From contig DDYF01000039.1 in the NCBI GenBank assembly GCA_002347645.1, positions 68,541-132,540 of the forward strand: a stretch of DNA of 64,000 bases. The letters are read 5' to 3'. The stretch is from Thermoleophilia bacterium UBA2241. Lineage in GTDB: Bacteria > Actinomycetota > Thermoleophilia > UBA2241. Numbering within the stretch: the stretch's first letter is position 1; every line of letters begins with the position of its first letter. The position numbers and the translations under genes are program-made. The notes beneath the pieces were generated by a model that saw nothing but the letters and a program-made list of their open reading frames with translations, was not told the DNA's origin and searched no databases. Below are positions 1-64,000 of the stretch, in pieces.

Positions 1-138
1 GAACCGTGACGGGCGCCGGGCGGGTCTCACGACCCGCCCGGCGCCCGTCGCATTCTGTCACGCGGGACGCGGCGCGGCGCCGGCGGGCTCACGGATACGA
101 CCCCTGGGCCCGCACCGGCTGCCGGGCGCGGCCGCGCC

Positions 139-1167
139 TCAGCCGAGCCGGCCCGCCACCCGCGCGACGATCTCGGCCGCCTCCTCCACGTCGGCGTCGT
201 CGAGGCCGAGGTGGGCGACGAAGCGCAGCGTCCAGACGCCTTCGTCGAGCGCCCAGAGGCCCTCCGCGGCGAGCAACGGCACGAGGTCGGCCGCCTTGCG
301 GCCGGTACCCCTCGTGTCGACGTACACCATGTTGGTCTGGACCTTCTCGAGGTCGAGGGCGAGCCCCGGCACCGTTGCGAGCGTCGCGGCCATGTGGCGG
401 ATACGGCGGTGGTCCTCGGCCATACGGTCGATGTTGTGCTCGAGCGCATACAAGCCGGCCGCGGCGATGATGCCCGCCTGGCGCATGCCGCCCCCGTACA
501 ACTTGCGCGCGCGGCGCGCACGCGCGATGGTCGTCGCGTCGCCGGCCAGCAGCGAGCCGACAGGCGCCCCGAGACCCTTGGAAAGGCACACGCTCACCGT
601 GTCGCACGGCGCCGCGATCTCGGCGAGGGGCACGCCGCTGGCGACGTGCGCGTTCCAGATGCGCGCCCCGTCCAGGTGCAGTCTCAGCCCGTGCCGGTCG
701 CAGAAGGCGCGCACGGCCCTGATCCCCTCCAGGGGGTAGACGACGCCGCCGCAGTGGTTGTGCGTGTCCTCGAGGCACACGACGCGCGTTGGTGCGAAGT
801 GGACGTCGTCGTCGCGGTGAACGTAGCCGTCCATGACGTCCGGGTCGAGCGTCCCGTCATCGGAGTCGAAGCAGCGAAGCTGGAGCTGGCTGAGCACCGC
901 GGCACCGCCCTGCTCGTAGAAGAGGATGTGCGCCTCGGCGTGCAGGAAGACCTCGTCGCCGCGCTGCGTCAGGCTGTGCAGAGCGGCCTGGTTCGTCATC
1001 GTGCCCGACGGGCAGAACAGTGCCGCTTCCTTGCCGAGCAGCTCGGCCGTCGACTGCTGAAGGCGGTTGACGGTAGGGTCGTCCTCGAAGACGTCGTCGC
1101 CGACCTCGGCCTCGGCCATCGCGCGTCGCATCTCGGGTCCCGGCTTCGTCACCGTGTCGCTGCGCAT
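139..1167 (-). CDS. ltaE: Low-specificity L-threonine aldolase (PLP-dependent, GlyA/LtaE fold). Start moved to the internal ATG (MRSDTVTKP...) inside ORF 139..1311.
   Basis: The ORF translation carries the threonine-aldolase N-terminal signature DTVTKPxxxMRxAMAxAEVGDDVxxEDPTVNxL, then [16 protein letters not shown]. The plus strand has CAT at 1165-1167. Length is about 343 aa. Confidence 0.7.
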
Positions 1168-1264
1168 GTCGATGACGCGCACCGGGCCGTCCTTACTGGT
1201 CGTCACGGTCGGTCTCCCTTCTCGTCGCCGGCCGGGGCGGCCGGAGCCGCGCACCCCCAGCCGG

Positions 1265-2356
1265 TCACAGCTGCCACTCGCCGTCCGCGAGCACGACGGT
1301 GCCGTCGACATCGACGGTCGGCCGCAGGATCATCATGTCCCAGTGCAGTGCCGACGCGTTGGTCCCGCCGAGCATCTCGTTGTCGCCCAGGGCCAGGTGC
1401 ACCGTACCGAGGATCTTCTCGTCGGTGAGCGTGTAGCCGCAGGGCTCGCCGACGGCGGGGTTGATGCCGATGCCCAGTTCGCCGATGACGTCGGCGCCGC
1501 TTCCCGATGCCGCGACGATGCGCTGCACGAACTCGAACTCCCGGGCCGCGCCCACAAGCGTCGCGCGGCCCGCGTCGAAGCGGACCTCCAGGTCTTCGAC
1601 GCGGCGCCCGTCCCAGAACGCGAGGTCGAAGACGACCGTCCCGTCGGCCTGGTCTTCGCGCGGGGCGAGGCACACCTCGCCGGCCGGCAGGTTCGAGAGG
1701 TCGGTCTCGCCCCCGACCACGCCGACGTCCTTGTCCGCCGGCCGGCCGGCGATGCCGAGGACCACGTCGGTCCCCTTCGGAGAGGTGATGCGCACCCGCC
1801 GCGCGCCGTGGAGCACGCCGGCCAGCGTATCGGCCTTGCGCCGCAACTCGCTGTAGTCGACGTCGAGACTGCGCCAGAACATGCCGGCGAAGGCGTCGTA
1901 GTCGAGCCCGAAGGCGGCCGCCTGGCCCGGCGTCGGGAAGTCCGTCCCGATCCAGCGCTTGCCTTCGACGAAGAACTGATCGACCACGGGCTTGCGCCCG
2001 CGGATGGCGGCCGCCTCACGCTCCGGGGCGACGTCCCCGAAGAGCATCGGGTCACCCAGTTCCATGCGGACCACGAAGGCCACGTCCGCAGCACGCGCCG
2101 CCTCGAGCTGGACGCGGGACGTGCGCTCCAGCTGCTCCGGCGGCAACTCGAGCAGACGACGGTGGGCCGCCTCGTCGCTGCGCGGGGCGACGAAGGCCGT
2201 CGCGCCCAGCAGCTCGCACTCGAACGCCAGCAGTTCGAGGTACTCGGCCGAGTCCATGCGGCCTTCGATGTAGACGTGCTCGCCGGCACGCACGTTCGCG
2301 CACTCGCGCACGATGCGGCGCGCGGCGTTGCGGATGCGCTCGTCGAGGATGGTCAT
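1265..2356 (-). CDS. M29 family aminopeptidase (AmpS / aminopeptidase T-like)
   Basis: 363 aa ORF with the M29 hallmark blocks GTVHLALG and GIGxNP. ATG at 2356 (CAT at 2354-2356 on the plus strand). Confidence 0.7.
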
Positions 2357-2645
2357 GGGTCCGCTCCGTACGGTCGGCTGTCGTCACTGGTCCCGGGAGC
2401 GCCGCGCCTGCGGCCGCTCACCCGGCCGTGAGGCTAGCACTCGCGCGAGGCAGCGACCAGCCGGGACCGCCCGCCGCGCTCAGGCGGGCGGGCCGGCAGG
2501 GATCGGCCGGTCTGCCTGGCCGGCGCCGAGGCAGGCGTGGATGCCGGCCGCGGTGAGGAGAGACGCCGCCGTGACGGACTGGCTTGGGCGAATGCGCCGT
2601 ACGATGGCCGGGCGTCTTCTGCAAGGTGCGCAGCGGATTCCCGAG

Positions 2646-2730
2646 GACTGACGGGGATATACCCCCCTAGGTTTACCATCCTAAAGCATACGCTTGAATC
2701 TGCATACGAATATACCCCGGGGGTATCGCA
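2646..2730. promoter_or_regulatory. AT-rich island with two GC-core palindromes, GGGGATATACCCCCC (2653-2667) and tATACCCCGGGGGTATc (2711-2727), a candidate CsoR/RcnR-type or other operator.
   Basis: Seen directly in sequence. It sits in the 430-bp gap upstream of the aminopeptidase (minus strand) and of a micro-ORF (plus strand). Confidence 0.3.
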
Positions 2731-2788
2731 CATACCAGGACCATCTTGGTACTCTTTCGTTGGGTCTTACCCACGAAAGGGGCTGGCC

Positions 2789-2920
2789 GTGAGCCTTCTC
2801 GAGGTCGTGATGTGGTTCGCCGTCTCGGCGTTCCTCGTCTTGCGCGTCGCCATGCTGGCCGCCTTCGTCCTGCTCCCGGTGAGCATCGTCAAGATGATCC
2901 ACCGGCACTCGACGGCCTAG
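2789..2920 (+). CDS. Hypothetical small hydrophobic protein, about 43 aa, single transmembrane helix. GTG start, with an alternative ATG at 2810.
   Basis: The tail of ORF 2537..2920 reads VSLLEVVMWFAVSAFLVLRVAMLAAFVLLPVSIVKMIHRHSTA. An AAAGGGG Shine-Dalgarno lies 8 nt upstream of GTG 2789. Weak call. Confidence 0.25.
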   Translation: MSLLEVVMWFAVSAFLVLRVAMLAAFVLLPVSIVKMIHRHSTA

Positions 2921-3581
2921 GCGGACAAGACAACCGGATCGTCCCACCCCCGCTCGACCGGCCCGGTGCCGGACCGGCGGTGAGTCTGACGCACGCGTTC
3001 CAGCAGACGATGCCGAGCAGACCGGCGAGCAGCATCAGCCTCCGCTCCTCCGGCATCGGGTCCCAGTAGATCGCTCGTTGCGCGCGCAGCTCGCGGCCAA
3101 GGTCGACGTCGCTCGGCCAGCGCAGCGCGGACCAGCCGCCTCCGTCAGTCCCCGCGATGGCGCGCCGCGCGTTCTCGCTCGCCGTCGGCACCTTCCCCGG
3201 GTAATCGACCCAGATGTGGTCGAACGACATGCGCAACTCGTGGGGGATCCCCTTCGCGGCCAGCACGCTGGCCAGGACGAGAGCTCGGCTCTCGCAGTCC
3301 CCGCGCCGCGCCGCGAGGGCGTCGCCGGCGGTGGGAAAGCTCCAGGGGACACCGCCGGCTTCCCAGTCCGAGGCGTACGGCACCACCTCGCTCAGGATGA
3401 GACGCTCGATCTCGCGCGGGTCATCGGGCAACGAGGCGGCAAGGGCGCCGGCGGCGCCGGGGTCGGCGTGCGCCGCCCGCAGGTTGCGCACGCTCGCCAG
3501 CAGCACGCCCGGGTGGGGGTACAGGACGACGACCACCCAACTGATGGCGAGGAACGCAAGGACGCGGCGCGATACAGGCAT
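2889..3581 (-). CDS. Membrane-anchored transglutaminase-like / papain-like cysteine peptidase domain protein
   Basis: 230 aa with an N-terminal transmembrane segment. The RRGDCESRALVLASVLAAKGIPHELRMSFDHIWVDY stretch gives Cys...His...Asp spacing typical of transglutaminase-like cores. ATG at 3581. Confidence 0.45.
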   Translation of the reverse strand: MPVSRRVLAFLAISWVVVVLYPHPGVLLASVRNLRAAHADPGAAGALAASLPDDPREIERLILSEVVPYASDWEAGGVPWSFPTAGDALAARRGDCESRALVLASVLAAKGIPHELRMSFDHIWVDYPGKVPTASENARRAIAGTDGGGWSALRWPSDVDLGRELRAQRAIYWDPMPEERRLMLLAGLLGIVCWNACVRLTAGPAPGRSSGGGTIRLSCPPRPSSAGGSS

Positions 3582-3646
3582 GGCCGGATTGTACGACGTG
3601 ACGAAGGCCGGGGAGCGTCCCCGACCCCGGTATATACTCCTGACCC

Positions 3647-4402
3647 ATGGATGCGACCGGACCGACGCTACTGCGGCGCGCCTTGGCCGTCCTCCAGGCG
3701 AAGCAGTACCTCGTCTTCTACGCCATCCCGCTCTACGCGCTGTCGGCGCTCGTGCCCCTCGTCTTGTCGTGGCAACGCGCGGGAGGGTCGGTCGACGAGA
3801 CCGTCGAGCGCGCGCAGGCGCCCCTCTACGACGTCGCCGCCGCGCCCGGCGCGACCGCCATCGTCGTGCTGCTCGTCTACCTCGGCGTGTTCACGTGGTT
3901 CCGGGCGGGCTACATCCGCTCGATCGTGAGCCGGTTCCGGCTGCGGCCGCAGGACGGACGACAGTTCGCCTCGCTCCTCGGCCTCCATCTTCTCATCGAG
4001 CTCGCCACCGCCGCCGGCGCGTGGGTCATCGTCGGCTCGGGTGACGCGACGGCGGTCACGCTCACCGGCATCGTCGTCTTCCTCTTCAGCATCGTGGTGA
4101 TGTACGCCGACTACGCGATCGTGATCACCGGCCTCGACCCGGTGCGAGCGATCGCGCGCTCGTGGGTGTGCGTCGGCGCCAACCTCGGCCTCTCGGCGTT
4201 CGTCGTCCTCGTCGTGAACCTTCTCGCCACGGCGGCGGGAACGCTCCTCGCCCTCAGCGTGACCGACGGCCTCATGCAGGCCGCCCCGCTGCTGGTCGTC
4301 TACGTCGTGGTCATGGGCGTGGTCACGTTCGTCGCCGACGTGGTGCTGGTGGTCGCGTACACGCACGCCGTCGAGACGGGGAGGTTGCCGCATGCCCGCT
4401 GA
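3647..4402 (+). CDS. Hypothetical polytopic membrane protein
   Basis: 251 aa with several hydrophobic segments. ATG 3647 lies about 8 nt after a TATATACT -10-like box, so the transcript is probably leaderless. Confidence 0.5.
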   Translation: MDATGPTLLRRALAVLQAKQYLVFYAIPLYALSALVPLVLSWQRAGGSVDETVERAQAPLYDVAAAPGATAIVVLLVYLGVFTWFRAGYIRSIVSRFRLRPQDGRQFASLLGLHLLIELATAAGAWVIVGSGDATAVTLTGIVVFLFSIVVMYADYAIVITGLDPVRAIARSWVCVGANLGLSAFVVLVVNLLATAAGTLLALSVTDGLMQAAPLLVVYVVVMGVVTFVADVVLVVAYTHAVETGRLPHAR

Positions 4403-4733
4403 CGACCTGAGGACCCGCCACGCCGGCCCGCCCGCGCCGCCGAGCGCGCCGAGTGAACGCCGGATCTCGATCCAGGTGGGGACCCTCTTCGGGCTCGACG
4501 TGCGCCCGAGCAGGACCTTCGTCTGGCTCGGACGCCGCCGCGCCGGCGAAGAGACGATCGTCTCGTTGGGCGGGCCGCCGTCGGTACCGCGCCGCCCGCT
4601 TGAAGAGCACGTCAAGCACGTCGGCGCGGCGGAGATCTCGTATGCCGGTCACCCCGCGGTGACCGTGCCCCTCTCGGCGTATCGCGCGGCGCGGCAGGCG
4701 TGGCTCGCGCGTCGCGCCCGGCGCCGCCCCTGA
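4392..4733 (+). CDS. Hypothetical protein, 113 aa, no family recognised
   Basis: The ORF overlaps the stop of the upstream gene by 11 nt. Codon usage is plausible but the call is weak. Confidence 0.3.
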   Translation: MPADDLRTRHAGPPAPPSAPSERRISIQVGTLFGLDVRPSRTFVWLGRRRAGEETIVSLGGPPSVPRRPLEEHVKHVGAAEISYAGHPAVTVPLSAYRAARQAWLARRARRRP

Positions 4734-4795
4734 CCCGCAGGCAGTAGCCCGGGGGGCGGTGCGCGTGCGACAATGGCAGCGGCCCGCCATCGGGG

Positions 4796-5722
4796 ATGAG
4801 GATGAACGAACCGGCTCTCAAGCACGTCGCCACGGACGCCCCGAACACGCCCGCTGCCGAGCCCCTGGCGTCCGCCGCGAGACCGCGCCCCGAGAACCCA
4901 TACGCGCTGGAGATCCGGCGCCGAAGGCTCAGGATCGCCGCTGCGTGTGGCGGCGCGCTGACGCTCGTCGCGCTGCTCGCCGCCTGGCACGTGCACTCCG
5001 CCGATGCGCACTACGACCGCGGCCGGCGCGCCTTGGAGGAGCGGCGCTTCTCCGTGGCGATCCAGGAGCTCAACGCGGCGCGGTTCCTTCTGTTCACCTA
5101 CCGTGACGCCGACGAGCTGGCGGCCCAAGCGGCCGCGGCGCTCAACGCGAGCCTGGAGAGCGAGAGCCTGCAGCAGGTGCGGCTCGAGGAGGCCGTGGCG
5201 AGAGACGTCGCGCTCGCCGGCTCGAGCTTGGCCGAGGGTGAGGCGACGGCCGCGGCCCGAGCACTCGCCGACGCACGTAAACGCGTCCCGGAGGGTCCAC
5301 TCTCCGCGGACCCCCTCACGCTGGCCTCCCTCCAGTCGCTCTCTCGGAAGCTGTCCGCGGCCGGTCGCGCGGCGCTCGGTGCCGGCCGCTGGGGCGTCGC
5401 CGGGAGCTGCGCCGAGGGCCTGCTCTCGATCGCGCCGGGAGACGAGAAGGCCCTGCGCCTCGCCGGGAAGGCGGCGCTCGGCGCGCGGCTGGCGGCACGC
5501 CTGGACACGGCGCGGGAGGCCGCGGACCGCGGTCAGTGGAGGCGGGCGCTCAGCATCGCGACGAACGTCCTCGCGCGCTGGAAGGACTTCCCGGGCGCCA
5601 GGTCGCTGGTCGGGCGGGCAGAGGCAGCCCTCGCGCCGAAGCCGCCGCCTCAGGAGCCGGTCGTCGTCCCGACCGCGACCCCTCGACCCACCGCCGCACC
5701 GCCTGCTCCCCCGCCGCCGTGA
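4796..5722 (+). CDS. Hypothetical Ala-rich protein with one N-terminal transmembrane helix and a Pro-rich tail
   Basis: 308 aa ORF with a transmembrane segment near residues 45-65, then a long Ala/Leu/Arg-rich helical region and a PPxP C-terminus. Confidence 0.4.
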   Translation: MRMNEPALKHVATDAPNTPAAEPLASAARPRPENPYALEIRRRRLRIAAACGGALTLVALLAAWHVHSADAHYDRGRRALEERRFSVAIQELNAARFLLFTYRDADELAAQAAAALNASLESESLQQVRLEEAVARDVALAGSSLAEGEATAAARALADARKRVPEGPLSADPLTLASLQSLSRKLSAAGRAALGAGRWGVAGSCAEGLLSIAPGDEKALRLAGKAALGARLAARLDTAREAADRGQWRRALSIATNVLARWKDFPGARSLVGRAEAALAPKPPPQEPVVVPTATPRPTAAPPAPPPP

Positions 5723-5731
5723 CGGTGGCGT

Positions 5732-7327
5732 CTACTCCCACTCGATGGTGCTCGGCGGCTTGCTCGAGACGTCGTAGACGACGCGGTTGACCTCGGGCAC
5801 CTCGTTGATGATGCGCGACGAGACCTTCTCGAGCAGCTCGTAGGGCAGGCGCGCCCAGTCGGCCGTCATCGCGTCGTCGCTCTTCACGGCCCGGATGGCG
5901 ATCGGGTAGCCGTACGTGCGCTCGTCGCCCTGTACGCCGACGCTGCGGATGGCGGGCAGGATCGCGAAGCACTGCCAGAGCTCGCGGTAGAGCCCGGCCT
6001 TCTTGACCTCGTCCTGCAGGATGGCGTCGGCACGCTGCAGGATGTCGACGCGCTCGGCCGTGATCTCGCCGATGATGCGGATGCCGAGGCCGGGGCCCGG
6101 GAAGGGCTGGCGCCAGACGATGCGCTCGGGCAGGCCGAGCTCCTCGCCCACGGCGCGGACCTCGTCCTTGAACAGGAGCCGCAAGGGCTCCACGAGTTCG
6201 AAGCCCATCTTCTCGGGCAGGCCACCGACGTTGTGGTGGCTCTTGATCTTGGCGGCCTGCCGCGTCCCGCTCTCGATGACGTCCGAGTAGAGCGTCCCCT
6301 GCACCAGGAACCGCGCATCGGTGAGCTTGCGCGCCTCCTCCTCGAAACAGCGGATGAACTCCTCGCCGATGATCTTACGTTTGCGCTCGGGCTCGGTGAC
6401 GCCGACGAGCTTGTCGAGGAAGCGCCGTTTGGCGTCGACGGCGACGAGCGGGATGCCGAGGTGCTCGGTGAAAATCTCGACGACGTGCTCCGCCTCCTTC
6501 CAGCGCATCATCCCCTGGTCGACGAACACACAGGTGAGACGGTCGCCGATCGCCTTGTGCACGAGCACGGCGGCGACCGACGAGTCGACGCCGCCCGACA
6601 GGCCGAGGACGGCCTTGTCGGCCGGCCCGACCTGCTCGCGGATGCGCTTGACCTGCTCCTCGATGATCGACGCCGCCGTCCATGACGGCGTGCAGTCGCA
6701 GGCCTCGTAGAGGAAGTTCTTGAGGACGTCCATGCCGCGAGGGGTGTGGACCACTTCGGGGTGGAACTGGACGGCGTAGAAGCCGCGCTCGCGGTTCTCC
6801 ATCGCGGCGACGGGGGCCCGGTCTGTGCTCGCGAGCGTCATGAAGCCCTCGGGAGCGACCGCGATGCCGTCGCCGTGGCTCATCCAGCACTGCTCGTCCT
6901 CGGCCAGGCCGCCGAGCAGCAGGCCGTTCGCGGTGACGTGCAGCTGGGTCTTGCCGAACTCGCGGACGCCGGTCTTCGCCACGGTGCCGCCGAGCAGCTG
7001 CGCCATGAACTGGGCGCCGTAGCAGATACCGAGGATCGGGATGCCGAGCTCGAGGAGGCGCGGGTCGGGGCGCGGGGCTCCCTCGACGTACACGCTCATC
7101 GGCCCGCCGGAGAAGATCAGCCCCTTCGGCCGGCGGGCGACGATCTCCTCGACGGAGACATCGTGTGGGACGAGTTGCGAGTACACGCGGCACTCGCGCA
7201 CGCGGCGGGCGATCAGCTGGCCGTACTGCGCCCCGAAATCAAGGACCAGGACGGTGTCGAACCCGGCAGCTTGTCCCGGCGGCCCGTCCATGACGGACCT
7301 CCCTTCCGTGGCCGTCGTCTCGCTCAC
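5732..7327 (-). CDS. guaA: GMP synthase (glutamine-hydrolysing)
   Basis: 531 aa. It has the class-I glutamine amidotransferase domain ([20 protein letters not shown], with ICYGAQ at the active-site Cys), an ATP-PPase SGGVDSSV P-loop and the C-terminal dimerisation domain ending IEWE. Confidence 0.9.
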
Positions 7328-7378
7328 GAGCTCACGTCCTCCCCGTCGCGGGCGTCAGGAGCAGGTCCGGCCGCGCCC

Positions 7379-8536
7379 TCAGCCCATTCCGACGTCTTGT
7401 TCCTTCTGGAGCTTCTTGCCCTCGGTCATGAGCGCCGGTGCGACCATGACCTCGGCCTTCTGGAACGCCTGCAGGGTCTCATAGCCGCAGGTCGCCATCG
7501 AGGTCTTGAGCGCCCCGAAGAGGTTGAGCGTGCCGTCGTTCTCGTGCGCCGGGCCGGTGAGGATCTCGGCCAGCGTGCCCTTGATGCCCGCCTGGACGCG
7601 CGTACCGCGCGGCAGCTCGGGGTGGAACGTCGCCATACCCCAGTGGAAGCCGCGACCAGGCGCCTCGGCGGCGCAGGCCAGCGGCGAGCCGACCATCACC
7701 GCGTCGGCACCCAGGGCGATGGCCTTGGACACGTCGCCGCCCGTGCGCATACCGCCATCGGCGATGACGTTGCAGTACTGGCCCGTCTCCAGGAGGTGCT
7801 GGACGCGCGCCGCCGAGGCGTCGGCGATCGCCGTCGCCTGGGGCACGCCGATGCCGAGCACGCCGCGCGTCGTGCAGGCGTGGCCGGGACCGACGCCGAC
7901 GAGCACGCCGACCGCACCGGTGCGCATGAGGTGGAGCGTCGTCGCGTAGGACGCGACGCCACCCACGATGACCGGCACCGGGCAGTCGGCGATGAACCGC
8001 TTGAGGTCGAGGGGCTCGACTTTGCTCGACACGTGTTCGGCCGAGACGACCGTGCCCTGGATGACGAGCACGTCGAGCCCGGCGTCGAGTGCGACCTTGT
8101 AGAACTCCTCCACCCGTTGCGGGGTGAGCGAGCCGGCGGCCAGCACGCCCCCGTCCTTGATCTCCCCGATCCGGCGCGCGATGAGCTCGGCCTTGAGCGG
8201 TTCCTGGTAGATCTCCTGCATGGTGCGCGTCGCGGTGTCCTTGGGCAGCGCGGCGATACGGTCGAGCTGTTCGTCCGCGTTCTCGTAGCGCGCCCAGAGG
8301 CCCTCGAGGTTCAGGACGGCGAGGCCGCCGATGCGCCCCATCTCGATGGCGAACGCCGGGCTCACGACGCCGTCCATGGCCGAGGCCAGACAAGGGATCT
8401 GCAGCGTGTGCGGCCCGAACTTCCAGGTGATGTCGACATCGTCGACGTCGCGCGTGCGCCGGCTCGGGACGATGGCGATGTCGTCGAAGCCGTACGCGCG
8501 CCGGCCCTTCTTGCCGCGACCGATCTCTACGTCCAT
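7379..8536 (-). CDS. GuaB3-type IMP dehydrogenase-family protein (IMPDH/GMP-reductase TIM barrel, no CBS insert). Start moved to the internal ATG (MDVEIGRGKK...).
   Basis: ORF 7379..8587. The FDDIAIVPSRRTRD stretch and the Cys-containing active-site loop GVGPGHACTTRGVLGIGVPQATAI are present. It lies next to guaA, as in the actinobacterial guaB2/guaB3/guaA arrangement. Confidence 0.8.
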   Translation of the reverse strand: MDVEIGRGKKGRRAYGFDDIAIVPSRRTRDVDDVDITWKFGPHTLQIPCLASAMDGVVSPAFAIEMGRIGGLAVLNLEGLWARYENADEQLDRIAALPKDTATRTMQEIYQEPLKAELIARRIGEIKDGGVLAAGSLTPQRVEEFYKVALDAGLDVLVIQGTVVSAEHVSSKVEPLDLKRFIADCPVPVIVGGVASYATTLHLMRTGAVGVLVGVGPGHACTTRGVLGIGVPQATAIADASAARVQHLLETGQYCNVIADGGMRTGGDVSKAIALGADAVMVGSPLACAAEAPGRGFHWGMATFHPELPRGTRVQAGIKGTLAEILTGPAHENDGTLNLFGALKTSMATCGYETLQAFQKAEVMVAPALMTEGKKLQKEQDVGMG

Positions 8537-8711
8537 GCGGTCCTCCTCCGTGGGCCGAGTGCGAGGGTAAACGAAAGACCCGGGCACAGCCGTACCGGGG
8601 TCTCGAGGTCGTGTCGTCTGCTCTGCGGAACGCCTGCGCTGTGGGGGCTCAAGTTCGCCCGATGCTACCAGCGGCCCATGGGAGGGTCAACACATCCGCA
8701 GGGCCTCGCCG

Positions 8712-9671
8712 TCACGGTCGCGGCGCGGGCTCCAACTCGTCCACGTCGGCGGTCTCGACCAGCTGCCGCGCGTGCTCAGCGTCGAGCATGCCGGCGCCGA
8801 ACAGCTGGGTGTTGGCGGCGCCCGCGGCGAGGGCGGCGCGCAGGCAGTCGGGCAGCTCGCGCCGCGACACGCGCGCGTCGAGGAAGCCGGCGAGGAACGC
8901 GTCGCCGGAGCCGACGGTGCTGACGACGGTCTCGATCTCGGTGATGCGCGCCTGATACACATGGGCGCGCTTGCCCCGCGTGAACCGCGCGACGCAGCCC
9001 AGCGGCGTCTTGATGATGACGTTGCGCGCGCCGAGGTCGCAGATCGCCGCGGTGGCGTCGACGATGTCCTGGTCGTCGTGGAACTCGTGGCCCACGAGGT
9101 CTTCGGCTTCGCGGAGGTTCGGCGTGACGAGGTGAGGACGGGCGCGCACGCCGAGCCGCAGGGGCTCGCCGTAGCTGTCCAGCACGAGGTAGCAGCGGTA
9201 CCGGCGCAGGCGCTCCATGACCGTCGCGTAGAACTCCTCGGGCACCTTTCGCGGCAGCGAGCCGGCGAGGGCGACGACGCTGGCGCCCTTGGCGAGGTAC
9301 TCGATCTTGTCGAGCAGGGCGGCCAGTTCCTGTGCGGTCACGATGGGCCCGTACTCGATGACCTCGGTCTGGGACATGGTGGTGGGGTCGATGACCACGG
9401 TCGACGTCCGCGACTCGCCGGCGATGTGGACGACGTCGTTGAGGATGTTCTCGCGCGTGAGGCCTTCGACGATCTGCTGCCCGGCGCGGCCCCCCACGAG
9501 ACCCGTGACGACGACCGGCTGCCCCAGAGCTTTGAGTGCCCGCGCGACGTTGACGCCTTTGCCCCCCGGCAGCGTGAGGCTGTCGCTGGCGCGATGCCGG
9601 AACCCCGTCTGGAAGTTGGGCACGGTCAGCGTCTTGTCGATGGCCGCGTTCGGTGTGACGGTGATGATCAC
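8712..9671 (-). CDS. PfkB-family sugar kinase (1-phosphofructokinase / tagatose-6-phosphate kinase-like)
   Basis: 319 aa with the ribokinase-family blocks LPGGKGVNVA and the C-terminal DTVGSGDAFLAGF anion hole. GTG start (CAC at 9669-9671 on the plus strand). Confidence 0.75.
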   Translation of the reverse strand: MIITVTPNAAIDKTLTVPNFQTGFRHRASDSLTLPGGKGVNVARALKALGQPVVVTGLVGGRAGQQIVEGLTRENILNDVVHIAGESRTSTVVIDPTTMSQTEVIEYGPIVTAQELAALLDKIEYLAKGASVVALAGSLPRKVPEEFYATVMERLRRYRCYLVLDSYGEPLRLGVRARPHLVTPNLREAEDLVGHEFHDDQDIVDATAAICDLGARNVIIKTPLGCVARFTRGKRAHVYQARITEIETVVSTVGSGDAFLAGFLDARVSRRELPDCLRAALAAGAANTQLFGAGMLDAEHARQLVETADVDELEPAPRP

Positions 9672-9892
9672 GTGGCTGCCCCGTCGTGGACCCTGCGTGA
9701 CGAAGCCGGCGCCTCTTCACCCCCGCGCCGGCCCCACTGCGGCAGAGAGTATAGCACCGCGACGGGCCGCCGGCGCGGGCGTGATTGCGGTGGCCGGCGC
9801 GGGCGCGCGACGGGGCCGCGGTGGTCCGGCGGGCCACCTTGACACCAGCCTCGCGCCGGGAGTACCGTTCGGGCGCGTCACACCATGGCGCA

Positions 9893-10055
9893 ATCCTCGT
9901 TAGGTGAGGCTCCGGCACACATAGAGGCCGTTGCCCGGAAACGTCGAGAGACGCCGACGGGTAGGACAGGCACTACCGGCTCAAGGTTTTGCCCCAAACG
10001 GCTGAGGCCCTGACCTCTACGGTGTGCTGTGCTAAAGCTTTGGACGAGAGAGGAT
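9893..10055 (+). ncRNA. M-box (ykoK leader) Mg2+-sensing riboswitch in the 5' leader of the MgtE-N/CBS and NRAMP unit
   Basis: The stretch ...cgTTAGGTGAGGCTCCggcacacatagaggccgttGCCCggAAAcGTCGAGAGACGCCgAcGGGTaggACAGG...GTGCTAAAGCTttgGACGAgag matches conserved M-box blocks in order (GTTAGGTGAGGCTCC, GCCCAAAAATGTCGAAAGACGCCAATGGGT, AGTGCTAAAGCTCTACGA). It lies upstream of start 10174. Confidence 0.7.
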
Positions 10056-10173
10056 CGCCCAAGCCTGCTGCGCGCACGGAGCCTTCCGCGAGGAGGGCTC
10101 GACGTTGTTAAGGGGCCGCCCCGCCCCCCGCGCGAGGGGCGGCCGCACCGCACGCGGAAAGGGGGTGCGACAG

Positions 10174-11424
10174 ATGTTCTTCGTCAGCAAGCTGCTCGGC
10201 AGTCCGGTCAAGGATGCCGAAGAGAAGACGGTCGGCAGCCTGTACGACGTCGTCGTCAGCACCCGGCCCGCCTACCCCCGCGTCACCGCGCTCGCGGTCA
10301 AGCGGCGCGGCAAGCTGGTGTTCGCCCCTTGGGACACGGTCTCCAGCTTCGAAGAGTCGGGCACGCTGCTCCGTATCGCCGGCGGCGACCTTGCCGAGCG
10401 CGCCCTCGCGCGCGACGAGCTCATGCTCGCCGACGCCTTCCTCGACAAGCAGCTCGTCGACACCGAGGGCCGCAAGGTCATCCGTGTCAACGACATCCAG
10501 CTCGTCCGTACCGGGCGGCACGTGCACGTCGCCGCCGTCGACGTCTCGAGCGGTGCGATCCTGCGCCGCGTCGGGCTCGCGCGCGTGAGCGAGCGGCTGA
10601 CCAAGGGGCGGCAGAAGCCGCGCCCGCGACTCATCGACTGGCGCGACGTCGACCTCGAGCAGACCGACGACAGTTCCGTCCGCCTCACCGTCCCCCGCAC
10701 CAAACTCGAGCTGCTGCATCCTGCCGACATCGCGGATCTGGTGCACGAGCTCTCCCCCGAGGAGCGGGCGGCCGTCCTCGACGCCCTCGACGACGAGGTC
10801 GCGGCCGACGCCTTCGAAGAGATGCACCCGTCGTTCCAGGCGTCGCTACTCATCGACCTGCCGGACGACAAGGCGCGGGAACTCCTCGGCAACATGTCGC
10901 CCGACGACGCGGCAGACCTCCTTGCGGACCTTCCGGACGAGCGCCGCGCCCACCTCATCGCCATGATGGAGAAGGACGACGCCGACGACATGCGGGAGCT
11001 GCTCAGCTACCCCGAGGACTCCGCCGGCGGCATCATGACGCCGGACTTCGCCTGGGTGAAGCTCGACGCGACCGCCGCCGAGGCGCTCGAGAGCCTGCGC
11101 GCGCAGGACGAGGAGGTCGAGACCGTCTACTACATCTACGTGCTCGACCGCTCCGAGAAGCTGCGCGGCGTCTTCTCGCTGCGGCAGTTGCTGATGGCCC
11201 CGCCCGAGCGCAAGGTCCGCGACTTCATGACCGAGAACCCGGTCGCCGTGCGCACGGACGCGACCGAGGAGGAGGTCACGCAGCTGATCGCCAAGTACAA
11301 TCTCCTGGCGCTCCCCGTGGTCGACGAAGAGGAGCGCTTGCACGGCATCATCACCATCGACGACGCCATCGACCTGGTGCTTCCGCTCGCCTGGAAGAAG
11401 CGCCTGCCGAGGATCTTCCATTGA
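10174..11424 (+). CDS. Soluble PRC-barrel + MgtE N-terminal domain + CBS-pair protein, the cytoplasmic sensor half of MgtE without the transmembrane pore
   Basis: ATG at 10174 is preceded by an AAAGGGGG Shine-Dalgarno. The MgtE_N acidic helical domain (LHPADIADLVHELSPEERAAVLDALDDEVAADAFEEM...) is followed by two CBS motifs. The protein ends ...LVLPLAWKKRLPRIFH with no hydrophobic MgtE membrane domain. Confidence 0.75.
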   Translation: MFFVSKLLGSPVKDAEEKTVGSLYDVVVSTRPAYPRVTALAVKRRGKLVFAPWDTVSSFEESGTLLRIAGGDLAERALARDELMLADAFLDKQLVDTEGRKVIRVNDIQLVRTGRHVHVAAVDVSSGAILRRVGLARVSERLTKGRQKPRPRLIDWRDVDLEQTDDSSVRLTVPRTKLELLHPADIADLVHELSPEERAAVLDALDDEVAADAFEEMHPSFQASLLIDLPDDKARELLGNMSPDDAADLLADLPDERRAHLIAMMEKDDADDMRELLSYPEDSAGGIMTPDFAWVKLDATAAEALESLRAQDEEVETVYYIYVLDRSEKLRGVFSLRQLLMAPPERKVRDFMTENPVAVRTDATEEEVTQLIAKYNLLALPVVDEEERLHGIITIDDAIDLVLPLAWKKRLPRIFH

Positions 11425-11434
11425 GGAGGCCTCG

Positions 11435-12703
11435 ATGGCGCAGTCGCTCCGCAGGCTAGACCGGCGCGTCGCTCGCCGGGTCGGCCGCTCCCGCCTGCTC
11501 GTCGCTCTGGCGATGCTGGGCCCTGGTCTGATCGCGGCCAATGCCGGCAACGACGCCGGTGGCATCACCACCTGGTCGGTGATCGGGTCACGGTACGGCT
11601 ACAGCATGATCTGGATCCTCGTCCTGATCACGCCGGTGCTCGCCGTCGTGCAGGAGATGAACGCCCGGGTCGGCGTGGTGACGGGACGCGGGCTGGCCGG
11701 GCTCATCCGCGAGAACTTCAGCCTCAAGGTGACGGCGCTCGCGATCCTCGCCACGGCGCTCGCGAACTTCGGCACCACCGTGGCGGAGTTCTCCGGCATC
11801 GCCGCCGCCGGCAGCCTGTTCCACGTCCCGCCGTACGTCGGCGTCCCCGTCGTGGCCCTCGCCGTGTGGCTGCTCGTCACCCGGGGCTCGTATCACAAGG
11901 TGGAGCGCGTCCTGCTCGCCCTCGGTTTCGTCCTCGTCACGTACGTCATCGCCGGCCTCATCGCGGGCCCCGACTGGGGGGCCGCGGCGCGCGGTGCTGT
12001 CACCCCGCGGCCCCAGTTCGATTCGCTCTGGCTGTTCACGGCGATCGCCGCCGTGGGGACGACGCTCACCCCGTGGGGCCAGTTCTTCATCCAGGCGGCG
12101 GTCGTCGACAAGAAGATCACGCTGCGCCAGTACGTGTACACGAAGTACGAGATCTACGCAGGCTCGGTCATCATGACCGGCATCGACTTCTTCATCGTCG
12201 TCGCCTGCGCCTCGGTGCTCTACAAGGAGGGCGTCGTCGTGGAGTCGGCGCAGGAGGCGGCGAGGGCCCTCGAGCCGCTCCTCGGCCTCGCCGCCCGCTA
12301 CCTCTTCGGCGTCGGCCTGCTGGCCGTCTCGATCCTCGCCGCCGGCGTGCTGCCGCTCGCCACGGCCTACGTCGTCTGCGAGGCCTTCGGCTTCGAGTCA
12401 GGCCTCGACACCTCGTTCCGCGAGGCGCCGGTCTTCAACGGCATCATCACGTTCTTCATGTTCGTGCCGGCGGTCGTCGCGATGATCCCCGGGCTGCCCC
12501 TGGTCAAGGTGATCCTCGTGGCGCAGACCCTGAACGGTGTGCTCCTGCCCGTGATCCTGCTGTTCACGCTCAGGATGGTCAACAACCCCCGCGTGATGGG
12601 CGAGCACGTCAACGGACCGGGACGGAACGCGATCGCCTGGGGGTTCTCCGTCGTCCTGGTCGGGCTGAGCGCCGTGCTCGTCCTCTCGCCGCTCTTCGCC
12701 TAG
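11435..12703 (+). CDS. NRAMP (SLC11)-family divalent-cation transporter, likely an NRAMP-related Mg2+ transporter given the M-box
   Basis: 422 aa with about 11 transmembrane helices and the Nramp signature GPGLIAANAGNDAGGI (the DPGN-region analogue). It starts 10 nt after the upstream stop, behind a GGAGG Shine-Dalgarno. Confidence 0.8.
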   Translation: MAQSLRRLDRRVARRVGRSRLLVALAMLGPGLIAANAGNDAGGITTWSVIGSRYGYSMIWILVLITPVLAVVQEMNARVGVVTGRGLAGLIRENFSLKVTALAILATALANFGTTVAEFSGIAAAGSLFHVPPYVGVPVVALAVWLLVTRGSYHKVERVLLALGFVLVTYVIAGLIAGPDWGAAARGAVTPRPQFDSLWLFTAIAAVGTTLTPWGQFFIQAAVVDKKITLRQYVYTKYEIYAGSVIMTGIDFFIVVACASVLYKEGVVVESAQEAARALEPLLGLAARYLFGVGLLAVSILAAGVLPLATAYVVCEAFGFESGLDTSFREAPVFNGIITFFMFVPAVVAMIPGLPLVKVILVAQTLNGVLLPVILLFTLRMVNNPRVMGEHVNGPGRNAIAWGFSVVLVGLSAVLVLSPLFA

Positions 12704-12752
12704 CGAGGCGCCCGCTGCCGGAAGCCCGGCGCAGACGGCCGGGGTGCGGCGC

Positions 12753-13718
12753 TCAGGATCCGTCGACGCGCTCGTGCGAGCGCGGCTCGATGTGCACGAG
12801 CACGTCCGCGTTGGGGATGCAGGCACGGATGTCGGCAGCGATGTGTTCGGCGACATCGTGCGCCTCGCCGACACGCAGCGACTCGTCGACCGTGATGTGC
12901 AGGTCGATGTGCCGGCGGCTGCCGGCCTTGCGGGCGCGCAACCGGTGATAGCCGGAGATGATCGTCCCTTGGTGGTCCTTGATGCAGCGCCGGATCTCGT
13001 CGAGCTCGTCCGGCGCGAGGGTCTCGTCGAGGAGGACCCGGGCGGAGCCCATGACGAGCAGGTAGCCCGTACGGACGATGAGGACGGCGACCGCCATCGC
13101 CGCGACGGGGTCGATCCACTCGATGCCGGTCAGCCTGACGAGCAGCAGGCCTCCAGCGACGCCGAACGAGGTGTAGACGTCGGTCAGCAGATGGGCGGCA
13201 TCGGCCTCGAGCGCCGCCGACTGGGTGCGCCGCGCCACCGGATACAGCACGCCGCGCGAGACGACGAGGTTGACGACCCCCGACACGGCCATGACCGCGA
13301 TCCCCAGCCAGACGAAGTCGATGGTCACGCCCTCGAGCAGCTTGCGGAGGGCCTCGACGATGATCACCGCGGCGGCGCCGATGATCAACAGGGCCTCGAC
13401 CACGCCGGACACGTTCTCGACCTTCTCGTGCCCGTAGTGATGGTGCTCGTCCGGCGGCTGGGCCGCCCGGCGCACGGCCAGGAAGGCGATCACGGCGGCG
13501 ATGAGGTCCGACCCGGAGTGCAGAGCCTCGGAGAGGATCGCGATGGAGCCGGTGAGGACAGCGACGACGACCTTGAAGGCGATGAGCAGCGCGTTCGAGA
13601 CGATCGAGACCGTGGCGGCCCGGGACTTGAGGCCGTGGTCGACGACGTCGTCGTGAGCGTTCGGCGTCGAGGTGACGCCGACGGATGCCCTACGTCGCGA
13701 CCCCGTCAGGCCCATCAT
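12753..13718 (-). CDS. Cation diffusion facilitator (CDF) family metal efflux transporter. Start moved to the internal MMGLTG...
   Basis: It has six transmembrane helices, an HSGSDL motif in TM2, and a DxxHxxTD-like LLTDVYTSFG block in TM5. The C-terminal cytoplasmic domain carries an HIEP motif. Confidence 0.8.
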   Translation of the reverse strand: MMGLTGSRRRASVGVTSTPNAHDDVVDHGLKSRAATVSIVSNALLIAFKVVVAVLTGSIAILSEALHSGSDLIAAVIAFLAVRRAAQPPDEHHHYGHEKVENVSGVVEALLIIGAAAVIIVEALRKLLEGVTIDFVWLGIAVMAVSGVVNLVVSRGVLYPVARRTQSAALEADAAHLLTDVYTSFGVAGGLLLVRLTGIEWIDPVAAMAVAVLIVRTGYLLVMGSARVLLDETLAPDELDEIRRCIKDHQGTIISGYHRLRARKAGSRRHIDLHITVDESLRVGEAHDVAEHIAADIRACIPNADVLVHIEPRSHERVDGS

Positions 13719-14373
13719 CGAGCAGTCCCTCCCGTCGCATGCGTTCGAGGAGGGCCTTCCCGGCCAGAGCGCGGTGGCTGGCCTGGTCCTTCTGCTCCTG
13801 TGGCCACTGGGCCACAGTGAGGTCTGACCCCTCCGGGACGAAGACGGGGTCGTAGCCGAACCCGCCCTCACCGCGCGGCGCCTCGGCGATGGCGCCCCAC
13901 CAGTATCCCGTCACCTCGTATTCTTCCATCCTTGAGGTGACGGCGACAAGCGTGCAGACGAAGCGTGCGCGACGGGCGAGAGGGCCGGCGCAGCCGGCGA
14001 GCTCGCCCAGGAGGCGCTCGTAGTTGGCGCGGTCGGCGCCGGACCCTTCTACGCCCGCGTAGCGCGCGCTCGTGACCCCCGGCGCCCACCCCAGCGCCTC
14101 GACCTCCAGGCCCGAATCGTCGGCGAAGAAGAGGACGTCGTCGAGCACGCCGCCCGGCGACGCGACCGTCGACGCCAGCGACGGGTCGGCGAGAACGGCG
14201 CGCCCGAGCGCCACGGCCTTGAGACGGGCGTTGGCCGCGAAGGACTCAGTCCCCTCGGGCGGCGGCCTGACGCCGTCGGGCATGGGGACCACGTCGTACG
14301 GACCGAGGATCGCACGGAACTCCCGGAGCTTGTGGCGGTTGCCGCTGGCGAGGACGAAGCGCACGCGTCGCAC
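13690..14373 (-). CDS. rdgB: Non-canonical purine NTP pyrophosphatase (RdgB/HAM1, ITPase)
   Basis: 227 aa with LASGNRHKLREF, FGYDPVF and the SHRA motif. GTG start. It sits immediately downstream of rph, a conserved actinobacterial pairing. Confidence 0.85.
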   Translation of the reverse strand: MRRVRFVLASGNRHKLREFRAILGPYDVVPMPDGVRPPPEGTESFAANARLKAVALGRAVLADPSLASTVASPGGVLDDVLFFADDSGLEVEALGWAPGVTSARYAGVEGSGADRANYERLLGELAGCAGPLARRARFVCTLVAVTSRMEEYEVTGYWWGAIAEAPRGEGGFGYDPVFVPEGSDLTVAQWPQEQKDQASHRALAGKALLERMRREGLLDDGPDGVAT

Positions 14374-14374
14374 C

Positions 14375-15094
14375 TCAGCCGAGCTGGGCGACGGCCGCCG
14401 CCTGGGCCGCCGCGATGGCGGCCGCCCCCGCGGCGGCCAGACCCAGCATCTCGTCGAGCGTGGCGCGCGTGAACGGCTCGCCCTCGGCCGTGGCCTGCAC
14501 CTCGACGAGGCGGCCGTCGCCGGTCACGACCACGTTCATGTCGACCTCGGCGGCCGAGTCCTCTTCGTAGTCGAGGTCGAGCAGCAGCCGGCCGTCGGCG
14601 TAGCCCACCGACACTGCGGCGACCGAGTCGAACAGCGGGAGCTGCGCGAGACCGTTCATCTCCTGGAGCACGCGCACGGCCTGATGGATCGCGACGTAGG
14701 CTCCGCTGATGCTCGCCGTGCGCGTCCCGCCGTCGGCCTGCAGCACGTCGCAGTCGACGGCGATCGTGCGCTCGCCGATGATGCCGAGGTCGACCACGGC
14801 ACGCAGACTCCGCCCGATGAGGCGCTGGATCTCCATCGTACGACCCGACTGGCGGCCGCGCACCGCCTCGCGCGGCGTGCGCGCCGGCGTCGCTCCCGGA
14901 AGCATGCTGTACTCGGCCGTGAGCCACCCCCGGCCGGAGCCCCGCAGCCACGGCGGGACGCCCTCCGAAAGCGACGCGGTGCAGAGCACGTGCGTGTCGC
15001 CGAGCTCGATCCGCGCCGACCCCGCGGCGAACTTCGCCACTCGGGGCGTGATCTTGAGCGGCCGGAGCTCGTCGGCCTTGCGTCCGCTCCTCAC
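14375..15094 (-). CDS. rph: Ribonuclease PH
   Basis: The C-terminal 240 aa of ORF 14375..15967 read [41 protein letters not shown]...[25 protein letters not shown] start at 15094 behind a GGAGGA Shine-Dalgarno. Confidence 0.9.
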
Positions 15095-15615
15095 CTCGTC
15101 CTCCTCGCCTCGTCGCCGCCGTGCAGCGCAGCCGGCGGGGTGCCTCCCGGCAGGCCGAGCCTGCCGTCGTGACGGCGCAGGGCTGCAAGCAGCGCGGCAC
15201 CGCCGGTGAACAGTACCACGGCCTCGCCGAGGCTCACGAACGCGACCCCGTACCAGAACGGCACGTCGGCCAGGAGGGCGAGCTCGAAGCCCACGCCGAG
15301 GCCGTTCACGACGACGGGGACGACCAAGGACGGCCAGCGCGGCCCGAGACGCCACATGACATAGGTCGCGACACTCGTGAGCGCCGCCCCGAACGGCACG
15401 TCGAGCACGGCGATCGGGCTGGCGACGTTGGCGATCGCCGTGCCCACCGTCAGGCCCGCGATCGCGGCCGGGTCGAAACAGGCGAACACGGTGAGCACCT
15501 CGCTCACGCGGAATTGGACCGGTCCGTAGGCGATGGCGCTCAGGCCCGGAGCGAGAGTGAGGCCCGCGTAGACGGCGGCGTACAGCGCGGCGCGGGCAAG
15601 CAGCCGCGCGCTCAC
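15091..15615 (-). CDS. Hypothetical small polytopic membrane protein, 174 aa
   Basis: About five hydrophobic helices. GTG start overlaps the murI stop (GTGA). It occupies the murI-rph slot. Confidence 0.45.
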
Positions 15616-16463
15616 GCCTGCGAGGCGGCCAGCTCGTCGAGACCCACCTGCACGACCTCGTCGAGCGGCATCTGCAGGAAGCGCGCGCCGACGGCGCGGA
15701 ACGCCGCGGTGTCGCCGGTGCAGAAGAACCGGTACTCGCCTTCACGGTCCTCGCGACGTGCGACGCCCCGACGCTCGAGGATCGCCTCGACCTCCAGGGC
15801 GACCTCGGCCGCCGGGTTGACGAGCGTGACGTCGCGCCCGAGGTGGCGCTGCAGCAGCGGCGCGACCACGGGGTAGTGCGTGCATCCCATGATGACCACG
15901 TCGGGGCGCTTCCGCTTGAGCGGCGCCGTGAAGGCGCGCACGGCATCGGCGACCTCACGGCTCGCAACGTCGCCGTCCTGGATGAACTGCGCCAGGCCGG
16001 GGCAGGCCTGCTGGTGGACCTCCGCGCCGGCGTCCAGTCCGAGCACGGCCTGGACGTAGCTACCGCTGTTCACCGTCGCCTCGGTGGCCATCACGCCGAT
16101 GCGCCGGTACCGCGACGTCTGCACGGCGGCCCGGGCGCCCGGCATCACCACGCCCACGATGGGCGTGGAGAAGCGTTCCTGCAGGCGCGGCAGGGCGGCC
16201 GCCGTCGCCGAGTAGCAGGCGACCACGATGAGCTTGACGCCCCCACGCTCGAGGAAGCGGGCGATCTGGTCGGCGTAGAGCTCGAGCTCGGCCTGTGACT
16301 TGGAACCGTACGGGAAGCGCGCCGTGTCTCCAAAGTAGACGAAATCCTCGGACGGCATGGCGACGAGGCACTCATGCAGCACGGTGAGGCCGCCGATGCC
16401 CGAATCGAACATGCCGATGGGCAGGCGGACGAGGTCCTGGGTGTCGGTGCGGTCCTGGGTCAT
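15612..16463 (-). CDS. murI: Glutamate racemase
   Basis: [13 protein letters not shown] (Asp and Ser/Cys catalytic region) and [10 protein letters not shown] (second catalytic Cys). Start taken at the internal ATG ([10 protein letters not shown]...) inside ORF 15612..16538. Confidence 0.85.
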
Positions 16464-16611
16464 GGTCAGGGGCCGGCGCGGCGCCACGGTAGTATACCGC
16501 CCCGTCCGCGCCGGCCCTTCGACACCGGCGGGCAGCACCCCATCGAATGTCCCATCCTCGGGCCCTCAAGCCGCCACCGGCGCCGGCCGATACCGCCCTT
16601 GACGGAGCCGG

Positions 16612-17088
16612 ATGGACAACGCGGACAGGACCATGGACGACTTCAAGATCGAGCTCTTCATCTTCCCGGACGGCACGCAGGTCGAGATGATGGTGTTCGA
16701 CCGGCCGACGGCCGGGGCCGTGCGGCCCGCCACGTCCGCACAGGTCTCGTGTTGCGCGGTCGATCAGGCGTCGGCGTCGCCCACGGCGGACGAGGACGCC
16801 GACGTCCACGTCTGCCCCGTCTGTCGCAGCGACTTCGTGCAGCCGGTGGACTGGCGCCGTACCGGCGAGGCGACGTGGGACGTGCGCCTTCGCTGTCCCG
16901 AGTGCGAGGCGGTGCGCGACGTCGCCCTGCAACGCCCCGCCGTAGAGCGGCTCAGCCGCGACCTGTACCACGGCGCGCAGGAGCTCGCGCGCGAGGCCCA
17001 GCGGGTCGGCCGGCGCAACTTCGAAGACGAGGCACGCCGCTTCATCATCGCGCTGCAGCGCGGCGACATCCAGCCGCTGGATTTCTGA
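16612..17088 (+). CDS. Hypothetical protein with a CPxC...CPEC zinc-ribbon
   Basis: 158 aa with CPVCRSDF...CPECEAV. No family assigned. Confidence 0.4.
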   Translation: MDNADRTMDDFKIELFIFPDGTQVEMMVFDRPTAGAVRPATSAQVSCCAVDQASASPTADEDADVHVCPVCRSDFVQPVDWRRTGEATWDVRLRCPECEAVRDVALQRPAVERLSRDLYHGAQELAREAQRVGRRNFEDEARRFIIALQRGDIQPLDF

Positions 17089-17120
17089 ACGGCCGGGCCG
17101 GCGGCGTCCGCCGGCCGTCC

Positions 17121-18026
17121 TCACGCCGCCGGCGCCCCTTCCCGCACCCCGCGCCCCGTGTTCGCGACCCACACGCCAAGCATGACGACGACCGCTGCCA
17201 CCGCCTGCCAAGCGGTGAAGCGCTCCCCGAGGAGCGCGTACGCGGCTCCGATGGCCACGACCGGTATCAGGTTGACGAAGACGGCGACCCGGCTCGACTC
17301 CAGAAAGCGGAAGGCGTAGTTGATCAGCAGGTAGGCGAGCAGCGAGCTGAAGACGCTGAGGTACAGGACGCCGGCCACGGCCTCCGACGTCGGGGTCCGA
17401 ACGCCCGCGAGCAGCGCTTCTCCGAGCGCGATGGGCAGCATGAAGAGGGCGCCGAACAGATTCTGGAACGCGGTCACGTACAGCGCGGACCGGGTGAGGA
17501 GCAGGCGCCGTGCCATGAGGTTGTAGACGGCGGCGGTGAGAGCGGCGCCCAGCACCAGGAGGTCGCCGGCCGTGCTGCCGCCTCCGCCGCCGCCGTTCAG
17601 CACCACCAGCCCGGCGACACCGGCGAACGAGAGGGCGATGCCCATCCAGCGTCGACGGCCGGCGTGCTCGCCCAGAACGAGGGCGCCGAGCACGGCGACG
17701 AAGATCGGGATGGTCGCGATGATCAGCGAGGCCTTCGACGCGCTCGTACGCGCCAGGCCGTTGGTCTCGAGGGCGAAGTACAGCGTGAGCGAGACGAAGC
17801 CGAGGACGGCGAGGCGCCCAAGCTCGGCGCGCGTGACCCGTTCCCGTCCCGGACGCCGCCGCCAGACCGCCCACAGGAGACCGCCGGCGACGGTGAAGCG
17901 AAGCAGCGCGACCAGCATCGGCGCGAAGCCCCGGAGCGCATACTTCGTGGCCACGAACGACAGGCCGAACGCGACCGTCATTCCGAGGGCGGCGGCGTAG
18001 GCGGAGACAGGCGGGCGCTGGTCCAC
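17121..18026 (-). CDS. EamA/DMT-superfamily transporter
   Basis: 301 aa with ten predicted helices as two EamA repeats. GTG start. Confidence 0.7.
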   Translation of the reverse strand: MDQRPPVSAYAAALGMTVAFGLSFVATKYALRGFAPMLVALLRFTVAGGLLWAVWRRRPGRERVTRAELGRLAVLGFVSLTLYFALETNGLARTSASKASLIIATIPIFVAVLGALVLGEHAGRRRWMGIALSFAGVAGLVVLNGGGGGGSTAGDLLVLGAALTAAVYNLMARRLLLTRSALYVTAFQNLFGALFMLPIALGEALLAGVRTPTSEAVAGVLYLSVFSSLLAYLLINYAFRFLESSRVAVFVNLIPVVAIGAAYALLGERFTAWQAVAAVVVMLGVWVANTGRGVREGAPAA

Positions 18027-18115
18027 GGCCGGTAGTCTACCGCCGCCCCCCTACCGACCGCCCCGCGCTTCGCGGGCGCCACAGCGCGATGCATGGCGAC
18101 GGGCAGAGACGGGCG

Positions 18116-18192
18116 TGGTGCCCCCGGAAGGATTCGAACCTTCGACCTCGCGCTCCGGAGGCGCGCGCTCTAATCCCCTGAGCTACGAGGGC
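18116..18192 (-). tRNA. tRNA-Arg (anticodon CCG), CCA encoded
   Basis: The reverse complement reads GCCCTCGTAGCTCAGGGGATTAGAGCGCGCGCCTCCGGAGCGCGAGGTCGAAGGTTCGAATCCTTCCGGGGGCACCA. The anticodon loop is CUCCGGA. A CCCGCGcttCGCGGG hairpin lies downstream at about 18060-18075. Confidence 0.85.
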
Positions 18193-18285
18193 ACTGAGGG
18201 GCTGCGATTGTAGCACGGCAGGCTAGGGACCGCGCCGGCAGCGGCCCAGGCTGGTGCCGGCGCGCGCAGACGACGCGCGGCCGCG

Positions 18286-18564
18286 CTACGCGAGGCGGTC
18301 CAGCGCCGCGGCCAGCTCGACGTCGCGGGTCGTCACCCCGCCGGCGCTGTGCGTGGCCAGACGCAGCGTCACCTTGTTGTAGCGGATGTCGATGTCGGGG
18401 TGGTGTTGCATCCCCTCGGCGACGTCCGCCAGCTGCTCGACGAAGTCGACGGCACGGGCGAAGTCGGCGAGGCGGAAGGTCCGTGTCAGCGCCCCGTCCG
18501 CGAAGCCCCAGCCTTCGAGGTCGCCGAGGGCAGCGTCGATCTGCTCTTGCGACAGCACGTCCAT
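18286..18564 (-). CDS. Pterin-4a-carbinolamine dehydratase (PCD/DCoH)
   Basis: 92 aa from the internal ATG of ORF 18286..18885. It carries the EGMQHHPDIDIRYNKVTLRLATH family signature. Confidence 0.8.
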   Translation of the reverse strand: MDVLSQEQIDAALGDLEGWGFADGALTRTFRLADFARAVDFVEQLADVAEGMQHHPDIDIRYNKVTLRLATHSAGGVTTRDVELAAALDRLA

Positions 18565-18598
18565 GAGCCCCTCCGGGTCAGCGTTGCTCCTCCCGGGA

Positions 18599-19069
18599 CT
18601 ACTCTTCCCCGCGGCCGCGCAGGGCACGCTCGACGTCGCGCTGCGCGTCGCGCTTCGCCATATCGGCGCGCTTGTCGTAGAGCTTCTTGCCGCGGGCGAG
18701 GCCGATCTCGACCTTCGCCCGCCCGTCCCTGAAGTACAGCTTCGTCGGCACGATCGTGTACCCGCGCTCGTTGACTTTGCCGGCGATGCGGTCGATCTCG
18801 CGCGCGTGCAGCAGGAGCTTGCGAGGGCGCAGCGGCTCGTGGTTCCAGACGTTGCCCTGGGAGTACGGGCTGATGTGGACACCAAGGAGGAAGAGCTCGC
18901 CGTTGCGGACCTCGGCGTAGCTGTCGCGCAAGTTCACGCGCCCTTCGCGCAGTGACTTCACCTCGGTGCCGACCAGGACGAGGCCCGCCTCGAAGGTCTC
19001 GTCGATGAAGAAGTCGTGGTACGCCTTGCGGTTGCCGGCGACCTGCTTGATGCCCGTCTCTCGCGCCAT
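18599..19069 (-). CDS. smpB: SsrA-binding protein
   Basis: [47 protein letters not shown]... matches SmpB end to end. Start is the internal ATG (MARETGIK), with CAT at 19067-19069. Confidence 0.9.
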
Positions 19070-19132
19070 GGGCCTAGGGTACCGCATCGGGCGAACGGGG
19101 CGCGGCAGCCGCACGGCGCGGCGCCGCGCGGG

Positions 19133-21169
19133 TCATGGCCGGCGGCGTTGGTGCTCGCGGCCGGGGGCCCGGCGCCGCGGCGGCCGGCTGCCCGTCGTAC
19201 GCCGGTTGGGCATGCGGCCACGACCGGCCACGGGACGGTCGGGTGCCTCGAGCGCGGGCGCGAGGTCGACGCGGCCGCGCACGCAGTCGACGCGCTCGAC
19301 GCGGACCTCGATCGCGTCGCCGAGCCGGTAGCGGCGGCCGCTGGCGTCGCCGATGGCGGCCGTCTCGTGCTCGCTGAGCGAGAAGCGCTCCCCACCCAGG
19401 CTGCGCATCGGCAGGTAGCCCTCGTGGACGCCGCCGAAGCGCACGAAGATGCCGCCGGCCACGAGACCGGTGATCTCGCCCGAGAAGGCCGTCTCCCACC
19501 CCATGTCGTGGAGGCGGCGGTCGAGCAGGAAGGTGAGGGCGATGTCGTCGCCGTCGGTCTCCGTGCGCGCAAAGGCGCGCTCGGTGACGGAACAGGACTC
19601 GGCGAGAGCGACGAGCTCCTCGTCGCCCGGCACGCCTGGGCCGTCGCCGAGCTCCTTGAGCAACGCGCGGTGGACCACCAGGTCCGGGTAGCGGCGGATC
19701 GGCGAGGTGAAGTGCAGGTATCCGGGGCTGGCAAGACCGAAGTGGCCGCGGTTCCGCGGTGCGTAGACGGCCTGCTTGAGCGAGCGCAGAAGGAGCGTGG
19801 GCCAGGCCAGCCGGCCACGGCCCTCGCGCGCGCTGGTCGCGGCGATCGCCGCCGCGGCGCGCGCGTACGCCGCGCCGAGCTGGCCGCTCTGCAGCGCGCC
19901 CTCGGGCAGCGCCGGTACCGGCACGCCGAGCTCCTCGAGCTGGTCCCAGAGTTCGAGCGCGCTTTGCGCGTCGGGGGGCTCGTGCACGCGGAAGATCGCC
20001 GCCGCCCGGCGCTTGAGCAGGAACTCGGCGACGGCCTCGTTGGCGGCCAGCATGAACTCCTCGACGAGGGCGTGCGAGGCCGTCTCCGGGCGCGCGGTCG
20101 CGCCCGTCAGGCGGCCGTCGTCGTCGAACTCGTACTCGGGCTCGAACGAGGCGATGCGCAGGGCGCCGCGGGCGAAGCGCTTGCGGCGCAGCGTGCCCGC
20201 GAGCTCGGCCGCCAGGCACAGCTGCTCGATCAGCGCGGCGTCGGCCTCGGTCGTGGCGTCCGGGACCGCAGCAGGCGGGCGGGCGGCGGCGGGCTGTGGG
20301 GCCGTCGAGTCCTCCCGGACCGCCGCGGTGCCGGCGGCCGCTCCATCGTCGCCGGCCGCGGCCGGCCCGTCGCCGCTCTCTGCGTCCGGCGCGGCGGCGA
20401 TCAGCCCCTCCGCGGCACCGTGCGCCTGCAGGATCTCATCGGCGAACCCGTACGTCAGCCGGTGATCGCTGCTGATGGTCGAGCGGTAGAACTGCGTCGA
20501 CGTACGCCGGCCCTGCGCGTCGAACGTGAACTCGACGGTCAGGCACTTGCGCGGCGTACGCGGACGCAGGCTGCACAGGTCCGACGAGAGCGCCGCCGGC
20601 AACATCGGCTCCGCCCACAGCGGCAAGTACAGGCTCGACGTGCGGCGGCGCGCCTCGAGGTCGATGGCGCCGCCCTGGTCGACGAAGTACGAGACGTCGG
20701 CGATGTGGACGTGGGCGCGGTAGCCCTCGCCCTCGCGCGCGACCGAGACGGCGTCGTCGAAGTCGCGCGCCGTGTCCGGGTCGATGGTGAACGTCGGCAG
20801 GCCGGCGAGTTCGCGGCGCGCGTCGTCGGGATGCGCCGCGCGCCCGCGCACCGCATCGGCCTCGTCGAGGACCTCGCCCGCGAACCCCCGGCGTACGCCG
20901 GCGGCGTACAGCAACGCCTTGAGCGCCGCATCGAGACTGGCCGACGGCCCGAGCACTTCGACGACGCGCAGACGGTCGCCGGGGGCCGGCACCGCGAGGA
21001 CCAGGTCGTCGAGCTCGAACGGCACGCTCCCCTTGGCCGTGAGGTACGAGCGCTCGTCGCCGTGGATCGGTTCGAGCGACCAGAATCGACCCCGGCGGGC
21101 GGCGCGGAAGGGACGCGCGGCCGGCGGTGTCGGCCGCTTCTTCGGCGGCTTCGTCGGCGTCTTCGTCAC
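19133..21169 (-). CDS. rnr: Ribonuclease R / RNase II-family 3'-5' exoribonuclease (RNB domain plus C-terminal S1 domain). It carries an Ala/Pro/Gly-rich insertion.
   Basis: 678 aa. RNB catalytic region ...TIDPDTARDFDDAVSVAREGEGYRAHVHIADVSYFV... The S1 domain reads GEITGLVAGGIFVRFGG. GTG start. Confidence 0.85.
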   Translation of the reverse strand: MTKTPTKPPKKRPTPPAARPFRAARRGRFWSLEPIHGDERSYLTAKGSVPFELDDLVLAVPAPGDRLRVVEVLGPSASLDAALKALLYAAGVRRGFAGEVLDEADAVRGRAAHPDDARRELAGLPTFTIDPDTARDFDDAVSVAREGEGYRAHVHIADVSYFVDQGGAIDLEARRRTSSLYLPLWAEPMLPAALSSDLCSLRPRTPRKCLTVEFTFDAQGRRTSTQFYRSTISSDHRLTYGFADEILQAHGAAEGLIAAAPDAESGDGPAAAGDDGAAAGTAAVREDSTAPQPAAARPPAAVPDATTEADAALIEQLCLAAELAGTLRRKRFARGALRIASFEPEYEFDDDGRLTGATARPETASHALVEEFMLAANEAVAEFLLKRRAAAIFRVHEPPDAQSALELWDQLEELGVPVPALPEGALQSGQLGAAYARAAAAIAATSAREGRGRLAWPTLLLRSLKQAVYAPRNRGHFGLASPGYLHFTSPIRRYPDLVVHRALLKELGDGPGVPGDEELVALAESCSVTERAFARTETDGDDIALTFLLDRRLHDMGWETAFSGEITGLVAGGIFVRFGGVHEGYLPMRSLGGERFSLSEHETAAIGDASGRRYRLGDAIEVRVERVDCVRGRVDLAPALEAPDRPVAGRGRMPNRRTTGSRPPRRRAPGREHQRRRP

Positions 21170-21173
21170 CGCG

Positions 21174-22346
21174 TCACCGCGCCGCGATGTACGCGAGCGC
21201 CCGGTCCAGCGTCTCGTCCTTCTTCGTCTTCGGGTCGTCGGGCGCCTTGATGTCGGGCTTGATGCCCTTCTTGTCGATGTTCGTCCCCGCCGGCGTGTAG
21301 TAGGTCGCCGTTGTCAGCTTGAGGCTGGCGCCGTTGCCGAGCGGCACGATGCTCTGCACCACGCCCTTGCCGAACGTCGTCTCGCCGATCACCGTCGCGC
21401 GCTCGCGGTCGCGCAAGGCCCCGGTGACGATCTCGGATGCGCTGGCCGTGTACCCGTTGGTGAGCACCACGACGGGCAGGTCGGTGGCGGGCGTCTCGTC
21501 GCTGCGGAAGACCTCGAGCGGGGAGTTCAGGCCTTTCGTCGAGACGATATCGCCCTCCACGAAGACGCCGGTCACGTCGACCGCCTCCGAGAGCAGCCCG
21601 CCGCCGTTGTAGCGCAGGTCGAGGACGATCCAGTCCGCGCCCTTCTCCTCGAGCTTATCGACCTCGTCGCGCACGTCGTCGCCGGCGCTTCCGGCGAACT
21701 CGTAGAGCTGCACGTAGCCGACATCGTCGCGGCCCGCCTCGAGCATCTCGGTCCTGGTCTGGGGGATCGGGATCGTCTTGCGCGTCAGCGTGATGGACTC
21801 AGCCTTCTCGGCGCCCTTCTTGCGCACCGTCAGCGTCACCTCGGTGCCGGGCTTGCCTTTGATGCGGGCGACGCTCGCCTCGAGCGCCTCGCCCTCGGTC
21901 GTCTCGCCGTCGACCGCCACGATCACGTCACCCGGTCCCAGGCCGGCGGACTTCGCCGGCGAGCCGTCGAAGACGCTCGTGATGAGCAGGCCGCCGTCCT
22001 TCTTCTGCAGCGCGGCGCCGATGCCCGAGTACTCGCCCTCGGTCTGCTCCTCCAGCTTCTTCGTGTCGCTCGGCGACAGGTAGGCGGTGTACGGGTCGTC
22101 CAGCGACTTGAGCATGCCGTCGATGCCCTTGGTCGAGAGAGCCTCGGGGTCGACCTCGCGGTAGTAGCGGCCCTGCAACTCTTCGATGATCCGCTGGTGG
22201 AGTTCGCCGGCTTGGGCCGCCGCGTCACGCTCGTCGGCGGTCAGCCGAACGGCGTCGTCGCCGTGCGCCCGCCAGCCGGCGAAGTAGCCGGCCAAGAAGC
22301 CGAGGGAGACGAGAATGACCAGGAGGGCTGTCCGGAGGGCGCGCAC
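21174..22346 (-). CDS. S41 carboxyl-terminal processing peptidase (Ctp/Prc-like) with a PDZ domain
   Basis: 390 aa with an N-terminal signal/anchor, a PDZ domain (GSPAKSAGLGPGDVIVAVDG) and the catalytic Ser/Lys blocks NGYTASASE and GETTFGKG. Confidence 0.85.
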   Translation of the reverse strand: MRALRTALLVILVSLGFLAGYFAGWRAHGDDAVRLTADERDAAAQAGELHQRIIEELQGRYYREVDPEALSTKGIDGMLKSLDDPYTAYLSPSDTKKLEEQTEGEYSGIGAALQKKDGGLLITSVFDGSPAKSAGLGPGDVIVAVDGETTEGEALEASVARIKGKPGTEVTLTVRKKGAEKAESITLTRKTIPIPQTRTEMLEAGRDDVGYVQLYEFAGSAGDDVRDEVDKLEEKGADWIVLDLRYNGGGLLSEAVDVTGVFVEGDIVSTKGLNSPLEVFRSDETPATDLPVVVLTNGYTASASEIVTGALRDRERATVIGETTFGKGVVQSIVPLGNGASLKLTTATYYTPAGTNIDKKGIKPDIKAPDDPKTKKDETLDRALAYIAAR

Positions 22347-22429
22347 TGCTCAGGAATCGTAGACCGGGGACGAGACCGCCGCAAATCGCGGCGGGCGGAG
22401 GCCGAGGGACAGCGGGCCGGCGGCGGCGC

Positions 22430-23638
22430 TCAGGGGAGGTAGCCCATCGGGTCGACGGGCGTCCCGTTGACGCGCACCTCGAAGTGCAGGTGCGGACCCG
22501 TCGAGTAGCCGGTCGAGCCGACGTAGCCGATGACCGCGCCCTTCTGCACCGCCTGGCCGTAGCTCACGGCCACCGACGACTGGTGGGCGTAGAGGGTCGA
22601 GACGCCGTCGCCGTGGTCGACGGCGACCGTGTTGCCGTAGCCGTTCACCCAGGTGGCGTAGATGACCTTGCCCGCGTCGGCCGCCCAAATGGCCGTCCCG
22701 CTGCTCGCCGCGATGTCGATGCCGGTGTGCAGGAGGCGCTTGCCCAGGATGGGGTGGATGCGGTAGCCGAAGCCGGAGGTCACCGTGCCGTTCACCGGCC
22801 AGGTCATCGCGCCGGTACCCTGGCCGCCGCCGGCGTTGCCGTTGATGATCCCCGCGAGGTTCTGGCTCTGTGCGAGCAGCTCGTCCTCCTGCCGCTCCAG
22901 CTCGGCGAGGTCGGACGTGGCCGCGGCGAGCGTCGCGCCCTTCTCCCGGCGGGCGGCGTAGACGGCATCGCGTTGCTCCTGCTGGGCGGCACGCAGAGAG
23001 GCGAGCGCCGCGCGCTGGTCTTCGAGGTCGGCCGCCGCACGCGCCGCCTCTTCCTGCTTCTCGTCCAGTGCCGCGCGCTCCCGTTCGACCTCGTCACGCG
23101 CCAGCTCGAGCCGGCCCAGCAGGTCGCTCTCGCCGCCCACCAGGTCGTGCACCACCCGGAACCGGCTCACAAGGTCTTCGACGTCCGACGAGCGCAGGAG
23201 GACGTCCAGGTACGAGAGGTCGTTCGCCTTGTAGAGGACGACGATACGGCGCTCGAACGCGGTCTGCCGGATCGCGAGGCGGTTCTCGGCGACCTTGAGC
23301 TCGATACGCTTCTCGCGCAGCTCACCGCGCAGCCGGTCGAGGCGCGAGAGAGAGGCGGCCAGTCGCTGCTCGACCTCGGCGATCCTGGCCTCCGTGGCGG
23401 CGAGGTCGTCCTCGATGCCGCCGAGGCGCGCGTCGATGCCCTGGAGCTGCGCGCCGAGGTCGTTCGCGCGCGTCTCCGCGGCGGCGATCCGCTCGCGCAT
23501 GAGTTCAAGCTGGCCGCGCGTGCGCGCGAGCTCGTCCTGCGCCTCACCGGGCGTGAGCGCGAGCGCGAGCGGCGTGACGAGCCCCGCGGCGAGGGCGGCG
23601 AGGAACGCGGCGAGGATGAGGGTGCGAAGCCGGGACAT
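22430..23638 (-). CDS. EnvC-like murein hydrolase activator / M23 metallopeptidase with an N-terminal coiled-coil
   Basis: Signal peptide, then about 250 aa of heptad coiled-coil, then the C-terminal M23 domain (HTGIDIAASSGTAIWAADAGKV...HLHFEV). It sits immediately after ftsEX. Start is the internal ATG (MSRLRTL) of ORF 22430..24082. Confidence 0.8.
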   Translation of the reverse strand: MSRLRTLILAAFLAALAAGLVTPLALALTPGEAQDELARTRGQLELMRERIAAAETRANDLGAQLQGIDARLGGIEDDLAATEARIAEVEQRLAASLSRLDRLRGELREKRIELKVAENRLAIRQTAFERRIVVLYKANDLSYLDVLLRSSDVEDLVSRFRVVHDLVGGESDLLGRLELARDEVERERAALDEKQEEAARAAADLEDQRAALASLRAAQQEQRDAVYAARREKGATLAAATSDLAELERQEDELLAQSQNLAGIINGNAGGGQGTGAMTWPVNGTVTSGFGYRIHPILGKRLLHTGIDIAASSGTAIWAADAGKVIYATWVNGYGNTVAVDHGDGVSTLYAHQSSVAVSYGQAVQKGAVIGYVGSTGYSTGPHLHFEVRVNGTPVDPMGYLP

Positions 23639-23694
23639 GACCTTCACCACTCTACTTCGGCAAGCCGGCCGTTTTCTGTAGACGGCCGCCGCCG

Positions 23695-24603
23695 TCAGGT
23701 ACGCAGGTACCGGCGCAGCGCGACCAGGCCGCCGGCCGCGCCGAGGACGCCGCCGAGCAGCGCCAGCGTCGGAAGGAGCCCGAGGGGCCAGGTGTCGCCC
23801 TGCCACCAGAGCGGATAGACGTACGCGTCGAGGTAGTCCACCGAGTTCTTGAGCCAGTCGGCGACCGCCCAGTTCACGAGGTAGACCGACAGCGCGCCGA
23901 TGATCGCGCCGATCAGGCCGGCTGCGAAGCCCTCGATCACGAAGGGCCAGCGGATGAACCAGTTCGTGGCGCCCACCAGGCGCATGATCTCGACCTCCCG
24001 GCGGCGGGCGAAGATCGAGAGCCGGACCGTGGTCGAGATGAGCAGGATCGCGGCGGCGGCGAACAGCGCCGTCGCGCCCCACATGCCCCAGCGGATCAGG
24101 TCGATGGTGCGCAGCATGCGCCGCACCGTCTTGGCGGCGTACTGCACCCCGTCCTGGGTGCCGGGCGTGTGCGACACGATCGGCTCGTCGTAGAACAGCG
24201 CCGCGACGGCGTCGACCTGGTCGGCGTCCTTGACGTACACCTCGAACGATGCCGGCAGCGGGTTGGTGGCGAGGTTCTTGGTGATGTAATCGCCGACGGT
24301 CTCGCGGAAGCGGTCGAGCGCCTCTTCCTTGCTGACGAAGTTCACTTCCTTGACCTGGGACATCGCGAGGACCTTCTGCTGGAAGGCCTTCTGCTCCTGC
24401 GGCGTGGCGTCGTCCTTGATGAAGACCTCGATCATGACGCGGTTCTCGAGGCTCGTCGCGCCGCGGTCGAGGTTCTCGCCCATCACCAGCACGCTGCCGA
24501 GGATCACCGTCGAGATGAACACGGTGATGACGGCGGCCATCGTCATGACCCAGTTGCGGCGCAGCGAACCGAGCGCCTCGCGGAGGAAGAAGCCGAGGCG
24601 CAT
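23695..24603 (-). CDS. ftsX: Cell-division ABC transporter permease-like protein FtsX
   Basis: MRLGFFLREALGSLRRN start, a large extracellular loop and four transmembrane helices. It lies 1 nt after ftsE. Confidence 0.85.
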   Translation of the reverse strand: MRLGFFLREALGSLRRNWVMTMAAVITVFISTVILGSVLVMGENLDRGATSLENRVMIEVFIKDDATPQEQKAFQQKVLAMSQVKEVNFVSKEEALDRFRETVGDYITKNLATNPLPASFEVYVKDADQVDAVAALFYDEPIVSHTPGTQDGVQYAAKTVRRMLRTIDLIRWGMWGATALFAAAAILLISTTVRLSIFARRREVEIMRLVGATNWFIRWPFVIEGFAAGLIGAIIGALSVYLVNWAVADWLKNSVDYLDAYVYPLWWQGDTWPLGLLPTLALLGGVLGAAGGLVALRRYLRT

Positions 24604-24604
24604 C

Positions 24605-25312
24605 TCAGACGCCTTCCTCGAGGTCGTCCGGCGTCTGGTCGTACGAACCGCGACGTTCGTCGCGCACGAGACGGCCGGCATCCAACTGGAGGACGCGCCG
24701 CCGCATGCGGTTGACCATCTCGCGGTCGTGCGTGGCGATGACGACGGTGGTGCCGGTGCGGTTGATGCGCACGAGCAGCTGCATGATGCCGACCGCGGTC
24801 TCGGGGTCGATGTTGCCGGTCGGCTCGTCGGCGAGCAGCAGCGGCGGGTGGTTGACGAACGCGCGGGCGACCGAGACCCGCTGCTGCTCGCCGCCCGAGA
24901 TCTCGTGCGGCAGGCTGTTCGTCTTCTCGCCGAGGCCGACGAGGTTGAGGATCTCGGGCACCTTGCGACGGATCATGCGCCGCGGTTCGCCGACCACCTC
25001 GAGCGCGTAGGCGACGTTCTCGTAGACGGTCTTGTTCGGCAGAAGTTTGAAGTCCTGGAAGACGCACCCGATGTTGCGGCGCAACAGAGGCACCTTGCGC
25101 TGCGGCAGGGTGCCGAGGTTGCGCCCGGCCACGAGGATACGACCCTCGGTGGGCTCGAGCTCCTTGAGGACCAGCTTGATGAGGGTCGACTTGCCGGAAC
25201 CGGACGCACCGACCAGAAAGACGAACTCACCCTTGCCGATGTGGCAGGTGAAGTCCTGGAGGCCGACCACATCCGGGTCGTAGGTCTTGGTGACGTTCTC
25301 GAAGACGATCAT
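24605..25312 (-). CDS. ftsE: Cell-division ATP-binding protein FtsE
   Basis: Walker A GASGSGKST, ABC signature LSGGEQQR and Walker B LLLADEPTGNID. Start is at MIVFENVTKTY. Confidence 0.9.
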   Translation of the reverse strand: MIVFENVTKTYDPDVVGLQDFTCHIGKGEFVFLVGASGSGKSTLIKLVLKELEPTEGRILVAGRNLGTLPQRKVPLLRRNIGCVFQDFKLLPNKTVYENVAYALEVVGEPRRMIRRKVPEILNLVGLGEKTNSLPHEISGGEQQRVSVARAFVNHPPLLLADEPTGNIDPETAVGIMQLLVRINRTGTTVVIATHDREMVNRMRRRVLQLDAGRLVRDERRGSYDQTPDDLEEGV

Positions 25313-25543
25313 GTGTCTGGGCCGCTCCTCGTTCCGCCCGCCGCAGACCAAGGGCTGATTATGGACGGCTCGCCGGGCAAGTCAACCTGACCGACGCTCC
25401 GCTACACGCGATGCAAAGGGGGTTGCCGCACGCTGAGAAGGACCAGTTTGAGCGAGCCAAAGGAGCACTGGTGGCCGGCAACCCCGTTCATACCGTTCGG
25501 CGCGACGGCGGGCGTTCCTTCCCGCGCGTCGCGCACCGCGGTG

Positions 25544-26053
25544 CTACCAGCGTTCGCGCTTGACGAGGTCGTCGAGGGGACGGCGGTCGGTGTTCGCCGC
25601 GGCCTTGTCGGGCCAGCCCAGCGGCGTGAAGGCGATGGGCTCGACGTCGCCGGGGAGGCCGAAGACCTCGCGCGCCGCGGCGGGATCGAAGGCGGCGATC
25701 CAGCAAGTGCCGAGCCCCAGCGCCGTGGCCGCGAGAATGAGATGGTCCATGGCGATCGTCGCGTCGACCTCGTCGTAGGGCTTCTCGTCCATGCGCCGCC
25801 AGGCCTCGGCGGGGACGGCGACCACGCCGATCACCAGCGGCGCCTGGGTGAACCAGCCGCGCCCGTACACGCGCGCCAGCTCGTCTTCCCTGCCCTTCGT
25901 CTCGACGACGACGAGCCGGAACGGCTGCCTGTTGGCCGCCGTCGGCGCCCTGCGCGCGGCCTCGAGCACCTGGTCGAGCAGCTCGCCGGGCACGGGGTCG
26001 GGCTTGTATCCACGGACGCTGTAGCGCGCAGCGATCGTCTCGAAGAAGTCCAC
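25544..26053 (-). CDS. Nitroreductase-family (NADH/flavin) oxidoreductase
   Basis: 169 aa. ...RYSVRGYKPDPVP...APTAANRQPFRLVVV... is the classic nitroreductase fold. GTG start behind a GAGGAGGG Shine-Dalgarno. Confidence 0.75.
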   Translation of the reverse strand: MDFFETIAARYSVRGYKPDPVPGELLDQVLEAARRAPTAANRQPFRLVVVETKGREDELARVYGRGWFTQAPLVIGVVAVPAEAWRRMDEKPYDEVDATIAMDHLILAATALGLGTCWIAAFDPAAAREVFGLPGDVEPIAFTPLGWPDKAAANTDRRPLDDLVKRERW

Positions 26054-26137
26054 GAGCCCTCCTCAGGCGTGCGGCCGATACTGGCTGAAGCTTAGCACGC
26101 CGGCCTGTCCCGACGGCGAAAACGCTTGTCTTCAACG

Positions 26138-26151
26138 AGAACGGATGTTCT
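26138..26151. promoter_or_regulatory. Perfect palindrome AGAACggatGTTCT in the divergent nitroreductase/TetR promoter region, a candidate TetR operator
   Basis: Seen in sequence. It is centred about 100 bp upstream of the TetR start. Confidence 0.3.
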
Positions 26152-26243
26152 AATCACCACCGTGACGGCCCGGCGACAGCCCCTTTCGGCACCGGTCGCC
26201 GTACGGCCAGACCGGACGAAAGGCCCGACGAACGGTCGGCGAC

Positions 26244-26858
26244 GTGAACCTCATACCACTGGCCAGGACCGAGGTCGACTACGAGGCCCGGCGGCGAGAG
26301 ATCGCACGGGTCGTCGCACGCGTGTGGGCCACGCGCGGCGAACGCGCCTGCACGCTGCGCGCCGTCGCCGCCGAGCTCGGCACCTCCGTGACGGTGATCA
26401 CGCGCTCGTTCTCCTCGCGCGCCGCGATGATGCGCTTCACCCGCGAACGCCTCTTGCGCGAGTGGGCGGCGTCGACGGTCGCGGCGATGGCCGCCGCGAC
26501 CACGCCCGCCGCCAAGCTCAGGGCGCTCCTGCTCGAGCAGTGCCCGACCGACGAAGAGGCCCTGGCCGACGGGACCCTGTGGCTCCAGACCCTGGCCCCG
26601 GGGCAGCGTGACGAGGAGCTGATCGCGGGCAACAGGAGGTTCAACGACGAGCTGGTGGCGACCGCGGAGCCACTGCTCGAGGAGCTGGGCATCGACCGCG
26701 CGGTGGCTCCCCTCCTGATGATCGCGGTCTACGGCCTGAACGCGGCCGCGATCGAGGACCCCCGCACGTGGACATTCACACGCGTCGAAAGGACGCTCGA
26801 CGACATCCTCCGCCGTCACGGCGTCGAGGACCATCAGCCGAGGAGGGCCGACCGATGA
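26244..26858 (+). CDS. TetR-family transcriptional regulator
   Basis: 204 aa with an N-terminal HTH (REIARVVARVWATRGERACTLRAVAAELGTSVTVITRSF). GTG start. Its stop overlaps the next gene (ATGA). Confidence 0.75.
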   Translation: MNLIPLARTEVDYEARRREIARVVARVWATRGERACTLRAVAAELGTSVTVITRSFSSRAAMMRFTRERLLREWAASTVAAMAAATTPAAKLRALLLEQCPTDEEALADGTLWLQTLAPGQRDEELIAGNRRFNDELVATAEPLLEELGIDRAVAPLLMIAVYGLNAAAIEDPRTWTFTRVERTLDDILRRHGVEDHQPRRADR

Positions 26859-28240
26859 AGGAGCAGGCACCACGGGAGATCGACCAGGACCGCGTCCACG
26901 AGCTGACGCAGCGCGAGGAACAGCGTCTCGAGGAGCACACGCCGGAGTCGGCACGGCTGTACCGGGCAGCGAAGGAGAACCTCGTCGCCGGGGTGTCCTC
27001 CGGCTACCAGGCGCGTGAGCCGTACCCGATCTACTTCACCGAGGGGTACGGCTCGAAGATCCTCACCGTCGACGGCCAGGAACTCTCCGACTTCCACAAC
27101 GCCTACGGTTGCATGGTCCAGGGCCACGCCCACCCGGTGATCGTCGCGACCATCCGCGAACGATGCGCCAAGGGGACCCAGTTCGGCTTGGCGACGCCCG
27201 ACGCGATCACCGTCGCACGGCGCCTCGCCGACAACTTCAAGCTGCCCAAGTGGCGCTTCGTGAACTCGGGCTCCGAGGCGACCATGGACGCGATCCGCAT
27301 CGCCCGCGCGTTCACCGGCCGCGACACCGTCATGAAGATCTTCGGTTCCTATCACGGGCATCACGACTACGTGATGGTCTCGACACCCATGAACTACGGC
27401 GACATCGGACCGCGCGACGACTACATCTCGGCGCCTTTCGGCGGTGGCATCCCCCAGGCCGTGGTCGACATGACGGTGCCGGTGCCGTTCAACGACGCCG
27501 AAGCGATGGAGCGCCGCCTCGCGAAGCTGGCCAGAGAGGACCGCACGCCGGCCTGCATGATCATGGAGCCGGCGATGATGAACATCGGCGTGGTTCTGCC
27601 CGAGCCGGGATACCTCGAGGCGGTGCGCGAGATCACGAAGCGCCTCGGCATCGTGCTCATCTTCGACGAGGTCAAGACCGGCATCTGCACGGCACCGGGC
27701 GGCGGCGTCGAGCGGTTCGGTGTGGTCCCCGACATGGTCTGCCTCGCAAAGGCCCTGGCCGCCGGCCTCCCCTCGGGGGCGATCGGCGCGACCGACGAGA
27801 TCATGGCGCTCGTCGAGGACTGGCGCGTGTACCAGGTCGGCACGTACAACGGGAACCCGCTGAGCATGGCGGCGGCGCGCGCCAACCTCGAAGAGGTCAT
27901 GACGCCCGACGCCTACGCGCACCTCGACTACCTCAACGACCGGCTCGTCGGTGAGTGCGACGCGATCTGCGCGAAGTACGACTTCCCCGGCTATACGGTG
28001 GGGATCCGCTCCAAGGGCTGCGTCGACTTCGCCACGGGACGCATCACCGACTACGAGTCGTTTCAGAAGTACCAGAACGGCGACCTCAGCGAGCTGGCCT
28101 GGCTGTACAACTTCAACCGCGGCGTGCTCATGGCGCCCGGGCGCGAGGAGGAGTGGACGCTGTCGATCCAGCATGCCGACGAGGACGTCGACCGCTACGT
28201 CGCGGCCTTCGAGGAACTCGTGCGCGACGTGACGGCGTGA
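26855..28240 (+). CDS. Class-III (fold-type I) PLP aminotransferase, GSA-aminomutase-like
   Basis: 461 aa from the internal ATG MKEQAPRE. The family blocks LSDFHNAYGCMVQGHAHP and FVNSGSEAT are present. The PLP-Lys region reads VPDMVCLAKALAAG. Confidence 0.8.
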   Translation: MKEQAPREIDQDRVHELTQREEQRLEEHTPESARLYRAAKENLVAGVSSGYQAREPYPIYFTEGYGSKILTVDGQELSDFHNAYGCMVQGHAHPVIVATIRERCAKGTQFGLATPDAITVARRLADNFKLPKWRFVNSGSEATMDAIRIARAFTGRDTVMKIFGSYHGHHDYVMVSTPMNYGDIGPRDDYISAPFGGGIPQAVVDMTVPVPFNDAEAMERRLAKLAREDRTPACMIMEPAMMNIGVVLPEPGYLEAVREITKRLGIVLIFDEVKTGICTAPGGGVERFGVVPDMVCLAKALAAGLPSGAIGATDEIMALVEDWRVYQVGTYNGNPLSMAAARANLEEVMTPDAYAHLDYLNDRLVGECDAICAKYDFPGYTVGIRSKGCVDFATGRITDYESFQKYQNGDLSELAWLYNFNRGVLMAPGREEEWTLSIQHADEDVDRYVAAFEELVRDVTA

Positions 28241-28323
28241 GAGACCCGGCAGCGGCCTGAACCGGGCCCCGGAGGAGCGACGATGAGAGCAGCGGTCTTC
28301 GAGGCGGTCGGCGGGAGACGCTG

Positions 28324-28593
28324 ATGGCGAAGACGATCCTCTGCCTGTGCCGGGACGTGACCGCCGAGGACGTGCGGCGCGCGGTCGCCCAGGGATACGG
28401 CGACCTCGAGACGCTGAAGCGCTTCACGGGCGCGTGCACTGGCCCGTGCCAAGGCAAGACGTGCGTCGACGCGGTCCGGCGGCTCGTCGCCGAACTGACC
28501 GGTCGCGACGTGGAGGAGATCGCGGTACCCCCGGCCCGGCCGCCGACCACGCCCGTGCGGCTCGGTACGCTGGCGGCGAAGGACGCGTCGTGA
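28324..28593 (+). CDS. Small BFD-like [2Fe-2S]-binding subunit (HcnA/OoxA-small-like)
   Basis: 89 aa with Cys-x-Cys (LCLC) and Cys-x2-Cys...Cys (ACTGPCQGKTC). Its stop overlaps the next start (GTGA). Confidence 0.7.
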   Translation: MAKTILCLCRDVTAEDVRRAVAQGYGDLETLKRFTGACTGPCQGKTCVDAVRRLVAELTGRDVEEIAVPPARPPTTPVRLGTLAAKDAS

Positions 28594-29840
28594 GCGTGCG
28601 GCGTGTGAGACGCGGGGAGGCGGCCGCAAGACCGGCCGCGCGCCGCGTCATCCCCGGCGCGACGTGCGCCGAACTCGCCGCGACCTACGACGCCGTCCTG
28701 ATCGGCGGCGGCCTGCAGGGCGTCGCGCTGGCCTACGAGCTCGCGAAGCGAGGGTATGGCCGCCTCGCCGTGCTCGACGCCGCCTATCCCGGGTCCGGCG
28801 CCAGCGGGCGCAACGGCGAGATGATCCGCTCGGCCTTCGCGAGCGAGGAGTGGATCGGCCTCTTCGACGACAGCCTGCGACGCTGGCAGATCCTCTCCGC
28901 CGAGCTCGACTTCAACGTCCTCTTCACCAGGGCCGGCTATCTGCTGCTCGCCTCGACGCCAGAGGCGTTGGCCGCCGCACAAGGGAACGTCGCCCTTCAA
29001 CGCCGACACAACTTGCACGTGGAACTGCTCGGGCACGACGACGTGCGCCGCCTCTGCCCCGAGATGGCCCCCGCGATGATCGCCGGCGCCGTCCTGCAGA
29101 CCGACGCCGGCTTCGCCCATCACGACGCCACGCTATGGGCGTACGCGCAGGCGGCGGCACGGCTCGGCGTCGAGATCCACCCGTACACGACGGTGACCGC
29201 GATCGGCGCCACGGGCGGCGCCGTGAGGTCGGTCACGACCGACCGCGGCAAGATCTCGACCTCCGTCGTCGTCGACGCCGCCGGCGGCCAGGCCCGCGCC
29301 GTCGCCGGGCTCGCCGGCGTCGACGTCCCCGTCGAGGTCTTCCGCCTCGAGGCCATGGTCACCGAGCCGCTCGCGCCCTTCCTGCGCCCCGCCGTGAGCT
29401 CGCCGGCGATCATGGGCTACTGTCACCAGACGACGCGCGGGGAGTTCGTCGGGGGCACGGAACCCGACGTGCCCGTGCCCTGCGAGAGCATCCGCTCGTC
29501 GCTGGACGGTGCTCGCGACATGGCCACCAAGTTCGTGCGCCTCTTCCCGCGGCTGGCCGGCGTACGCATGATGCGCCACTGGTCGGGGATCGTCACGCAG
29601 ACGGCGGACGTGGCGCCGATCCTCGGGCGAGCGCCGGGAATCGATGGCCTCTACCTCGACTGCGGCTGGGTCTACGGCTTCGTCGGCGCCCCCGCGGCGG
29701 CCGCGCTCATGGCCGAGCTCATCGCCACCGGCCGCACGCCGCCGGTGCTGGCACCCTTCGGCATCGAGCGCTTCGCGACCGGCGAGCTGATCCGCGAGAC
29801 GTCGCTCGTCGTCGCTGCCGCCGGGGAGAGCGTGGCGTGA
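28590..29840 (+). CDS. FAD-dependent oxidoreductase subunit (DAO family; HcnC / opine-oxidase-B / sarcosine-oxidase-beta-like)
   Basis: GTG at 28590 in frame with ORF 28347..29840. It has an N-terminal Rossmann dinucleotide-binding motif (DAVLIGGGLQGVALAYELAKRGYGRLAVLD). About 416 aa. Confidence 0.8.
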   Translation: MSVRRVRRGEAAARPAARRVIPGATCAELAATYDAVLIGGGLQGVALAYELAKRGYGRLAVLDAAYPGSGASGRNGEMIRSAFASEEWIGLFDDSLRRWQILSAELDFNVLFTRAGYLLLASTPEALAAAQGNVALQRRHNLHVELLGHDDVRRLCPEMAPAMIAGAVLQTDAGFAHHDATLWAYAQAAARLGVEIHPYTTVTAIGATGGAVRSVTTDRGKISTSVVVDAAGGQARAVAGLAGVDVPVEVFRLEAMVTEPLAPFLRPAVSSPAIMGYCHQTTRGEFVGGTEPDVPVPCESIRSSLDGARDMATKFVRLFPRLAGVRMMRHWSGIVTQTADVAPILGRAPGIDGLYLDCGWVYGFVGAPAAAALMAELIATGRTPPVLAPFGIERFATGELIRETSLVVAAAGESVA

Positions 29841-31354
29841 GCGGCAGCCGGATCGCGATGCACGACGCCGCCGCAGGTGGGCGCCACCGAAGAGCCACGC
29901 CGCGCGGCCCGATCCGCTTCCGCTTCGAGGGGCGCCCGCTCGCGGCGCGCGAGGGCTACACGGTCGCCGCCGCCCTGATCGCCAACGGGGTGCGCGTCTT
30001 CGGCCGGAGCTCGAAGTACCACCGGCCGCGTGGCTACCGCTGCGGGCAGGGCCACTGCTCGGCGTGCGCGATGCGGGTCGACGGCATGCCCGGCGTGCGC
30101 ACCTGCGTGACCAAGGTGCGCCCCGGAATGACGGTCGAACGTGAGCACGCCTTCCCGAACGCCGGCGTCGACGTGCTGCGCGCCGCAGAGATCTTCTCCC
30201 CGCTCATACCGCCCGGCTTCTACTATCGCTGGTTCCGGCACTCGCCGCGTCTCTGGGGAGCCCTCGAACGGGGCCTAGCGCACGTCGCCGGACAGGGCGG
30301 CCTGCCGAGCCGCGAGGCCGTCGCACGGCTCGGGGCGGCGCGCTGCGCGCGGCGTGCCGCCGACGTCCTCGTCGTCGGCGGCGGCGTGGCCGGCATGAGC
30401 GCCGCCCTCGCCGCCGCCGAGGCCGGAGCGTCGGTGCTGCTCGTCGAGCGAGACGACCGCCTCGGCGGCCGTCTCGATGACGTGCCGGAGGGGCTCGGGG
30501 GCACCGCGACCGGTCCGGCCCCCGGGGGCGGTGCCGCCAGCATCGCGCAGGAGACGGCGCTCCGCGCGAGCGTCGACGTGCTGCTGGAGGCCGAGGCGGT
30601 CGCCTGGTACGACGAGGGCATCGTTGCGATAGACCACCGCTCGGACCTCCTGCTCGTCCATCCCGCCGCGGTCGTGTTGGCGACCGGCGGCTACGACCGT
30701 GGCCTGCCGTTCCCCGGCTGGGACCTCCCCGGCGTGATGACTGCGACGGGCGCCCTGCGCCTGTGGGAACGGCACGGCGTCGCGCCCGGCGGGCGCGCCG
30801 TGGTCGTGACCACGGGGGATTTGGGCTATGACGCCGCGCGCCGCCTGGCCGCCGCCGGCGTCGAGATCGCCGCTGTGGCGGACTGCCGTCAGGCGCCGGC
30901 GATCCGAAAGGGACTGCGCGACGACGTCGTACGCATCGGCGCGACGCTCCTCACCCAGGCGACCGGGGCACGAGCTCACGGTTCACGCCGGATCCGCGCG
31001 CTGAGCCTCTCCCACGGTAGCCCTCCAGATTGCAGCCCTCACGCTCTGGGAGGCCAGTGCGGACGGTCAAGCCGGGTCGCGTGCGATCTCGTCGTCATCT
31101 CGGCCAGCGTGCGGCCGGCCGACGACCTCGCGTATCAGGCACGGGCGCGCGGCTCGCTGGTCCTCGCGATCGACGAAGGAGTGGTGCCGCGTGACGAGCC
31201 GGCCGCCGGCACGGCCGGCGCGGCGGCCGCGCCCGGCCTGTGGCTCGCCGGACTGGTCGCGGGCACGACGACCGCGGACGCCGCCCGGACGCACGGAACG
31301 GAGGCGGGGATGGCAGCCGCTCGACTCGCCCATGCGGTCCGCGGCCGCGCGTGA
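29837..31354 (+). CDS. Large subunit with an N-terminal SoxA-type [2Fe-2S] domain plus an FAD/NAD(P)-binding pyridine-nucleotide-disulfide oxidoreductase domain (HcnB/OoxA-like)
   Basis: GTG 29837 overlaps the previous stop (GTGA). FRFEGRPLAAREGYTVAAALIANGVRVFGRSSKYHRPRGYRCGQGHCSACAMRVDG is the 2Fe-2S domain. DVLVVGGGVAGMSAALAAAEAGASVLLVE is the FAD site. An alternative ATG lies at 29858. Confidence 0.75.
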   Translation: MSGSRIAMHDAAAGGRHRRATPRGPIRFRFEGRPLAAREGYTVAAALIANGVRVFGRSSKYHRPRGYRCGQGHCSACAMRVDGMPGVRTCVTKVRPGMTVEREHAFPNAGVDVLRAAEIFSPLIPPGFYYRWFRHSPRLWGALERGLAHVAGQGGLPSREAVARLGAARCARRAADVLVVGGGVAGMSAALAAAEAGASVLLVERDDRLGGRLDDVPEGLGGTATGPAPGGGAASIAQETALRASVDVLLEAEAVAWYDEGIVAIDHRSDLLLVHPAAVVLATGGYDRGLPFPGWDLPGVMTATGALRLWERHGVAPGGRAVVVTTGDLGYDAARRLAAAGVEIAAVADCRQAPAIRKGLRDDVVRIGATLLTQATGARAHGSRRIRALSLSHGSPPDCSPHALGGQCGRSSRVACDLVVISASVRPADDLAYQARARGSLVLAIDEGVVPRDEPAAGTAGAAAAPGLWLAGLVAGTTTADAARTHGTEAGMAAARLAHAVRGRA

Positions 31355-31495
31355 CGACCCCGCCCGCTCCCCCCGCGACCTCGACGTCCCGTTCGCCGCC
31401 GCTGTGACCTCGTCGCCGCCCCGGCCGGCGCCGGTCCTCCGTAGTTCCGCGTAGACTGGCATCGTCGCCCTGAAAGCCCGGAGGAGGTCAGGTCC

Positions 31496-32392
31496 TTGTC
31501 GCGGAAAGGCTGGGTTCTGTTCGTCGCCCTGTGCGTGATCTGGGGCGTCCCGTACCTGCTGATCCGCGTCGCGGTCGAGGAGCTCTCGTCTCCGGCGCTC
31601 GTCTTCTTTCGCACCGCGCCCGCCGCGCTGGTCATGGCGCCCTTCGCCTTTCGCCACGGCGCGCTCGCAGCGGTCCTCCCCCACTGGCGCTGGGTCCTGG
31701 GCTACACGTTCGTCGAGATCACGGTGCCGTGGGTGCTGCTTTTCCACGCCGAGGAGCGCATCTCCAGCTCCCTGGCGGGCCTGCTCGTCGCCGCCGTCCC
31801 GCTCATCGCCATCGTCGTGTACCGCTTCGTCGGTCACGACGACCGCATCGACGCCAGGCGGCGCGTCGGCCTCGTCGTCGGCTTCGTCGGTGTCGCCGCC
31901 CTCGTGGGCATCGACGTCGCAGGCAGCGACCCGCTGGCCATGGTCGAGATGCTCGCGGTGGCCGTCTGCTACGCGATAGGCCCGCTCATCGTGAGCCGGC
32001 ACCTCCACGGGCTGCCCAACCTCGCCGTCATCGCCGTGTCGCTCACGGTCACGGCGGCGATCTACGCAGTCCCCGCGCTGCTCGACCTCCCGACGACCGT
32101 GTCCGCGGACACGGTGGGTGCGGTGGCGACGCTGGCGCTCGCCTGCACGGTCCTGGCCTTCATCCTCTTCTTCTCGCTCATTCACGAAGTGGGGCCGGCA
32201 CGGACCACCGTCATCACGTACATCAACCCGCTCGTCGCCGTCCTGCTGGGCGTGGCGCTGCTCGACGAGCCCTTCACCGCCGGTATCGCCGTCGGCCTGC
32301 CGCTCATTTTGGCCGGCTCCGTGCTGGCGACGGCGGCGCAACGCGGGCCAGACGAGGCGGAGCCCGACGGCGCGCCGCCGGCGGCGCCCTGA
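31496..32392 (+). CDS. EamA/DMT-superfamily transporter
   Basis: 298 aa with ten helices. TTG start behind a GGAGGAGG Shine-Dalgarno. Confidence 0.7.
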   Translation: MSRKGWVLFVALCVIWGVPYLLIRVAVEELSSPALVFFRTAPAALVMAPFAFRHGALAAVLPHWRWVLGYTFVEITVPWVLLFHAEERISSSLAGLLVAAVPLIAIVVYRFVGHDDRIDARRRVGLVVGFVGVAALVGIDVAGSDPLAMVEMLAVAVCYAIGPLIVSRHLHGLPNLAVIAVSLTVTAAIYAVPALLDLPTTVSADTVGAVATLALACTVLAFILFFSLIHEVGPARTTVITYINPLVAVLLGVALLDEPFTAGIAVGLPLILAGSVLATAAQRGPDEAEPDGAPPAAP

Positions 32393-32473
32393 CGACGCGA
32401 CCAGGCCCCGGGGCGGAGCCGAGTCTCGGCGGCGGACAGACGCCGTCAAGCCGGGCTGGGCCGTCCGCGCCTC

Positions 32474-34525
32474 TCAGACCGCCGTCGCCTCCTTGAGGCA
32501 CCGGTCGAACCACTCGAGCACGATGTGGAAGCGTCGCACGCGGTGGACGGGGTTGCCGCCCCTCGTCAGTTCGTGCGACTCGGCGGGAAAGCGCACCATC
32601 TCGACGGGCCGCTTGAGCAGGCGCAGGGTGACGAACAGGTGCTCGCCCTGCTCGATCGGGCAGCGCAGGTCGTTCTCGGAGTGCAGGATCAGCAGCGGAG
32701 TGCGGATGTCGTTCGCGTAGGTCGCCGGCGACATCCGCATGTACGGCGCGACGTTCTCGTGCAGGAAGCAGCCGAGGTAGCCCTTGAAGTCCCAGCCGAA
32801 GTCGCTCGAGCCCCACTCCGAGACGAACTGATTGACCGAGCGCTCCGAGACCGCGGCCTTGAAGCGGTCCGTGTGGCCCACGATCCAGGAGGTCATGAAG
32901 CCGCCGTACGACCCGCCGATGACACCGAGCCGCTCGCCGTCGACGAAGTCGAACCGGCGAGCGGCCTCCTCGATCACCGCCATGCAGTCCTCGTAGTCGA
33001 CCGACCCCCAGCCGGGACCTTCCACGCCGGGGCACCTTCCTTCGGGGCCGTCCGCCGCGGTGTCCTGTCCGCATCCCGCCGACTCGCCGACGCCGCGGAT
33101 CGCCCGGCCCCACTTCTCGCTGTAGCCGGAGGAGCCGCGTGGGTTGCAGAACACCACCGCGTAGCCGCCGCCGGCGTACACCTGGAACTCGTCGAAGAAG
33201 CCGACGCCGTACTGGGTGAACGGGCCGCCGTGGATGTTGAGCAGCGTCGGGTACGCACGCCCGGGCTCGCATCCGGCCGGCCGCATGACCCAGGCCTCGA
33301 CCTCGGTGCCGTCGGCGGAGATCGCCGTGAAGCGCTCGACAGGCGAGAGCTCACGGTCTGCGAGGAACGCCTCGCCGACGCTGGTGAGGCGTAGCTCGCC
33401 GGTGCCCGCCCCGTCACCGCCCGCCCCGTCGCCGCCCGTCGTGAAGAGCTCCTCCAGCGTCGTCGCCTCGCTCGCCGTGAAGACCAGGCTTCCGCCGGCG
33501 AGGTCGAACCCGCCGACGATCCGCTCGCCGCCCACGACCAACGTCGGCGCCGAGGAGCCGTCCGTCGCGACGCGGTACACATGTGTTCTGCCCTGGTCTT
33601 CGACGGAGAAGAGCACGTCGTCCCCGTCCCAGACCGGCTCGCGTGACGGCGGGTAAGGTTCGCAGTTACGGTCGAGCGCCTCGGTCAACAGCCGGACGTC
33701 CCCGGTCGCCGCGTCGACCACGGCGATCTGCACGTGCTTCGGATCGTCGAACACTCCCGGGTAGCGCGTCGCCGCCAGGCGCGCCCCGTCCGGCGCCCAC
33801 GCGACGCGGGCGAACGTCCCGCCGCCGCGCGTCAGCCGTCGCGGCGCGCCGCCGCCCGCGTCGACGAGGTAGATGTCGCTGACGGGCTCGGTGTCCCAGT
33901 CGGGGTGACGAGCCGAGACGAACGCCAGCGTCGCGCCGTCGGGCGACCACGCCGGCGCGACGTCCTCGAAGTCGCCTTCGGTGAGCTGGACCGCCTCGGC
34001 GGAGCCGTCCGCCCGCGCCGTGAAGAGATGCTGCGGACGGTCGGCAGTCCAGCCGACGTCGTCGAGCTTGTACTGGAGCCGGGTGAATCGGCGTGGCTCC
34101 CGGCGCTTGTCGTCCTTCTCCTCGTAGGCCTTGTCGGGCACACGCGCGACGAACGCGATCGTGGCGCCGTCGGGCGACCAGGCGAGCTGCGTCACGTCCT
34201 CCTTGAGGCTCGTGAGCCGGCGCGCCTCCCCGCCGGCAAGCGGCATGACGTAGAGCTGTGCCGCGTCGCCGTCGCGATTGGACGTGAACGCGAGGGTGCC
34301 ACCGTCCGGCGACCAGCGGGGCGAGGCATCGCGTTTCGGTCCGAAGGTGAACCGCCGCGGCGCCGAGCTCCCGTCGACCGCCCTGAGCCAGATCGCGCTG
34401 CGGTATGTGTTCGCCTCTTCGTCGACACCCCACACGACGTAGGCCACAGTCCTGCCGTCTGGCGAGACGCGCGGGTCTGCGACTCCCGTCAGCCCGTACA
34501 CGTCCTCGGGGGTCATGCCCGGCAT
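32474..34525 (-). CDS. S9 family serine peptidase (acylaminoacyl-peptidase / prolyl-oligopeptidase-like) with an N-terminal beta-propeller
   Basis: About 683 aa from the internal ATG (MPGMTPEDVYG), behind a GGGAGGA Shine-Dalgarno. It has repeated SPDG propeller blades and a C-terminal alpha/beta hydrolase with catalytic GGSYGG. Confidence 0.85.
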   Translation of the reverse strand: MPGMTPEDVYGLTGVADPRVSPDGRTVAYVVWGVDEEANTYRSAIWLRAVDGSSAPRRFTFGPKRDASPRWSPDGGTLAFTSNRDGDAAQLYVMPLAGGEARRLTSLKEDVTQLAWSPDGATIAFVARVPDKAYEEKDDKRREPRRFTRLQYKLDDVGWTADRPQHLFTARADGSAEAVQLTEGDFEDVAPAWSPDGATLAFVSARHPDWDTEPVSDIYLVDAGGGAPRRLTRGGGTFARVAWAPDGARLAATRYPGVFDDPKHVQIAVVDAATGDVRLLTEALDRNCEPYPPSREPVWDGDDVLFSVEDQGRTHVYRVATDGSSAPTLVVGGERIVGGFDLAGGSLVFTASEATTLEELFTTGGDGAGGDGAGTGELRLTSVGEAFLADRELSPVERFTAISADGTEVEAWVMRPAGCEPGRAYPTLLNIHGGPFTQYGVGFFDEFQVYAGGGYAVVFCNPRGSSGYSEKWGRAIRGVGESAGCGQDTAADGPEGRCPGVEGPGWGSVDYEDCMAVIEEAARRFDFVDGERLGVIGGSYGGFMTSWIVGHTDRFKAAVSERSVNQFVSEWGSSDFGWDFKGYLGCFLHENVAPYMRMSPATYANDIRTPLLILHSENDLRCPIEQGEHLFVTLRLLKRPVEMVRFPAESHELTRGGNPVHRVRRFHIVLEWFDRCLKEATAV

Positions 34526-34845
34526 GCCGGTCCTCCCTCTTCGTCTGAGACCGCGCCCTGCCGGGCACGGCACCCCATCGCCGGCGCGCCGGTTGAGGCG
34601 CTCCGATCGGCGCGATTCTACAGCCGGGGGCGCCGGATCAGCGTCCCTCCGCCCCAGCACACCGAGAGGCAGACGATGGGGGAACGTCCGGGGATCGGTC
34701 ACACCATCGCCCTTCCCCGCCGCCTCCGCGCGTACCCGCCGGCCCTGGCCGTCGTGTACGCTGGCGCATCGAGCCGGTCTGCCGGCGACTCGTTGCGCAG
34801 CCTCGAGGGATGATGCGCACGTGATCCTGGACTGGAAGGACGTCG

Positions 34846-36066
34846 TTGACGACAGAGCGCACAGACCAAGCAGCGCGGCGCCGCGCGCGCACCCTACGGT
34901 GGGCCGTGCTCGGCGTCGTGCTCGTCGCCATGACCATCCTGGCGTACCTCCACCAGCACGGGACCGGCTGGCGCCCCGCGGGGGTCGATGCGCTCTGTCC
35001 GTTCGGCGGCGTGGAGTCGTTGTTCTCGCTGCTCGCCGGCGAGGGCTACCTCAGAAGGGTCGCGGCCGGGTCACTCATCCTCCTCGTCGGGACGCTCGTC
35101 GTGACCCTCATCTACCGGCGCTCCTTCTGCGGCCAGATCTGCCCGCTGGGCGCGCTGCAGGGCCTGACCGGCGCCCTCGGCCGCCGCCTCTTCGGACGGC
35201 GGCGGCCGCAGGCGCCCGCAGGGCTCGACCGCGTCGCCCGCCTGCTCAAGTACGTCGTGCTCGCGGTCTTCGCTCTGTGGACCTGGAGGGCGGCCGAGCT
35301 CGTGATGCGCCCCTACGACCCGTGGGCGGCCTGGGCACATGTCACTTCGGACCGCCTGCTCGCCGAATTCGGCGTCGGCCTCGCCGTCCTCGTGCTCTCG
35401 CTCGCCGGGTCCCTCGTCTTCGGGCGCTTCTTCTGCAAGTACCTCTGCCCCATGGGGGCCTTCCTGGCGCTGTTCGCGAAGGTCAGCCTGCTCAGGGTGC
35501 GGCGCGACGCCACGACCTGCACGCGCTGCGGCGCCTGCGACCGGGCCTGCTTCATGAACATCGCCGTCTCGCGGGCCGACACGGTGACCTCGAGTGAGTG
35601 TGTCGGGTGCAACGAGTGCGTCAACGCCTGCCCGGTCAAGGGCGCCCTCACCGTGCAGACGCCGCGCGGGCGGACGATCGGCGCGGCGCTCGTGACCGGC
35701 CTGGTCGTCCTCGCCATGGCGTTGCTCATCGGGGTGACGACGGCGACCGGCACCTTCGCCTGGGAGAAGGAGCCCGGCGGGCAGGGACGCGGGCAGGGGC
35801 TGGGCGAGGGCCAGGGTGGCGGTCAGGGCGTCGGCGAGCAAGGCGATGGGGCAGGCCAAGGCCTCGGCGACAACGCGCTGGGCATCCGCGGCTCCACCAC
35901 GATGCTCGAGATCTCGGCGGCGACGGGCATTCCCGCCGACGCGTTCACCGAGCGCTGGGGTGTGCCCGCCGATGAGCTGGGTCTGCCGCTGCGCGACCTC
36001 AAGGACCGTTACGGCTTCCGGCCTCCCGACGTCGCGCTCTGGGTGGAGGAGCGGCTGGCGGACTAA
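34846..36066 (+). CDS. NapH/MauN-type integral-membrane polyferredoxin (4Fe-4S) with a C-terminal Gly/Gln repeat region
   Basis: Two CxxxCP motifs (CGQICPLG, CKYLCPMG) and two ferredoxin CxxCxxCxxxC motifs (CTRCGACDRAC, CVGCNECVNACP). It also has a GQGRGQGLGEGQGGGQGVGEQGDGAGQGLG low-complexity tract. TTG start at 34846 behind a GGAAGGA Shine-Dalgarno. Confidence 0.7.
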   Translation: MTTERTDQAARRRARTLRWAVLGVVLVAMTILAYLHQHGTGWRPAGVDALCPFGGVESLFSLLAGEGYLRRVAAGSLILLVGTLVVTLIYRRSFCGQICPLGALQGLTGALGRRLFGRRRPQAPAGLDRVARLLKYVVLAVFALWTWRAAELVMRPYDPWAAWAHVTSDRLLAEFGVGLAVLVLSLAGSLVFGRFFCKYLCPMGAFLALFAKVSLLRVRRDATTCTRCGACDRACFMNIAVSRADTVTSSECVGCNECVNACPVKGALTVQTPRGRTIGAALVTGLVVLAMALLIGVTTATGTFAWEKEPGGQGRGQGLGEGQGGGQGVGEQGDGAGQGLGDNALGIRGSTTMLEISAATGIPADAFTERWGVPADELGLPLRDLKDRYGFRPPDVALWVEERLAD

Positions 36067-37685
36067 CCGACGTCGCGGTGGCGGAAGGCGACCAGGCCCG
36101 CGCCGACGAGCGCCGCGGCGATCGCCGTGAGCCAGAGCAGGGGCGCCACCTCCACCTCGGCCGCCGGCACGCGCGGGGTGTGCGCGAATGGCGAGAGGTC
36201 GAGCAGCCGCTGGTCGAGCTCGAGCAGCGGGCCGAGCTCGCCGAGCAGGAAGAACGCCACGAGGAAGGCCCAACCGGCCGCACCGAACCGCGGGACAAGC
36301 CCGAAGGCCAGCACGACGATGCCGACGAGGACCCACGCCGCGGGCAGGTGGGCCAGGGCGGCGCCGAAGACGCGGCCCACCTGGGCGGCGTCGCCGACCT
36401 GGGCCGCGTGGGCGGCGCCGCTGCCGAGGCCGGCCACGGCCATCACGACCGTCGTCCCAGCCACCGCGACCACGACGTGGCCGACGGCCCAGCGGACGCG
36501 GGTCACGGCGGTCGCCAAGAGGGGCTCGGCACGAAGCGCAGCTTCCTCCGCGCGCAGACGCATCGCCGCCTGGACACCGTAGGCGGACGCGACGACCCCC
36601 ATGACGCCGAGTTCGACGGTCAGGAAGGCGTCGGTCAGCGTCCGCTCGCCGCCGAGCCGCACGATGACCTCTCTGAAGTCGGGATCGTCGACGAACCCCT
36701 CGACGTTGGAGGCGACGCTCCCGAAGACCGCGCCCAGCACGAGGAGTCCCAGCGACCAGCCGAGGAGGGCGCCGCGCTGCAGCCGCCAGGCGAGCGCCAG
36801 CGGGCTCCGGAGACTGCGCGCGGCCACGGCGGGTCCCGCGCGGTCGGGGACGAGGCCGGAGCCCAAGTCGCGGCGAGCGACGAGCAGGTAGGCGACGCCG
36901 GTCAACGCGCCGGTCAAGCCGAGAAGCAGGAGCAGGACCCACCACCGTTCGCCGGCGAACGCCTGCACGCGCTGGCCCCAGCCGATCGGCGACAGCCAGC
37001 TCAGCGCGGCGAGCCCACTGCCGCCCTGCACATCTCCGACGGCGCGCAGGAGGTAGAAGGCGCCCAGCACGGCGGCGCCGATACCGGTCGCGAGGCGCGC
37101 GCTGCGCGTGAGCTGGGCGGCGACCAGGCCGACGCCGGCGAAGACGACGCCCACGCCCGCCCAGGACAGACCGAAGGCGAGCGACCCGGCTGCCGGCAGG
37201 CCTGCGGCCACCAGCCCCGCGGCGGTGAGCAGGCCGAGAGCGCCATTCATGAGGACGGCGACGAGGAGGGCGGCGGTGAGGGCCGCGAAGCGGCCGACCG
37301 CCGCCGCCCCGATCAGTTCCAGACGGCCGTTCTCCTCCTCCGCACGGGTGTGTCGCACGGCGACGATGAGACCGAGGAGCGCGACCATCAGCGCGCCGGT
37401 GCCGGCCATCTTCCACATGGCCACGGCGCCCAGCGACTCAGGAGCGTAGATCTTCCCGTACAGCGCGACGAGGGAGGGCGACCGATTCGCGGTCTCCGCG
37501 ACCTGCACGCGCGACTCCAGCGACGGGTACATGCCGGCGGTCGCCGCTGCCGAGACCGTCGCCATGAACGCGAAGACGGCGACCCACATGGGCATCAGGA
37601 GCCGGTCGCGGCGTAGTGCGAGGCGGACCAGCTGGCCCGCGCCGGCGAAGTCGCTCACCGCCGGCTCCCACCCTCGTCGCTGCAC
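36063..37685 (-). CDS. ABC-2-type exporter permease, about 12 transmembrane helices
   Basis: 540 aa, highly hydrophobic. It overlaps the upstream ATPase gene by about 30 nt, so the true start may be an internal codon. Confidence 0.65.
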
Positions 37686-38605
37686 ACCGTCTGCGAGTCA
37701 GGAGCCTCGCGCGCAGCGGGACCGCCGTCCTGGTAGTGCCGCAGGAACAGCTCCTCCAGGGTCGGCGGCTGGACTGAAAGGCCGCGCACTCCGCGATCGG
37801 CCAACGCGCGCAACGTCCCGTCGAGCGCCTCGCTGTCGACCTCGAAGGCGACGCGCTCACCGTCGGCGCGCACGTCGTGAACGCCCGCCAGGGCGCACAG
37901 GCCGCGCGCGTCGCCGTTCAGCTCGGCGGCGATCGTCGTGCGCATCAGGTGCCTCAGGTCCGCCAGTGACCCGGTCTCGACCGCCTTCCCGTTGCGGATG
38001 ATCGTGACGCGGTCGCACACCGCCTCGACCTCGGCCAGGATGTGACTCGAGAGCAGGACCGTGCGCCCCTCGGCGCGCATCTCCTGCACGCAGGCGCGGA
38101 ACTCGGCTTCCATGACGGGGTCCAGCCCGGACGTGGGCTCGTCGAGCAGATACAGCTCGACGTCCGCTGCCAGGGCGGCGATGAGCGCGACCTTCTGGCG
38201 GTTGCCCTTGGAGTAGGCGCGGCCCTTCTTCGTCGGGTCCAGCTCGAAGCGCTCGAGGAGCTCGTCGCGTCGCGTCCGGTCCAGCCCGCCGCGCAGGCGT
38301 CCCAGCAGGTCGATGACCTCGCCTCCCGAGAGCGCCGGCCACAGGTTCACGTCGCCGGGGACGTAGGCGAGGCGGCGATGGAGGGCGACGACGTCGTCCC
38401 ATGGGTCGCCACCAAGGAGGCGGACCACCCCGGCGTCGGTACGCAGGAGACCGAGCAGCACGCGGAGGGCGGTGGTCTTTCCCGCGCCGTTCGGACCGAG
38501 GAAGCCGTGGACCTCACCCACCTGCACGGACAGGTCGAGTCTGTCGAGCGCGCGCGTGGTCCCGAACGTCTTGACGAGCCTCTCGAGCGCCAGCGCTTCG
38601 GCCAT
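37655..38605 (-). CDS. ABC transporter ATP-binding protein
   Basis: Walker [10 protein letters not shown], signature YSKGNRQKV (LSGGQ-like) and Walker [13 protein letters not shown]. Confidence 0.85.
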
Positions 38606-38866
38606 GGACCTCCCCCGGCGTCGCCGGCATGATCGCGCGACCAGAGCCCGGCAGTGTCGTGCCGCGAGCCTCCCGTGACCGGCGGCGGGCCGGTCCGACC
38701 CAGGCCGCGTGCAACTCGCCCCGGTCGCCGCGCACCATGCTACATGCCGGAGGTCGCGGCGGCGAGGAGACGAAGGCCGCGGGGGCGGGCCCGCAAGCGA
38801 GCCCGCCCCCGCGGCCCAGGGCCGTCGAAGTCGCGCGCCCGGCTCGTCACGCCCGGGTCGCGAAGC

Positions 38867-39127
38867 TCAGGCGATGAACTTCCCCGCGTCAGGCTCGAAG
38901 TAGCGCACCTCGCGGACGGCCTCGTACGGCACCTGGAAGGCGTCGAGCACGCCGACGATCGACTGTGCGTCGGGCGCTTCCCAGTCGCAGTACGTGACCG
39001 GGTCGCTTGTCCCGCACCACGTGCACAGCCAGTTGACGCCCTCCGGCATCTCCCCGCGGCGCTGCGCGAGGCCGGCCAGGTCTTGCTCCTTGAAGGATCC
39101 GGGATGGACGGCGATGAAACGCGGCAT
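38867..39127 (-). CDS. DUF4242-like small protein, 86 aa
   Basis: MPRFIAVHPGSFKEQDLAGL... with a CxWCG stretch. Start is the internal ATG of ORF 38867..39220. Confidence 0.5.
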   Translation of the reverse strand: MPRFIAVHPGSFKEQDLAGLAQRRGEMPEGVNWLCTWCGTSDPVTYCDWEAPDAQSIVGVLDAFQVPYEAVREVRYFEPDAGKFIA

Positions 39128-39271
39128 GGCTCCCCTCCTTGTCCTGCTCGCGCGGGCGCGCCCCCGCTCCCGCGCCTCGGCGGGCCGCGGCGCGCGTGCG
39201 GCGTCGGGCCCGCTCTCCACGACAGGTATCTACCACGGAAGCGGCCAGATGCCGCCGTTGACGTCGGGTGG

Positions 39272-40216
39272 CTACGGCGCCGGTTCCGGCTCCTCCCCGA
39301 GGAGCGACGGGTCGGCCGCCGTGGCGTCGTAGCGTGACGTGGTCTTGAACGGCTCGAAGTCGCCCCCGGCGCCGAACGGCGCCGTCCTCGCCAGCAGGGC
39401 CTCGCGCCCGGCGTCGCCGAGGGGCCGGAAGGAGTGTACGGCCGACAGGGCCTGAGCGAGGATCGGCAGGCTGTCGATTCCTGCGATCACGACGGACGTG
39501 GGCAGGTCAAGCGCGTAGTGAAGGCACTCCGTCGGCGTCACGGCGCCCGTCTTGAGCAGGTGGCCGTCGGCCATGCTCTTCATGCCCAGGACGCCGATCC
39601 CCCGCTCGACCAGGCACGGTACGACCTGTCGCGCGAAGCTGCGGTAGTGGGCGTCGAGCAGGTTCAGGGGCATCTGCACGGCGTCGAAGGTGAACCCGTG
39701 CTGCTCGGCGACCTCCAGCGTGTGCAGATGGACGGCCGGGTCCTTGTGACCGGTGAAACCGATGTAGCGCAGCTTGCCGGCTTCACGAGCCGTCAGCAGC
39801 GCCTCATGGGCGCCGTCCTGGCGGAAGATGCGGTGCGGGTCCTCGAAGCGCAGGACCTCATGGTGCTGGACCAAGTCGACGTGGTCGACCTGGAGGCGGC
39901 GCAGCGACTCGTCGAGCTGCCTCGCCGCCTCCTTCCTCGTCCGTCCGTCGATCTTGGTCATGAGGAAGACGCGCTCGCGATAGCCGTCGCGCAGCGCCTT
40001 GCCCATGCGGACCTCGCTGAGACCGTCGTTGTAGTCCCAGCAGTTGTCCATGAACGTGATGCCGTGGTCGACGGCCTCGCGCACCAGGCGCACGGCGAGC
40101 GCCTCGTCGACGTGCTCCATCCCGAGATGGTAACCGCCGAGGCCGATCGCCGAGACCCGCTCGCCGGTGGTCCCGAGATCGCGGTAGAGCATGTCCGGAT
40201 GCTGTTCCGCCGGCAT
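39272..40216 (-). CDS. Aldo/keto reductase family oxidoreductase
   Basis: 314 aa from MPAEQHPDMLYRDLG, behind a GAGGAAG Shine-Dalgarno. AKR blocks GITFMDNCWDY, HVDLVQHH and IGFTGHK are present. Confidence 0.85.
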   Translation of the reverse strand: MPAEQHPDMLYRDLGTTGERVSAIGLGGYHLGMEHVDEALAVRLVREAVDHGITFMDNCWDYNDGLSEVRMGKALRDGYRERVFLMTKIDGRTRKEAARQLDESLRRLQVDHVDLVQHHEVLRFEDPHRIFRQDGAHEALLTAREAGKLRYIGFTGHKDPAVHLHTLEVAEQHGFTFDAVQMPLNLLDAHYRSFARQVVPCLVERGIGVLGMKSMADGHLLKTGAVTPTECLHYALDLPTSVVIAGIDSLPILAQALSAVHSFRPLGDAGREALLARTAPFGAGGDFEPFKTTSRYDATAADPSLLGEEPEPAP

Positions 40217-40259
40217 GGCATCTTCCTCACGTGTCGACGCAGCGACTATACTCTCGGAC

Positions 40260-41537
40260 GTGCCCACCGTCGCCGAGAACTTGTCGCCGTTGGTGTGCCA
40301 CCTGTGTGGTGGGGAGTCCCCGCTGCGCATGCGCTTCTGGGACGGGAGCGAGCTGGGGCCTGAAAGCGGCGAGACCGTGGTCGTGTTCACGTCGGCGAAC
40401 GCCGTGCGACGCGTCCTGTGGATGCCCAACGAGCTCGGCCTGGCGCGGGCGTACGTCGCCGGCGAGGTCGACGTCGACGGAGACATCTACGGGCTCTTCA
40501 GGCTGCAGGGCCTGCTCTCGCCGGCTGATCGCCCGAGCGGATGGGCAGCCCGCCTGGAGAGCGGGCGGCGGCTGGTGGAGGCCGCGCGGGCCACGGGCGC
40601 GCTCGGCCCTCCGCTCGAGCCGCCGCCCGAAGAGGCGCGCCTCCACGGCCTGCGACACTCGCGGGCGCGCGACGCGCGAGCCATCGCCCATCACTACGAC
40701 GTCTCGAACGACTTCTACCGCCTCTTCCTCGGCGAGACCATGACCTACTCGTGCGCGTACTTCGCGACGCCGGAGACGCCACTGGCCGACGCGCAGCGCG
40801 CCAAGTACGACCTGATCTGCCGCAAGCTCGGCCTGCGGCCCGGCATGCGGCTCCTCGACGTCGGCTGCGGCTGGGGCGGCATGGCGATGCACGCCGCCGA
40901 GCGCTACGGCGCGCAGGCCGTCGGCGTCACCGTGTCGCAACGCCAGGTGGACTACGCGCGCGACGCGGTCGCGGCCGCCGGGCTGGGCGACCGCGTCGAC
41001 ATCCGCCTGCAGGACTACCGCGACGTGGCCGACGGCCCGTTCGACGCGATCTCGAGCATCGGCATGTTCGAGCACGTCGGGCGCGCGAAGCTCGGCGAGT
41101 ACTTCGGCCGCCTGTACGGCCTGCTGCGCCCCGGCGGCCGGCTGCTGAACCACGGCATCTGCCGGCCGCGCGGCAGTCGCGGCCTGCGCCGCACCTCCTT
41201 CGCCGGCCGCTACGTCTTTCCCGACGGCGAGCTGCACGAGGTCGGCATCGTCGCCAAGGCCATGCAGGCACGCGGCTTCGAGGTGCGGGACACGCAGTCG
41301 CTGCGCGAGCACTACGCGCTCACGCTCCGTCACTGGGTGCGCAACCTCGAGGAGCACTGGGACGATGCCGTTCGCCTCTCGAGCCCCGGCCGGGCGCGCG
41401 TGTGGCGACTCTACATGGCCGGCTCGGCCGAGAACTTCGCCAACGGCAAGACCACCGTCCACCAGGTGCTCGCGGTGCGCCCCGACGCCGACGGCAGGTC
41501 CGGCCTGCCCCTCACGCGCGAGGCCCTCGCCGGCTGA
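40260..41537 (+). CDS. Cyclopropane-fatty-acyl-phospholipid synthase family SAM-dependent methyltransferase
   Basis: The SAM motif reads LLDVGCGWGGMAMHAAERYGAQAVGVTVSQRQ and the family C-terminal blocks are present. The start is uncertain (GTG 40260 chosen). The upstream ATG 40191 would overlap the divergent aldo/keto reductase start. Confidence 0.75.
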   Translation: MPTVAENLSPLVCHLCGGESPLRMRFWDGSELGPESGETVVVFTSANAVRRVLWMPNELGLARAYVAGEVDVDGDIYGLFRLQGLLSPADRPSGWAARLESGRRLVEAARATGALGPPLEPPPEEARLHGLRHSRARDARAIAHHYDVSNDFYRLFLGETMTYSCAYFATPETPLADAQRAKYDLICRKLGLRPGMRLLDVGCGWGGMAMHAAERYGAQAVGVTVSQRQVDYARDAVAAAGLGDRVDIRLQDYRDVADGPFDAISSIGMFEHVGRAKLGEYFGRLYGLLRPGGRLLNHGICRPRGSRGLRRTSFAGRYVFPDGELHEVGIVAKAMQARGFEVRDTQSLREHYALTLRHWVRNLEEHWDDAVRLSSPGRARVWRLYMAGSAENFANGKTTVHQVLAVRPDADGRSGLPLTREALAG

Positions 41538-41593
41538 CCAGCCGCCGCGGCGTGGGCACCGGGGGACCGAGCAAAGAGCGAGAGGAGCCCTTC

Positions 41594-41968
41594 GTGGCGG
41601 CATGCCACACGCCCCCAGACGGTCCTGAGGCAGGTCTGTCACGTCTCGTCGCCCAAGCCGTGGACGACCTTGCGAGTCGCCTGCGCGTGCCTTCCGGCGA
41701 GGTCGAGGTGCTTGAGGCGCGGGCGGTCATCTGGCCGGACGCGAGCTGCGGCTGTCCGCGCCCGGGCATGCGGTTCAAGCAGGTGCCCGTCGACGGCGCC
41801 CTCATCCGCCTCGCCGTCACGGACCGCGGGTTCGAGTACCACAGTGGCTCGGGCGGACGACCGTTCCTGTGCGCGTCCGCGCCCCCGCTCACCGGCGGGC
41901 CCCGCGGCCCCTTTGACCTGAAGCCGAGGGACCCTGCGAGCGACGAGCGCGCCGATCCGTCCCGCTGA
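41594..41968 (+). CDS. Hypothetical protein, 124 aa, no family recognised
   Basis: GTG start behind a GAGAGGAG Shine-Dalgarno, in frame with ORF 40541..41968. It contains CGCP. Confidence 0.4.
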   Translation: MAACHTPPDGPEAGLSRLVAQAVDDLASRLRVPSGEVEVLEARAVIWPDASCGCPRPGMRFKQVPVDGALIRLAVTDRGFEYHSGSGGRPFLCASAPPLTGGPRGPFDLKPRDPASDERADPSR

Positions 41969-42074
41969 CCGGCCCTGGGCGCGCGTCTCCCGGGCGAGCG
42001 CCGGAAAGGGCAGCGCGGAACGCGCAGCGGGGCCCGTGGAGCAGGCCCGTCGCGCCGCCCGCAGGCAGAAGACG

Positions 42075-42156
42075 GCCGCCCGCCGGATGACGATCCGGCG
42101 GGCGGCCGCTGTGTGAGAAGCGTGAGCCGGGCCCGGGCGTCGCCCGGGCCCGGCTC
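42075..42156. terminator. Two consecutive perfect GC-rich hairpins between convergent genes, probably bidirectional terminators
   Basis: Seen in sequence. The first is CGCCCGCCGGATgacgATCCGGCGGGCG (12-bp stem). The second is GAGCCGGGCCCGGGCGtcgCGCCCGGGCCCGGCTC-like (about 14-bp stem), followed by a T-containing tract. Confidence 0.5.
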
Positions 42157-42170
42157 ATCTGCGTCTTGCT

Positions 42171-45131
42171 CTACCGGTTGTCGACGTTGACCAGCGTGAG
42201 GCCCATCAGGCCGCTGTCGCCGGTGTGCGACACGGCGCCGAGGTGCCACTCGCCGGCCGTCGCGCCCGTCCAGCTCACGTTGACGGGCTCGGTCGCACCG
42301 AGCGTCGCCGACGCTGGCGCCGAGTCGATGGTGAGGTTGCCGCCCGGCGTCGCCGAGACGGCCCACGTGTACATGGTGTAGTCGGAGTCTGTCCCGATCG
42401 TCTGCCAGCCGTGCACGAAGACATACCAGGTGCCGTCCGCCGGAAGCAGGATGTCGACCCGCTCGTCAGTGCCACCGCTTGTGCTGCTGGCGTACAGGTT
42501 CCCGTCGGGGTCGAAGACATACACGTCGAGGTCGTTGTCGGCCTCGGTGCCGTCCGGCGGCAGGACAAGCCTGAAGAAGGCCGCCCCGGTGAGGTCGAAC
42601 GTGTGCAGGGTGCTGAAGCCGTCACCCGGGTCGAACGTCTGATCCGGATCTTGGACCACGTTGCCAAGGGTGACCGTCGCCGGCACGAGGCCGTGCGCGG
42701 CCGCGGTGTACGAGCCGGTGTACCCGAAGGTGACGTTGAAGCTCGCCGCGCCGGTCTCGCCCATGCCGGCGATCTCCGCCGGCGCCTTGAAGAGCGCACC
42801 CTTCACGGCGATCGGGCTGTAGACCGAGTAGCCCTGCTTCTTGGCGCCCATCGAGCGGTCCGAGACCCACGTCAGTGAGCCGAAGCGCCACTCGCCCGCC
42901 GGGGCGCTGACGTTAGTGATGGTGACCTTGTACGTCGCCGGCCTGCCGACCGGGACGACGAGCACCTTCGGCGACACCTTCACGGTGAAGCCCTCCGGCG
43001 CCTCGACCACAGGCTTGAGCTGCAGCGCGCTGCCCGAGACGTTCGTCAGGGTCCGCTTGACCGTGATGGCGCCGGGCAGCTCGGCCACGCCGATCGACGG
43101 GTAGTTGAGGTTGTAGGCCTGCGTCGGCACGCCCGCCGCCTCGAGAGCCGCGCGCGTGGCATCCGGGTCGGCGAACACCTCGGGAGCGGCGTCGCACAGG
43201 AAGCCGAGGTACTCGTTCCAGCCCGCGTCGTAGGCGACGCCGGGCTTGAACGGCGAGCCGTTGGCGACGGAGCTGGGATCGACGTGGCCGCTGCCCATGG
43301 CGAATGGATCAGCCTGCGCCACGCCGTCCTCGGCCTTCACGTCCTGGTAGGCCGTCGTCATGATCGCCGACTTGGCGATGGCGGGGCTCCATCTGGGGTG
43401 AGCCTGCTTGACGAGGGCGAACACCCCGGCCACGTGCGGGCTCGACATGGACGTGCCGCCGATCGACTGGAACAGCTCGCCGGGCACGAACCCCGGATCG
43501 GGGAAGGGCGAGGCGCCGGCGAGGATGTTCACGCCGGGAGCCGTGACGTCGGGCTTGATGATGTCCACCGCGACCGGGTTGGGGCCCCGAGACGAGAACG
43601 ACGCCATCCACGGGGCTTCGATCTCCGTGTACACGCCGCCGTTGATCTGGGCGACCGGCTCGACCGTCGCGGCGATGTAGGCCTTGATGGCCAGACCGTC
43701 GGTGTTGTTGATGTGCACGGTCGGCAACCAGTGCGTATCGGTGTTGAGGTCCTGGGCGTCGTCCGTGTTGTACAGGATCATCCCGGCGCCGCCGGCGGAG
43801 GAGACGGCGTAACCCTTCTCCACCCGCGCGTACACGCCACGCTTGACGAGCACGATCTTGCCCGCGACGTCGGCGGGGTTGAAGCCCACGCTCGGGTCAC
43901 CGAGCTCGTTGCCCAGGTCCGCGGCGTCCACCAGAGGCAGCTCTTCGGTGCTCGCCGTGATGGATGCGCCGAAGAACTCCCAGCCGTCACTCGAGCTGAC
44001 GGAGCCCTGGAACGTGCGGCTCTGCGTGCTGGCACCCACGGTCGTGAGCCACGGCCAGATACCGGGGCTGCCGACGGTCTCGGGACCAGGGCCGTCGTTG
44101 CCGGCCGAGGTCGCCACGAAGACGCCCGCGTCGGCGGCGAAGAGGAAGGCGATGTCGTCGGCGCCCGGCGAACCCGCGCCGCCGCCGATCGAGTAGTTGA
44201 TCACGTCCACGCCGTCGGCGACGGCCTGGTCGATGGCGGCCGCGAGATCCGACGTGTAGCCGCCCAGGTTGCCCAGGGCCTTGTAGGCGATGACGCGCGC
44301 ACGAGGAGCGATACCCGAGACGGTCCCGAAGGGGACGCCCGAGATGCTCGCCTCGACGTCGGCGTTGCCGGCCGCCGTGGAGGCGGTGTGCGTGCCGTGG
44401 CCGTCGTCGTCACGGGCCGAGTCGAACTCGTCCGGGTCCGCACCGGTGTAGGTGCGATAGGTGTCGAGGATCTGGTAGGCGCCGAGGAGCTTGTTGTTCT
44501 CCTCGGTGTAGGGCGCGTCGTTCGGGTTGTGCGCCGTGTTACCGAAGTCGTAGGGCAGGCCCTCGAAGCGGAGCATCGGCATGTACGTGCCGTCGTCGGC
44601 GAAGCTCGGGTGCTCCGGCCAGATACCCGTGTCGACCACGCCGACGACGACGCCCTCGCCGTTGTAGCCCCTGGCCCACGGGCCGGCAGGGCCAGTGAGG
44701 CCGAGGAAGCTCGGCGAGTTGTCGGTGGTCTTCTGGCGCAACTGGTCCTTGAGCACCATCAGCACGCCGGACTGGCGCTTCATGTCGGCGGCCTGCGCCT
44801 TGGTCAGAGCAACGGCGAAGCCGTTCAGCGAGATCGTGTAGTCGTGGATCTTCTGGCGCGCGTCGATGCCCACCGCGGCGAGCGCCTTGTTGTGCTTGCC
44901 GCGCAGGTACTTCTCGTACTGGTTCACGCGCGCGCTGTCGGCGGCGATCTTCTTGCCGACGGCCGGCTTCGTCGCCTGAAGACCCTTGACCCCGCCGTCG
45001 TAGGCGACGGCCGGCTTGGCCTTCATGATGACGACGTACACGTCCTTGCCGGCGTCGAGCGCCTGCGCGGGCACCGCCGCGAGCAAGGCCAAGGCCAAGG
45101 CAAGGAGCAGCAGCAAGACCGGTCTCTTCAT
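42171..45131 (-). CDS. Large secreted S8 (subtilisin-like) serine peptidase with an N-terminal inhibitor_I9-like propeptide, a PA-type insertion and C-terminal domains
   Basis: 986 aa from MKRPVLLLLLALALALLAAVPAQA (signal peptide), behind a GAGGGGG Shine-Dalgarno. Catalytic triad blocks are VVGVVDTGI (Asp), HGTHTASTAAG (His) and GTSMSSPHVAG (Ser). Confidence 0.85.
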   Translation of the reverse strand: MKRPVLLLLLALALALLAAVPAQALDAGKDVYVVIMKAKPAVAYDGGVKGLQATKPAVGKKIAADSARVNQYEKYLRGKHNKALAAVGIDARQKIHDYTISLNGFAVALTKAQAADMKRQSGVLMVLKDQLRQKTTDNSPSFLGLTGPAGPWARGYNGEGVVVGVVDTGIWPEHPSFADDGTYMPMLRFEGLPYDFGNTAHNPNDAPYTEENNKLLGAYQILDTYRTYTGADPDEFDSARDDDGHGTHTASTAAGNADVEASISGVPFGTVSGIAPRARVIAYKALGNLGGYTSDLAAAIDQAVADGVDVINYSIGGGAGSPGADDIAFLFAADAGVFVATSAGNDGPGPETVGSPGIWPWLTTVGASTQSRTFQGSVSSSDGWEFFGASITASTEELPLVDAADLGNELGDPSVGFNPADVAGKIVLVKRGVYARVEKGYAVSSAGGAGMILYNTDDAQDLNTDTHWLPTVHINNTDGLAIKAYIAATVEPVAQINGGVYTEIEAPWMASFSSRGPNPVAVDIIKPDVTAPGVNILAGASPFPDPGFVPGELFQSIGGTSMSSPHVAGVFALVKQAHPRWSPAIAKSAIMTTAYQDVKAEDGVAQADPFAMGSGHVDPSSVANGSPFKPGVAYDAGWNEYLGFLCDAAPEVFADPDATRAALEAAGVPTQAYNLNYPSIGVAELPGAITVKRTLTNVSGSALQLKPVVEAPEGFTVKVSPKVLVVPVGRPATYKVTITNVSAPAGEWRFGSLTWVSDRSMGAKKQGYSVYSPIAVKGALFKAPAEIAGMGETGAASFNVTFGYTGSYTAAAHGLVPATVTLGNVVQDPDQTFDPGDGFSTLHTFDLTGAAFFRLVLPPDGTEADNDLDVYVFDPDGNLYASSTSGGTDERVDILLPADGTWYVFVHGWQTIGTDSDYTMYTWAVSATPGGNLTIDSAPASATLGATEPVNVSWTGATAGEWHLGAVSHTGDSGLMGLTLVNVDNR

Positions 45132-45555
45132 GTCGTACCCCCTCGTCGTTCTCGATCGTCGTACGGATGCTTGAACCTGGTGACGTCGGTGATGCCGGAG
45201 CAGCGTACCTCCTGGTGGGATTACCTCTGCGAACGGAGTCGGTCGCGGGAGGCCGGGACCGACGGGGTCGCGTGACCCCGGGCCGCGACTACGGCGACCG
45301 TGAGCATGCCTGTCGTTGGTACCCCCTTCGCCGACCCGGACGTCTCGGCCCCGGGTCGCTCTGCCGGTGAGGCGGCACGGCCCCACGCGGCGTAAGTCGG
45401 AGCGTACCACGCCGGATACGGTACCCGTATGATCCGTCGGATCATGGGCGTTGCCCGCGACGTATACGTGAGACGAGCCTCGCGGACGTGCGCTGAGGGG
45501 CGGACACGTGCCACGAGTGAGGACGGCCGGGATACGAGGGAAGACGAGCGGGGCT

Positions 45556-45630
45556 TGGAGGCGGCGACCGGAGTCGAACCGGTGAATGAGGGTTTTGCAG
45601 ACCCTTGCCTTACCACTTGGCTACGCCGCC
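45556..45630 (-). tRNA. tRNA-Cys (anticodon GCA), CCA encoded
   Basis: The reverse complement reads GGCGGCGTAGCCAAGTGGTAAGGCAAGGGTCTGCAAAACCCTCATTCACCGGTTCGACTCCGGTCGCCGCCUCCA. The anticodon loop is CUGCAAA and the discriminator is U. Confidence 0.85.
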
Positions 45631-45641
45631 CCGGAGGGGTC

Positions 45642-45718
45642 TGGAGCGGGTGAAGGGACTCGAACCCTCGACCTTCTGCATGGCAAGCAGACGCTCTAGC
45701 CGACTGAGCTACACCCGC
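45642..45718 (-). tRNA. tRNA-Gly (anticodon GCC), CCA encoded
   Basis: The reverse complement reads GCGGGTGTAGCTCAGTCGGCTAGAGCGTCTGCTTGCCATGCAGAAGGTCGAGGGTTCGAGTCCCTTCACCCGCTCCA. The anticodon loop is UUGCCAU. Confidence 0.85.
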
Positions 45719-45889
45719 AGCAGACGGCGATGATACCCCACCGGCTTCGCCAGGCGCAATCGACGCGCGGCTCGGCTTCGCTCGCGCCGGCGGCGCCAAC
45801 ACGGCGGATCCCTTTGCAGCCTGCTACGTACGGAGTAGTCTCGCTCTCGTCGACGCGCGGACCGCGGACGTCTGTGATGGAGGGGGACC

Positions 45890-47254
45890 ATGGAAGCGGG
45901 CACCAGGGCGGCCGGGAGCGGCGCCGCGGAGCCTGACGGGGGCGCCGGCAGCGGCCCGCCGCCGCAGGCGCCCGGACCGGCGCCCAGCGCTTTCGAGCCG
46001 CTGCTCTACGTGCACGTCGTCATCAGCGCGACGCTCACCGGCATCGTGCTGCTGCTCTACCTGGTCGTCTTCTCGACGGGGATGCGGTTGCTCTGGGAGA
46101 ACGACTTCGTCTCCGCCCACCGGTGGGCGTTCCCGCTCGTCTGCCTGCCGTCCTCCCTCGTCATCGGCCTGCTCGTCAAGTACCTCCACGCGCCCACCGC
46201 GATGACGGAATCGCTCACCGACAGCCTCGCCGGCGACACCTCGCGCATCGAGTGGCGCCGCTTTCCCGTGAGCGCCGCCCAGGCACTCATCTCGCTGTTC
46301 TCCGGCGCCGCGCTCGGGCCCGAAGGGGGGCTAGGGCTGCTCGCCTCGCAGATCGCCACCTGGTACGGCCACGTCTTCCGCCTCGCGCCCGCGCAACGGG
46401 CGAGGCTCGTCTACGCAAGCGTGGCCTCGGCTTACAACGGGATCCTGCAGAACCCGCTCTTCGCGGGCGTCCTTGGCGTGGAGCTGTCCGACAAGGTGAC
46501 GGGGCGTGCCGTCCTGGCGGCAAATCTCATCGGCGGAGCCGTCGGCTACGCGGTGTTCGGCTGGATGTTCCACATGGTGGATGCGCCCAACGTCGCCGGT
46601 CTGCTCGGACTCGAGCCCCTCGAGGACGTCGGACTCGTCGATGCCCTGCTCATCGTGGTGGCGTCACTGTTGGGGGTGGTGTTGGCCGCCGTCTCGGCTG
46701 TCCTGTTCAAGGTCGTCGAGAGGGCGTTCGCCCGGTTCCGCGACGAGGTCGTGCGGGCGATCGTCGCGGGGGCGATCTTCAGCGTTGCCGGCGTGATCGC
46801 CCCCGTGCTCATGTTCTCCGGAGAGACGCAGGTGCACTCCCTCGTCGAGGACCCTGCCCACTACGGCGCGGCGCTCCTGCTGCTCCTGGGCGTCGCGAAG
46901 CTGGCCTTGCTCGCCGTCGGGTTCAGAAGCGGCTTTCTCGGCGGCGCCATCTTCCCGACCGTCTTCGCCCTCGTCGCCGTGGCGCTGGCCATCGACCTCG
47001 TCCTGCCCGACGGCGTCGCGCAGGAAGGCGTCCTGGTGGCCGGGCTCATGGTCGGCTTCATGGTAGTCGCCTTCCGCACGCCGTTCATGGTCATCCTGCT
47101 CGTGGCATTCATGCTCGAAGCGAGCATGGACCACGTGGCGCTGATCGTCCTGGCCGTCGCGGCGGTGTTGATCGTCAGCCCGCTGCTGGAGCGCCTCGTT
47201 GCCTCAAGGAAGGCGGGGAGCGTGGCGACGGGCGAAGGAGTGGGTGACGGCTAG
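45890..47254 (+). CDS. ClC-family voltage-gated chloride channel / H+-Cl- antiporter homologue
   Basis: 454 aa with 10-12 helices. It has the ClC selectivity-filter-like motifs GAALGPEGG and GGAIFPTVF. Confidence 0.65.
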   Translation: MEAGTRAAGSGAAEPDGGAGSGPPPQAPGPAPSAFEPLLYVHVVISATLTGIVLLLYLVVFSTGMRLLWENDFVSAHRWAFPLVCLPSSLVIGLLVKYLHAPTAMTESLTDSLAGDTSRIEWRRFPVSAAQALISLFSGAALGPEGGLGLLASQIATWYGHVFRLAPAQRARLVYASVASAYNGILQNPLFAGVLGVELSDKVTGRAVLAANLIGGAVGYAVFGWMFHMVDAPNVAGLLGLEPLEDVGLVDALLIVVASLLGVVLAAVSAVLFKVVERAFARFRDEVVRAIVAGAIFSVAGVIAPVLMFSGETQVHSLVEDPAHYGAALLLLLGVAKLALLAVGFRSGFLGGAIFPTVFALVAVALAIDLVLPDGVAQEGVLVAGLMVGFMVVAFRTPFMVILLVAFMLEASMDHVALIVLAVAAVLIVSPLLERLVASRKAGSVATGEGVGDG

Positions 47255-47323
47255 GCTAGTCGGCCAACGACAACGACGGGCGTCGAGTCCTTGCGGCTCG
47301 GCCCCGGAGTCCCGTCATGCGCG

Positions 47324-49072
47324 TCAGTGCCCGGCGCGGTCGAGCGCCTCGTTCACCAGACGGTCCGCCTCGGCGTTCTGTTCCCTGGGGATGTGCTTGA
47401 CCTCCACTTCGCGGAAGCCGTGAAGGCGGCGCGCCGCCTCCGCGTGCAGGGCCTTGAGGTCGGCGTTCTTCACCCTGTACTCGCCCCTGAGCTGACGGAC
47501 CACGAGCTCGCTGTCCATGAAGACGGCGAGGCGCTCCACGCCGCGGTCGAGCGCCAGCTCGAGCCCAGCCAGGAGCGCCTCATACTCGGCCACGTTGTTC
47601 GTCGCTTCGCCGATCACGGCACTCGCCTCGTCGACCAGCGTGCCCTCGGCGGTGAGCAGGCGCGCGCCGATCCCGGCAGGGCCGGGATTCCCGCGCGACC
47701 CGCCGTCGGTGTAGAGGTGATGGCGCATGTCGTCACGATTCGCCGGAAGGACGGGTTCGCCTGCCGCACTCACGTCGCGCGTCCGCCCCTCGGCCTCATC
47801 GTCGACCGACTCGTCCTGCGCCTCATCGGCACGGACCAGGCGCAGCGCGGGCCGCGGAATGGGCGCCGGGGCGCCGCCAGGGAGCGTCGCCCAGATGGGC
47901 TGCCCGGCGCGGTGGGTCTCGACACGGACCCGATGGCGCGCGAGCGCGTCCGCAAGCGTCTCGGCCCATCGCGCGAGCGCCGCATCCTCTACGACGTCGT
48001 GCGGCGCGTCGACCAGGCCGAGCCCAAGGTCGTGCGCGTGCCGCGCCTCGTGGTACTTGACGTCGCCCGTCACGAGGACGTCGGCCGAGGATGCGGCGGC
48101 GTCGATGAGCGAGGCACCCGATCCGGCGACACAGGCCACCCTGCGTACCTCGCGCTCCGGCCCGGCGCTCACCCGTACGGCCGGCAGGTGCAACTCGGCG
48201 GCCACATCGGCCGCGAGCCGCGAGAGCAGCTGCGGGCGAGGGAGCTCGCCGACGCGGCCGAGCCCCAGGCTCGCGACCTCGTCGTCGACCCGGTACACGT
48301 CGAACGCCGGCTCCTCGTACGGGTGGCCGGCGACGTAGGCGTCGACAACGGCGCGTCGCAGCCGGCGTGGGAACACGACCTCCAGGCGCACCTCGTGCAC
48401 GGTCTCGTCGCGACCCTGCTCGCCCACGACCGGGCTCGCGCCCTCGCCACCGAAGAACGTCCCCTCCCCGGGCGTGGCGAACGAGCAGTGCTCGTAGGCC
48501 CCGATGCGGCCTCCGCCCGCCGCGTAGACCGCGGCGCGGACGACGGCCAAGGCGTCGGAAGGAACGAAGCCGACGAGCTTGCACCAGTCGACGGGCGCCG
48601 GGGCGAGCGGACGGACGTCCTCGAGCCCCAGCATGCCGGCGAACACGTCGCCAAGGCCGCCGCGGGCCTTGTCGAGATTGGTGTGCGCGACGAGGACGGT
48701 GGTGCCGTCGCGCGCCGCGCGCAGCGCCAGCGCGCCCGCGGTCGAGCCGTCGGTCAGGCGTTCGAGCGGCGCGAACAGCAGCGGGTGATGCGCCAGCACC
48801 AGCGAGCAGCCGAGTCGCCGCGCCGCCGCCAGCGCCGCGGCGTCCGCCTCGAGCGCGACGAGGACGCCGGTGACCGCGGCGCCAGCCGATCCTACCTGCA
48901 GGCCGACGTGGTCCCACGTCTCCGCAAGGTCGAACGGCGCGAGCTTGTCGACGACGCGCGCGAGGTCGCGCACGCAGAACGCACCGTCGCGCGCGCCACC
49001 CTCGCGCGCGCCCCCGCTCGGACCTCCGCCGCTCCGTCCGCGCCCTTCCCCCGAGCTCCTCGCATCGTCCAT
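47324..49072 (-). CDS. Nif3-like dinuclear-metal-centre protein (YqfO/NIF3 family) fused in frame to a C-terminal ribonuclease HI domain
   Basis: One stop-free frame runs from 49303 to 47324. The Nif3 N-lobe reads LAPFDLAETWDHVGLQVG and the C-lobe ...GDVKYHEARHA... After a Pro/Ala linker comes RNase HI (MRHHLYTDGGSRGNPGPAGIG...VAEYEALLAGLELA...REQNAEADRLVN). ATG at 49072 was chosen. Confidence 0.65.
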   Translation of the reverse strand: MDDARSSGEGRGRSGGGPSGGAREGGARDGAFCVRDLARVVDKLAPFDLAETWDHVGLQVGSAGAAVTGVLVALEADAAALAAARRLGCSLVLAHHPLLFAPLERLTDGSTAGALALRAARDGTTVLVAHTNLDKARGGLGDVFAGMLGLEDVRPLAPAPVDWCKLVGFVPSDALAVVRAAVYAAGGGRIGAYEHCSFATPGEGTFFGGEGASPVVGEQGRDETVHEVRLEVVFPRRLRRAVVDAYVAGHPYEEPAFDVYRVDDEVASLGLGRVGELPRPQLLSRLAADVAAELHLPAVRVSAGPEREVRRVACVAGSGASLIDAAASSADVLVTGDVKYHEARHAHDLGLGLVDAPHDVVEDAALARWAETLADALARHRVRVETHRAGQPIWATLPGGAPAPIPRPALRLVRADEAQDESVDDEAEGRTRDVSAAGEPVLPANRDDMRHHLYTDGGSRGNPGPAGIGARLLTAEGTLVDEASAVIGEATNNVAEYEALLAGLELALDRGVERLAVFMDSELVVRQLRGEYRVKNADLKALHAEAARRLHGFREVEVKHIPREQNAEADRLVNEALDRAGH

Positions 49073-49103
49073 GGACCCGATTCTAGCGTGTACACTCCGG
49101 CGC

Positions 49104-50777
49104 ATGAGCGTTGAGCCGGCAGAGCGCGGTCTCGGGGGCGCGGCCGGCGGCGACGCTCCCTCGGAGCGCCGGCCGTGGCTCGTCCTCCTCGCGCTCGTCC
49201 CCGGCATCGTCTTGACACTCGCCGACGCCACGATCATGAGCGTGGCCGTCCCGTTGGTGATCCAGCGCCTCGACGCGTCCGTCACCGCAGTGTCGTGGAT
49301 CATGAACGGCTACAACCTGGTCCTCACGGTGCTCTTCCTGCCCATGGGCAGGCTCGGCGACCGTTGGGGCCACAAGCGGGTCTTCGTCCTCGGCCTCATC
49401 GGCTTCACGGCCGCCTCCCTCGGCTGCGCGCGCACTGAGACGATCGAGGCGCTCATCGCCTGGCGGGCGGTGCAGGCGGTGGGCGCGGCGGCCGTGATCC
49501 CGACGGCCCTGACGATCTTGCTCGCCGTCTACCCGGCGGCGCGGCGAGGCTTCGCCGCCGGCATGTTCGGCGCCATCAGCTCGGCCGCCGCGGCCATGGG
49601 GCCGACAATGGGCGGCCTGCTGATCGACCGCTGGTCGTGGCAGGCGGTCTTCTGGTTCAACCTGCCCGTGGGCCTGCTGGGCATCGTCCTCGCCCTCGTC
49701 CTCATCCCACGGCGCGGAGAGAGGCCGGCGCCGGCGGGCCTCGACCTCACCGGCGCCGCCCTCGCCGCCGCGGGCCTCCTCTGCCTGACCCTCGGCCTCA
49801 TTCAGGGGAACACGTGGGACTGGACCTCGGCGCGCATCATCCTCCTGTTCCTCGCCGCGGCAGGGCTGCTCAGCGCCTTCTTCGTGCACGAGGCGCGCAC
49901 GCGCGAGCCCTTCCTCGACCTGGCCTTCTTCAGGCGGCGCTCGTTCGCCGCCGCGAGCGCCGCGATCATGACCGTCGACACGGCGATGATGGGCACGACC
50001 TTCATGCTGGTCATCTACATGGTCGCGATGCTGGACTACACCGAGCTCAAGGCCGGGCTCGTGGTGACGACTCTGCCGCTCGCGGGGTTCGTTCTTGCCC
50101 CGCTCGCCGGCCGTATCGTCGATCGCGCCGGGCCGCGCCTGCCGGCGCTCGCCGGCGCGCTCCTCACCGCGGCCGGCCTCGTCGCGCTGGCCTCCATCGA
50201 CCGTTCGGCCTCGGCCGGCGCCGTCGCCTGGCGCACCGCGCTCGTCGGCGCCGGCCTCGGCCTCTCTTTGCCCGCGCTGACCGCCGCGGGCATGAGCGCG
50301 TTGCCGGCGGAGATCCGCGGCCTGGGTTCGGGTGTCCTCAATACGGCGCGCCAACTCGGGTTCCTGCTCGGTGTCGCCGTCCTCGTCGCCGTCTTCTCGT
50401 ACACGATGCAGACCGCGGTCGGCCGCGCCGCCGACCAGGCCAAGGTCATGACAAACGCGAGCGCCGCGATCCCCTCCGACCTCAAGCCGGATGTGGCCGC
50501 CGCCATCGACAGCGCCCGCGACATCGACGTCTCGCTCGGCATGAGCGAGATCATGAAGGTGGCTCACCCCATCGCCGAGGTGATCGAGCCGCGCGTCGGT
50601 CCCCTCGAGGGCATCGCCCTGCTCGGGCTGAAGGACGACCTCGAGACGCTGTTCATGGACGAGGCGGCGAACGCCTTCCGCTGGCCGTTGCTGGCCGCGG
50701 CCATCGCGGCGCTGCTGGCGCTGATCCCCAGCGCGGTGCTGCCGATGCGGCTGCCGCGGCTCGACGGCGACGACTGA
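49104..50777 (+). CDS. MFS transporter, DHA2 (EmrB/QacA, 14-TMS) drug:H+ antiporter family
   Basis: 557 aa from the internal ATG MSVEPAERG. MFS motif A reads LPMGRLGDRWGHKRV. It has 14 hydrophobic segments. Confidence 0.8.
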   Translation: MSVEPAERGLGGAAGGDAPSERRPWLVLLALVPGIVLTLADATIMSVAVPLVIQRLDASVTAVSWIMNGYNLVLTVLFLPMGRLGDRWGHKRVFVLGLIGFTAASLGCARTETIEALIAWRAVQAVGAAAVIPTALTILLAVYPAARRGFAAGMFGAISSAAAAMGPTMGGLLIDRWSWQAVFWFNLPVGLLGIVLALVLIPRRGERPAPAGLDLTGAALAAAGLLCLTLGLIQGNTWDWTSARIILLFLAAAGLLSAFFVHEARTREPFLDLAFFRRRSFAAASAAIMTVDTAMMGTTFMLVIYMVAMLDYTELKAGLVVTTLPLAGFVLAPLAGRIVDRAGPRLPALAGALLTAAGLVALASIDRSASAGAVAWRTALVGAGLGLSLPALTAAGMSALPAEIRGLGSGVLNTARQLGFLLGVAVLVAVFSYTMQTAVGRAADQAKVMTNASAAIPSDLKPDVAAAIDSARDIDVSLGMSEIMKVAHPIAEVIEPRVGPLEGIALLGLKDDLETLFMDEAANAFRWPLLAAAIAALLALIPSAVLPMRLPRLDGDD

Positions 50778-50927
50778 GACGCATCCCGCCCGCGGCCGCG
50801 GCGCGCCGCGCGACGGTCGTCCCGTTCCGCCACCTTGAATCACAGACCGAGGTATACAATAACGTCAACTTGTACAACTGAGGCAGGACGTCCGCTACAC
50901 TGAGACCATGGAAGCGAGGACCACATC

Positions 50928-51365
50928 ATGGCGGGCAGGCTGAACGTGAGCGAGGCGCGCAGAGACTTCTCGGCCCTCGTCGAGAGAGCGGGACGGGGCG
51001 ACTGGCAGGTGATCGGCCGACGCGGCCAAGCGGAGGTGGTGCTCGCCGACGGTCGCGAACTCGACGAGCTGCTCTCGCGCTGCTACCCCTTCGCCCCCGA
51101 AGTGTCCTTTGAGCACGAGAACGTCGGCATCTACCTGCTGGAGCTCGCCGTGCACGGCGTCGGCACGTCGCTGCCGCAAGCGCAGGCCGACTTGATGGAT
51201 GCGGCCACCGCGTACGTCGCCGAGTGGGTCGAGTGGCTGCATGCCGCTCCGGACCACCGTGACAGGGCCGGCTGGGTCCGACGTGTCCAGCTCGCCGCCG
51301 ACGACCCAGCTGCCCTGGGACGCACCCTGTTCGGCGACGCGTATCAGCCGCTCGCGACCCAGTGA
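50928..51365 (+). CDS. Putative type II antitoxin with a Phd/YefM-like N-terminal domain and an extra C-terminal domain, 145 aa
   Basis: MAGRLNVSEARRDFSALVERAGRGDWQVIGRRGQAEVVLADGRELDELL resembles the Phd/YefM fold. A GAGGA Shine-Dalgarno and AT-rich palindromes (TTGTACAA, GTATAC) sit in the 5' region. Confidence 0.5.
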   Translation: MAGRLNVSEARRDFSALVERAGRGDWQVIGRRGQAEVVLADGRELDELLSRCYPFAPEVSFEHENVGIYLLELAVHGVGTSLPQAQADLMDAATAYVAEWVEWLHAAPDHRDRAGWVRRVQLAADDPAALGRTLFGDAYQPLATQ

Positions 51366-51372
51366 CGGGCCC

Positions 51373-51804
51373 GTGAGGCTCGCCCGCAAGAGTGACGTGC
51401 GCCGCTTCTGCCAGATCGACGGCTGGTGGTGCACCGCCGACGCACCCGGATCTCGCGTCGCCAAGCACGTGGTCTGGGTCAAGACCCTGCCCGACGGCAT
51501 GGTGCTGCGCGTCGCCATCTCGAAGGGTCGCGGCGAGTACACGCGCCTTTTGTTCGCGCAGATCCTCAAGCACGAGCTGCGCGTCAATGGGCGCGACTTT
51601 TGGCGAGCCGTCGACAAGGGCGTCGCCCCGGCGCGTCCGGAGCAGGCCGGTACCCGTCGACCCGAGGGTGCCGCCTTGCCGCTCGCGCTGGTCGCACGCC
51701 TGCTCCGCGCCGGCTACGCCGAGAGCGACCTGCACGGACTCACTCGCGAGCAGGCGGAGAGCCTGCCGACGAACACAGAGTCCCCTCGTCAGCCGCCAGC
51801 CTGA
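51373..51804 (+). CDS. Putative toxin partner: HicA/YcfA-like domain with a C-terminal extension, 143 aa
   Basis: GTG 51373 lies 8 nt after the upstream stop. SDVRRFCQIDGWWCTADAPGSRVAKHVVWVKTLPDGMVLRVAISKGRGEYTRLLFAQILKHEL aligns to the HicA pattern (..DGW.....GSH..KH.........IP...G.L..ILKQ). Speculative. Confidence 0.4.
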   Translation: MRLARKSDVRRFCQIDGWWCTADAPGSRVAKHVVWVKTLPDGMVLRVAISKGRGEYTRLLFAQILKHELRVNGRDFWRAVDKGVAPARPEQAGTRRPEGAALPLALVARLLRAGYAESDLHGLTREQAESLPTNTESPRQPPA

Positions 51805-52294
51805 GGATCGACTCCTCCACCTCTGCGCCGCGCGCGTTTGAGAAGCCCGTGTCCGCACCGACGAGAACGAAGCCGCACTTCTCGAGGACGCGCAAAGAGG
51901 CCGAGTTGTCCTTCGCCGCGCGGCCGTAGATCGGCCGCGTGGTCACGACGTGGAGGAAGGCCCTCAGCGCCGCGCTCGCGACACCCCTGCCCCAATACTC
52001 GCGCCCGAGCCAGTAGGTGACCTCGAGCTTGCCCAGTTCCGGGTCGACGTAGCTCGCGACGTGGCCCGCCGCCGCCCCGCCGACGAGGACCGTCCTCACG
52101 GTGACGTCCTCGTCGGCGCGGATCTTGCGCCAGTGCTCCTCGAAGGCCGCGCGGTCCGTCGGGTCCAAGGTGGTGAACGCCGCCATGCGGACGGCCTCCG
52201 CGTCCTGCCGGTGCGCGAAGAAGATATCCAAGTCGCCGTCGGCGACCTCGCGCAGGGTGATCTCAGGCCGTACGAGAGCCTCGCCCTGGCCCAT
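51740..52294 (-). CDS. GNAT-family N-acetyltransferase
   Basis: 184 aa with the acetyl-CoA motif A region WLGREYWGRGVASAAL. Its 3' end overlaps the convergent HicA-like ORF by about 65 nt. Confidence 0.75.
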   Translation of the reverse strand: MGQGEALVRPEITLREVADGDLDIFFAHRQDAEAVRMAAFTTLDPTDRAAFEEHWRKIRADEDVTVRTVLVGGAAAGHVASYVDPELGKLEVTYWLGREYWGRGVASAALRAFLHVVTTRPIYGRAAKDNSASLRVLEKCGFVLVGADTGFSNARGAEVEESILRLAADEGTLCSSAGSPPARE

Positions 52295-52317
52295 GACGCC
52301 GTTGAGGACGCCCGCAG

Positions 52318-53406
52318 TCAGAGCGGCTCGTCCAGCGTGCAGCGCAGCATCGCCACGCCGAAGCAGTCATGGCAGCCGTCGCACCTCGTACAGGTCGCCT
52401 CGGCCTGCCCCGCGGCGAGCTTGGTGACGAGGTCGCGCTCCCTGATGAGAGGTCGGCTGAGGCTGACGAGGTCGGCGAGCCCGCTCTGCACGACGGCCTG
52501 CATGGCGGCCAGATTCGAGAAGCCGTCGACGAGCGCCAGCGGAGTGCCGCCAGTGGCCTGACGGATCCGCGCGCAGTGCCCGGCGAAGCTCACTTCCGCG
52601 AGAGCCGGGTCGTTCGCGCGGGCGCGCTGGCGGCAGCGCGCTTGCTCGCCGAAGCCGCCGCCGCTGACCTCGATGAAGTCGGCGCCGAAGCGCGCCAGCT
52701 CGCCGGCGACCTCGGCGGCCTCCTCGACCGTGAAGCCGTCCTCGCTGAAGTCGTCGCAGTTCAGCTTGACACCGACGGGCACGTCGTCGCCCAGGTAGGA
52801 GCGGATCTCGAGGTAGACCTCGCGTAGGAGCCGCGCACGGTTCGTGAGGCTGCCGCCCCACTCGTCCGTGCGCCGGTTGGCAAGCCGGCTGAGGAACTGG
52901 CTCATGAGGTAGCCGTGCGCGGCGTGGATCTGGACGCCGTCGAAGCCGGCGTCCAGGCAGCGCCGCGCCGCCTCGCCGAATGCGCCGACCGCCTCGCGGA
53001 TCTCGCCGGCGTCCATGGCGCGAGCGCGCCATTCCTGCGTCTCGACGGCGCTCGGCCCCATGCGCTCGCCGGCCTCCGCCTCCCAGCCGCCGTGGTTGAT
53101 CTGGGCGACGATGGCGCCGCCGCTGCCGTGAACCGCGCCAGTCACCTGCGCCAGCCCGGAGATGTGGGCGTCGTCGCTCGCGCCCGCCATGCCCGCGTGA
53201 GCCTTGCCCTTGGGGTCGACGTAGAGATGCCCCTTGATGATGAGACCGACTTCACCCCGGGCCAGCTCTCCGTAGCGCCCGACGATCTCGGGGCCGACGA
53301 TCCCGTGACCGTCGGCCCAAGCGCTCGTCGTGGCGCTGCGCACGAAGCGGTTGCGGAGCTTCAGGAGGCCGAGCGTATACGGGGCGAAGAGGTCGATGGC
53401 CGCCAT
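52318..53406 (-). CDS. Old-Yellow-Enzyme family NADH:flavin oxidoreductase
   Basis: 362 aa with OYE blocks VQINHGG, GFDGVQIHAAHGYLMSQFLS and a CDGCHDC Cys cluster at the C-terminus. Its start overlaps the PhzF-like stop. Confidence 0.85.
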   Translation of the reverse strand: MAAIDLFAPYTLGLLKLRNRFVRSATTSAWADGHGIVGPEIVGRYGELARGEVGLIIKGHLYVDPKGKAHAGMAGASDDAHISGLAQVTGAVHGSGGAIVAQINHGGWEAEAGERMGPSAVETQEWRARAMDAGEIREAVGAFGEAARRCLDAGFDGVQIHAAHGYLMSQFLSRLANRRTDEWGGSLTNRARLLREVYLEIRSYLGDDVPVGVKLNCDDFSEDGFTVEEAAEVAGELARFGADFIEVSGGGFGEQARCRQRARANDPALAEVSFAGHCARIRQATGGTPLALVDGFSNLAAMQAVVQSGLADLVSLSRPLIRERDLVTKLAAGQAEATCTRCDGCHDCFGVAMLRCTLDEPL

Positions 53407-54308
53407 CAGACCTCGATGTGTCCTTCGGCGACCATCACGCTCTCGCCGCCGATGCGCACTTCGACGACCTCGCCGGCCCTCTTCTCGGCGCGCGCCTCGA
53501 GGACGCTCGGCCGTCCCATCTCGACGCCCTGTGCGATGCGCCAGCTGAAGGTGCCGTCCGGGGCCTGGTCGAGGTCGGCGAGCAGGGCGGCGAGCGTGCA
53601 GTTGGCGCTGCCCGTGGCGGGGTCCTCGGGGATGCCGTCCAACGGCGAGAACATGCGCGCGCGGATGTCGAAGTCATCGCCGGACCTCACGTACACGAGC
53701 AGGTCCGGCACCTCCGCCCCGTCGGCACGCAGTCGCTCGGCACCGGCCACGTCGAGGCGGACGCGCTCGAGCGCGGCCCGGTCGCGGAGCTCGGCGATGA
53801 TGAACGGCAGGCCGACGGAGGCGACGAGCGGCTCGTGCGCGGTCGTCACGATCTCGTCGTCGGTCAGGCCGCCGGCGGCGGCGAGAGAGGAAACGGGGAC
53901 GGCCCCGCCGCGCGACAGCGGCTGCGGGGCCGTCAGCTCGCACCTGATCCGGCCGTCGGCACCCCGCGCGATAGCGACGGGCACGGGCCCGGCGTCCTCC
54001 TCAAAGACGACCGTGCGCGGCTCGTCGAGGTCGCCGAACGCGCCGGTCGTCGCGAGCACGAACGCCGTCCCGATGTTTGGATGCCCCGCGAACGGCACCT
54101 CGTACGGCGGCGTGAAGATGCGGACTTTGCGGTCGTGCCCCTTCTCCGGCGGCAGCACGAAGGTCGACTCCGAGTAGTTGAACTCGCGCGCGATCTGCTG
54201 CATCTGCTGCCCGCTGAGCCCTTCGGCCTCGGGCAGCACGGCGAGCTGGTTGCCGCCGAAGCGCGTGTCGGTGAAGACGTCGCAGGTGAAGTAGCGGTAG
54301 CGTGTCAC
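53406..54308 (-). CDS. PhzF-family (phenazine-biosynthesis-like) isomerase
   Basis: 300 aa with N-terminal FTxxxFxGNxLAV and an ESTF catalytic Glu block. Confidence 0.85.
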   Translation of the reverse strand: MTRYRYFTCDVFTDTRFGGNQLAVLPEAEGLSGQQMQQIAREFNYSESTFVLPPEKGHDRKVRIFTPPYEVPFAGHPNIGTAFVLATTGAFGDLDEPRTVVFEEDAGPVPVAIARGADGRIRCELTAPQPLSRGGAVPVSSLAAAGGLTDDEIVTTAHEPLVASVGLPFIIAELRDRAALERVRLDVAGAERLRADGAEVPDLLVYVRSGDDFDIRARMFSPLDGIPEDPATGSANCTLAALLADLDQAPDGTFSWRIAQGVEMGRPSVLEARAEKRAGEVVEVRIGGESVMVAEGHIEV

Positions 54309-54408
54309 AGTCGTCTCCTCTCGGCGCTGGGGCGCGGCACCACGTCTTGTGGCGCGTCTAGCCTACCGGACCGCGCGGCCGCGGCCCTACGGCAGCGCGG
54401 TCCCCTCC

Positions 54409-55149
54409 CTACGGCAGCGCGGTCCCCTTGATCACCTTGCCGTCGAAGACCGGCACGACCTTCACCTGGTCGAAGGCGAACGAATACGGGAGCACGTCGT
54501 CCAGGCCCAGGTTCTTCAGACGATGGCGTTGAGCCGCCTTCTCGATGTAGCCCAGCACGTCGCCCTCGGCCAGGCTCCACAGATCCATCGACGCGTGGGC
54601 CGAATCGCACTCGGTCCGGAACTTGCCCGTGTCCAACAGCCGACGTGTCAGCGCTCCGGCGAAGAGCGTGTCCTCGAGGCAGAACCTGTTCTGCCATCCC
54701 GAGCAGAGGATGACCACGTTCTTCCGCTGCCTCGCAAGCCGCGCCGTCAGGGCGGAGATGTTGACGAAGGCGCCGATCGCGACGCCGCCGGCGCCCTTCG
54801 CGAGGCGGAGCGCTCGCGTGCCGTTGGTCGTGCAGTAGACGAGCGTCTTGCCACCGATGGCGTCTCTGGTGAAACTCAACGCCGAGTTGCCGAAGTCGGC
54901 GAAGTCGAGTTGCACGCCGTCCTTCTCGGAGGCGACCAGGAACCCTTCCGACTTGAGCCGCCTTGCTTCCTCGTGTGAGGCGACGGGGATGATCTCCTCC
55001 ACCCCGTTCGCGACCGCCGTGCAGATGGTGGTCGCGGCGCGCAGGACGTCGACCAGCACGACGATGAAGTCGTCCTTCGTCAGGATGTCCTGGAACAACC
55101 CGGGCGAGAGGCACACCTCGACGCTCCTCGTCTCGTGCAACTCCGTCAT
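54409..55149 (-). CDS. 2-phosphosulfolactate phosphatase (ComB) family protein
   Basis: 246 aa from the internal ATG MTELHETRSV of ORF 54409..55695, behind an AGGAAGG Shine-Dalgarno. VLVDVLRAATTICTAVANG and VYCTTNGTRAL match the ComB family. Confidence 0.75.
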   Translation of the reverse strand: MTELHETRSVEVCLSPGLFQDILTKDDFIVVLVDVLRAATTICTAVANGVEEIIPVASHEEARRLKSEGFLVASEKDGVQLDFADFGNSALSFTRDAIGGKTLVYCTTNGTRALRLAKGAGGVAIGAFVNISALTARLARQRKNVVILCSGWQNRFCLEDTLFAGALTRRLLDTGKFRTECDSAHASMDLWSLAEGDVLGYIEKAAQRHRLKNLGLDDVLPYSFAFDQVKVVPVFDGKVIKGTALP

Positions 55150-55280
55150 CCTTCCTGTCGACACGGCACGGCCACGAGCCGGACGGTGCGACAATAGCAG
55201 TCGCGACAGGTGTGTGACGTCGACTCCGGCAGAAGTACCCCGGCGCGGCGGCGCGGCCCGACACGACGAGGAGCGAGCGG

Positions 55281-55811
55281 ATGACAGCCATCGACGACCC
55301 GGATCACGGCGCGGCCGGCGCCGACCCAGGCCCTTTCGTCGTGTCGCGTCCCTGCCCCGTGTGCCAAGGGCAGGGCGCCACCAACGGACAGCCCTGCCCC
55401 ACGTGCCACGGAACGGGCGTGCAGCGGTTCTTCCACGGCACGAAGGCCGACCTGAAGCTGGGCGACCTGATCGAGCCCGGCCGTTCCCCCAACTTCGGTG
55501 ACCTCGAGCGGACGACGAACTTCGTCTACCTGACCGGCACCCTAGATGCGGCCGTCTGGGGAGCGGAGCTGGCCGTCGGCGAGGGGTCAGGCAGGATCTA
55601 CATCGTCGAGCCGACCGGCCCGATCGAGAACGACCCCAATCTGACGGACAAGAAATTCCCCGGGAATCCGACGAAGTCGTACCGCTCCCGGGCACCGCTG
55701 CTGGTCACGGGCGAGGTCACCGACTGGAAGGGGCACGCTCCGGAAGAGCTCAAGGCGATGAAGGACGGCCTCGAGCGACTCAAACAGCAGGGCATCGAGC
55801 CCATTGACTGA
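55281..55811 (+). CDS. arr: Rifampin ADP-ribosyltransferase (Arr family) with an N-terminal DnaJ-type CxxCxGxG x2 zinc finger
   Basis: The Arr core reads FFHGTKADLKLGDLIEPG...TNFVYLTGTLDAAVWGAELAVGEGSGRIYIVEPTGPIENDPNL. The N-terminal extension reads CPVCQGQGATNGQPCPTCHGTG. ATG sits behind a GAGGAG Shine-Dalgarno. Confidence 0.75.
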   Translation: MTAIDDPDHGAAGADPGPFVVSRPCPVCQGQGATNGQPCPTCHGTGVQRFFHGTKADLKLGDLIEPGRSPNFGDLERTTNFVYLTGTLDAAVWGAELAVGEGSGRIYIVEPTGPIENDPNLTDKKFPGNPTKSYRSRAPLLVTGEVTDWKGHAPEELKAMKDGLERLKQQGIEPID

Positions 55812-55834
55812 CCGCGACGCTTCCCGCATGCCTG

Positions 55835-55926
55835 TCAAGCATCAGCCGAAGCCGGCGTCAAGCATCAGCCGAAACAGTCGTCAATGATCAGGCGAGTCAC
55901 TGTCAAGCAGCAGGTGACGCTGGAGT
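55835..55926. repeat. Four tandem direct repeats of about 22-23 bp (GTCAAGCATCAGCCGAAnnnnnn, degenerating 3'-ward) between arr and tRNA-Met
   Basis: Copies start at 55835, 55858, 55881 and 55903. The first two are 17/17 identical and the later ones diverge (GTCAATGATCAGGCGAG, GTCAAGCAGCAGGTGAC). Confidence 0.5.
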
Positions 55927-55956
55927 GTCCAGTGTCACCCGAAACACGACAGGCGG

Positions 55957-56033
55957 TGGTGGGCCCAGCAGGACTCGAACCTGCGACCGGCCGATTATGA
56001 GTCGGCTGCTCTAACCAACTGAGCTATAGGCCC
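55957..56033 (-). tRNA. tRNA-Met (anticodon CAT), elongator type (possibly tRNA-Ile2 if the anticodon is lysidinylated), CCA encoded
   Basis: The reverse complement reads GGGCCTATAGCTCAGTTGGTTAGAGCAGCCGACTCATAATCGGCCGGTCGCAGGTTCGAGTCCTGCTGGGCCCACCA. The anticodon loop is CUCAUAA. The anticodon stem is not initiator-like. Confidence 0.8.
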
Positions 56034-56111
56034 ACACGGCGTCATCATACCGCCGCGTGGGCCCGTCGCCGAGTGAGCCCTTCCTGACGCAGGTGAGTCC
56101 AGCGGTTCAGG

Positions 56112-58466
56112 CTACCGGGCCGCGGGAGCGCCCCAGTGCGCGGGTGTGCGGAGTCCGGGGGCGCCTTCGACGCGCGGCTTGGGCGCTCCAGTGACCGCCG
56201 GCTCGTCCTCGTCCGTCACCGGCAGCGCCTCGCCCACGACCGGCTGCCGCCCCTCGACGCTCACGTTCGGCAGCCACTCGAGCCAGCGCGGCAGGTACCA
56301 GTTCCAGTCGCCGAGCAGCTCCATGCCGGCGGGCACCACGATCGTGCGCACGATGGTCGCGTCGATGAGGATCGCGACCGCGAGGCCGAAGCCCATCTGC
56401 TGGAACATGACGAGCTCGCCCGTCGCGTTGCCGGCGAAGACGCAGACCATGATCGCCGCCGCTCCCGTGATGATGCCGGCGGTCCTGCCCACTCCGTGAG
56501 CGACGGCCTCGCGGGTGTCGCCGGTGCGGTCGTAGCGCTCCTTGATGCGGCTCAGCAGGAACACCTGGTAGTCCATCGAGAGCCCGAAGAGCAGCGAGAA
56601 GAGGAACAGCGGCACCCAGGCCTCGATCGTGTCCACCTTGGTGAAGCCAAGCAGGTCGGCGCCGACGCCCTTCTGGAAGACCAGCACCATGAGGCCGTAA
56701 GCGGCGCCCACGCTGAGCAGGTTCATGAGGATCGCCTTGGCCGGGATCACGATGCTGCGGAAGGCGACCAGCAGCAGAATGAAGCTCAGGCCGAGCACGA
56801 CGGCCAGCGCGATGGGCAGCCAGAAGTCGAAGAAGTCGAGGTAGTCGACGACGCCGGCCGTCGTGCCGGCGACGTAGACGTGCGCCGCAGCGTCGCCGAA
56901 CGCGGCCGTCACGACGCCGGCGCGCAGGTGCTCGATGACGGCCTGCGTCTCGTCGCCGGCCGGGTCGCCGGCGAGGGCGACCGACACCAGGGTGAGGTCG
57001 CCGGCCTCGTTCACGGCGACCTGGGCCGGGCCGAAGCGGCCGTCGGTCTTCAGGGCGTCCTGCAGGCGGGCGACGCCGCCGGTGACGGCGGCCGAACCCG
57101 CCGGCCCGTCGACGACGATCTGCACGGGGTTCGCCTTGCCCAGCGAGAAGGCGCGGTCGAGGATGTCCCAGCCCTGCTTGGCGTACTGGTCGTCCGGGTA
57201 GCCGGTCGCCGTCATCGCGGTGCCGCCGGTGTGCATGAGCACGACGGGCGACGCAGCCAGGAGCGGGAGCGCGACTGCGGTGGTCAGCCAGACCACCGGA
57301 CGCCGCATGATGCTGTGCGAGAGACGCTCCCAGACGCCGTCACCGTCGCTGCGGCGGCTCGTCAACCGACCCACGAGAGGCACACGCAGCGCGTTCACGC
57401 GGTCGCCGAGCACGCTCGTGGCGGCGGGCAGCAGAGTGAGCGTGGCGAGCAGCGTCGTGAAGACGACGAGCATGACGCCCACGCCCATGCTGATGGTGAT
57501 GTCGACCGGGACGATCGCCATGCCGACCATCGCGAGCACGACGGTCATGCCGCTGAAGAAGATGGCCCGGCTGGCCGTCGCCCCCGTGGCGGCGATGGCG
57601 TCGACCTTCTCGAGGCCGCGCTCGCGCTCCTCGCGGTAACGGCTGATGAAGAAGAGCGTGTAGTCGATGCCGACCGCAAGACCCATAGTGGTCAGGATGT
57701 TCAGCATGAAGATGTTCATCGGGTAGATCTGGCCGATGAGCCCCGTGAGCGCCAGCGCCATGACGATGCTGATGACGCTGATCACCAGCGGCATGACCGC
57801 CGCCAGGACGGCGCCGAACACGACGAGCAGGACGACGAGTGCGACCGGCACGCCGAAGATCTCAGCCCTCGCCATGTCGCTCTTGGCGAGCTCGTTGCCC
57901 ATTTGGTTCAGGCTGGCCTCGCCGGTCTGCGCGAGGGTGAAGCCCTCGGCGCGGCTGGTGGCGCCGCTCGCGTCGACCAGCTCGTGCAGCCTCGCGACGT
58001 TCTCGAGCGCGTGGTCGGTGTCGCCGGCGAGCACGACGGCGACGAGGGTCCTGGTCTTGTCCCGCGACACCATCGTGGGGTCGCCGGTCATGTAGTAGTC
58101 GGAGGCGACCTCGACGACCGACGGGCCGAGCGCCTGGATCCTGTCGGTGAGGCCCGTCACGTACGCCTTGTAGGCGGGGTCGTCGACGGTGCCGGTGGCT
58201 GAACTGACGATGACGAAGTCGGTCATCCGCTTCTGCCCCGTCAGGCGGTCCTCCATCAGTTTCAGCCCGATCGCGCTGTCGGGCTGCTCGCCGTGCTGCT
58301 CCATCTTCGAGGTGAGACCGCTCCCCAGCAGCGAGCTCACGCTCAGCACGGCTGCGACGAGGACCGCCAGCCAGACTGCGATCGTGCGCCGCGGATGAGC
58401 GGCGCAGCCGCGCGCGAGGCGCTCGGTGAAGCCCGGACGGTCCTTGCGTGTGGTGCTGCGTGACAT
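56112..58466 (-). CDS. MMPL-family (RND superfamily) membrane transporter
   Basis: About 785 aa from the internal ATG MSRSTTRKD, behind an AGGGGAG Shine-Dalgarno. It has two bundles of six transmembrane helices with large periplasmic loops and MMPL blocks such as GIDYTLFFISRYREE. Confidence 0.85.
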   Translation of the reverse strand: MSRSTTRKDRPGFTERLARGCAAHPRRTIAVWLAVLVAAVLSVSSLLGSGLTSKMEQHGEQPDSAIGLKLMEDRLTGQKRMTDFVIVSSATGTVDDPAYKAYVTGLTDRIQALGPSVVEVASDYYMTGDPTMVSRDKTRTLVAVVLAGDTDHALENVARLHELVDASGATSRAEGFTLAQTGEASLNQMGNELAKSDMARAEIFGVPVALVVLLVVFGAVLAAVMPLVISVISIVMALALTGLIGQIYPMNIFMLNILTTMGLAVGIDYTLFFISRYREERERGLEKVDAIAATGATASRAIFFSGMTVVLAMVGMAIVPVDITISMGVGVMLVVFTTLLATLTLLPAATSVLGDRVNALRVPLVGRLTSRRSDGDGVWERLSHSIMRRPVVWLTTAVALPLLAASPVVLMHTGGTAMTATGYPDDQYAKQGWDILDRAFSLGKANPVQIVVDGPAGSAAVTGGVARLQDALKTDGRFGPAQVAVNEAGDLTLVSVALAGDPAGDETQAVIEHLRAGVVTAAFGDAAAHVYVAGTTAGVVDYLDFFDFWLPIALAVVLGLSFILLLVAFRSIVIPAKAILMNLLSVGAAYGLMVLVFQKGVGADLLGFTKVDTIEAWVPLFLFSLLFGLSMDYQVFLLSRIKERYDRTGDTREAVAHGVGRTAGIITGAAAIMVCVFAGNATGELVMFQQMGFGLAVAILIDATIVRTIVVPAGMELLGDWNWYLPRWLEWLPNVSVEGRQPVVGEALPVTDEDEPAVTGAPKPRVEGAPGLRTPAHWGAPAAR

Positions 58467-58489
58467 CGTTCTCCCCTTTGGTCGCGGCC

Positions 58490-58600
58490 GTCTTCCCCAG
58501 AAGCCGGTCCGTCTTGTGTATGCTGTACACGCGCAGTATATATGGTACACAAGCCTTGTCAAGTACGTTTCGTGTATACTGGATACAGCGAGCAGGGAGG
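58490..58600. promoter_or_regulatory. AT-rich divergent promoter/operator region between MMPL and TetR with inverted repeats (cTTGTGTAtgctGTACAC...gGTACACAAg; GTGTATAC)
   Basis: Seen in sequence. It is the only strongly AT-rich stretch for kilobases and carries nested palindromes typical of TetR operators. Confidence 0.4.
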
Positions 58601-58605
58601 CAGAC

Positions 58606-59352
58606 ATGGGCAGCAGGCCACCGTCAGGACTTGAACGCCTCTGGAGGCGCGAGGCGGTCGACCGCCAGCCGAGGCTAGGTTTGAGCCTCGAGCGCGTCGT
58701 CCAGAGCGGCATCGAGCTGGCCGATGCCGAGGGCCTCGGCGCCATCTCCATGAAGCGGGTCGCCGAGCGCCTCGGCTTCACGACCATGTCCCTCTACCGC
58801 TACGTGACGAGCAAGGACGACCTCCTCCTCCTCATGCACGACACGGTGTCGATGCCTGCGCCGGACCTGAAGATCCCGGCGGGCGACTGGCGCGCGGGCC
58901 TGGCCGAGTGGACCCGCGCGCAGCACCTGAACCTGCGCGCGCACCCGTGGCTCGACGAGGTGCGCTACATCGAACGCGCGGGAACGCCGAGTCAGCTCGC
59001 CTGGATCGAACTCGGCCTCCAGACGCTGACCGACGTCCCGCTCGCGGAGTTCGAGAAGATGGCGCTGCTGCTGATGCTCAGCGGCTACGTGTCGAACCAG
59101 GCACGGCTCGAGGCCGCCTCGGTGCACGGCGCGCAGGAGGGAGCGTTCGCCTCACCTGAGGAGGCGACCGAGGCCTTCGGCAGGCTGCTGCGCTCCGTCA
59201 TAGATTCGGAGCGCTTCCCGGCGCTGCTGCGCGCCGTCGAAGGGGGCGCGTTCGCCCCGGTCGAGGGTCCGACCTACCTGCCGTTCGAGTTAGGCCTCGA
59301 GATCATGCTCGATGGCATCGAGCAGCGCGTCGCCCGAGCGGGCGGCGGCTGA
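58606..59352 (+). CDS. TetR/AcrR-family transcriptional regulator, probably the repressor of the divergent MMPL gene
   Basis: 248 aa from the internal ATG MGSRPPSG, behind an AGGGAGG Shine-Dalgarno. The HTH reads ISMKRVAERLGFTTMSLYRYVTSKDDL. Confidence 0.8.
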   Translation: MGSRPPSGLERLWRREAVDRQPRLGLSLERVVQSGIELADAEGLGAISMKRVAERLGFTTMSLYRYVTSKDDLLLLMHDTVSMPAPDLKIPAGDWRAGLAEWTRAQHLNLRAHPWLDEVRYIERAGTPSQLAWIELGLQTLTDVPLAEFEKMALLLMLSGYVSNQARLEAASVHGAQEGAFASPEEATEAFGRLLRSVIDSERFPALLRAVEGGAFAPVEGPTYLPFELGLEIMLDGIEQRVARAGGG

Positions 59353-59403
59353 GCGCGCCCGGGAGCGGGCGTAGAATCGGGGCACCAGTCGAAAGGAGCC
59401 CCC

Positions 59404-60534
59404 GTGAGCCAGCCCGCGCCTTCGCCTTCCTCGTCGTCGCAGGACGCGTCCCCCCGTAGCGCCTCTTCCCCCGTGCTCGTCTTCAACGAGTGGGACCCGC
59501 TCGAAGAGATTGTCGTCGGCATCGTCGAGGACGCGATGATCCCGCCGTGGGACGTGATCATGCCGGCGACCGTCCACGACAAGACGCAGTGGGAGTTCTT
59601 CAAGGCGCACGGCGGCACGCGCTGGCCGCTCGAGATGCTCAAGAAGGCCGAGGCCGACGTCGAGGCCTTCGTCCACATCCTCGAGGCAGAGGGCGTCACC
59701 GTGCGCCGTCCGGAGCGCTTCGCCTGGGACCAGCCGATCGCCGCGCCGGGCTGGTCCCTGCCGAGCTCGTGCTACGCGCTCATGCCGCGCGACGTGCTCT
59801 TCGTCATCGGCGACGAGATCATCGAGGCGCCGATGGGCTGGCGCAGCCGCTACTTCGAACACCACGCCTACAAGAGCCTCTGCAAGGCGTACTTCAACGG
59901 CGGGGCGCGCTGGATCTCGGCGCCCCGCCCCGAGCTCACCGACGCGACCTACGTCGAGGGCTACGTCGCACCCGAGGAGGGCGAGCCGCAGCGCTTCTGC
60001 CTGACCGAGCACGAGCCGCTCTTCGACGCCGCCGACGCCATCAAGTGCGGTCGCGACGTCTTCATCGGCCGCTCGAGCTGCTGCAACGAGTTCGGCATCG
60101 AGTGGCTGCGCCGCCACCTTGCGCCCGAGTTCCGCGTCCACGAGGTGGAGATCCACGACACGCACCCGATGCACATCGACGCGACCTTCTACCCGCTGGC
60201 GCCGGGCAAGCTCCTCGTCCACCCCGAGCGCTGCGCCAAGGTGCCGGAGGTGTTCGCCGAGGCCGGCTGGGACGTCCTCACCTGCCCCGAGCCGAACATG
60301 CCGCTCGACCACCCCATGTACAACTGCTCACGCTGGATCAGCATGAACGTGGTGATGCTGGACGAAGAGCGCGTCATCGTCAGCAAGGGCGAGGAGCGGC
60401 TCATCGCCGCCTTCAAGAGCTGGGGCTTCACGCCGATCGAGTGCCCGTTCTACGACTTCGAGACGATCGGCGGCGGCTTTCACTGCGCCAGCGTCGACAT
60501 CCGCCGGCGCGGCGAGCTGAAGTCGTACTTCTGA
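59404..60534 (+). CDS. Amidinotransferase (glycine amidinotransferase / StrB1 inosamine-phosphate amidinotransferase family)
   Basis: 376 aa with a GTG start behind an AAAGGAG Shine-Dalgarno. The C-terminus GGGFHCASVDIRRRGELKSYF matches the AGAT catalytic-Cys tail (GGGFHCWTCDVRRRG in human AGAT). Internal His/Asp blocks are present. Confidence 0.8.
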   Translation: MSQPAPSPSSSSQDASPRSASSPVLVFNEWDPLEEIVVGIVEDAMIPPWDVIMPATVHDKTQWEFFKAHGGTRWPLEMLKKAEADVEAFVHILEAEGVTVRRPERFAWDQPIAAPGWSLPSSCYALMPRDVLFVIGDEIIEAPMGWRSRYFEHHAYKSLCKAYFNGGARWISAPRPELTDATYVEGYVAPEEGEPQRFCLTEHEPLFDAADAIKCGRDVFIGRSSCCNEFGIEWLRRHLAPEFRVHEVEIHDTHPMHIDATFYPLAPGKLLVHPERCAKVPEVFAEAGWDVLTCPEPNMPLDHPMYNCSRWISMNVVMLDEERVIVSKGEERLIAAFKSWGFTPIECPFYDFETIGGGFHCASVDIRRRGELKSYF

Positions 60535-60544
60535 GCCGCGCCGC

Positions 60545-61039
60545 CTACAACACCTCGTAGAACCGGATGCAGACCTGCCCGGCCTCGTCGCGGGCGAGCC
60601 CGACGAAGACGGTCTCGGCGAGCCAGCGGTGCTGTGCAGCGTCGGTGCGAAAGACCGGCGCGGTGCGGAAGTAGACCTTGGAGGGGTCGGGCTCCCCGCC
60701 GGCCTCCATGCGCGCCATCGCCTCCGGTGTCGCCGTCCGGTAGTAGCCCCGGTTCACGATGTCGACGAGGGCGCCGTCCGCGGCACGGATCAAATAGCGC
60801 GCGTCGAGCTCGTAGACCGTCGGCCCGCGCTTGACCGACCAGTCCCCGCCTCCGGGCACGACCGTGCCGCGGAGGCGGGGACCGTCCACCGTCCCGCCGG
60901 TGATGGGCGTGAAGTCGAGCACGTCGCCGGCACCGTTGCCGACGTGCTCGCTCGGCCCGACATCGACGCGGATCTCAAAGGCGAAGCGCAGCTTCGGGGC
61001 GTCATCCACAGGCGGCGCCCCATCGCTCGCGCTCGCCAT
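60545..61039 (-). CDS. DUF3237-like beta-barrel protein, 164 aa
   Basis: The internal ATG MASASDG of ORF 60545..61660 sits behind a GGAGGG Shine-Dalgarno. The sequence is beta-strand-rich (KLRFAFEIRVDVG...). Confidence 0.5.
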   Translation of the reverse strand: MASASDGAPPVDDAPKLRFAFEIRVDVGPSEHVGNGAGDVLDFTPITGGTVDGPRLRGTVVPGGGDWSVKRGPTVYELDARYLIRAADGALVDIVNRGYYRTATPEAMARMEAGGEPDPSKVYFRTAPVFRTDAAQHRWLAETVFVGLARDEAGQVCIRFYEVL

Positions 61040-61071
61040 GTCACGCCCTCCGCTACTCCTCACGACCGGCG

Positions 61072-62940
61072 TCACTCCTCCTCGGCCTTGCGGCGCCGTC
61101 GCAGCATCACGACCACGACGACCCCAACGAACGCCACCGCGGCGGCGATGACGGCGGCCCACAGGCCACCGGACCCGCCGACCTCCTCGTCTCCCTCGGC
61201 CGTCGCAGGCTTCAGGTTCACGTACGTGTCCTGGTTGTCGACCGCCCAGATGACCGGGCCCGTCCCATTCTGCACGCGCGCCCAGCCCTCCCACTTGCCG
61301 GTGTTGAACGCCTGCAGGTAGCGCGGGTAGACGAGAGCCATGTGCGGCGCTTCTTCGTAGAAGATCTCCTGCATGCGCCAGATCAACTCCTGGCGGACGG
61401 CGGGATCGAGCTCTTGCGCCTGCTGTAGCCACAGCCTGTCGAACTCGGCGTTCGACCAGCCCGGCTCGTTGTTGCCCCCGAGGGCGTCGGTCTGGAACGT
61501 GCTCAGCGTGAAGCTCGGGTCGGAGAAGCCGTCCCAGTACCAGATGAACATGTCGAAGTCGGGCGCGTAGGTCGCGCCCTTGTAGTTGTAGACACGTGAG
61601 ACCAGAGCGCCGGTGTCGATCACCTCGAGCTTGACCTTGAGGCCGAGCTCGCGGAGCCACCCGGTGATCAGCTTGCCCGCCGTCTGCTCCTGGATACTGT
61701 CGGAGAGGACCCAGAAGCGGAGAGCGATCGGCTCACCCTCGTACTGCCGGGTGCCGCCGGCGCCCTTCGTATATCCCGCTGCATCCAGAAGTTGCCCGGC
61801 CTTCTCGAGGTCGAACGCGTACACCGCGTCCTCCGCGGGCTGGAGGTGCCAGTCGGGGTCGGTCCAGGTGTCAGGAGTCATGATCGTGGTCGCCGGCTGG
61901 GCGAAGCCGTAGTAGGCGATCTCGGCGAGCTTCTCGCGATCGACCGCCCAGTTCAGCGCGTTGCGGAACGCCGGGTCCAGGAGTACGGGATGGCCGGTCG
62001 AGGGCTCGCCCTCGTAACAGTTCAAGCAGAGGTAGTCCCAGTTGCGGTAGTTGTAGGCGATCGCCTCGACGTCGGGCAGGGCGCCGATCCGCTCATACTG
62101 CGCCGGAAGGAAGCCGTGCGCCGCGTCGATCGTGCCCGCCTCGAGGTCGGCAGCCATGGTCTCGGGGTTCGTGTAGACGCTGTAGATGATCTCGTCGACG
62201 TCGGGCTCTGGGCCCCAGTAGTGCGGATTGCGCTCCATGCGCAGGAACGAGCCCGGCTTCCACTCGACGATCGTGAAGGGCCCGCTGCCGACGATCGGAG
62301 GCTCGTTCTCGTACACGCTCCCGGCCAGGTCGGCCGGCACGTCCTTCCAGATGTGTTCGGGCAAGATGGGCAGATACCCGTAGAGGAGGTCGGCGCGAGG
62401 GGCCGACAGCCCGATCTCGACGGTCGTGTCGTCAACCGCCGTGGTCCTCTCGATGCCGGCCATGGCCAGACTCATGTTCGGCAGGAGGTCGATGTTCACG
62501 CGGTAGTACTCTAACGTCCAGGCAACATCGGCGGCGGTCAGCGGCTCGCCGTCGCTCCACTTCATCTCCGGCCGTAGCTTGATCGTCCAGATCTTGCCGT
62601 CGGCCGAGATGCCGCCGTTCTCCAGGGTGGGAATCTCGGCGGCCAGTTGGTTGCGCGGTTGACCCTCCAGGTCGAGGTCGAAGAGAAGGTTGTAGGTCAT
62701 CGTGACCGTCTCGAACGAGAGGGTCTCGAGCATGAGGTTGGGGTTCAGCGTATCGGCGTCGCCGGTCACGCCGATCCTGAGCGTCACGGTGTCGGGCGAG
62801 GGTGTCGGGCTGGACGAGTCGGCGAACGCCGACTGCGGGCCTGCGCCGAGGCCGAGCAGAGCGATCACCGCCGCCAGCGCCACGGACCTGATACGCATGC
62901 GAAGCCTGGTCATCTGCGTGCTCCTCTCAAGAACGTCCAT
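61072..62940 (-). CDS. ABC-transporter family-5 substrate-binding protein (DppA/OppA-like) with an N-terminal signal peptide and a C-terminal transmembrane anchor
   Basis: ATG at 62940 overlaps the upstream CocE/NonD stop by 1 nt. An alternative start lies at 62913 (MTRLRMRIRS). The signal peptide reads ...ALLGLGAGPQSAFA|DSSS with no lipobox Cys. SBP_bac_5 blocks are present. The tail is LWAAVIAAAVAFVGVVVVVMLRRRRKAEEE. Confidence 0.8.
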   Translation of the reverse strand: MDVLERSTQMTRLRMRIRSVALAAVIALLGLGAGPQSAFADSSSPTPSPDTVTLRIGVTGDADTLNPNLMLETLSFETVTMTYNLLFDLDLEGQPRNQLAAEIPTLENGGISADGKIWTIKLRPEMKWSDGEPLTAADVAWTLEYYRVNIDLLPNMSLAMAGIERTTAVDDTTVEIGLSAPRADLLYGYLPILPEHIWKDVPADLAGSVYENEPPIVGSGPFTIVEWKPGSFLRMERNPHYWGPEPDVDEIIYSVYTNPETMAADLEAGTIDAAHGFLPAQYERIGALPDVEAIAYNYRNWDYLCLNCYEGEPSTGHPVLLDPAFRNALNWAVDREKLAEIAYYGFAQPATTIMTPDTWTDPDWHLQPAEDAVYAFDLEKAGQLLDAAGYTKGAGGTRQYEGEPIALRFWVLSDSIQEQTAGKLITGWLRELGLKVKLEVIDTGALVSRVYNYKGATYAPDFDMFIWYWDGFSDPSFTLSTFQTDALGGNNEPGWSNAEFDRLWLQQAQELDPAVRQELIWRMQEIFYEEAPHMALVYPRYLQAFNTGKWEGWARVQNGTGPVIWAVDNQDTYVNLKPATAEGDEEVGGSGGLWAAVIAAAVAFVGVVVVVMLRRRRKAEEE

Positions 62941-64000
62941 CACTCCCCCTTCGCGCGTGCTCCGTCGAGGACCGTCAGACTGACGTACGAGCCGCTCGTC
63001 CCCCCCGTCGTGAGCTCCTGCTCGCTGCATTCCGTACGCGTCGCGAACCAAGGGTCCGCGTCGGTGCCCGGGTGCGGCAGGTAGAGCGGGAAGTCGCTCG
63101 ACGCGACGTGGAGCCGCAGGCTGTGACCGGCCTGCAAGCGGTAACCGGTATGGCTGAGGTCGACGCGCGTGAGCCGCTCCGGGTCCGGCCGCTCGACATC
63201 GGCCTGCCCGCGGGCGATCGCCCGCGCGCTGCCGTCGGGGGCGACGTCGAGCAGCTTGGCGAAGACGTGCGTCGACGGGCCCGACGTCCCGACGGCGAGG
63301 CCGGCGTGCACCGGGCCGGCGAGGTCGAGCGCGTCGCGCAGCGGCTCGCCGGTGAACGTGAGCACGTCGTCGCGCTCCTCGATCTCGCGCTCGTCCGCCC
63401 AATCTCTGACCTGCGAGAACGGGTCGTGGAGCGCCGACGGCACGAGGCGCTCGGGGTCGTGCACCCAGCGCACGCTCGCCGCCTGCGCCTCGGGCGCCGC
63501 CGCCAGCGCGCCGCCGGCGGCGCCCGACGTCGCCCAGCCCGGCGACGCCGGGTACAGGCGCAGCTCGCGCGCGCCCGGGGGCGGCCACGAGGGAGCCTCG
63601 CGCCAGTCGTCGTGGCCCAAGAACCAGCGCACCCGCGGCACGCCGCTCGGGTCGCCTTTCCCCCTCAGGAACACATCGAAGAAGTCCAGCGCCGGTGCGG
63701 TGAGCGAGGGCAGCATGCGCGCCAGCGCACCGTCGTCGCTGTCGTGGTCGTCCTCGAGACCGATTGGGAAGCGGCTCAGGTGGTAGTTCTCGTGGTCTGT
63801 CGCGTCGGCGATGAGGTACTGCGGGCCCACCAGGCCGGGACGGGCGTGCAACGCCTCGTAGTCGCTCATCGAGTACGGCAGGATGTTGTCGAACCACCCC
63901 ACCGAGTGGAGGACCGGCACCTTGAGATAGTCGAACGGGTGCCGGGCGGGCGGGTAGATCGAGAATGCCCGGCCGGCGGGGTCGTAGACAAACCGGTCGA
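62940..64000 (-). CDS. CocE/NonD-family hydrolase (X-Pro dipeptidyl-peptidase C-terminal domain), truncated at the 5' end by the window edge
   Basis: ORF 62940..63920 continues without a stop to position 64000. The C-terminal beta-sandwich domain (...RLQAGHSLRLHVASSDFP...) is typical of CocE/NonD. The N-terminal alpha/beta hydrolase part lies outside the window. Confidence 0.6.
   Translation of the reverse strand, partial: DRFVYDPAGRAFSIYPPARHPFDYLKVPVLHSVGWFDNILPYSMSDYEALHARPGLVGPQYLIADATDHENYHLSRFPIGLEDDHDSDDGALARMLPSLTAPALDFFDVFLRGKGDPSGVPRVRWFLGHDDWREAPSWPPPGARELRLYPASPGWATSGAAGGALAAAPEAQAASVRWVHDPERLVPSALHDPFSQVRDWADEREIEERDDVLTFTGEPLRDALDLAGPVHAGLAVGTSGPSTHVFAKLLDVAPDGSARAIARGQADVERPDPERLTRVDLSHTGYRLQAGHSLRLHVASSDFPLYLPHPGTDADPWFATRTECSEQELTTGGTSGSYVSLTVLDGARAKGE

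Follow-up and report, generated by a model that had tools for sequence, protein, structure and literature searches.

A Probable M-Box-Controlled mgtE-nramp Operon in a Thermoleophilia Bacterium Pairs a Stand-Alone MgtE-Type Sensor with an NRMT-Type Permease

The window, a 64,000-nucleotide stretch of contig DDYF01000039.1 from Thermoleophilia bacterium UBA2241, was analyzed around a two-gene locus in which all features lie on the forward strand. An M-box (ykoK-type) Mg2+ riboswitch aptamer (9889..10059) is followed by a gene for a stand-alone MgtE-type cytoplasmic Mg2+ sensor of 416 amino acids with an ATG start (10174..11424) and by a gene for an NRMT-type SLC11 permease of 422 amino acids (11435..12703). 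The aptamer lies in the 5′ leader of the sensor gene, with 114 nt between its end and the ATG at 10174. The sensor gene ends with a TGA at 11422-11424 and the transporter ATG is at 11435, which leaves exactly 10 nt between the genes as read from the sequence. The ribosome-binding site read for the transporter, GAGGAGG (11423..11429), overlaps the sensor stop codon. Together with the short gap, this suggests translational coupling; the genes would be co-transcribed and are probably coupled in translation. A preliminary description of this DNA had named an M-box, a split MgtE sensor and an NRAMP-family gene, and each element was found where it had been placed.

The aptamer was identified by Rfam cmscan, in which RF00380 matched at 146.7 bits (gathering score 44; E 2.7e-33) over model positions 1-169 of 169. 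This significant, full-length match bears out the M-box call, for which the preliminary description had proposed that same model as a check. The three M-box blocks that it quoted are present at 9900-9914, 9933-9962, and 10029-10039. The aptamer was kept upstream of the orthologous gene in 31 of the 31 testable Thermoleophilia leaders but in only 12 of 61 diverse metagenome loci. Its identity as an M-box is clear, and from this we infer Mg2+-dependent switching.

Downstream of the aptamer, the leader contains two competing predicted structures. The 5′ strand of the aptamer P1/P2 helices (9894..9914), which includes the invariant GAGGCUCC, is a candidate antiterminator strand. In the minimum-free-energy fold of 9889-10114, this segment pairs with 10077-10094 and the terminator is not formed, with predicted energies of −30.6 kcal/mol for the antiterminator duplex vs. 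−16.3 kcal/mol for the terminator hairpin. Because no orthologue varies in this segment, covariation cannot test the pairing. The other structure, an expression-platform hairpin with a degenerate U-rich tail GACGUUGUUAA (10079..10111), is a candidate intrinsic terminator recognized by its conservation in orthologues. Its stem pairs 10079-10087 with 10092-10100 around a GCGA loop (−18.5 kcal/mol, z −2.45). In an alignment of 23 orthologous leaders, 93% of cells were paired, compared to 54-69% with a slid partner, and three pairs showed compensatory changes. In many orthologues (for example, loci L007 and L018), the hairpin is followed by a clear UUUUU tail. A simple terminator scan found nothing at the window's leader, as the window's own U-tract is weak. 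Judged from sequence and predicted folds, the platform in this leader is conserved and consists of mutually exclusive terminator and antiterminator structures, the U-tract in the window being weak.

Between this hairpin and the sensor ribosome-binding site lies an extra GC-rich hairpin found by folding (10112..10146), a lineage-specific insert. Its energy of −35 kcal/mol (z −0.7) was no better than that of shuffled sequences, and comparable hairpins were seen only in the longer leaders of loci L003 and L004, while most orthologues have a spacer of 80-90 nt without one. The ribosome-binding site itself was read as AAAGGGGG (10158..10165), 8 nt before the ATG, with GGAGGAGGUGA at the equivalent place in orthologues. 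A small helix 3′ of the platform hairpin and 5′ of the start codon overlaps this region.

The sensor gene encodes, in order, a PRC-barrel, a second beta domain, MgtE_N, a CBS pair, and a basic tail. Pfam placed PRC at residues 1-58, MgtE_N at 181-282, and two CBS domains ending at residue 402. The PRC-barrel domain (residues ~1-75; 10174..10398) was matched by PF05239 (E 9.7e-8, 32.4 bits vs. a cutoff of 21.2) and is a beta domain with pLDDT above 95 in the AF2 model. Residues 82-171 (10417..10686) form a second beta-rich domain by their AF2 strands. This region reached only 13.7 bits with PF05239 (E 0.063), although the equivalent region of homologue P0121 scored 23.9 bits, above the 21.2 cutoff; it is probably a second, divergent PRC-barrel. 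The MgtE_N helical domain (10714..11019) was matched by PF03448 at 100.9 bits, and the CBS pair (residues 284-402; 11023..11379) by PF00571 in two stretches, at 77 bits. The C-terminal basic tail LPLAWKKRLPRIFH (residues 403-416; 11380..11421) completes the protein.

Pfam found no MgtE membrane domain (PF01769) in the sensor, which ends 14 residues past the CBS pair. The TIGR00400 mgtE model scored 196 bits, below its cutoff of 232.75, and covered only profile positions 24-251 of 450. A full-length MgtE channel is thereby ruled out. Truncation as an artefact is also ruled out: the protein has over 7000 homologues, and among the top 120, almost every one measures 414-419 amino acids. The protein was full length in 32 Thermoleophilia genome loci, at ~416 amino acids where the whole gene was on the contig. 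The earlier claim that the gene encodes only the soluble part of MgtE thus holds, with PRC, MgtE_N, and two CBS domains present, PF01769 absent, and homologues equally long. The cytosolic domain of Thermus thermophilus MgtE (TtMgtE; PDB 2YVY) matched the sensor at 150 bits. The AF2 model (pLDDT 91.7) superimposed on Mg2+-bound 2yvy with a TM of 0.87 and an rmsd of 1.7 Å over 231 columns (Foldseek; 41% identity). By fold and conserved acidic residues, the sensor is an MgtE cytoplasmic module.

Residues were mapped onto TtMgtE (PDB 2YVX/2YVY) using published Mg2+-site definitions (PMC5882242). In MgtE_N, D212, D244, and D248 correspond to E59 (site Mg7), D91 (Mg4), and D95 (Mg6), and in the CBS pair, D397, D400, and N376 correspond to D247 (Mg4), D250 (Mg5), and D226 (Mg5). 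The Mg4, Mg6, and Mg7 acids and D250 are therefore kept, while D226 is replaced by Asn. Among 120 representatives of the sensor family, equivalents of D91, D95, and D247 were kept in 110-118, and the E59 and D250 positions held D or E in 106 and 94, respectively. The sensor retains the acidic residues of these predicted Mg2+ sites between the MgtE_N and CBS domains. Compared to TtMgtE, it has two added N-terminal beta (PRC-barrel) domains and no membrane pore domain. Where the plug helix of TtMgtE has its acidic second half (E255/E258/D259), the sensor carries a conserved basic tail, WKKRLPRIF, with L, K, and K at the three acid positions. K or R occupied the E258 position in 82 and the D259 position in 63 of the 120 stand-alone sensors. 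Without the plug-helix acids of the channel-proximal Mg2/Mg3 sites, and with Asn for D226, Mg2+ sensing may be weaker or different. The tail was modelled with pLDDT ~59, which suggests that it is flexible.

Full-length PRC-barrel-MgtE channels of ~600 amino acids (such as P0144 and P0150) share the PRC, MgtE_N, CBS, CBS order and align with sensor residues 1-402 at 36-42% identity. Unlike the sensor, they continue into PF01769 and keep the acidic plug motif; in 19 such channels, E, E, and D were kept at the E255, E258, and D259 positions in 19, 18, and 18, respectively.

The transporter was matched by Nramp PF01566 at 287 bits, so that with MgtE_N PF03448 and CBS PF00571, all of the Pfam families proposed for checking in the preliminary description were recovered. 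Its best solved relative by far was EleNRMT from Eggerthella lenta (PDB 7QIA; PMC8806188), at 341 bits (E 1e-100, 45% identity), compared to ~80 bits for DraNramp and 58 for ScaDMT-type chains. The site residues are D40, G43, E118, T209, T212, W214, and Q364. In TM1, N-D-A-G-G is identical to that of EleNRMT, and D40-A-G-G43 (D55-A-G-G58 in EleNRMT) places Gly at the canonical Asn position. The TM6 motif is G-T209-T-L-T212-P-W214, and T209, W214, Q364, and E118 are identical to T224, W229, Q379, and E133 of EleNRMT. The two proteins differ at the Met position (Ala227 in EleNRMT, Thr212 here) and at the second alpha-6b His position (Asn in EleNRMT, Ile219 here); the proton-pathway His residues of alpha-6b are lost, with W214 at the first position. 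The replacement of Met, which the preliminary description had proposed to check, and the NRMT type were confirmed. Among 90 sensor-linked transporters from the surveyed loci with a readable motif, the Met position held T, A, or S and never M, and the site signature was the same in loci with and without an M-box. A canonical MntH or Mn2+/Fe2+ NRAMP is ruled out, as the protein has DAGG and T-T-L-T-P-W rather than DPGN and A-x-x-M-P-H; the MntH model NF001923 scored 140 bits (cutoff 430) and TIGR01197 65.5 (cutoff 272.5). By clade and by aligned metal-site residues, the transporter belongs to the NRMT clade. NRMTs have been seen to work without the sensor in B. subtilis complementation (PMC4072509) and in proteoliposomes (PMC8806188), an observation that runs against sensor-dependent feedback.

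The locus survey examined the co-occurrence that the preliminary description had proposed to survey. Sensor followed by transporter was found in 30 of 30 testable Thermoleophilia genome loci and in 66 of 71 testable diverse metagenome loci (identity 38-81%); the five remaining loci had a sensor without an adjacent NRMT, and these orphan sensors keep the same basic tail. The arrangement had been called unusual, which does not hold: the pairing is the rule in these loci, and according to Shin et al. 2014 (PMC4072509), most NrmT genes lie in 'mgtE-nramp operons' under M-box control. The window matches that published layout: under an M-box, a gene for the MgtE cytoplasmic domain directly precedes the NrmT gene on the same strand. 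By its published description, the Ca_c0685 operon of Clostridium acetobutylicum (PMC4072509) has the same M-box leader, MgtE-cytoplasmic-domain gene, NrmT, co-transcription, and proposed roles, although its MgtE-like protein is split into two genes, whereas here it is a single 416-residue protein. The host here belongs to the Thermoleophilia (Actinomycetota), while M-box-linked Nramp genes were reported 'mostly in Clostridia and Deltaproteobacteria' (PMC4072509).

Two further systems share the gene order. A near-identical (97%) copy of the EleNRMT gene in metagenome locus L099 follows a PRC-MgtE_N-CBS gene, as here. In this Eggerthella-type locus, no M-box passes the Rfam threshold, in contrast to the strong M-box of the window. 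The partner protein there retains an acidic plug motif and has a predicted transmembrane helix at its C-terminal end, where the window sensor has its basic tail. In Acidobacterium capsulatum, Acp2976 encodes an MgtE cytoplasmic domain directly upstream of the Nramp-related transporter Acp2977, also without an M-box, and that transporter behaved mainly as a Mn2+ importer (PMC4072509). Such behavior in a sensor-associated homologue is an observation at odds with a Mg2+ module.

With moderate confidence, we consider the locus to be a Thermoleophilia representative of the mgtE-nramp operons already known to be controlled by M-boxes, a module that would serve Mg2+ uptake under Mg2+ feedback in two layers. 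At low cytoplasmic Mg2+, 9894-9914 would pair with 10077-10094, and this pairing would block the hairpin at 10079-10100 so that RNA polymerase could continue into the operon. When Mg2+ is high, compaction of the M-box would sequester 9894-9914, and the hairpin would form and end transcription, as in a classical M-box OFF switch. The transporter would be a proton-uncoupled carrier whose all-oxygen site (D40, G43, T209, T212, and Q364) is enlarged. By extrapolation from the activity of EleNRMT and CabNRMT, it should import largely hydrated Mg2+ and probably Mn2+ as well. The sensor most likely closes its N domain onto the CBS domain upon Mg2+ binding, as in MgtE, and the closed sensor would then act in trans to inhibit the transporter, perhaps by way of the conserved basic tail.

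Each layer of this scheme has a competing explanation. Instead of intrinsic termination, the main target of the M-box could be translation or mRNA stability, as the degenerate U-tract, the empty terminator scan, and the presence of both the extra hairpin and the small ribosome-binding-site helix ahead of the start codon might suggest. We regard this as rather unlikely, since the platform hairpin is the conserved element, with covariation and a clear U-run in most lineages, and is the target of the antiterminator pairing, while the lineage-specific extra hairpin does not exceed shuffled sequence in stability. Still less probable is that the transporter physiologically carries Mn2+ or some other transition metal in place of Mg2+ and that the sensor responds to this metal. 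Acp2977, with its MgtE-like neighbor, gave full rescue of a Mn2+-uptake mutant but only partial rescue of a Mg2+ mutant (PMC4072509), EleNRMT also carries Mn2+ (PMC10115441), the Thr at the Met position is a hard ligand also used by plant Al3+ transporters (NRATs), and the site signature does not distinguish loci with an M-box from those without. Nevertheless, the strong M-box lies directly upstream and is kept in every orthologue, all tested M-box-regulated Nramp relatives transported Mg2+ (PMC4072509), and the site lacks any soft ligand for transition metals. It also includes T209, whose EleNRMT counterpart T224 was required for transport of Mg2+ and not of Mn2+ (PMC8806188).

Shin et al. 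proposed feedback regulation in trans, with 'metal chaperone activity' as an alternative (PMC4072509), and as this was published in 2014, the hypothesis of hybrid gating put forward in the preliminary description is not a new one. Our tentative reading, which we hold with somewhat less than even confidence, is that the PRC-MgtE_N-CBS protein is a detachable Mg2+-operated gate. The N/CBS clamp would close when cytoplasmic Mg2+ is sufficient, the family-specific, charge-reversed tail WKKRLPRIF would obstruct the NRMT's inward-facing vestibule by docking onto it or inserting into it, and the tandem PRC-barrels would add a second input. Alternatively, the sensor may merely be co-expressed and serve as a Mg2+ or metal buffer or chaperone, or regulate another target. 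The chaperone proposal, the partner-independent activity of NRMTs (PMC4072509; PMC8806188), and the orphan sensors with their unchanged tail fit such a role, as would the tandem PRC-barrel N-terminus, which is absent from classical MgtE proteins like TtMgtE, though present in the ~600-residue channels, and could bind something else. We find this alternative doubtful, because a gene order kept at 93% among sensors just 38-45% identical speaks for a functional pair. Moreover, a predicted C-terminal transmembrane helix in some Eggerthella-type partners would place the module at the membrane beside the carrier, and the PRC-MgtE channels, the closest multi-domain relatives, have the same module covalently joined to a pore. 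If the gate reading is correct, a Mg2+ channel family has supplied the regulatory subunit for a transporter of unrelated fold.

The classification as an mgtE-nramp operon is unchanged by this analysis, which adds the terminator/antiterminator platform, the retained acids, the basic tail, and the Thr at the Met position. As a clean and confidently annotated example, it mainly confirms that the Thermoleophilia, a poorly cultured actinobacterial class, also have NRMT-based Mg2+ uptake with an MgtE-like partner. In a keyword search of the EleNRMT structural papers (PMC8806188 and PMC10115441), CBS domains, operons, and riboswitches were not mentioned, and the mentions of MgtE that it returned did not concern a partner gene, though EleNRMT has one. 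Handles on the proposed gating are offered by the conserved basic tail, set against the acidic plug of true MgtE channels, by the retained MgtE_N/CBS acidic residues, and by the membrane-anchored partner variant in Eggerthella-type loci.

The operon opens with an M-box riboswitch (RF00380) at 9889–10059 on the + strand, which Rfam cmscan matched over the full model at 146.7 bits (gathering score 44; E 2.7e-33). The preliminary description had placed an M-box leader upstream of gene 1, and all three of the blocks it quoted were found. In the cmscan of the whole window, this was the sole riboswitch in the 64 kb; the other Rfam matches were four tRNA genes only (18119–18192, 45559–45718, and 55960–56033, − strand). 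Just 3′ of the aptamer lies a GC-rich + strand hairpin common to the orthologous leaders, in which 10079–10087 is paired with 10092–10100 around a GCGA loop. Over 23 aligned sequences, this hairpin had 93% of cells paired vs. 54–69% with the partner strand slid, and compensatory changes were present at three pairs. A UUUUU run directly follows the hairpin in many orthologues. The tail is degenerate in the window and its closest relatives (GACGUUGUUAA), which is why a simple promoter and terminator scan returned no match; the terminator was detected solely through comparison of the orthologous leaders. When the whole leader was folded unconstrained, with no tertiary contacts, the aptamer 5′ strand (9894–9914, containing the invariant GAGGCUCC) paired with 10077–10094 and displaced the hairpin, with computed folding energies of −30.6 kcal/mol for the alternative duplex vs. 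−16.3 kcal/mol for the hairpin. As the aptamer strand is invariant among orthologues, no covariation is readable for the antiterminator pairing. Under classical M-box logic, Mg2+ would compact the M-box and sequester the antiterminator strand, which would permit termination. An extra, lineage-specific GC-rich hairpin (10112–10146) follows the terminator and precedes the ribosome-binding site; its stability was not above that of shuffled sequence, and comparable hairpins were present only in the longer leaders of two surveyed loci (L003 and L004).

Gene 1 (10174–11424) encodes a stand-alone MgtE-type sensor of 416 aa, with AAAGGGGG upstream of its ATG start and a TGA stop at 11422–11424. Pfam identified a PRC-barrel at residues 1–58, MgtE_N at 181–282, and two CBS domains ending at residue 402, and found no match to the MgtE membrane domain (PF01769) in the sensor or anywhere downstream. 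This bears out the earlier proposal that gene 1 comprises only the soluble part of MgtE and ends before the membrane domain. The sensor scored below the cutoff of the NCBIfam mgtE equivalog, covering only profile positions 24–251 of 450, and residues 175–402 aligned with the Thermus thermophilus MgtE cytosolic domain at 150 bits. A confident AlphaFold2 model built from 109 diverse family members (mean pLDDT 91.7) could be superposed on 2YVY, the cytosolic domain of MgtE with Mg2+ bound, at a TM of 0.87 and an rmsd of 1.7 Å over 231 columns (41% identity). N-terminal to the MgtE module are two beta-rich domains, at residues 1–75 and 82–171. The former is a significant PRC-barrel; the latter is graded a probable second one because its Pfam score in the window protein is weak (E 0.063), and a homologue (P0121) reached 23.9 bits vs. 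the 21.2-bit Pfam cutoff. The Mg2+ sites of MgtE are formed by D91/D247 (Mg4), D226/D250 (Mg5), D95 (Mg6), and E59 (Mg7) (PMC5882242). At these positions the sensor retains the acids D244, D397, D400, D248, and D212, and D226 is replaced by N376. The equivalents of D91, D95, and D247 were conserved in 110–118 of 120 stand-alone family representatives.

Alternative readings of both genes were weighed. A truncated or frameshifted full-length MgtE is out, since the sequence downstream lacks the membrane domain and the ORF that follows is an intact Nramp gene. Truncation is also countered by the more than 7000 sensor homologues, which measured 414–419 aa in nearly all of the top 120; those of the 120 with a taxon label were all Thermoleophilia. 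In 32 Thermoleophilia genome loci the sensor orthologue was full length, at about 416 aa where wholly on the contig. An alternative TTG-initiated ORF (10105, 439 aa) was rejected, as its start codon would fall within the leader hairpins and the orthologues all begin with MFF and have a ribosome-binding site.

Gene 2 (11435–12703) encodes a 422 aa transporter (Nramp PF01566, 287 bits), and its GAGGAGG ribosome-binding site overlaps the gene 1 stop codon. A canonical MntH was refuted for this gene because the substitutions of NRAMP-related Mg2+ transporters (NRMTs) are present and its Met position is Thr; its score against the MntH model was 140 bits (cutoff 430). By far the best solved relative was the Eggerthella lenta NRMT (EleNRMT, 7QIA; 341 bits, E 1e-100, 45% identity), and Deinococcus MntH scored about 80 bits. 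The substitutions that define NRMTs relative to canonical NRAMPs were taken from Ramanadane et al. (PMC8806188). The TM1 Asp is retained (D55 in EleNRMT, D40 in the window), as are the alpha-10 Gln (Q379, Q364) and the alpha-3 Glu (E133, E118). The TM1 Asn is changed to Gly (G58, G43), the alpha-6 Ala to the Thr needed for Mg2+ (T224, T209), and the first alpha-6b His to Trp (W229, W214), and the alpha-6 Met is lost (A227, T212). Among these features the one difference from EleNRMT is Thr212, where EleNRMT has Ala; Thr at this position is common to the window transporter and plant NRAT. Across 90 sensor-linked transporters with a readable motif, the Met position held T in most, or A or S, and M in none. 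The transporter is thus NRMT-like with the Mn2+-selective Met replaced, the point that the preliminary description had marked for inspection, and it belongs with the NRMTs by every feature that can be judged from sequence.

An exhaustive search of 1.8 billion cluster representatives with the sensor returned 1438 clusters at E < 1e-30, and the best 150 of these were mostly proteins of 400–440 aa matching end to end, with identity down to 32%. The nearest multi-domain relatives were PRC-MgtE channels of ~600 aa, ordered PRC, MgtE_N, CBS, CBS, MgtE membrane domain, which makes the sensor the cytoplasmic half of an MgtE subfamily that bears a PRC-barrel. No sensor–Nramp fusion, which would be Rosetta-stone evidence, occurred among the 150 best representatives; the long relatives were either PRC-MgtE channels or fusions with an unannotated membrane domain. 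In the latter (P0177, 651 aa; P0252, 749 aa), PRC, MgtE_N, and CBS are joined to a multi-helix hydrophobic C-terminal region with no Pfam match and no similarity to the MgtE membrane domain or Nramp, which may represent a membrane partner of a third type for the sensor module.

The plug-helix acids E255, E258, and D259 were invariant or nearly so in 19 full-length PRC-MgtE channels, whereas the 120 stand-alone representatives carried Lys/Arg in their place (82/120 at E258 and 63/120 at D259; L, K, and K in the window sensor). The conserved C-terminal motif of the stand-alone proteins, LPxxWKKRLPR[IV]F, spans sensor residues 403–416 (11380–11421), a tail that is flexible in the AlphaFold2 model. 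On alignment evidence, this change from acidic plug to basic tail is a family-wide charge reversal in stand-alone sensors; no mention of the motif was found in the literature searched. Eggerthella-type partner genes (L099:1936–3288; also L097, L098, and L103–L109) keep the acidic plug motif without the basic tail and end in a single predicted transmembrane helix (19-residue Kyte-Doolittle window mean up to 2.56). Since the partner of an EleNRMT-like transporter ends in such a helix, the module would be placed at the membrane.

Genome loci were collected with a single sensor protein and cover close relatives only; diversity came from metagenome contigs without taxonomy. In the Thermoleophilia genomes, an M-box lay upstream in 31/31 testable loci and an NRMT downstream of the sensor in 30/30. 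Among 80 diverse metagenome loci (38–81% identity), a same-strand NRMT-type gene was directly downstream in 66 of the 71 testable. The remaining five (L053, L059, L084, L095, L110) had no Nramp-type gene in the ~1.8–5 kb of downstream sequence; these orphan sensors all carry the basic tail (5/5), with a WKK/WRN-type motif in 4/5. The M-box was far less general: of the 61 diverse loci that could be tested, 12 carried one (nhmmer, confirmed by Rfam). Its presence did not correlate with the metal-site signature, as all sensor-linked transporters had an NRMT-type site either way. In L099, the transporter is 97% identical to the EleNRMT construct, and a PRC-MgtE_N-CBS gene lies upstream without an M-box. 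No M-box was found by Rfam in L097–L099, L103, L104, L108, and L109, and L105–L107 were negative by nhmmer only.

The preliminary description was right in substance and wrong on novelty: the arrangement it considered unusual had been reported as "mgtE-nramp operons" by Shin et al. 2014 (PMC4072509). Searching for M-boxes upstream of non-canonical genes, that study found Nramp relatives, showed that Ca_c0685 transports Mg2+, and speculated on "cytoplasmic feedback regulation of transport" or chaperone activity; both the arrangement and the trans-regulation hypothesis are therefore published. The A. capsulatum pair, without an M-box, transports mainly Mn2+ (PMC4072509). The window operon is a Thermoleophilia instance of this known type. 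It most likely provides two-layer Mg2+ feedback, in which the M-box aptamer would attenuate transcription and the sensor, with its MgtE fold, acidic sites, and conserved synteny, would inhibit the NRMT carrier in trans. No later paper testing the partner protein was found in the literature searched. At keyword level, riboswitch, operon, and CBS domain were all absent from the EleNRMT papers (PMC8806188, PMC10115441), and where MgtE came up in the passages so found, it never had to do with a partner gene. No literature pairing PRC-barrel with MgtE, or Nramp-related magnesium with CBS, was found, which, given incomplete coverage, is weak evidence of absence. For testing the 2014 hypothesis, useful starting points are the charge-reversed tail, the PRC-barrel pair (its second member probable), the Thr that stands at the Met position, minority occurrence of the M-box, and the EleNRMT partner gene. 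None of this renders the finding itself surprising.

On the − strand at 12753–13871, a gene for a cation diffusion facilitator efflux protein (Cation_efflux + ZT_dimer) runs towards the NRMT gene, with 49 nt between it and the NRMT stop codon. Synteny extends to 25 of the Thermoleophilia loci, which may simply reflect gene order kept among close relatives. Other neighbours, at 7379–9671 (−) and 13690–14373 (−), encode an IMPDH/GMP-reductase-family protein, a PfkB-family sugar kinase, and a Ham1-family NTP pyrophosphatase, and look like ordinary housekeeping context; of these, the PfkB-family gene points away from the M-box operon and keeps its place in 31 loci. A contig from a sediment metagenome carries two fluoride riboswitch matches in an overlapping region (L102:1841–2003; RF01734, 49.4 bits on + and 40.5 on −) ~3 kb upstream of a sensor–NRMT pair, to which they are probably unrelated.

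What the first reader, a model, noticed from the sequence alone, without database searches (positions are those of the whole stretch)
55281..55811. Arr rifampin ADP-ribosyltransferase carrying an N-terminal DnaJ-type zinc finger
The C-terminal 140 aa are a clear Arr-family enzyme (FHGTKADL...NFVYLTGTLDAAVWGAELA...GRIYIVEPTGP). Known Arr proteins are single-domain. This one has an extra 35-aa N-terminus with two CxxCxGxG repeats (CPVCQGQG...CPTCHGTG), the DnaJ/zinc-ribbon signature. The extension could help recognise a substrate or partner. Arr homologues have been suggested to modify targets other than rifamycins. It would also be a chromosomal rifampin-resistance determinant. The gene sits next to a tRNA-Met gene and a tandem-repeat block, which may point to horizontal acquisition.
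Basis: partly seen in the sequence, partly recalled or inferred. Interest (0 to 1): 0.6.

Follow-up and report, generated by a model that had tools for sequence, protein, structure and literature searches.

The report
Arr rifamycin-resistance enzyme with inserted zinc knuckle
This gene encodes a real antibiotic-inactivating enzyme (Arr, which disables rifampicin-type drugs) carrying a small, conserved zinc-binding hairpin in its N-terminal tail; this is a rare, apparently undescribed variant of a well-known enzyme, not a new kind of system.

Summary
ORF 55281-55811 (+) encodes a 176-aa protein. Residues 48-175 are a full Arr NAD+:rifamycin ADP-ribosyltransferase: NCBIfam 206 bits against a cut-off of 130, and about 60% identity to Arr-ms. 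The catalytic residues H52/Y83/D118 and nearly all rifampin-pocket residues are conserved. Residues 17-48 carry GPFVV plus two CxxCxGxG motifs.

The N-terminus is translated. The ATG is the first start in the ORF and has a GAGGAG Shine-Dalgarno 7 nt upstream. No Met lies between the finger and the domain. The finger's dN/dS is 0.27, against 0.23 for the enzyme domain. All four Cys are invariant in the aligned homologues.

The module is half a DnaJ zinc domain. It most resembles the single Cys4 hairpin of anti-TRAP (same C-x2-C-x10-C-x2-C spacing).

The architecture is rare but recurrent. It occurs in 12 species genomes from Actinomycetota, Chloroflexota and Myxococcota, in about 15 clusters among 1.84 billion representatives, and in none of 1,733 Arr-bearing plasmids. 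Three orthologues carry exact rifamycin-associated elements upstream; the window copy does not.

The finger sits where the Arr-ms tail (F9) touches rifampin, so a lid or brace role is most likely, but this is inferred. The tRNA and repeat evidence for horizontal acquisition is not supported. Verdict: new variant of a known kind, moderate interest.

The parts
55268..55273 (+). Shine-Dalgarno-like GAGGAG, 7 nt upstream of the ATG
   Evidence: Read directly from the sequence. In-frame GTGs at codons 21, 27 and 47 have no comparable motif upstream.
55281..55811 (+). ZnF-Arr coding sequence (176 aa plus stop)
   Evidence: This is the first start codon after the upstream in-frame stop. Independent gene callers on four metagenome contigs chose the same start. 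Pfam, NCBIfam and PDB matches support the identification.
55281..55328 (+). Variable leader, residues 1-16 (MTAIDD...), predicted disordered
   Evidence: dN/dS is 0.88 and pLDDT is below 50. 'M-[AT]-A-I-D-D' matches the N-terminus of plain Arrs of the same clade, 'MAAIDDLSSQRFYHGT'.
55329..55424 (+). Zinc-knuckle module, residues 17-48: GPFVV strand plus C25xxC28xGxG-x6-C39xxC42xGxG (one predicted Cys4 zinc site)
   Evidence: GPFVV, the four Cys and GTGV are invariant in 12 full-length homologues. dN/dS is 0.27 and pLDDT is 81-84. Foldseek matches anti-TRAP 2BX9 over 24 residues at rmsd 0.6 A. phmmer aligns query 24-49 to anti-TRAP 11-36 and query 17-46 to the DnaJ zinc domain 1EXK 45-74.
55425..55808 (+). 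Arr catalytic domain, residues 49-176 (H52, Y83, D118; rifampin-pocket helix M160-K-D-G-L164...L167)
   Evidence: NF033144 scores 206 bits against a cut-off of 130. Foldseek matches 2HW2 with TM 0.82 and 60% identity.
55913..55939 (.). Hairpin GGTGACgCTGGA-gtg-TCCAGtGTCACC between the convergent Arr gene and tRNA-Met; probable bidirectional terminator (context)
   Evidence: A 12-bp stem appears in the MFE and centroid folds. The whole intergenic region has a z-score of -2.85.

Best explanation
The gene encodes a functional Arr-family NAD+:rifamycin ADP-ribosyltransferase. A roughly 30-residue zinc hairpin of the DnaJ/anti-TRAP type has been inserted into its N-terminal tail. The hairpin has one Cys4 site (C25, C28, C39, C42) and lies between a conserved GPFVV strand and strand beta1, which carries the NAD-binding His52. 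Shown here: the whole ORF is translated and conserved, the enzyme core keeps the H-Y-D catalytic residues and the rifampin-pocket residues, and orthologues in some lineages sit behind the rifamycin-associated element. Inferred: the protein still inactivates rifamycins by ADP-ribosylating the ansa-chain C23 hydroxyl. Also inferred, at about 35-40% on its own: the zinc hairpin is a rigid brace or lid. It replaces the flexible tail that in Arr-ms (Phe9) lies against the naphthoquinone side of bound rifampin. On this reading it tunes stability or rifamycin range and does not redirect the enzyme to another target.
For: Identity: Pfam, NCBIfam and PDB matches, and a model superposing on 2HW2 at TM 0.82.

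Catalytic residues: H19/Y49/D84 of Arr-ms correspond to H52/Y83/D118, invariant in 12 homologues.

Pocket residues: F39, M126, L130, L133, V87, L92, P96, K91, N86, T88, K90 and S99 are conserved or conservatively replaced, and the M[RK][DE]xL motif is present as MKDGL (residue list from PMC6092378).

Translation of the N-terminus: first start in the ORF, SD GAGGAG at -13 to -8, GC3 of 0.83 in codons 1-48, and ZnF dN/dS of 0.27 against 0.23 for Arr over 13 genes. The same architecture occurs in 12 species genomes, 12 full-length protein clusters and about 30 fragment clusters.

Link to rifamycin: exact RAE 19-mers lie 86-156 nt upstream of ZnF-Arr in L006, L009 and L011. The 19-mers are listed in bioRxiv 10.1101/2025.08.06.668190.

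Position of the finger: the alignment places knuckle 2 (H43-G46) on Arr-ms residues 12-15. Arr-ms K-P-F9-E-V-H12 resembles G-P-F19-V-V-S-H23, and F9 contacts the rifampin C14 methyl (PMC6092378). Only 4-5 residues separate the finger from beta1.

No conserved partner gene exists, which fits an intramolecular role.
Against: No activity data exist for any ZnF-Arr. The window copy has no RAE within 3 mismatches anywhere in the 64 kb, so rifamycin-inducible expression is not shown here. Two positions differ from Arr-ms (A139 to E, and S37 of the SN[FY] motif to P), although plain and tandem relatives share the Ser-to-Pro change. The relative placement of the finger rests on about 12 full-length sequences and a pLDDT-72 model. 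DnaJ/anti-TRAP-type modules are classically protein-binding elements, which favours the adaptor rival. The GPFVV similarity to the Arr-ms tail may be coincidental, because the same segment also aligns to the DnaJ 'QGFF/QGLFSF' hairpin.
Confidence: 0.7

Rival explanations
1. The zinc hairpin is a protein-protein adaptor or oligomerisation module. It would dock an otherwise ordinary Arr onto a partner (RNA polymerase, ribosomal protein L11/RplK, a chaperone) or assemble it into oligomers, as anti-TRAP does. The drug would then be inactivated near its target, or the enzyme would be regulated.
For: The closest sequence and structure relatives of the module (DnaJ zinc domain, anti-TRAP) are protein-binding elements (their roles are from general knowledge). 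Arr-ms has reported non-catalytic roles and an interaction with RplK (cited in PMC8120803). The finger is as constrained as the enzyme.
Against: No conserved neighbouring gene exists in 13 loci. The anti-TRAP C-terminal helix that mediates assembly is absent, because the Arr domain follows immediately. The finger is tethered by only 4-5 residues next to the substrate cleft. There is no interaction evidence.
Confidence: 0.22
2. The enzyme has been retargeted. The finger recognises a macromolecule (protein, DNA or RNA) and the ART domain ADP-ribosylates it, with rifamycin modification secondary or lost.
For: Arr's action on rifampin has been suggested to be a secondary function (PMC8120803). Zinc knuckles can bind nucleic acids or proteins. 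The window copy lacks an RAE.
Against: The rifampin-pocket residues, including helix alpha2 (M160/L164/L167), are conserved. The NCBIfam equivalog cut-off is exceeded by a wide margin. Three orthologues carry exact RAEs. There is no toxin-antitoxin-like or glycohydrolase partner nearby.
Confidence: 0.06
3. Annotation artefact. The real start lies downstream (GTG at V47, position 55419), and the finger is untranslated 5' sequence or a fused fragment.
For: An in-frame GTG exists at codon 47. High-GC genomes produce long spurious ORF extensions.
Against: dN/dS is 0.27 over the finger, with an invariant Cys4 and GPFVV across three phyla. An SD is present only at the ATG. The MTAIDD leader matches the canonical N-terminus of plain Arrs in this clade. 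Four independent gene calls chose the same start.
Confidence: 0.02

Closest known systems
Arr-ms (M. smegmatis rifampin ADP-ribosyltransferase, PDB 2HW2/9IAF) and Arr-2 (9IBA)
   Same: About 60% identity over residues 43-173. Same fold (TM 0.82), same H-Y-D residues, same rifampin-pocket residues and the same M[RK][DE]xL helix.
   Different: Arr-ms is 143 aa with an unstructured 18-residue tail before H19. Here a 33-residue longer tail contains a Cys4 zinc hairpin. A139 becomes E and S37 becomes P. The window copy has no RAE.
Anti-TRAP (RtpA, PDB 2BX9/3LCZ)
   Same: Ungapped alignment of query 24-49 to anti-TRAP 11-36. This places C25/C28/C39/C42 on positions 12/15/26/29, with identical C-x2-C-x10-C-x2-C spacing. 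Foldseek gives rmsd 0.6 A over 24 residues.
   Different: HMM scores fall below the family cut-offs (19.8 vs 32; 25.7 vs 65). There is no C-terminal helix. The context is a fusion to an enzyme and there is no TRAP system, so it is not a member.
DnaJ central zinc-binding domain (PF00684, PDB 1EXK)
   Same: The CxxCxGxG motif occurs twice. The preceding G-x-F hairpin aligns to actinobacterial DnaJ 'QGLFSFSQPCPxCxGTGxxIxDPCPTCRGTGVE', covering repeats 3-4.
   Different: Only two of the four repeats are present, so there is one zinc site where DnaJ has two. There is no J domain or C-terminal substrate domain. The score is below the Pfam gathering threshold (26.4 vs 32.7).
Tandem Arr-Arr proteins (~240-245 aa, uncharacterised, environmental)
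   Same: Their C-terminal domains are the closest relatives of the query's Arr domain (mean 76% identity). They also carry an N-terminal add-on fused to an intact Arr and share the 'MAATDD' leader.
   Different: Their add-on is a truncated, often catalytically degenerate Arr copy, not a zinc hairpin.
Arr-X / Arr-1 groups (eLife 2026, PMC13246000)
   Same: Sequence-divergent Arr subgroups that differ in rifamycin preference. This is a precedent for Arr variants that tune substrate range.
   Different: They are single-domain enzymes. No zinc module or N-terminal domain is mentioned in that paper ('zinc', 'domain' and 'N-terminal' give 0 hits).

Membership tests
Arr (NAD+--rifampin ADP-ribosyltransferase; PF12120 / NF033144) | Profile score above the curated cut-off | tested here: met
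   PF12120 scores 156.8 bits (cut-off 25). NF033144 equivalog scores 206.4 bits (cut-off 130).
Arr (NAD+--rifampin ADP-ribosyltransferase; PF12120 / NF033144) | H-Y-D catalytic/NAD residues (Arr-ms H19, Y49, D84) | tested here: met
   These are H52, Y83 and D118, invariant in 12 ZnF-Arr homologues. The residue list comes from PMC13246000 and PMC8120803.
Arr (NAD+--rifampin ADP-ribosyltransferase; PF12120 / NF033144) | Rifampin-binding cleft residues and the alpha2 M[RK][DE]xL motif | tested here: met
   F72, M160, L164, L167, L121, F126, P130, K125, N120, T122, K124 and S133 are conserved or conservatively replaced. MKDGL is present. Exceptions are A139 to E and S37 to P (list from PMC6092378).
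Arr (NAD+--rifampin ADP-ribosyltransferase; PF12120 / NF033144) | Arr fold (two beta-sheets, two helices forming the cleft) | tested here: met
   AF2 model with pLDDT 72. Foldseek against 2HW2 gives E 1e-16 and target-normalised TM 0.82.
Arr (NAD+--rifampin ADP-ribosyltransferase; PF12120 / NF033144) | ADP-ribosylates rifamycins and confers resistance | not testable with these tools
   This needs an enzyme assay or MIC measurement.
Arr (NAD+--rifampin ADP-ribosyltransferase; PF12120 / NF033144) | Rifamycin-associated element (19-bp palindrome) upstream. This is typical of actinobacterial rifamycin-resistance genes but not strictly defining. | tested here: not met
   The window has no match within 3 mismatches. 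Exact RAEs lie upstream of ZnF-Arr orthologues in L006, L009 and L011.
DnaJ central zinc-binding domain (PF00684) | Pfam gathering score | tested here: not met
   26.4 bits against a cut-off of 32.7. Only profile positions 35-65 of 65 are matched.
DnaJ central zinc-binding domain (PF00684) | Four CxxCxGxG repeats forming two zinc centres, within a J-domain chaperone | tested here: not met
   There are only two repeats and no J-domain or C-terminal DnaJ match.
Anti-TRAP (PF15777 / NF058604 RtpA) | Profile score above the curated cut-off | tested here: not met
   19.8 bits against 32, and 25.7 bits against 65.
Anti-TRAP (PF15777 / NF058604 RtpA) | Single Cys4 zinc hairpin, C-x2-C-x10-C-x2-C | tested here: met
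   Ungapped alignment 24-49 to 11-36. Foldseek rmsd 0.6 A over 24 columns with 46% identity. Zinc binding itself was not tested.
Anti-TRAP (PF15777 / NF058604 RtpA) | C-terminal helix for trimer/dodecamer assembly and TRAP binding | tested here: not met
   The Arr beta1 strand starts 4-5 residues after the second knuckle, so no helix is present.

The most novel reading that the evidence does not exclude
The zinc hairpin is a docking module. It would tether Arr to a macromolecular partner such as RNA polymerase, so that rifamycin is modified at or near its target. Alternatively, it would redirect ADP-ribosylation to a protein or nucleic-acid substrate. Either way, ZnF-Arr would be the first Arr with a built-in targeting domain.
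Probability: 0.12. Interest if true: 0.7.

Novelty: new variant of a known kind. Interest (0 to 1): 0.35.

Why it matters
Arr is a clinically important rifamycin-resistance enzyme: it gives intrinsic resistance in M. abscessus and is carried as plasmid arr-2/3 in Gram-negatives. It is normally described as a minimal ~16 kDa single-domain protein. This small conserved family has a zinc hairpin inserted in the tail that, in Arr-ms, touches the drug. The family also appears in lineages where it is wired to the rifamycin-associated element. It therefore offers a natural experiment on how the rim of the rifamycin pocket shapes stability and substrate range, which is relevant to C25-modified and other Arr-evading rifamycins. 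Together with the abundant tandem Arr-Arr relatives, it shows that environmental Arr diversity includes multi-module forms that resistome surveys treat as ordinary Arr. It does not change the basic picture of how Arr works unless the adaptor or retargeting reading proves correct.

Tried and rejected
(1) A word-index protein search with the 62-aa N-terminus alone returned a single candidate and was uninformative. The profile version seemed to return only short proteins.

(2) The first AF2 run on 12 sequences gave pLDDT 55 and was discarded.

(3) The AFDB fold library was unavailable. Model coordinates were not exposed, so finger-to-pocket distances could not be measured.

(4) A search for an RAE in the window found none. 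The sigma-70 promoter scan found nothing, as expected for a high-GC actinobacterium.

(5) Genomic-island hallmarks around tRNA-Met were sought. There is no att-like repeat of the tRNA 3' end, no integrase and only a mild GC dip, so the island reading was rejected.

(6) A search for a conserved partner gene across 13 ZnF-Arr loci found none.

(7) An NJ tree of Arr domains was too shallow to decide whether ZnF-Arr is monophyletic. The ZnF-Arrs fall in at least two groups mixed with plain and tandem forms, so no claim is made.

(8) The original Arr structure paper and the RAE paper were not held. Residue and motif information was taken from PMC6092378, PMC13246000 and bioRxiv 10.1101/2025.08.06.668190 instead.

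(9) An Rfam scan of the flanks found only the tRNA.

(10) The organism could not be named. The exact protein occurs only on metagenome contigs. GC of about 70% and the best relatives point to Actinomycetota, which is an inference.

Full report
**Observation**

The ORF at 55281-55811 (+) starts at the first start codon after the upstream in-frame stop and encodes 176 aa. Residues 48-175 are an unambiguous Arr domain:
- Pfam PF12120: E 1.7e-46.
- NCBIfam equivalog NF033144: 206 bits against a cut-off of 130.
- Solved Arr-ms structure 2HW2/9IAF: E 4e-51.

Residues 16-49 carry two CxxCxGxG motifs. They match the following specifically but below threshold:
- DnaJ_CXXCXGXG: 26.4 bits against 32.7, covering only the second half of the profile.
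- Anti-TRAP: Pfam E 7.8e-4, NCBIfam RtpA E 9e-6.
- The DnaJ zinc-domain structure 1EXK: E 2.8e-6.

The tRNA-Met at 55957-56033 (-) and a 23-bp repeat at 55834-55895 are real.

**Is the N-terminus translated?**

Yes, on five grounds.
- There is no Met between the finger and the Arr domain. The only alternatives are in-frame GTGs at codons 21, 27 and 47, and none has a ribosome-binding site. The ATG has GAGGAG at -13 to -8.
- GC3 in codons 1-48 is 0.83, with GC3 > GC1 > GC2, as in the rest of the gene.
- In 12 full-length homologous clusters (76-85% identity), G17-P-F-V-V21, P24, C25, P26, C28, G30, C39, C42 and G44-T-G-V47 are invariant.
- Across 13 genes (the window plus 12 species genomes), Nei-Gojobori dN/dS is 0.27 for residues 17-48, 0.23 for the Arr domain and 0.88 for the first 16 residues.
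- The leader 'MTAIDD' matches the canonical N-terminus of plain Arrs in the same clade, 'MAAIDDLSSQRFYHGT'. The finger is therefore an insertion into an existing tail and not an upstream read-through. Independent gene callers on four metagenome contigs chose the same start.

**What the module is**

The exhaustive profile search places DnaJ fragments next after the ZnF-Arrs. Their 'QGLFSFSQPCPxCxGTGxxIxDPCPTCRGTGVE' segment, which is the hairpin plus repeats 3-4 of the DnaJ zinc domain, aligns to query residues 9-49. With only two repeats, the four Cys can form only one zinc site.

The ungapped phmmer alignment to anti-TRAP (query 24-49 against chain 11-36) puts C25/C28/C39/C42 on positions 12/15/26/29, with identical C-x2-C-x10-C-x2-C spacing. 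From my own knowledge, those four positions are the anti-TRAP zinc ligands.

A second AF2 run used a 99-row alignment: 12 full-length ZnF-Arrs, 29 N-terminal fragments and 58 single Arr domains. It gave mean pLDDT 72, with 81-84 over residues 21-50 and disorder over residues 1-18. Foldseek matched the Arr part to 2HW2 (TM 0.82) and the finger to anti-TRAP 2BX9 (24 residues, rmsd 0.6 A).

The protein is not a member of either the DnaJ or the anti-TRAP family. Cut-offs are not met, there are two repeats where DnaJ has four, and there is no J domain and no anti-TRAP C-terminal helix.

**How common it is**

- Species genomes: scanning 185,579 species-representative genomes with the junction profile found 12 ZnF-Arr genes. 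They come from Actinomycetes, Thermoleophilia, other Actinomycetota, Caldilineaceae, Ca. Epilinea, and Myxococcales/Polyangiales MAGs. The other 68 retrieved loci were plain or tandem Arr.
- Representatives: among 1.84 billion 50%-identity representatives, only about 15 match the whole N-terminal and junction profile.
- 90% clusters: I saw 12 full-length clusters and about 30 fragmentary ones (29 extracted). Many of the fragments are frameshifted.
- Plasmids: none of 1,733 plasmid records with an Arr homologue carries the finger.
- Literature: I found no paper describing it. The combination 'rifampin ADP-ribosyltransferase' and 'zinc finger' gave one irrelevant review. The 2021 Arr genomic-epidemiology paper contains none of 'zinc', 'DnaJ', 'fus' or 'tandem'.

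**Function of the enzyme part**

The Arr-ms catalytic residues H19/Y49/D84 (PMC13246000, PMC8120803) correspond to H52/Y83/D118, which are invariant in the family.

The rifampin-contact residues listed in PMC6092378 map as follows:
- Identical: F39, M126, L130, L133, P96, K91, N86, T88, K90, S99.
- Conservative replacements: V87 to L, L92 to F.
- The M[RK][DE]xL helix motif is present as MKDGL.
- Not conserved: A139 to E, and S37 to P. The Ser-to-Pro change also appears in plain and tandem relatives.

Independent contextual support comes from the rifamycin-associated element (RAE). Exact RAE 19-mers, GGGGCTTGCGGCAAGCCCC and GGGGCTTGCGGCAAGGCCC, lie 86-156 nt upstream of the ZnF-Arr genes in L006, L009 and L011. 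These are two of the four RAE query sequences given in bioRxiv 10.1101/2025.08.06.668190. The RAE is the cis element associated with rifamycin-inducible resistance genes.

The window copy has no RAE within 3 mismatches, so inducibility here is unknown.

**What the finger most likely does**

This section is inference. In the alignment, knuckle 2 (H43-G46) falls on Arr-ms residues 12-15, and only 4-5 residues separate the finger from strand beta1 with His52. The Arr-ms tail reads P-K-P-F9-E-V-H12-E-S-G-A-Y-L-H19. F9 belongs to the surface 'hydrophobic 2' patch that contacts the rifampin C14 methyl (PMC6092378). The invariant ZnF-Arr motif G-P-F19-V-V-S-H23 resembles K-P-F9-E-V-H12.

The finger is therefore inserted into the tail segment that, in Arr-ms, lies on the rim of the drug pocket. 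The most economical reading is a zinc-stabilised brace or lid that affects stability or rifamycin range. No conserved neighbour exists in 13 loci, which fits an intramolecular role.

The main rival is a protein-binding or oligomerisation adaptor, which is what DnaJ/anti-TRAP modules classically are. Arr-ms has reported non-catalytic roles and an RplK interaction. Retargeting to a macromolecule is disfavoured by the conserved pocket and the RAE linkage. An annotation artefact is essentially excluded.

**Horizontal acquisition**

The tRNA adjacency and the repeat block do not amount to island evidence:
- There is no duplicated tRNA 3' segment and no integrase.
- The neighbours are ordinary genes: MFS, PHD-like antitoxin, GNAT, OYE, PhzF and 2-phosphosulfolactate phosphatase on one side, and MMPL and TetR on the other.
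- GC dips only to 0.64-0.69, against about 0.70 in the flanks.

The intergenic region contains four roughly 23-bp 'GTCAAGCA' units and a 12-bp-stem hairpin, which is probably a terminator between the convergent genes.

At the family level, transfer is plausible. The same architecture occurs at 60-85% identity in three phyla, with unrelated neighbourhoods. The Arr-domain NJ tree is too shallow to say whether the finger arose once.

**Verdict**

This is a genuine, conserved, rare two-module Arr. It is a new variant of a known kind, probably still a rifamycin-inactivating enzyme, with an accessory zinc hairpin of untested role. Interest is moderate (0.35). It is a tidy target for enzymology and resistome annotation but not a conceptual surprise. 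That changes only if the adaptor or retargeting reading holds (about 12% probability), in which case it would be considerably more interesting.

Noticed in passing
Homologues P0002-P0120; loci L035, L048, L054: The closest relatives of this Arr are mostly two-domain Arr-Arr proteins of about 240-245 aa (about 108 of the top 120 hits). In 29 examined, the C-terminal half is a complete Arr. The N-terminal half is truncated: it has no alpha2 rifampin-pocket helix, the SN[FY] motif is lost, and H, Y or D is lost in 4, 7 and 9 of 29 respectively. It looks like a pseudo-enzyme domain. The Arr literature I could search does not mention these proteins.
   Followed up: partly
L006:5834-5852, L009:3703-3721, L011:5912-5930, L018:5823-5841: Exact (or, in L018, one-mismatch) rifamycin-associated element palindromes lie upstream of Arr genes in Thermoleophilia and unclassified Actinomycetota MAGs. 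A 2025 preprint reported the RAE as largely confined to class Actinomycetes.
   Followed up: partly
window 55834-55925: Four units of a 23-bp repeat begin with GTCAAGCA, at 55834, 55857, 55880 (degenerate) and 55903. They lie in the 145-nt spacer between the convergent Arr gene and tRNA-Met and occur nowhere else in the window. Their function is unknown; they could be protein-binding iterons or a slippage product.
   Followed up: partly
window 55913-55939: A strong hairpin (12-bp stem, 3-nt loop, no U-tract) lies between the two convergent genes. It is likely a bidirectional terminator. The whole spacer folds with a z-score of -2.85.
   Followed up: yes
Proteins P0137-P0142, P0146, P0151: Proteins of about 500 aa carry six tandem 'CPLCxGxGEHNxxxCPxCxGxG' double-knuckle units. 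P0137 has an HNH-like N-terminus. They show that the two-knuckle Cys4 hairpin is used elsewhere as an autonomous repeat module.
   Followed up: no
Proteins P0130, P0131, P0133, P0157, P0272-P0281: Many database ZnF-Arr entries are frameshifted or truncated, and some drift into the +1 frame and back. They often sit on long contigs. These are probably long-read indel errors and not pseudogenes, and they inflate the number of 'distinct' clusters.
   Followed up: no
window 54409-55695 (-) versus 54409-55116 (-): The mechanical ORF list extends the divergent upstream gene (2-phosphosulfolactate phosphatase family, PF04029, called as 235 aa) to 428 aa, overlapping the Arr gene on the opposite strand. 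This is a typical high-GC spurious extension.
   Followed up: partly
window 50928-51804 (L001 1648-2524): A PHD-like antitoxin-family gene is followed by a 143-aa ORF with no Pfam hit. This may be a toxin-antitoxin pair about 3.5 kb upstream of the Arr gene.
   Followed up: no
L016:5986-6486 (Ca. Epilinea brevis); P0134, P0278, P0289, P0291: A compact finger variant has no spacer between the knuckles (CSVCHGQGCARCYGTG). All four Cys are kept but the 10-residue loop is removed, so the loop itself appears dispensable.
   Followed up: no
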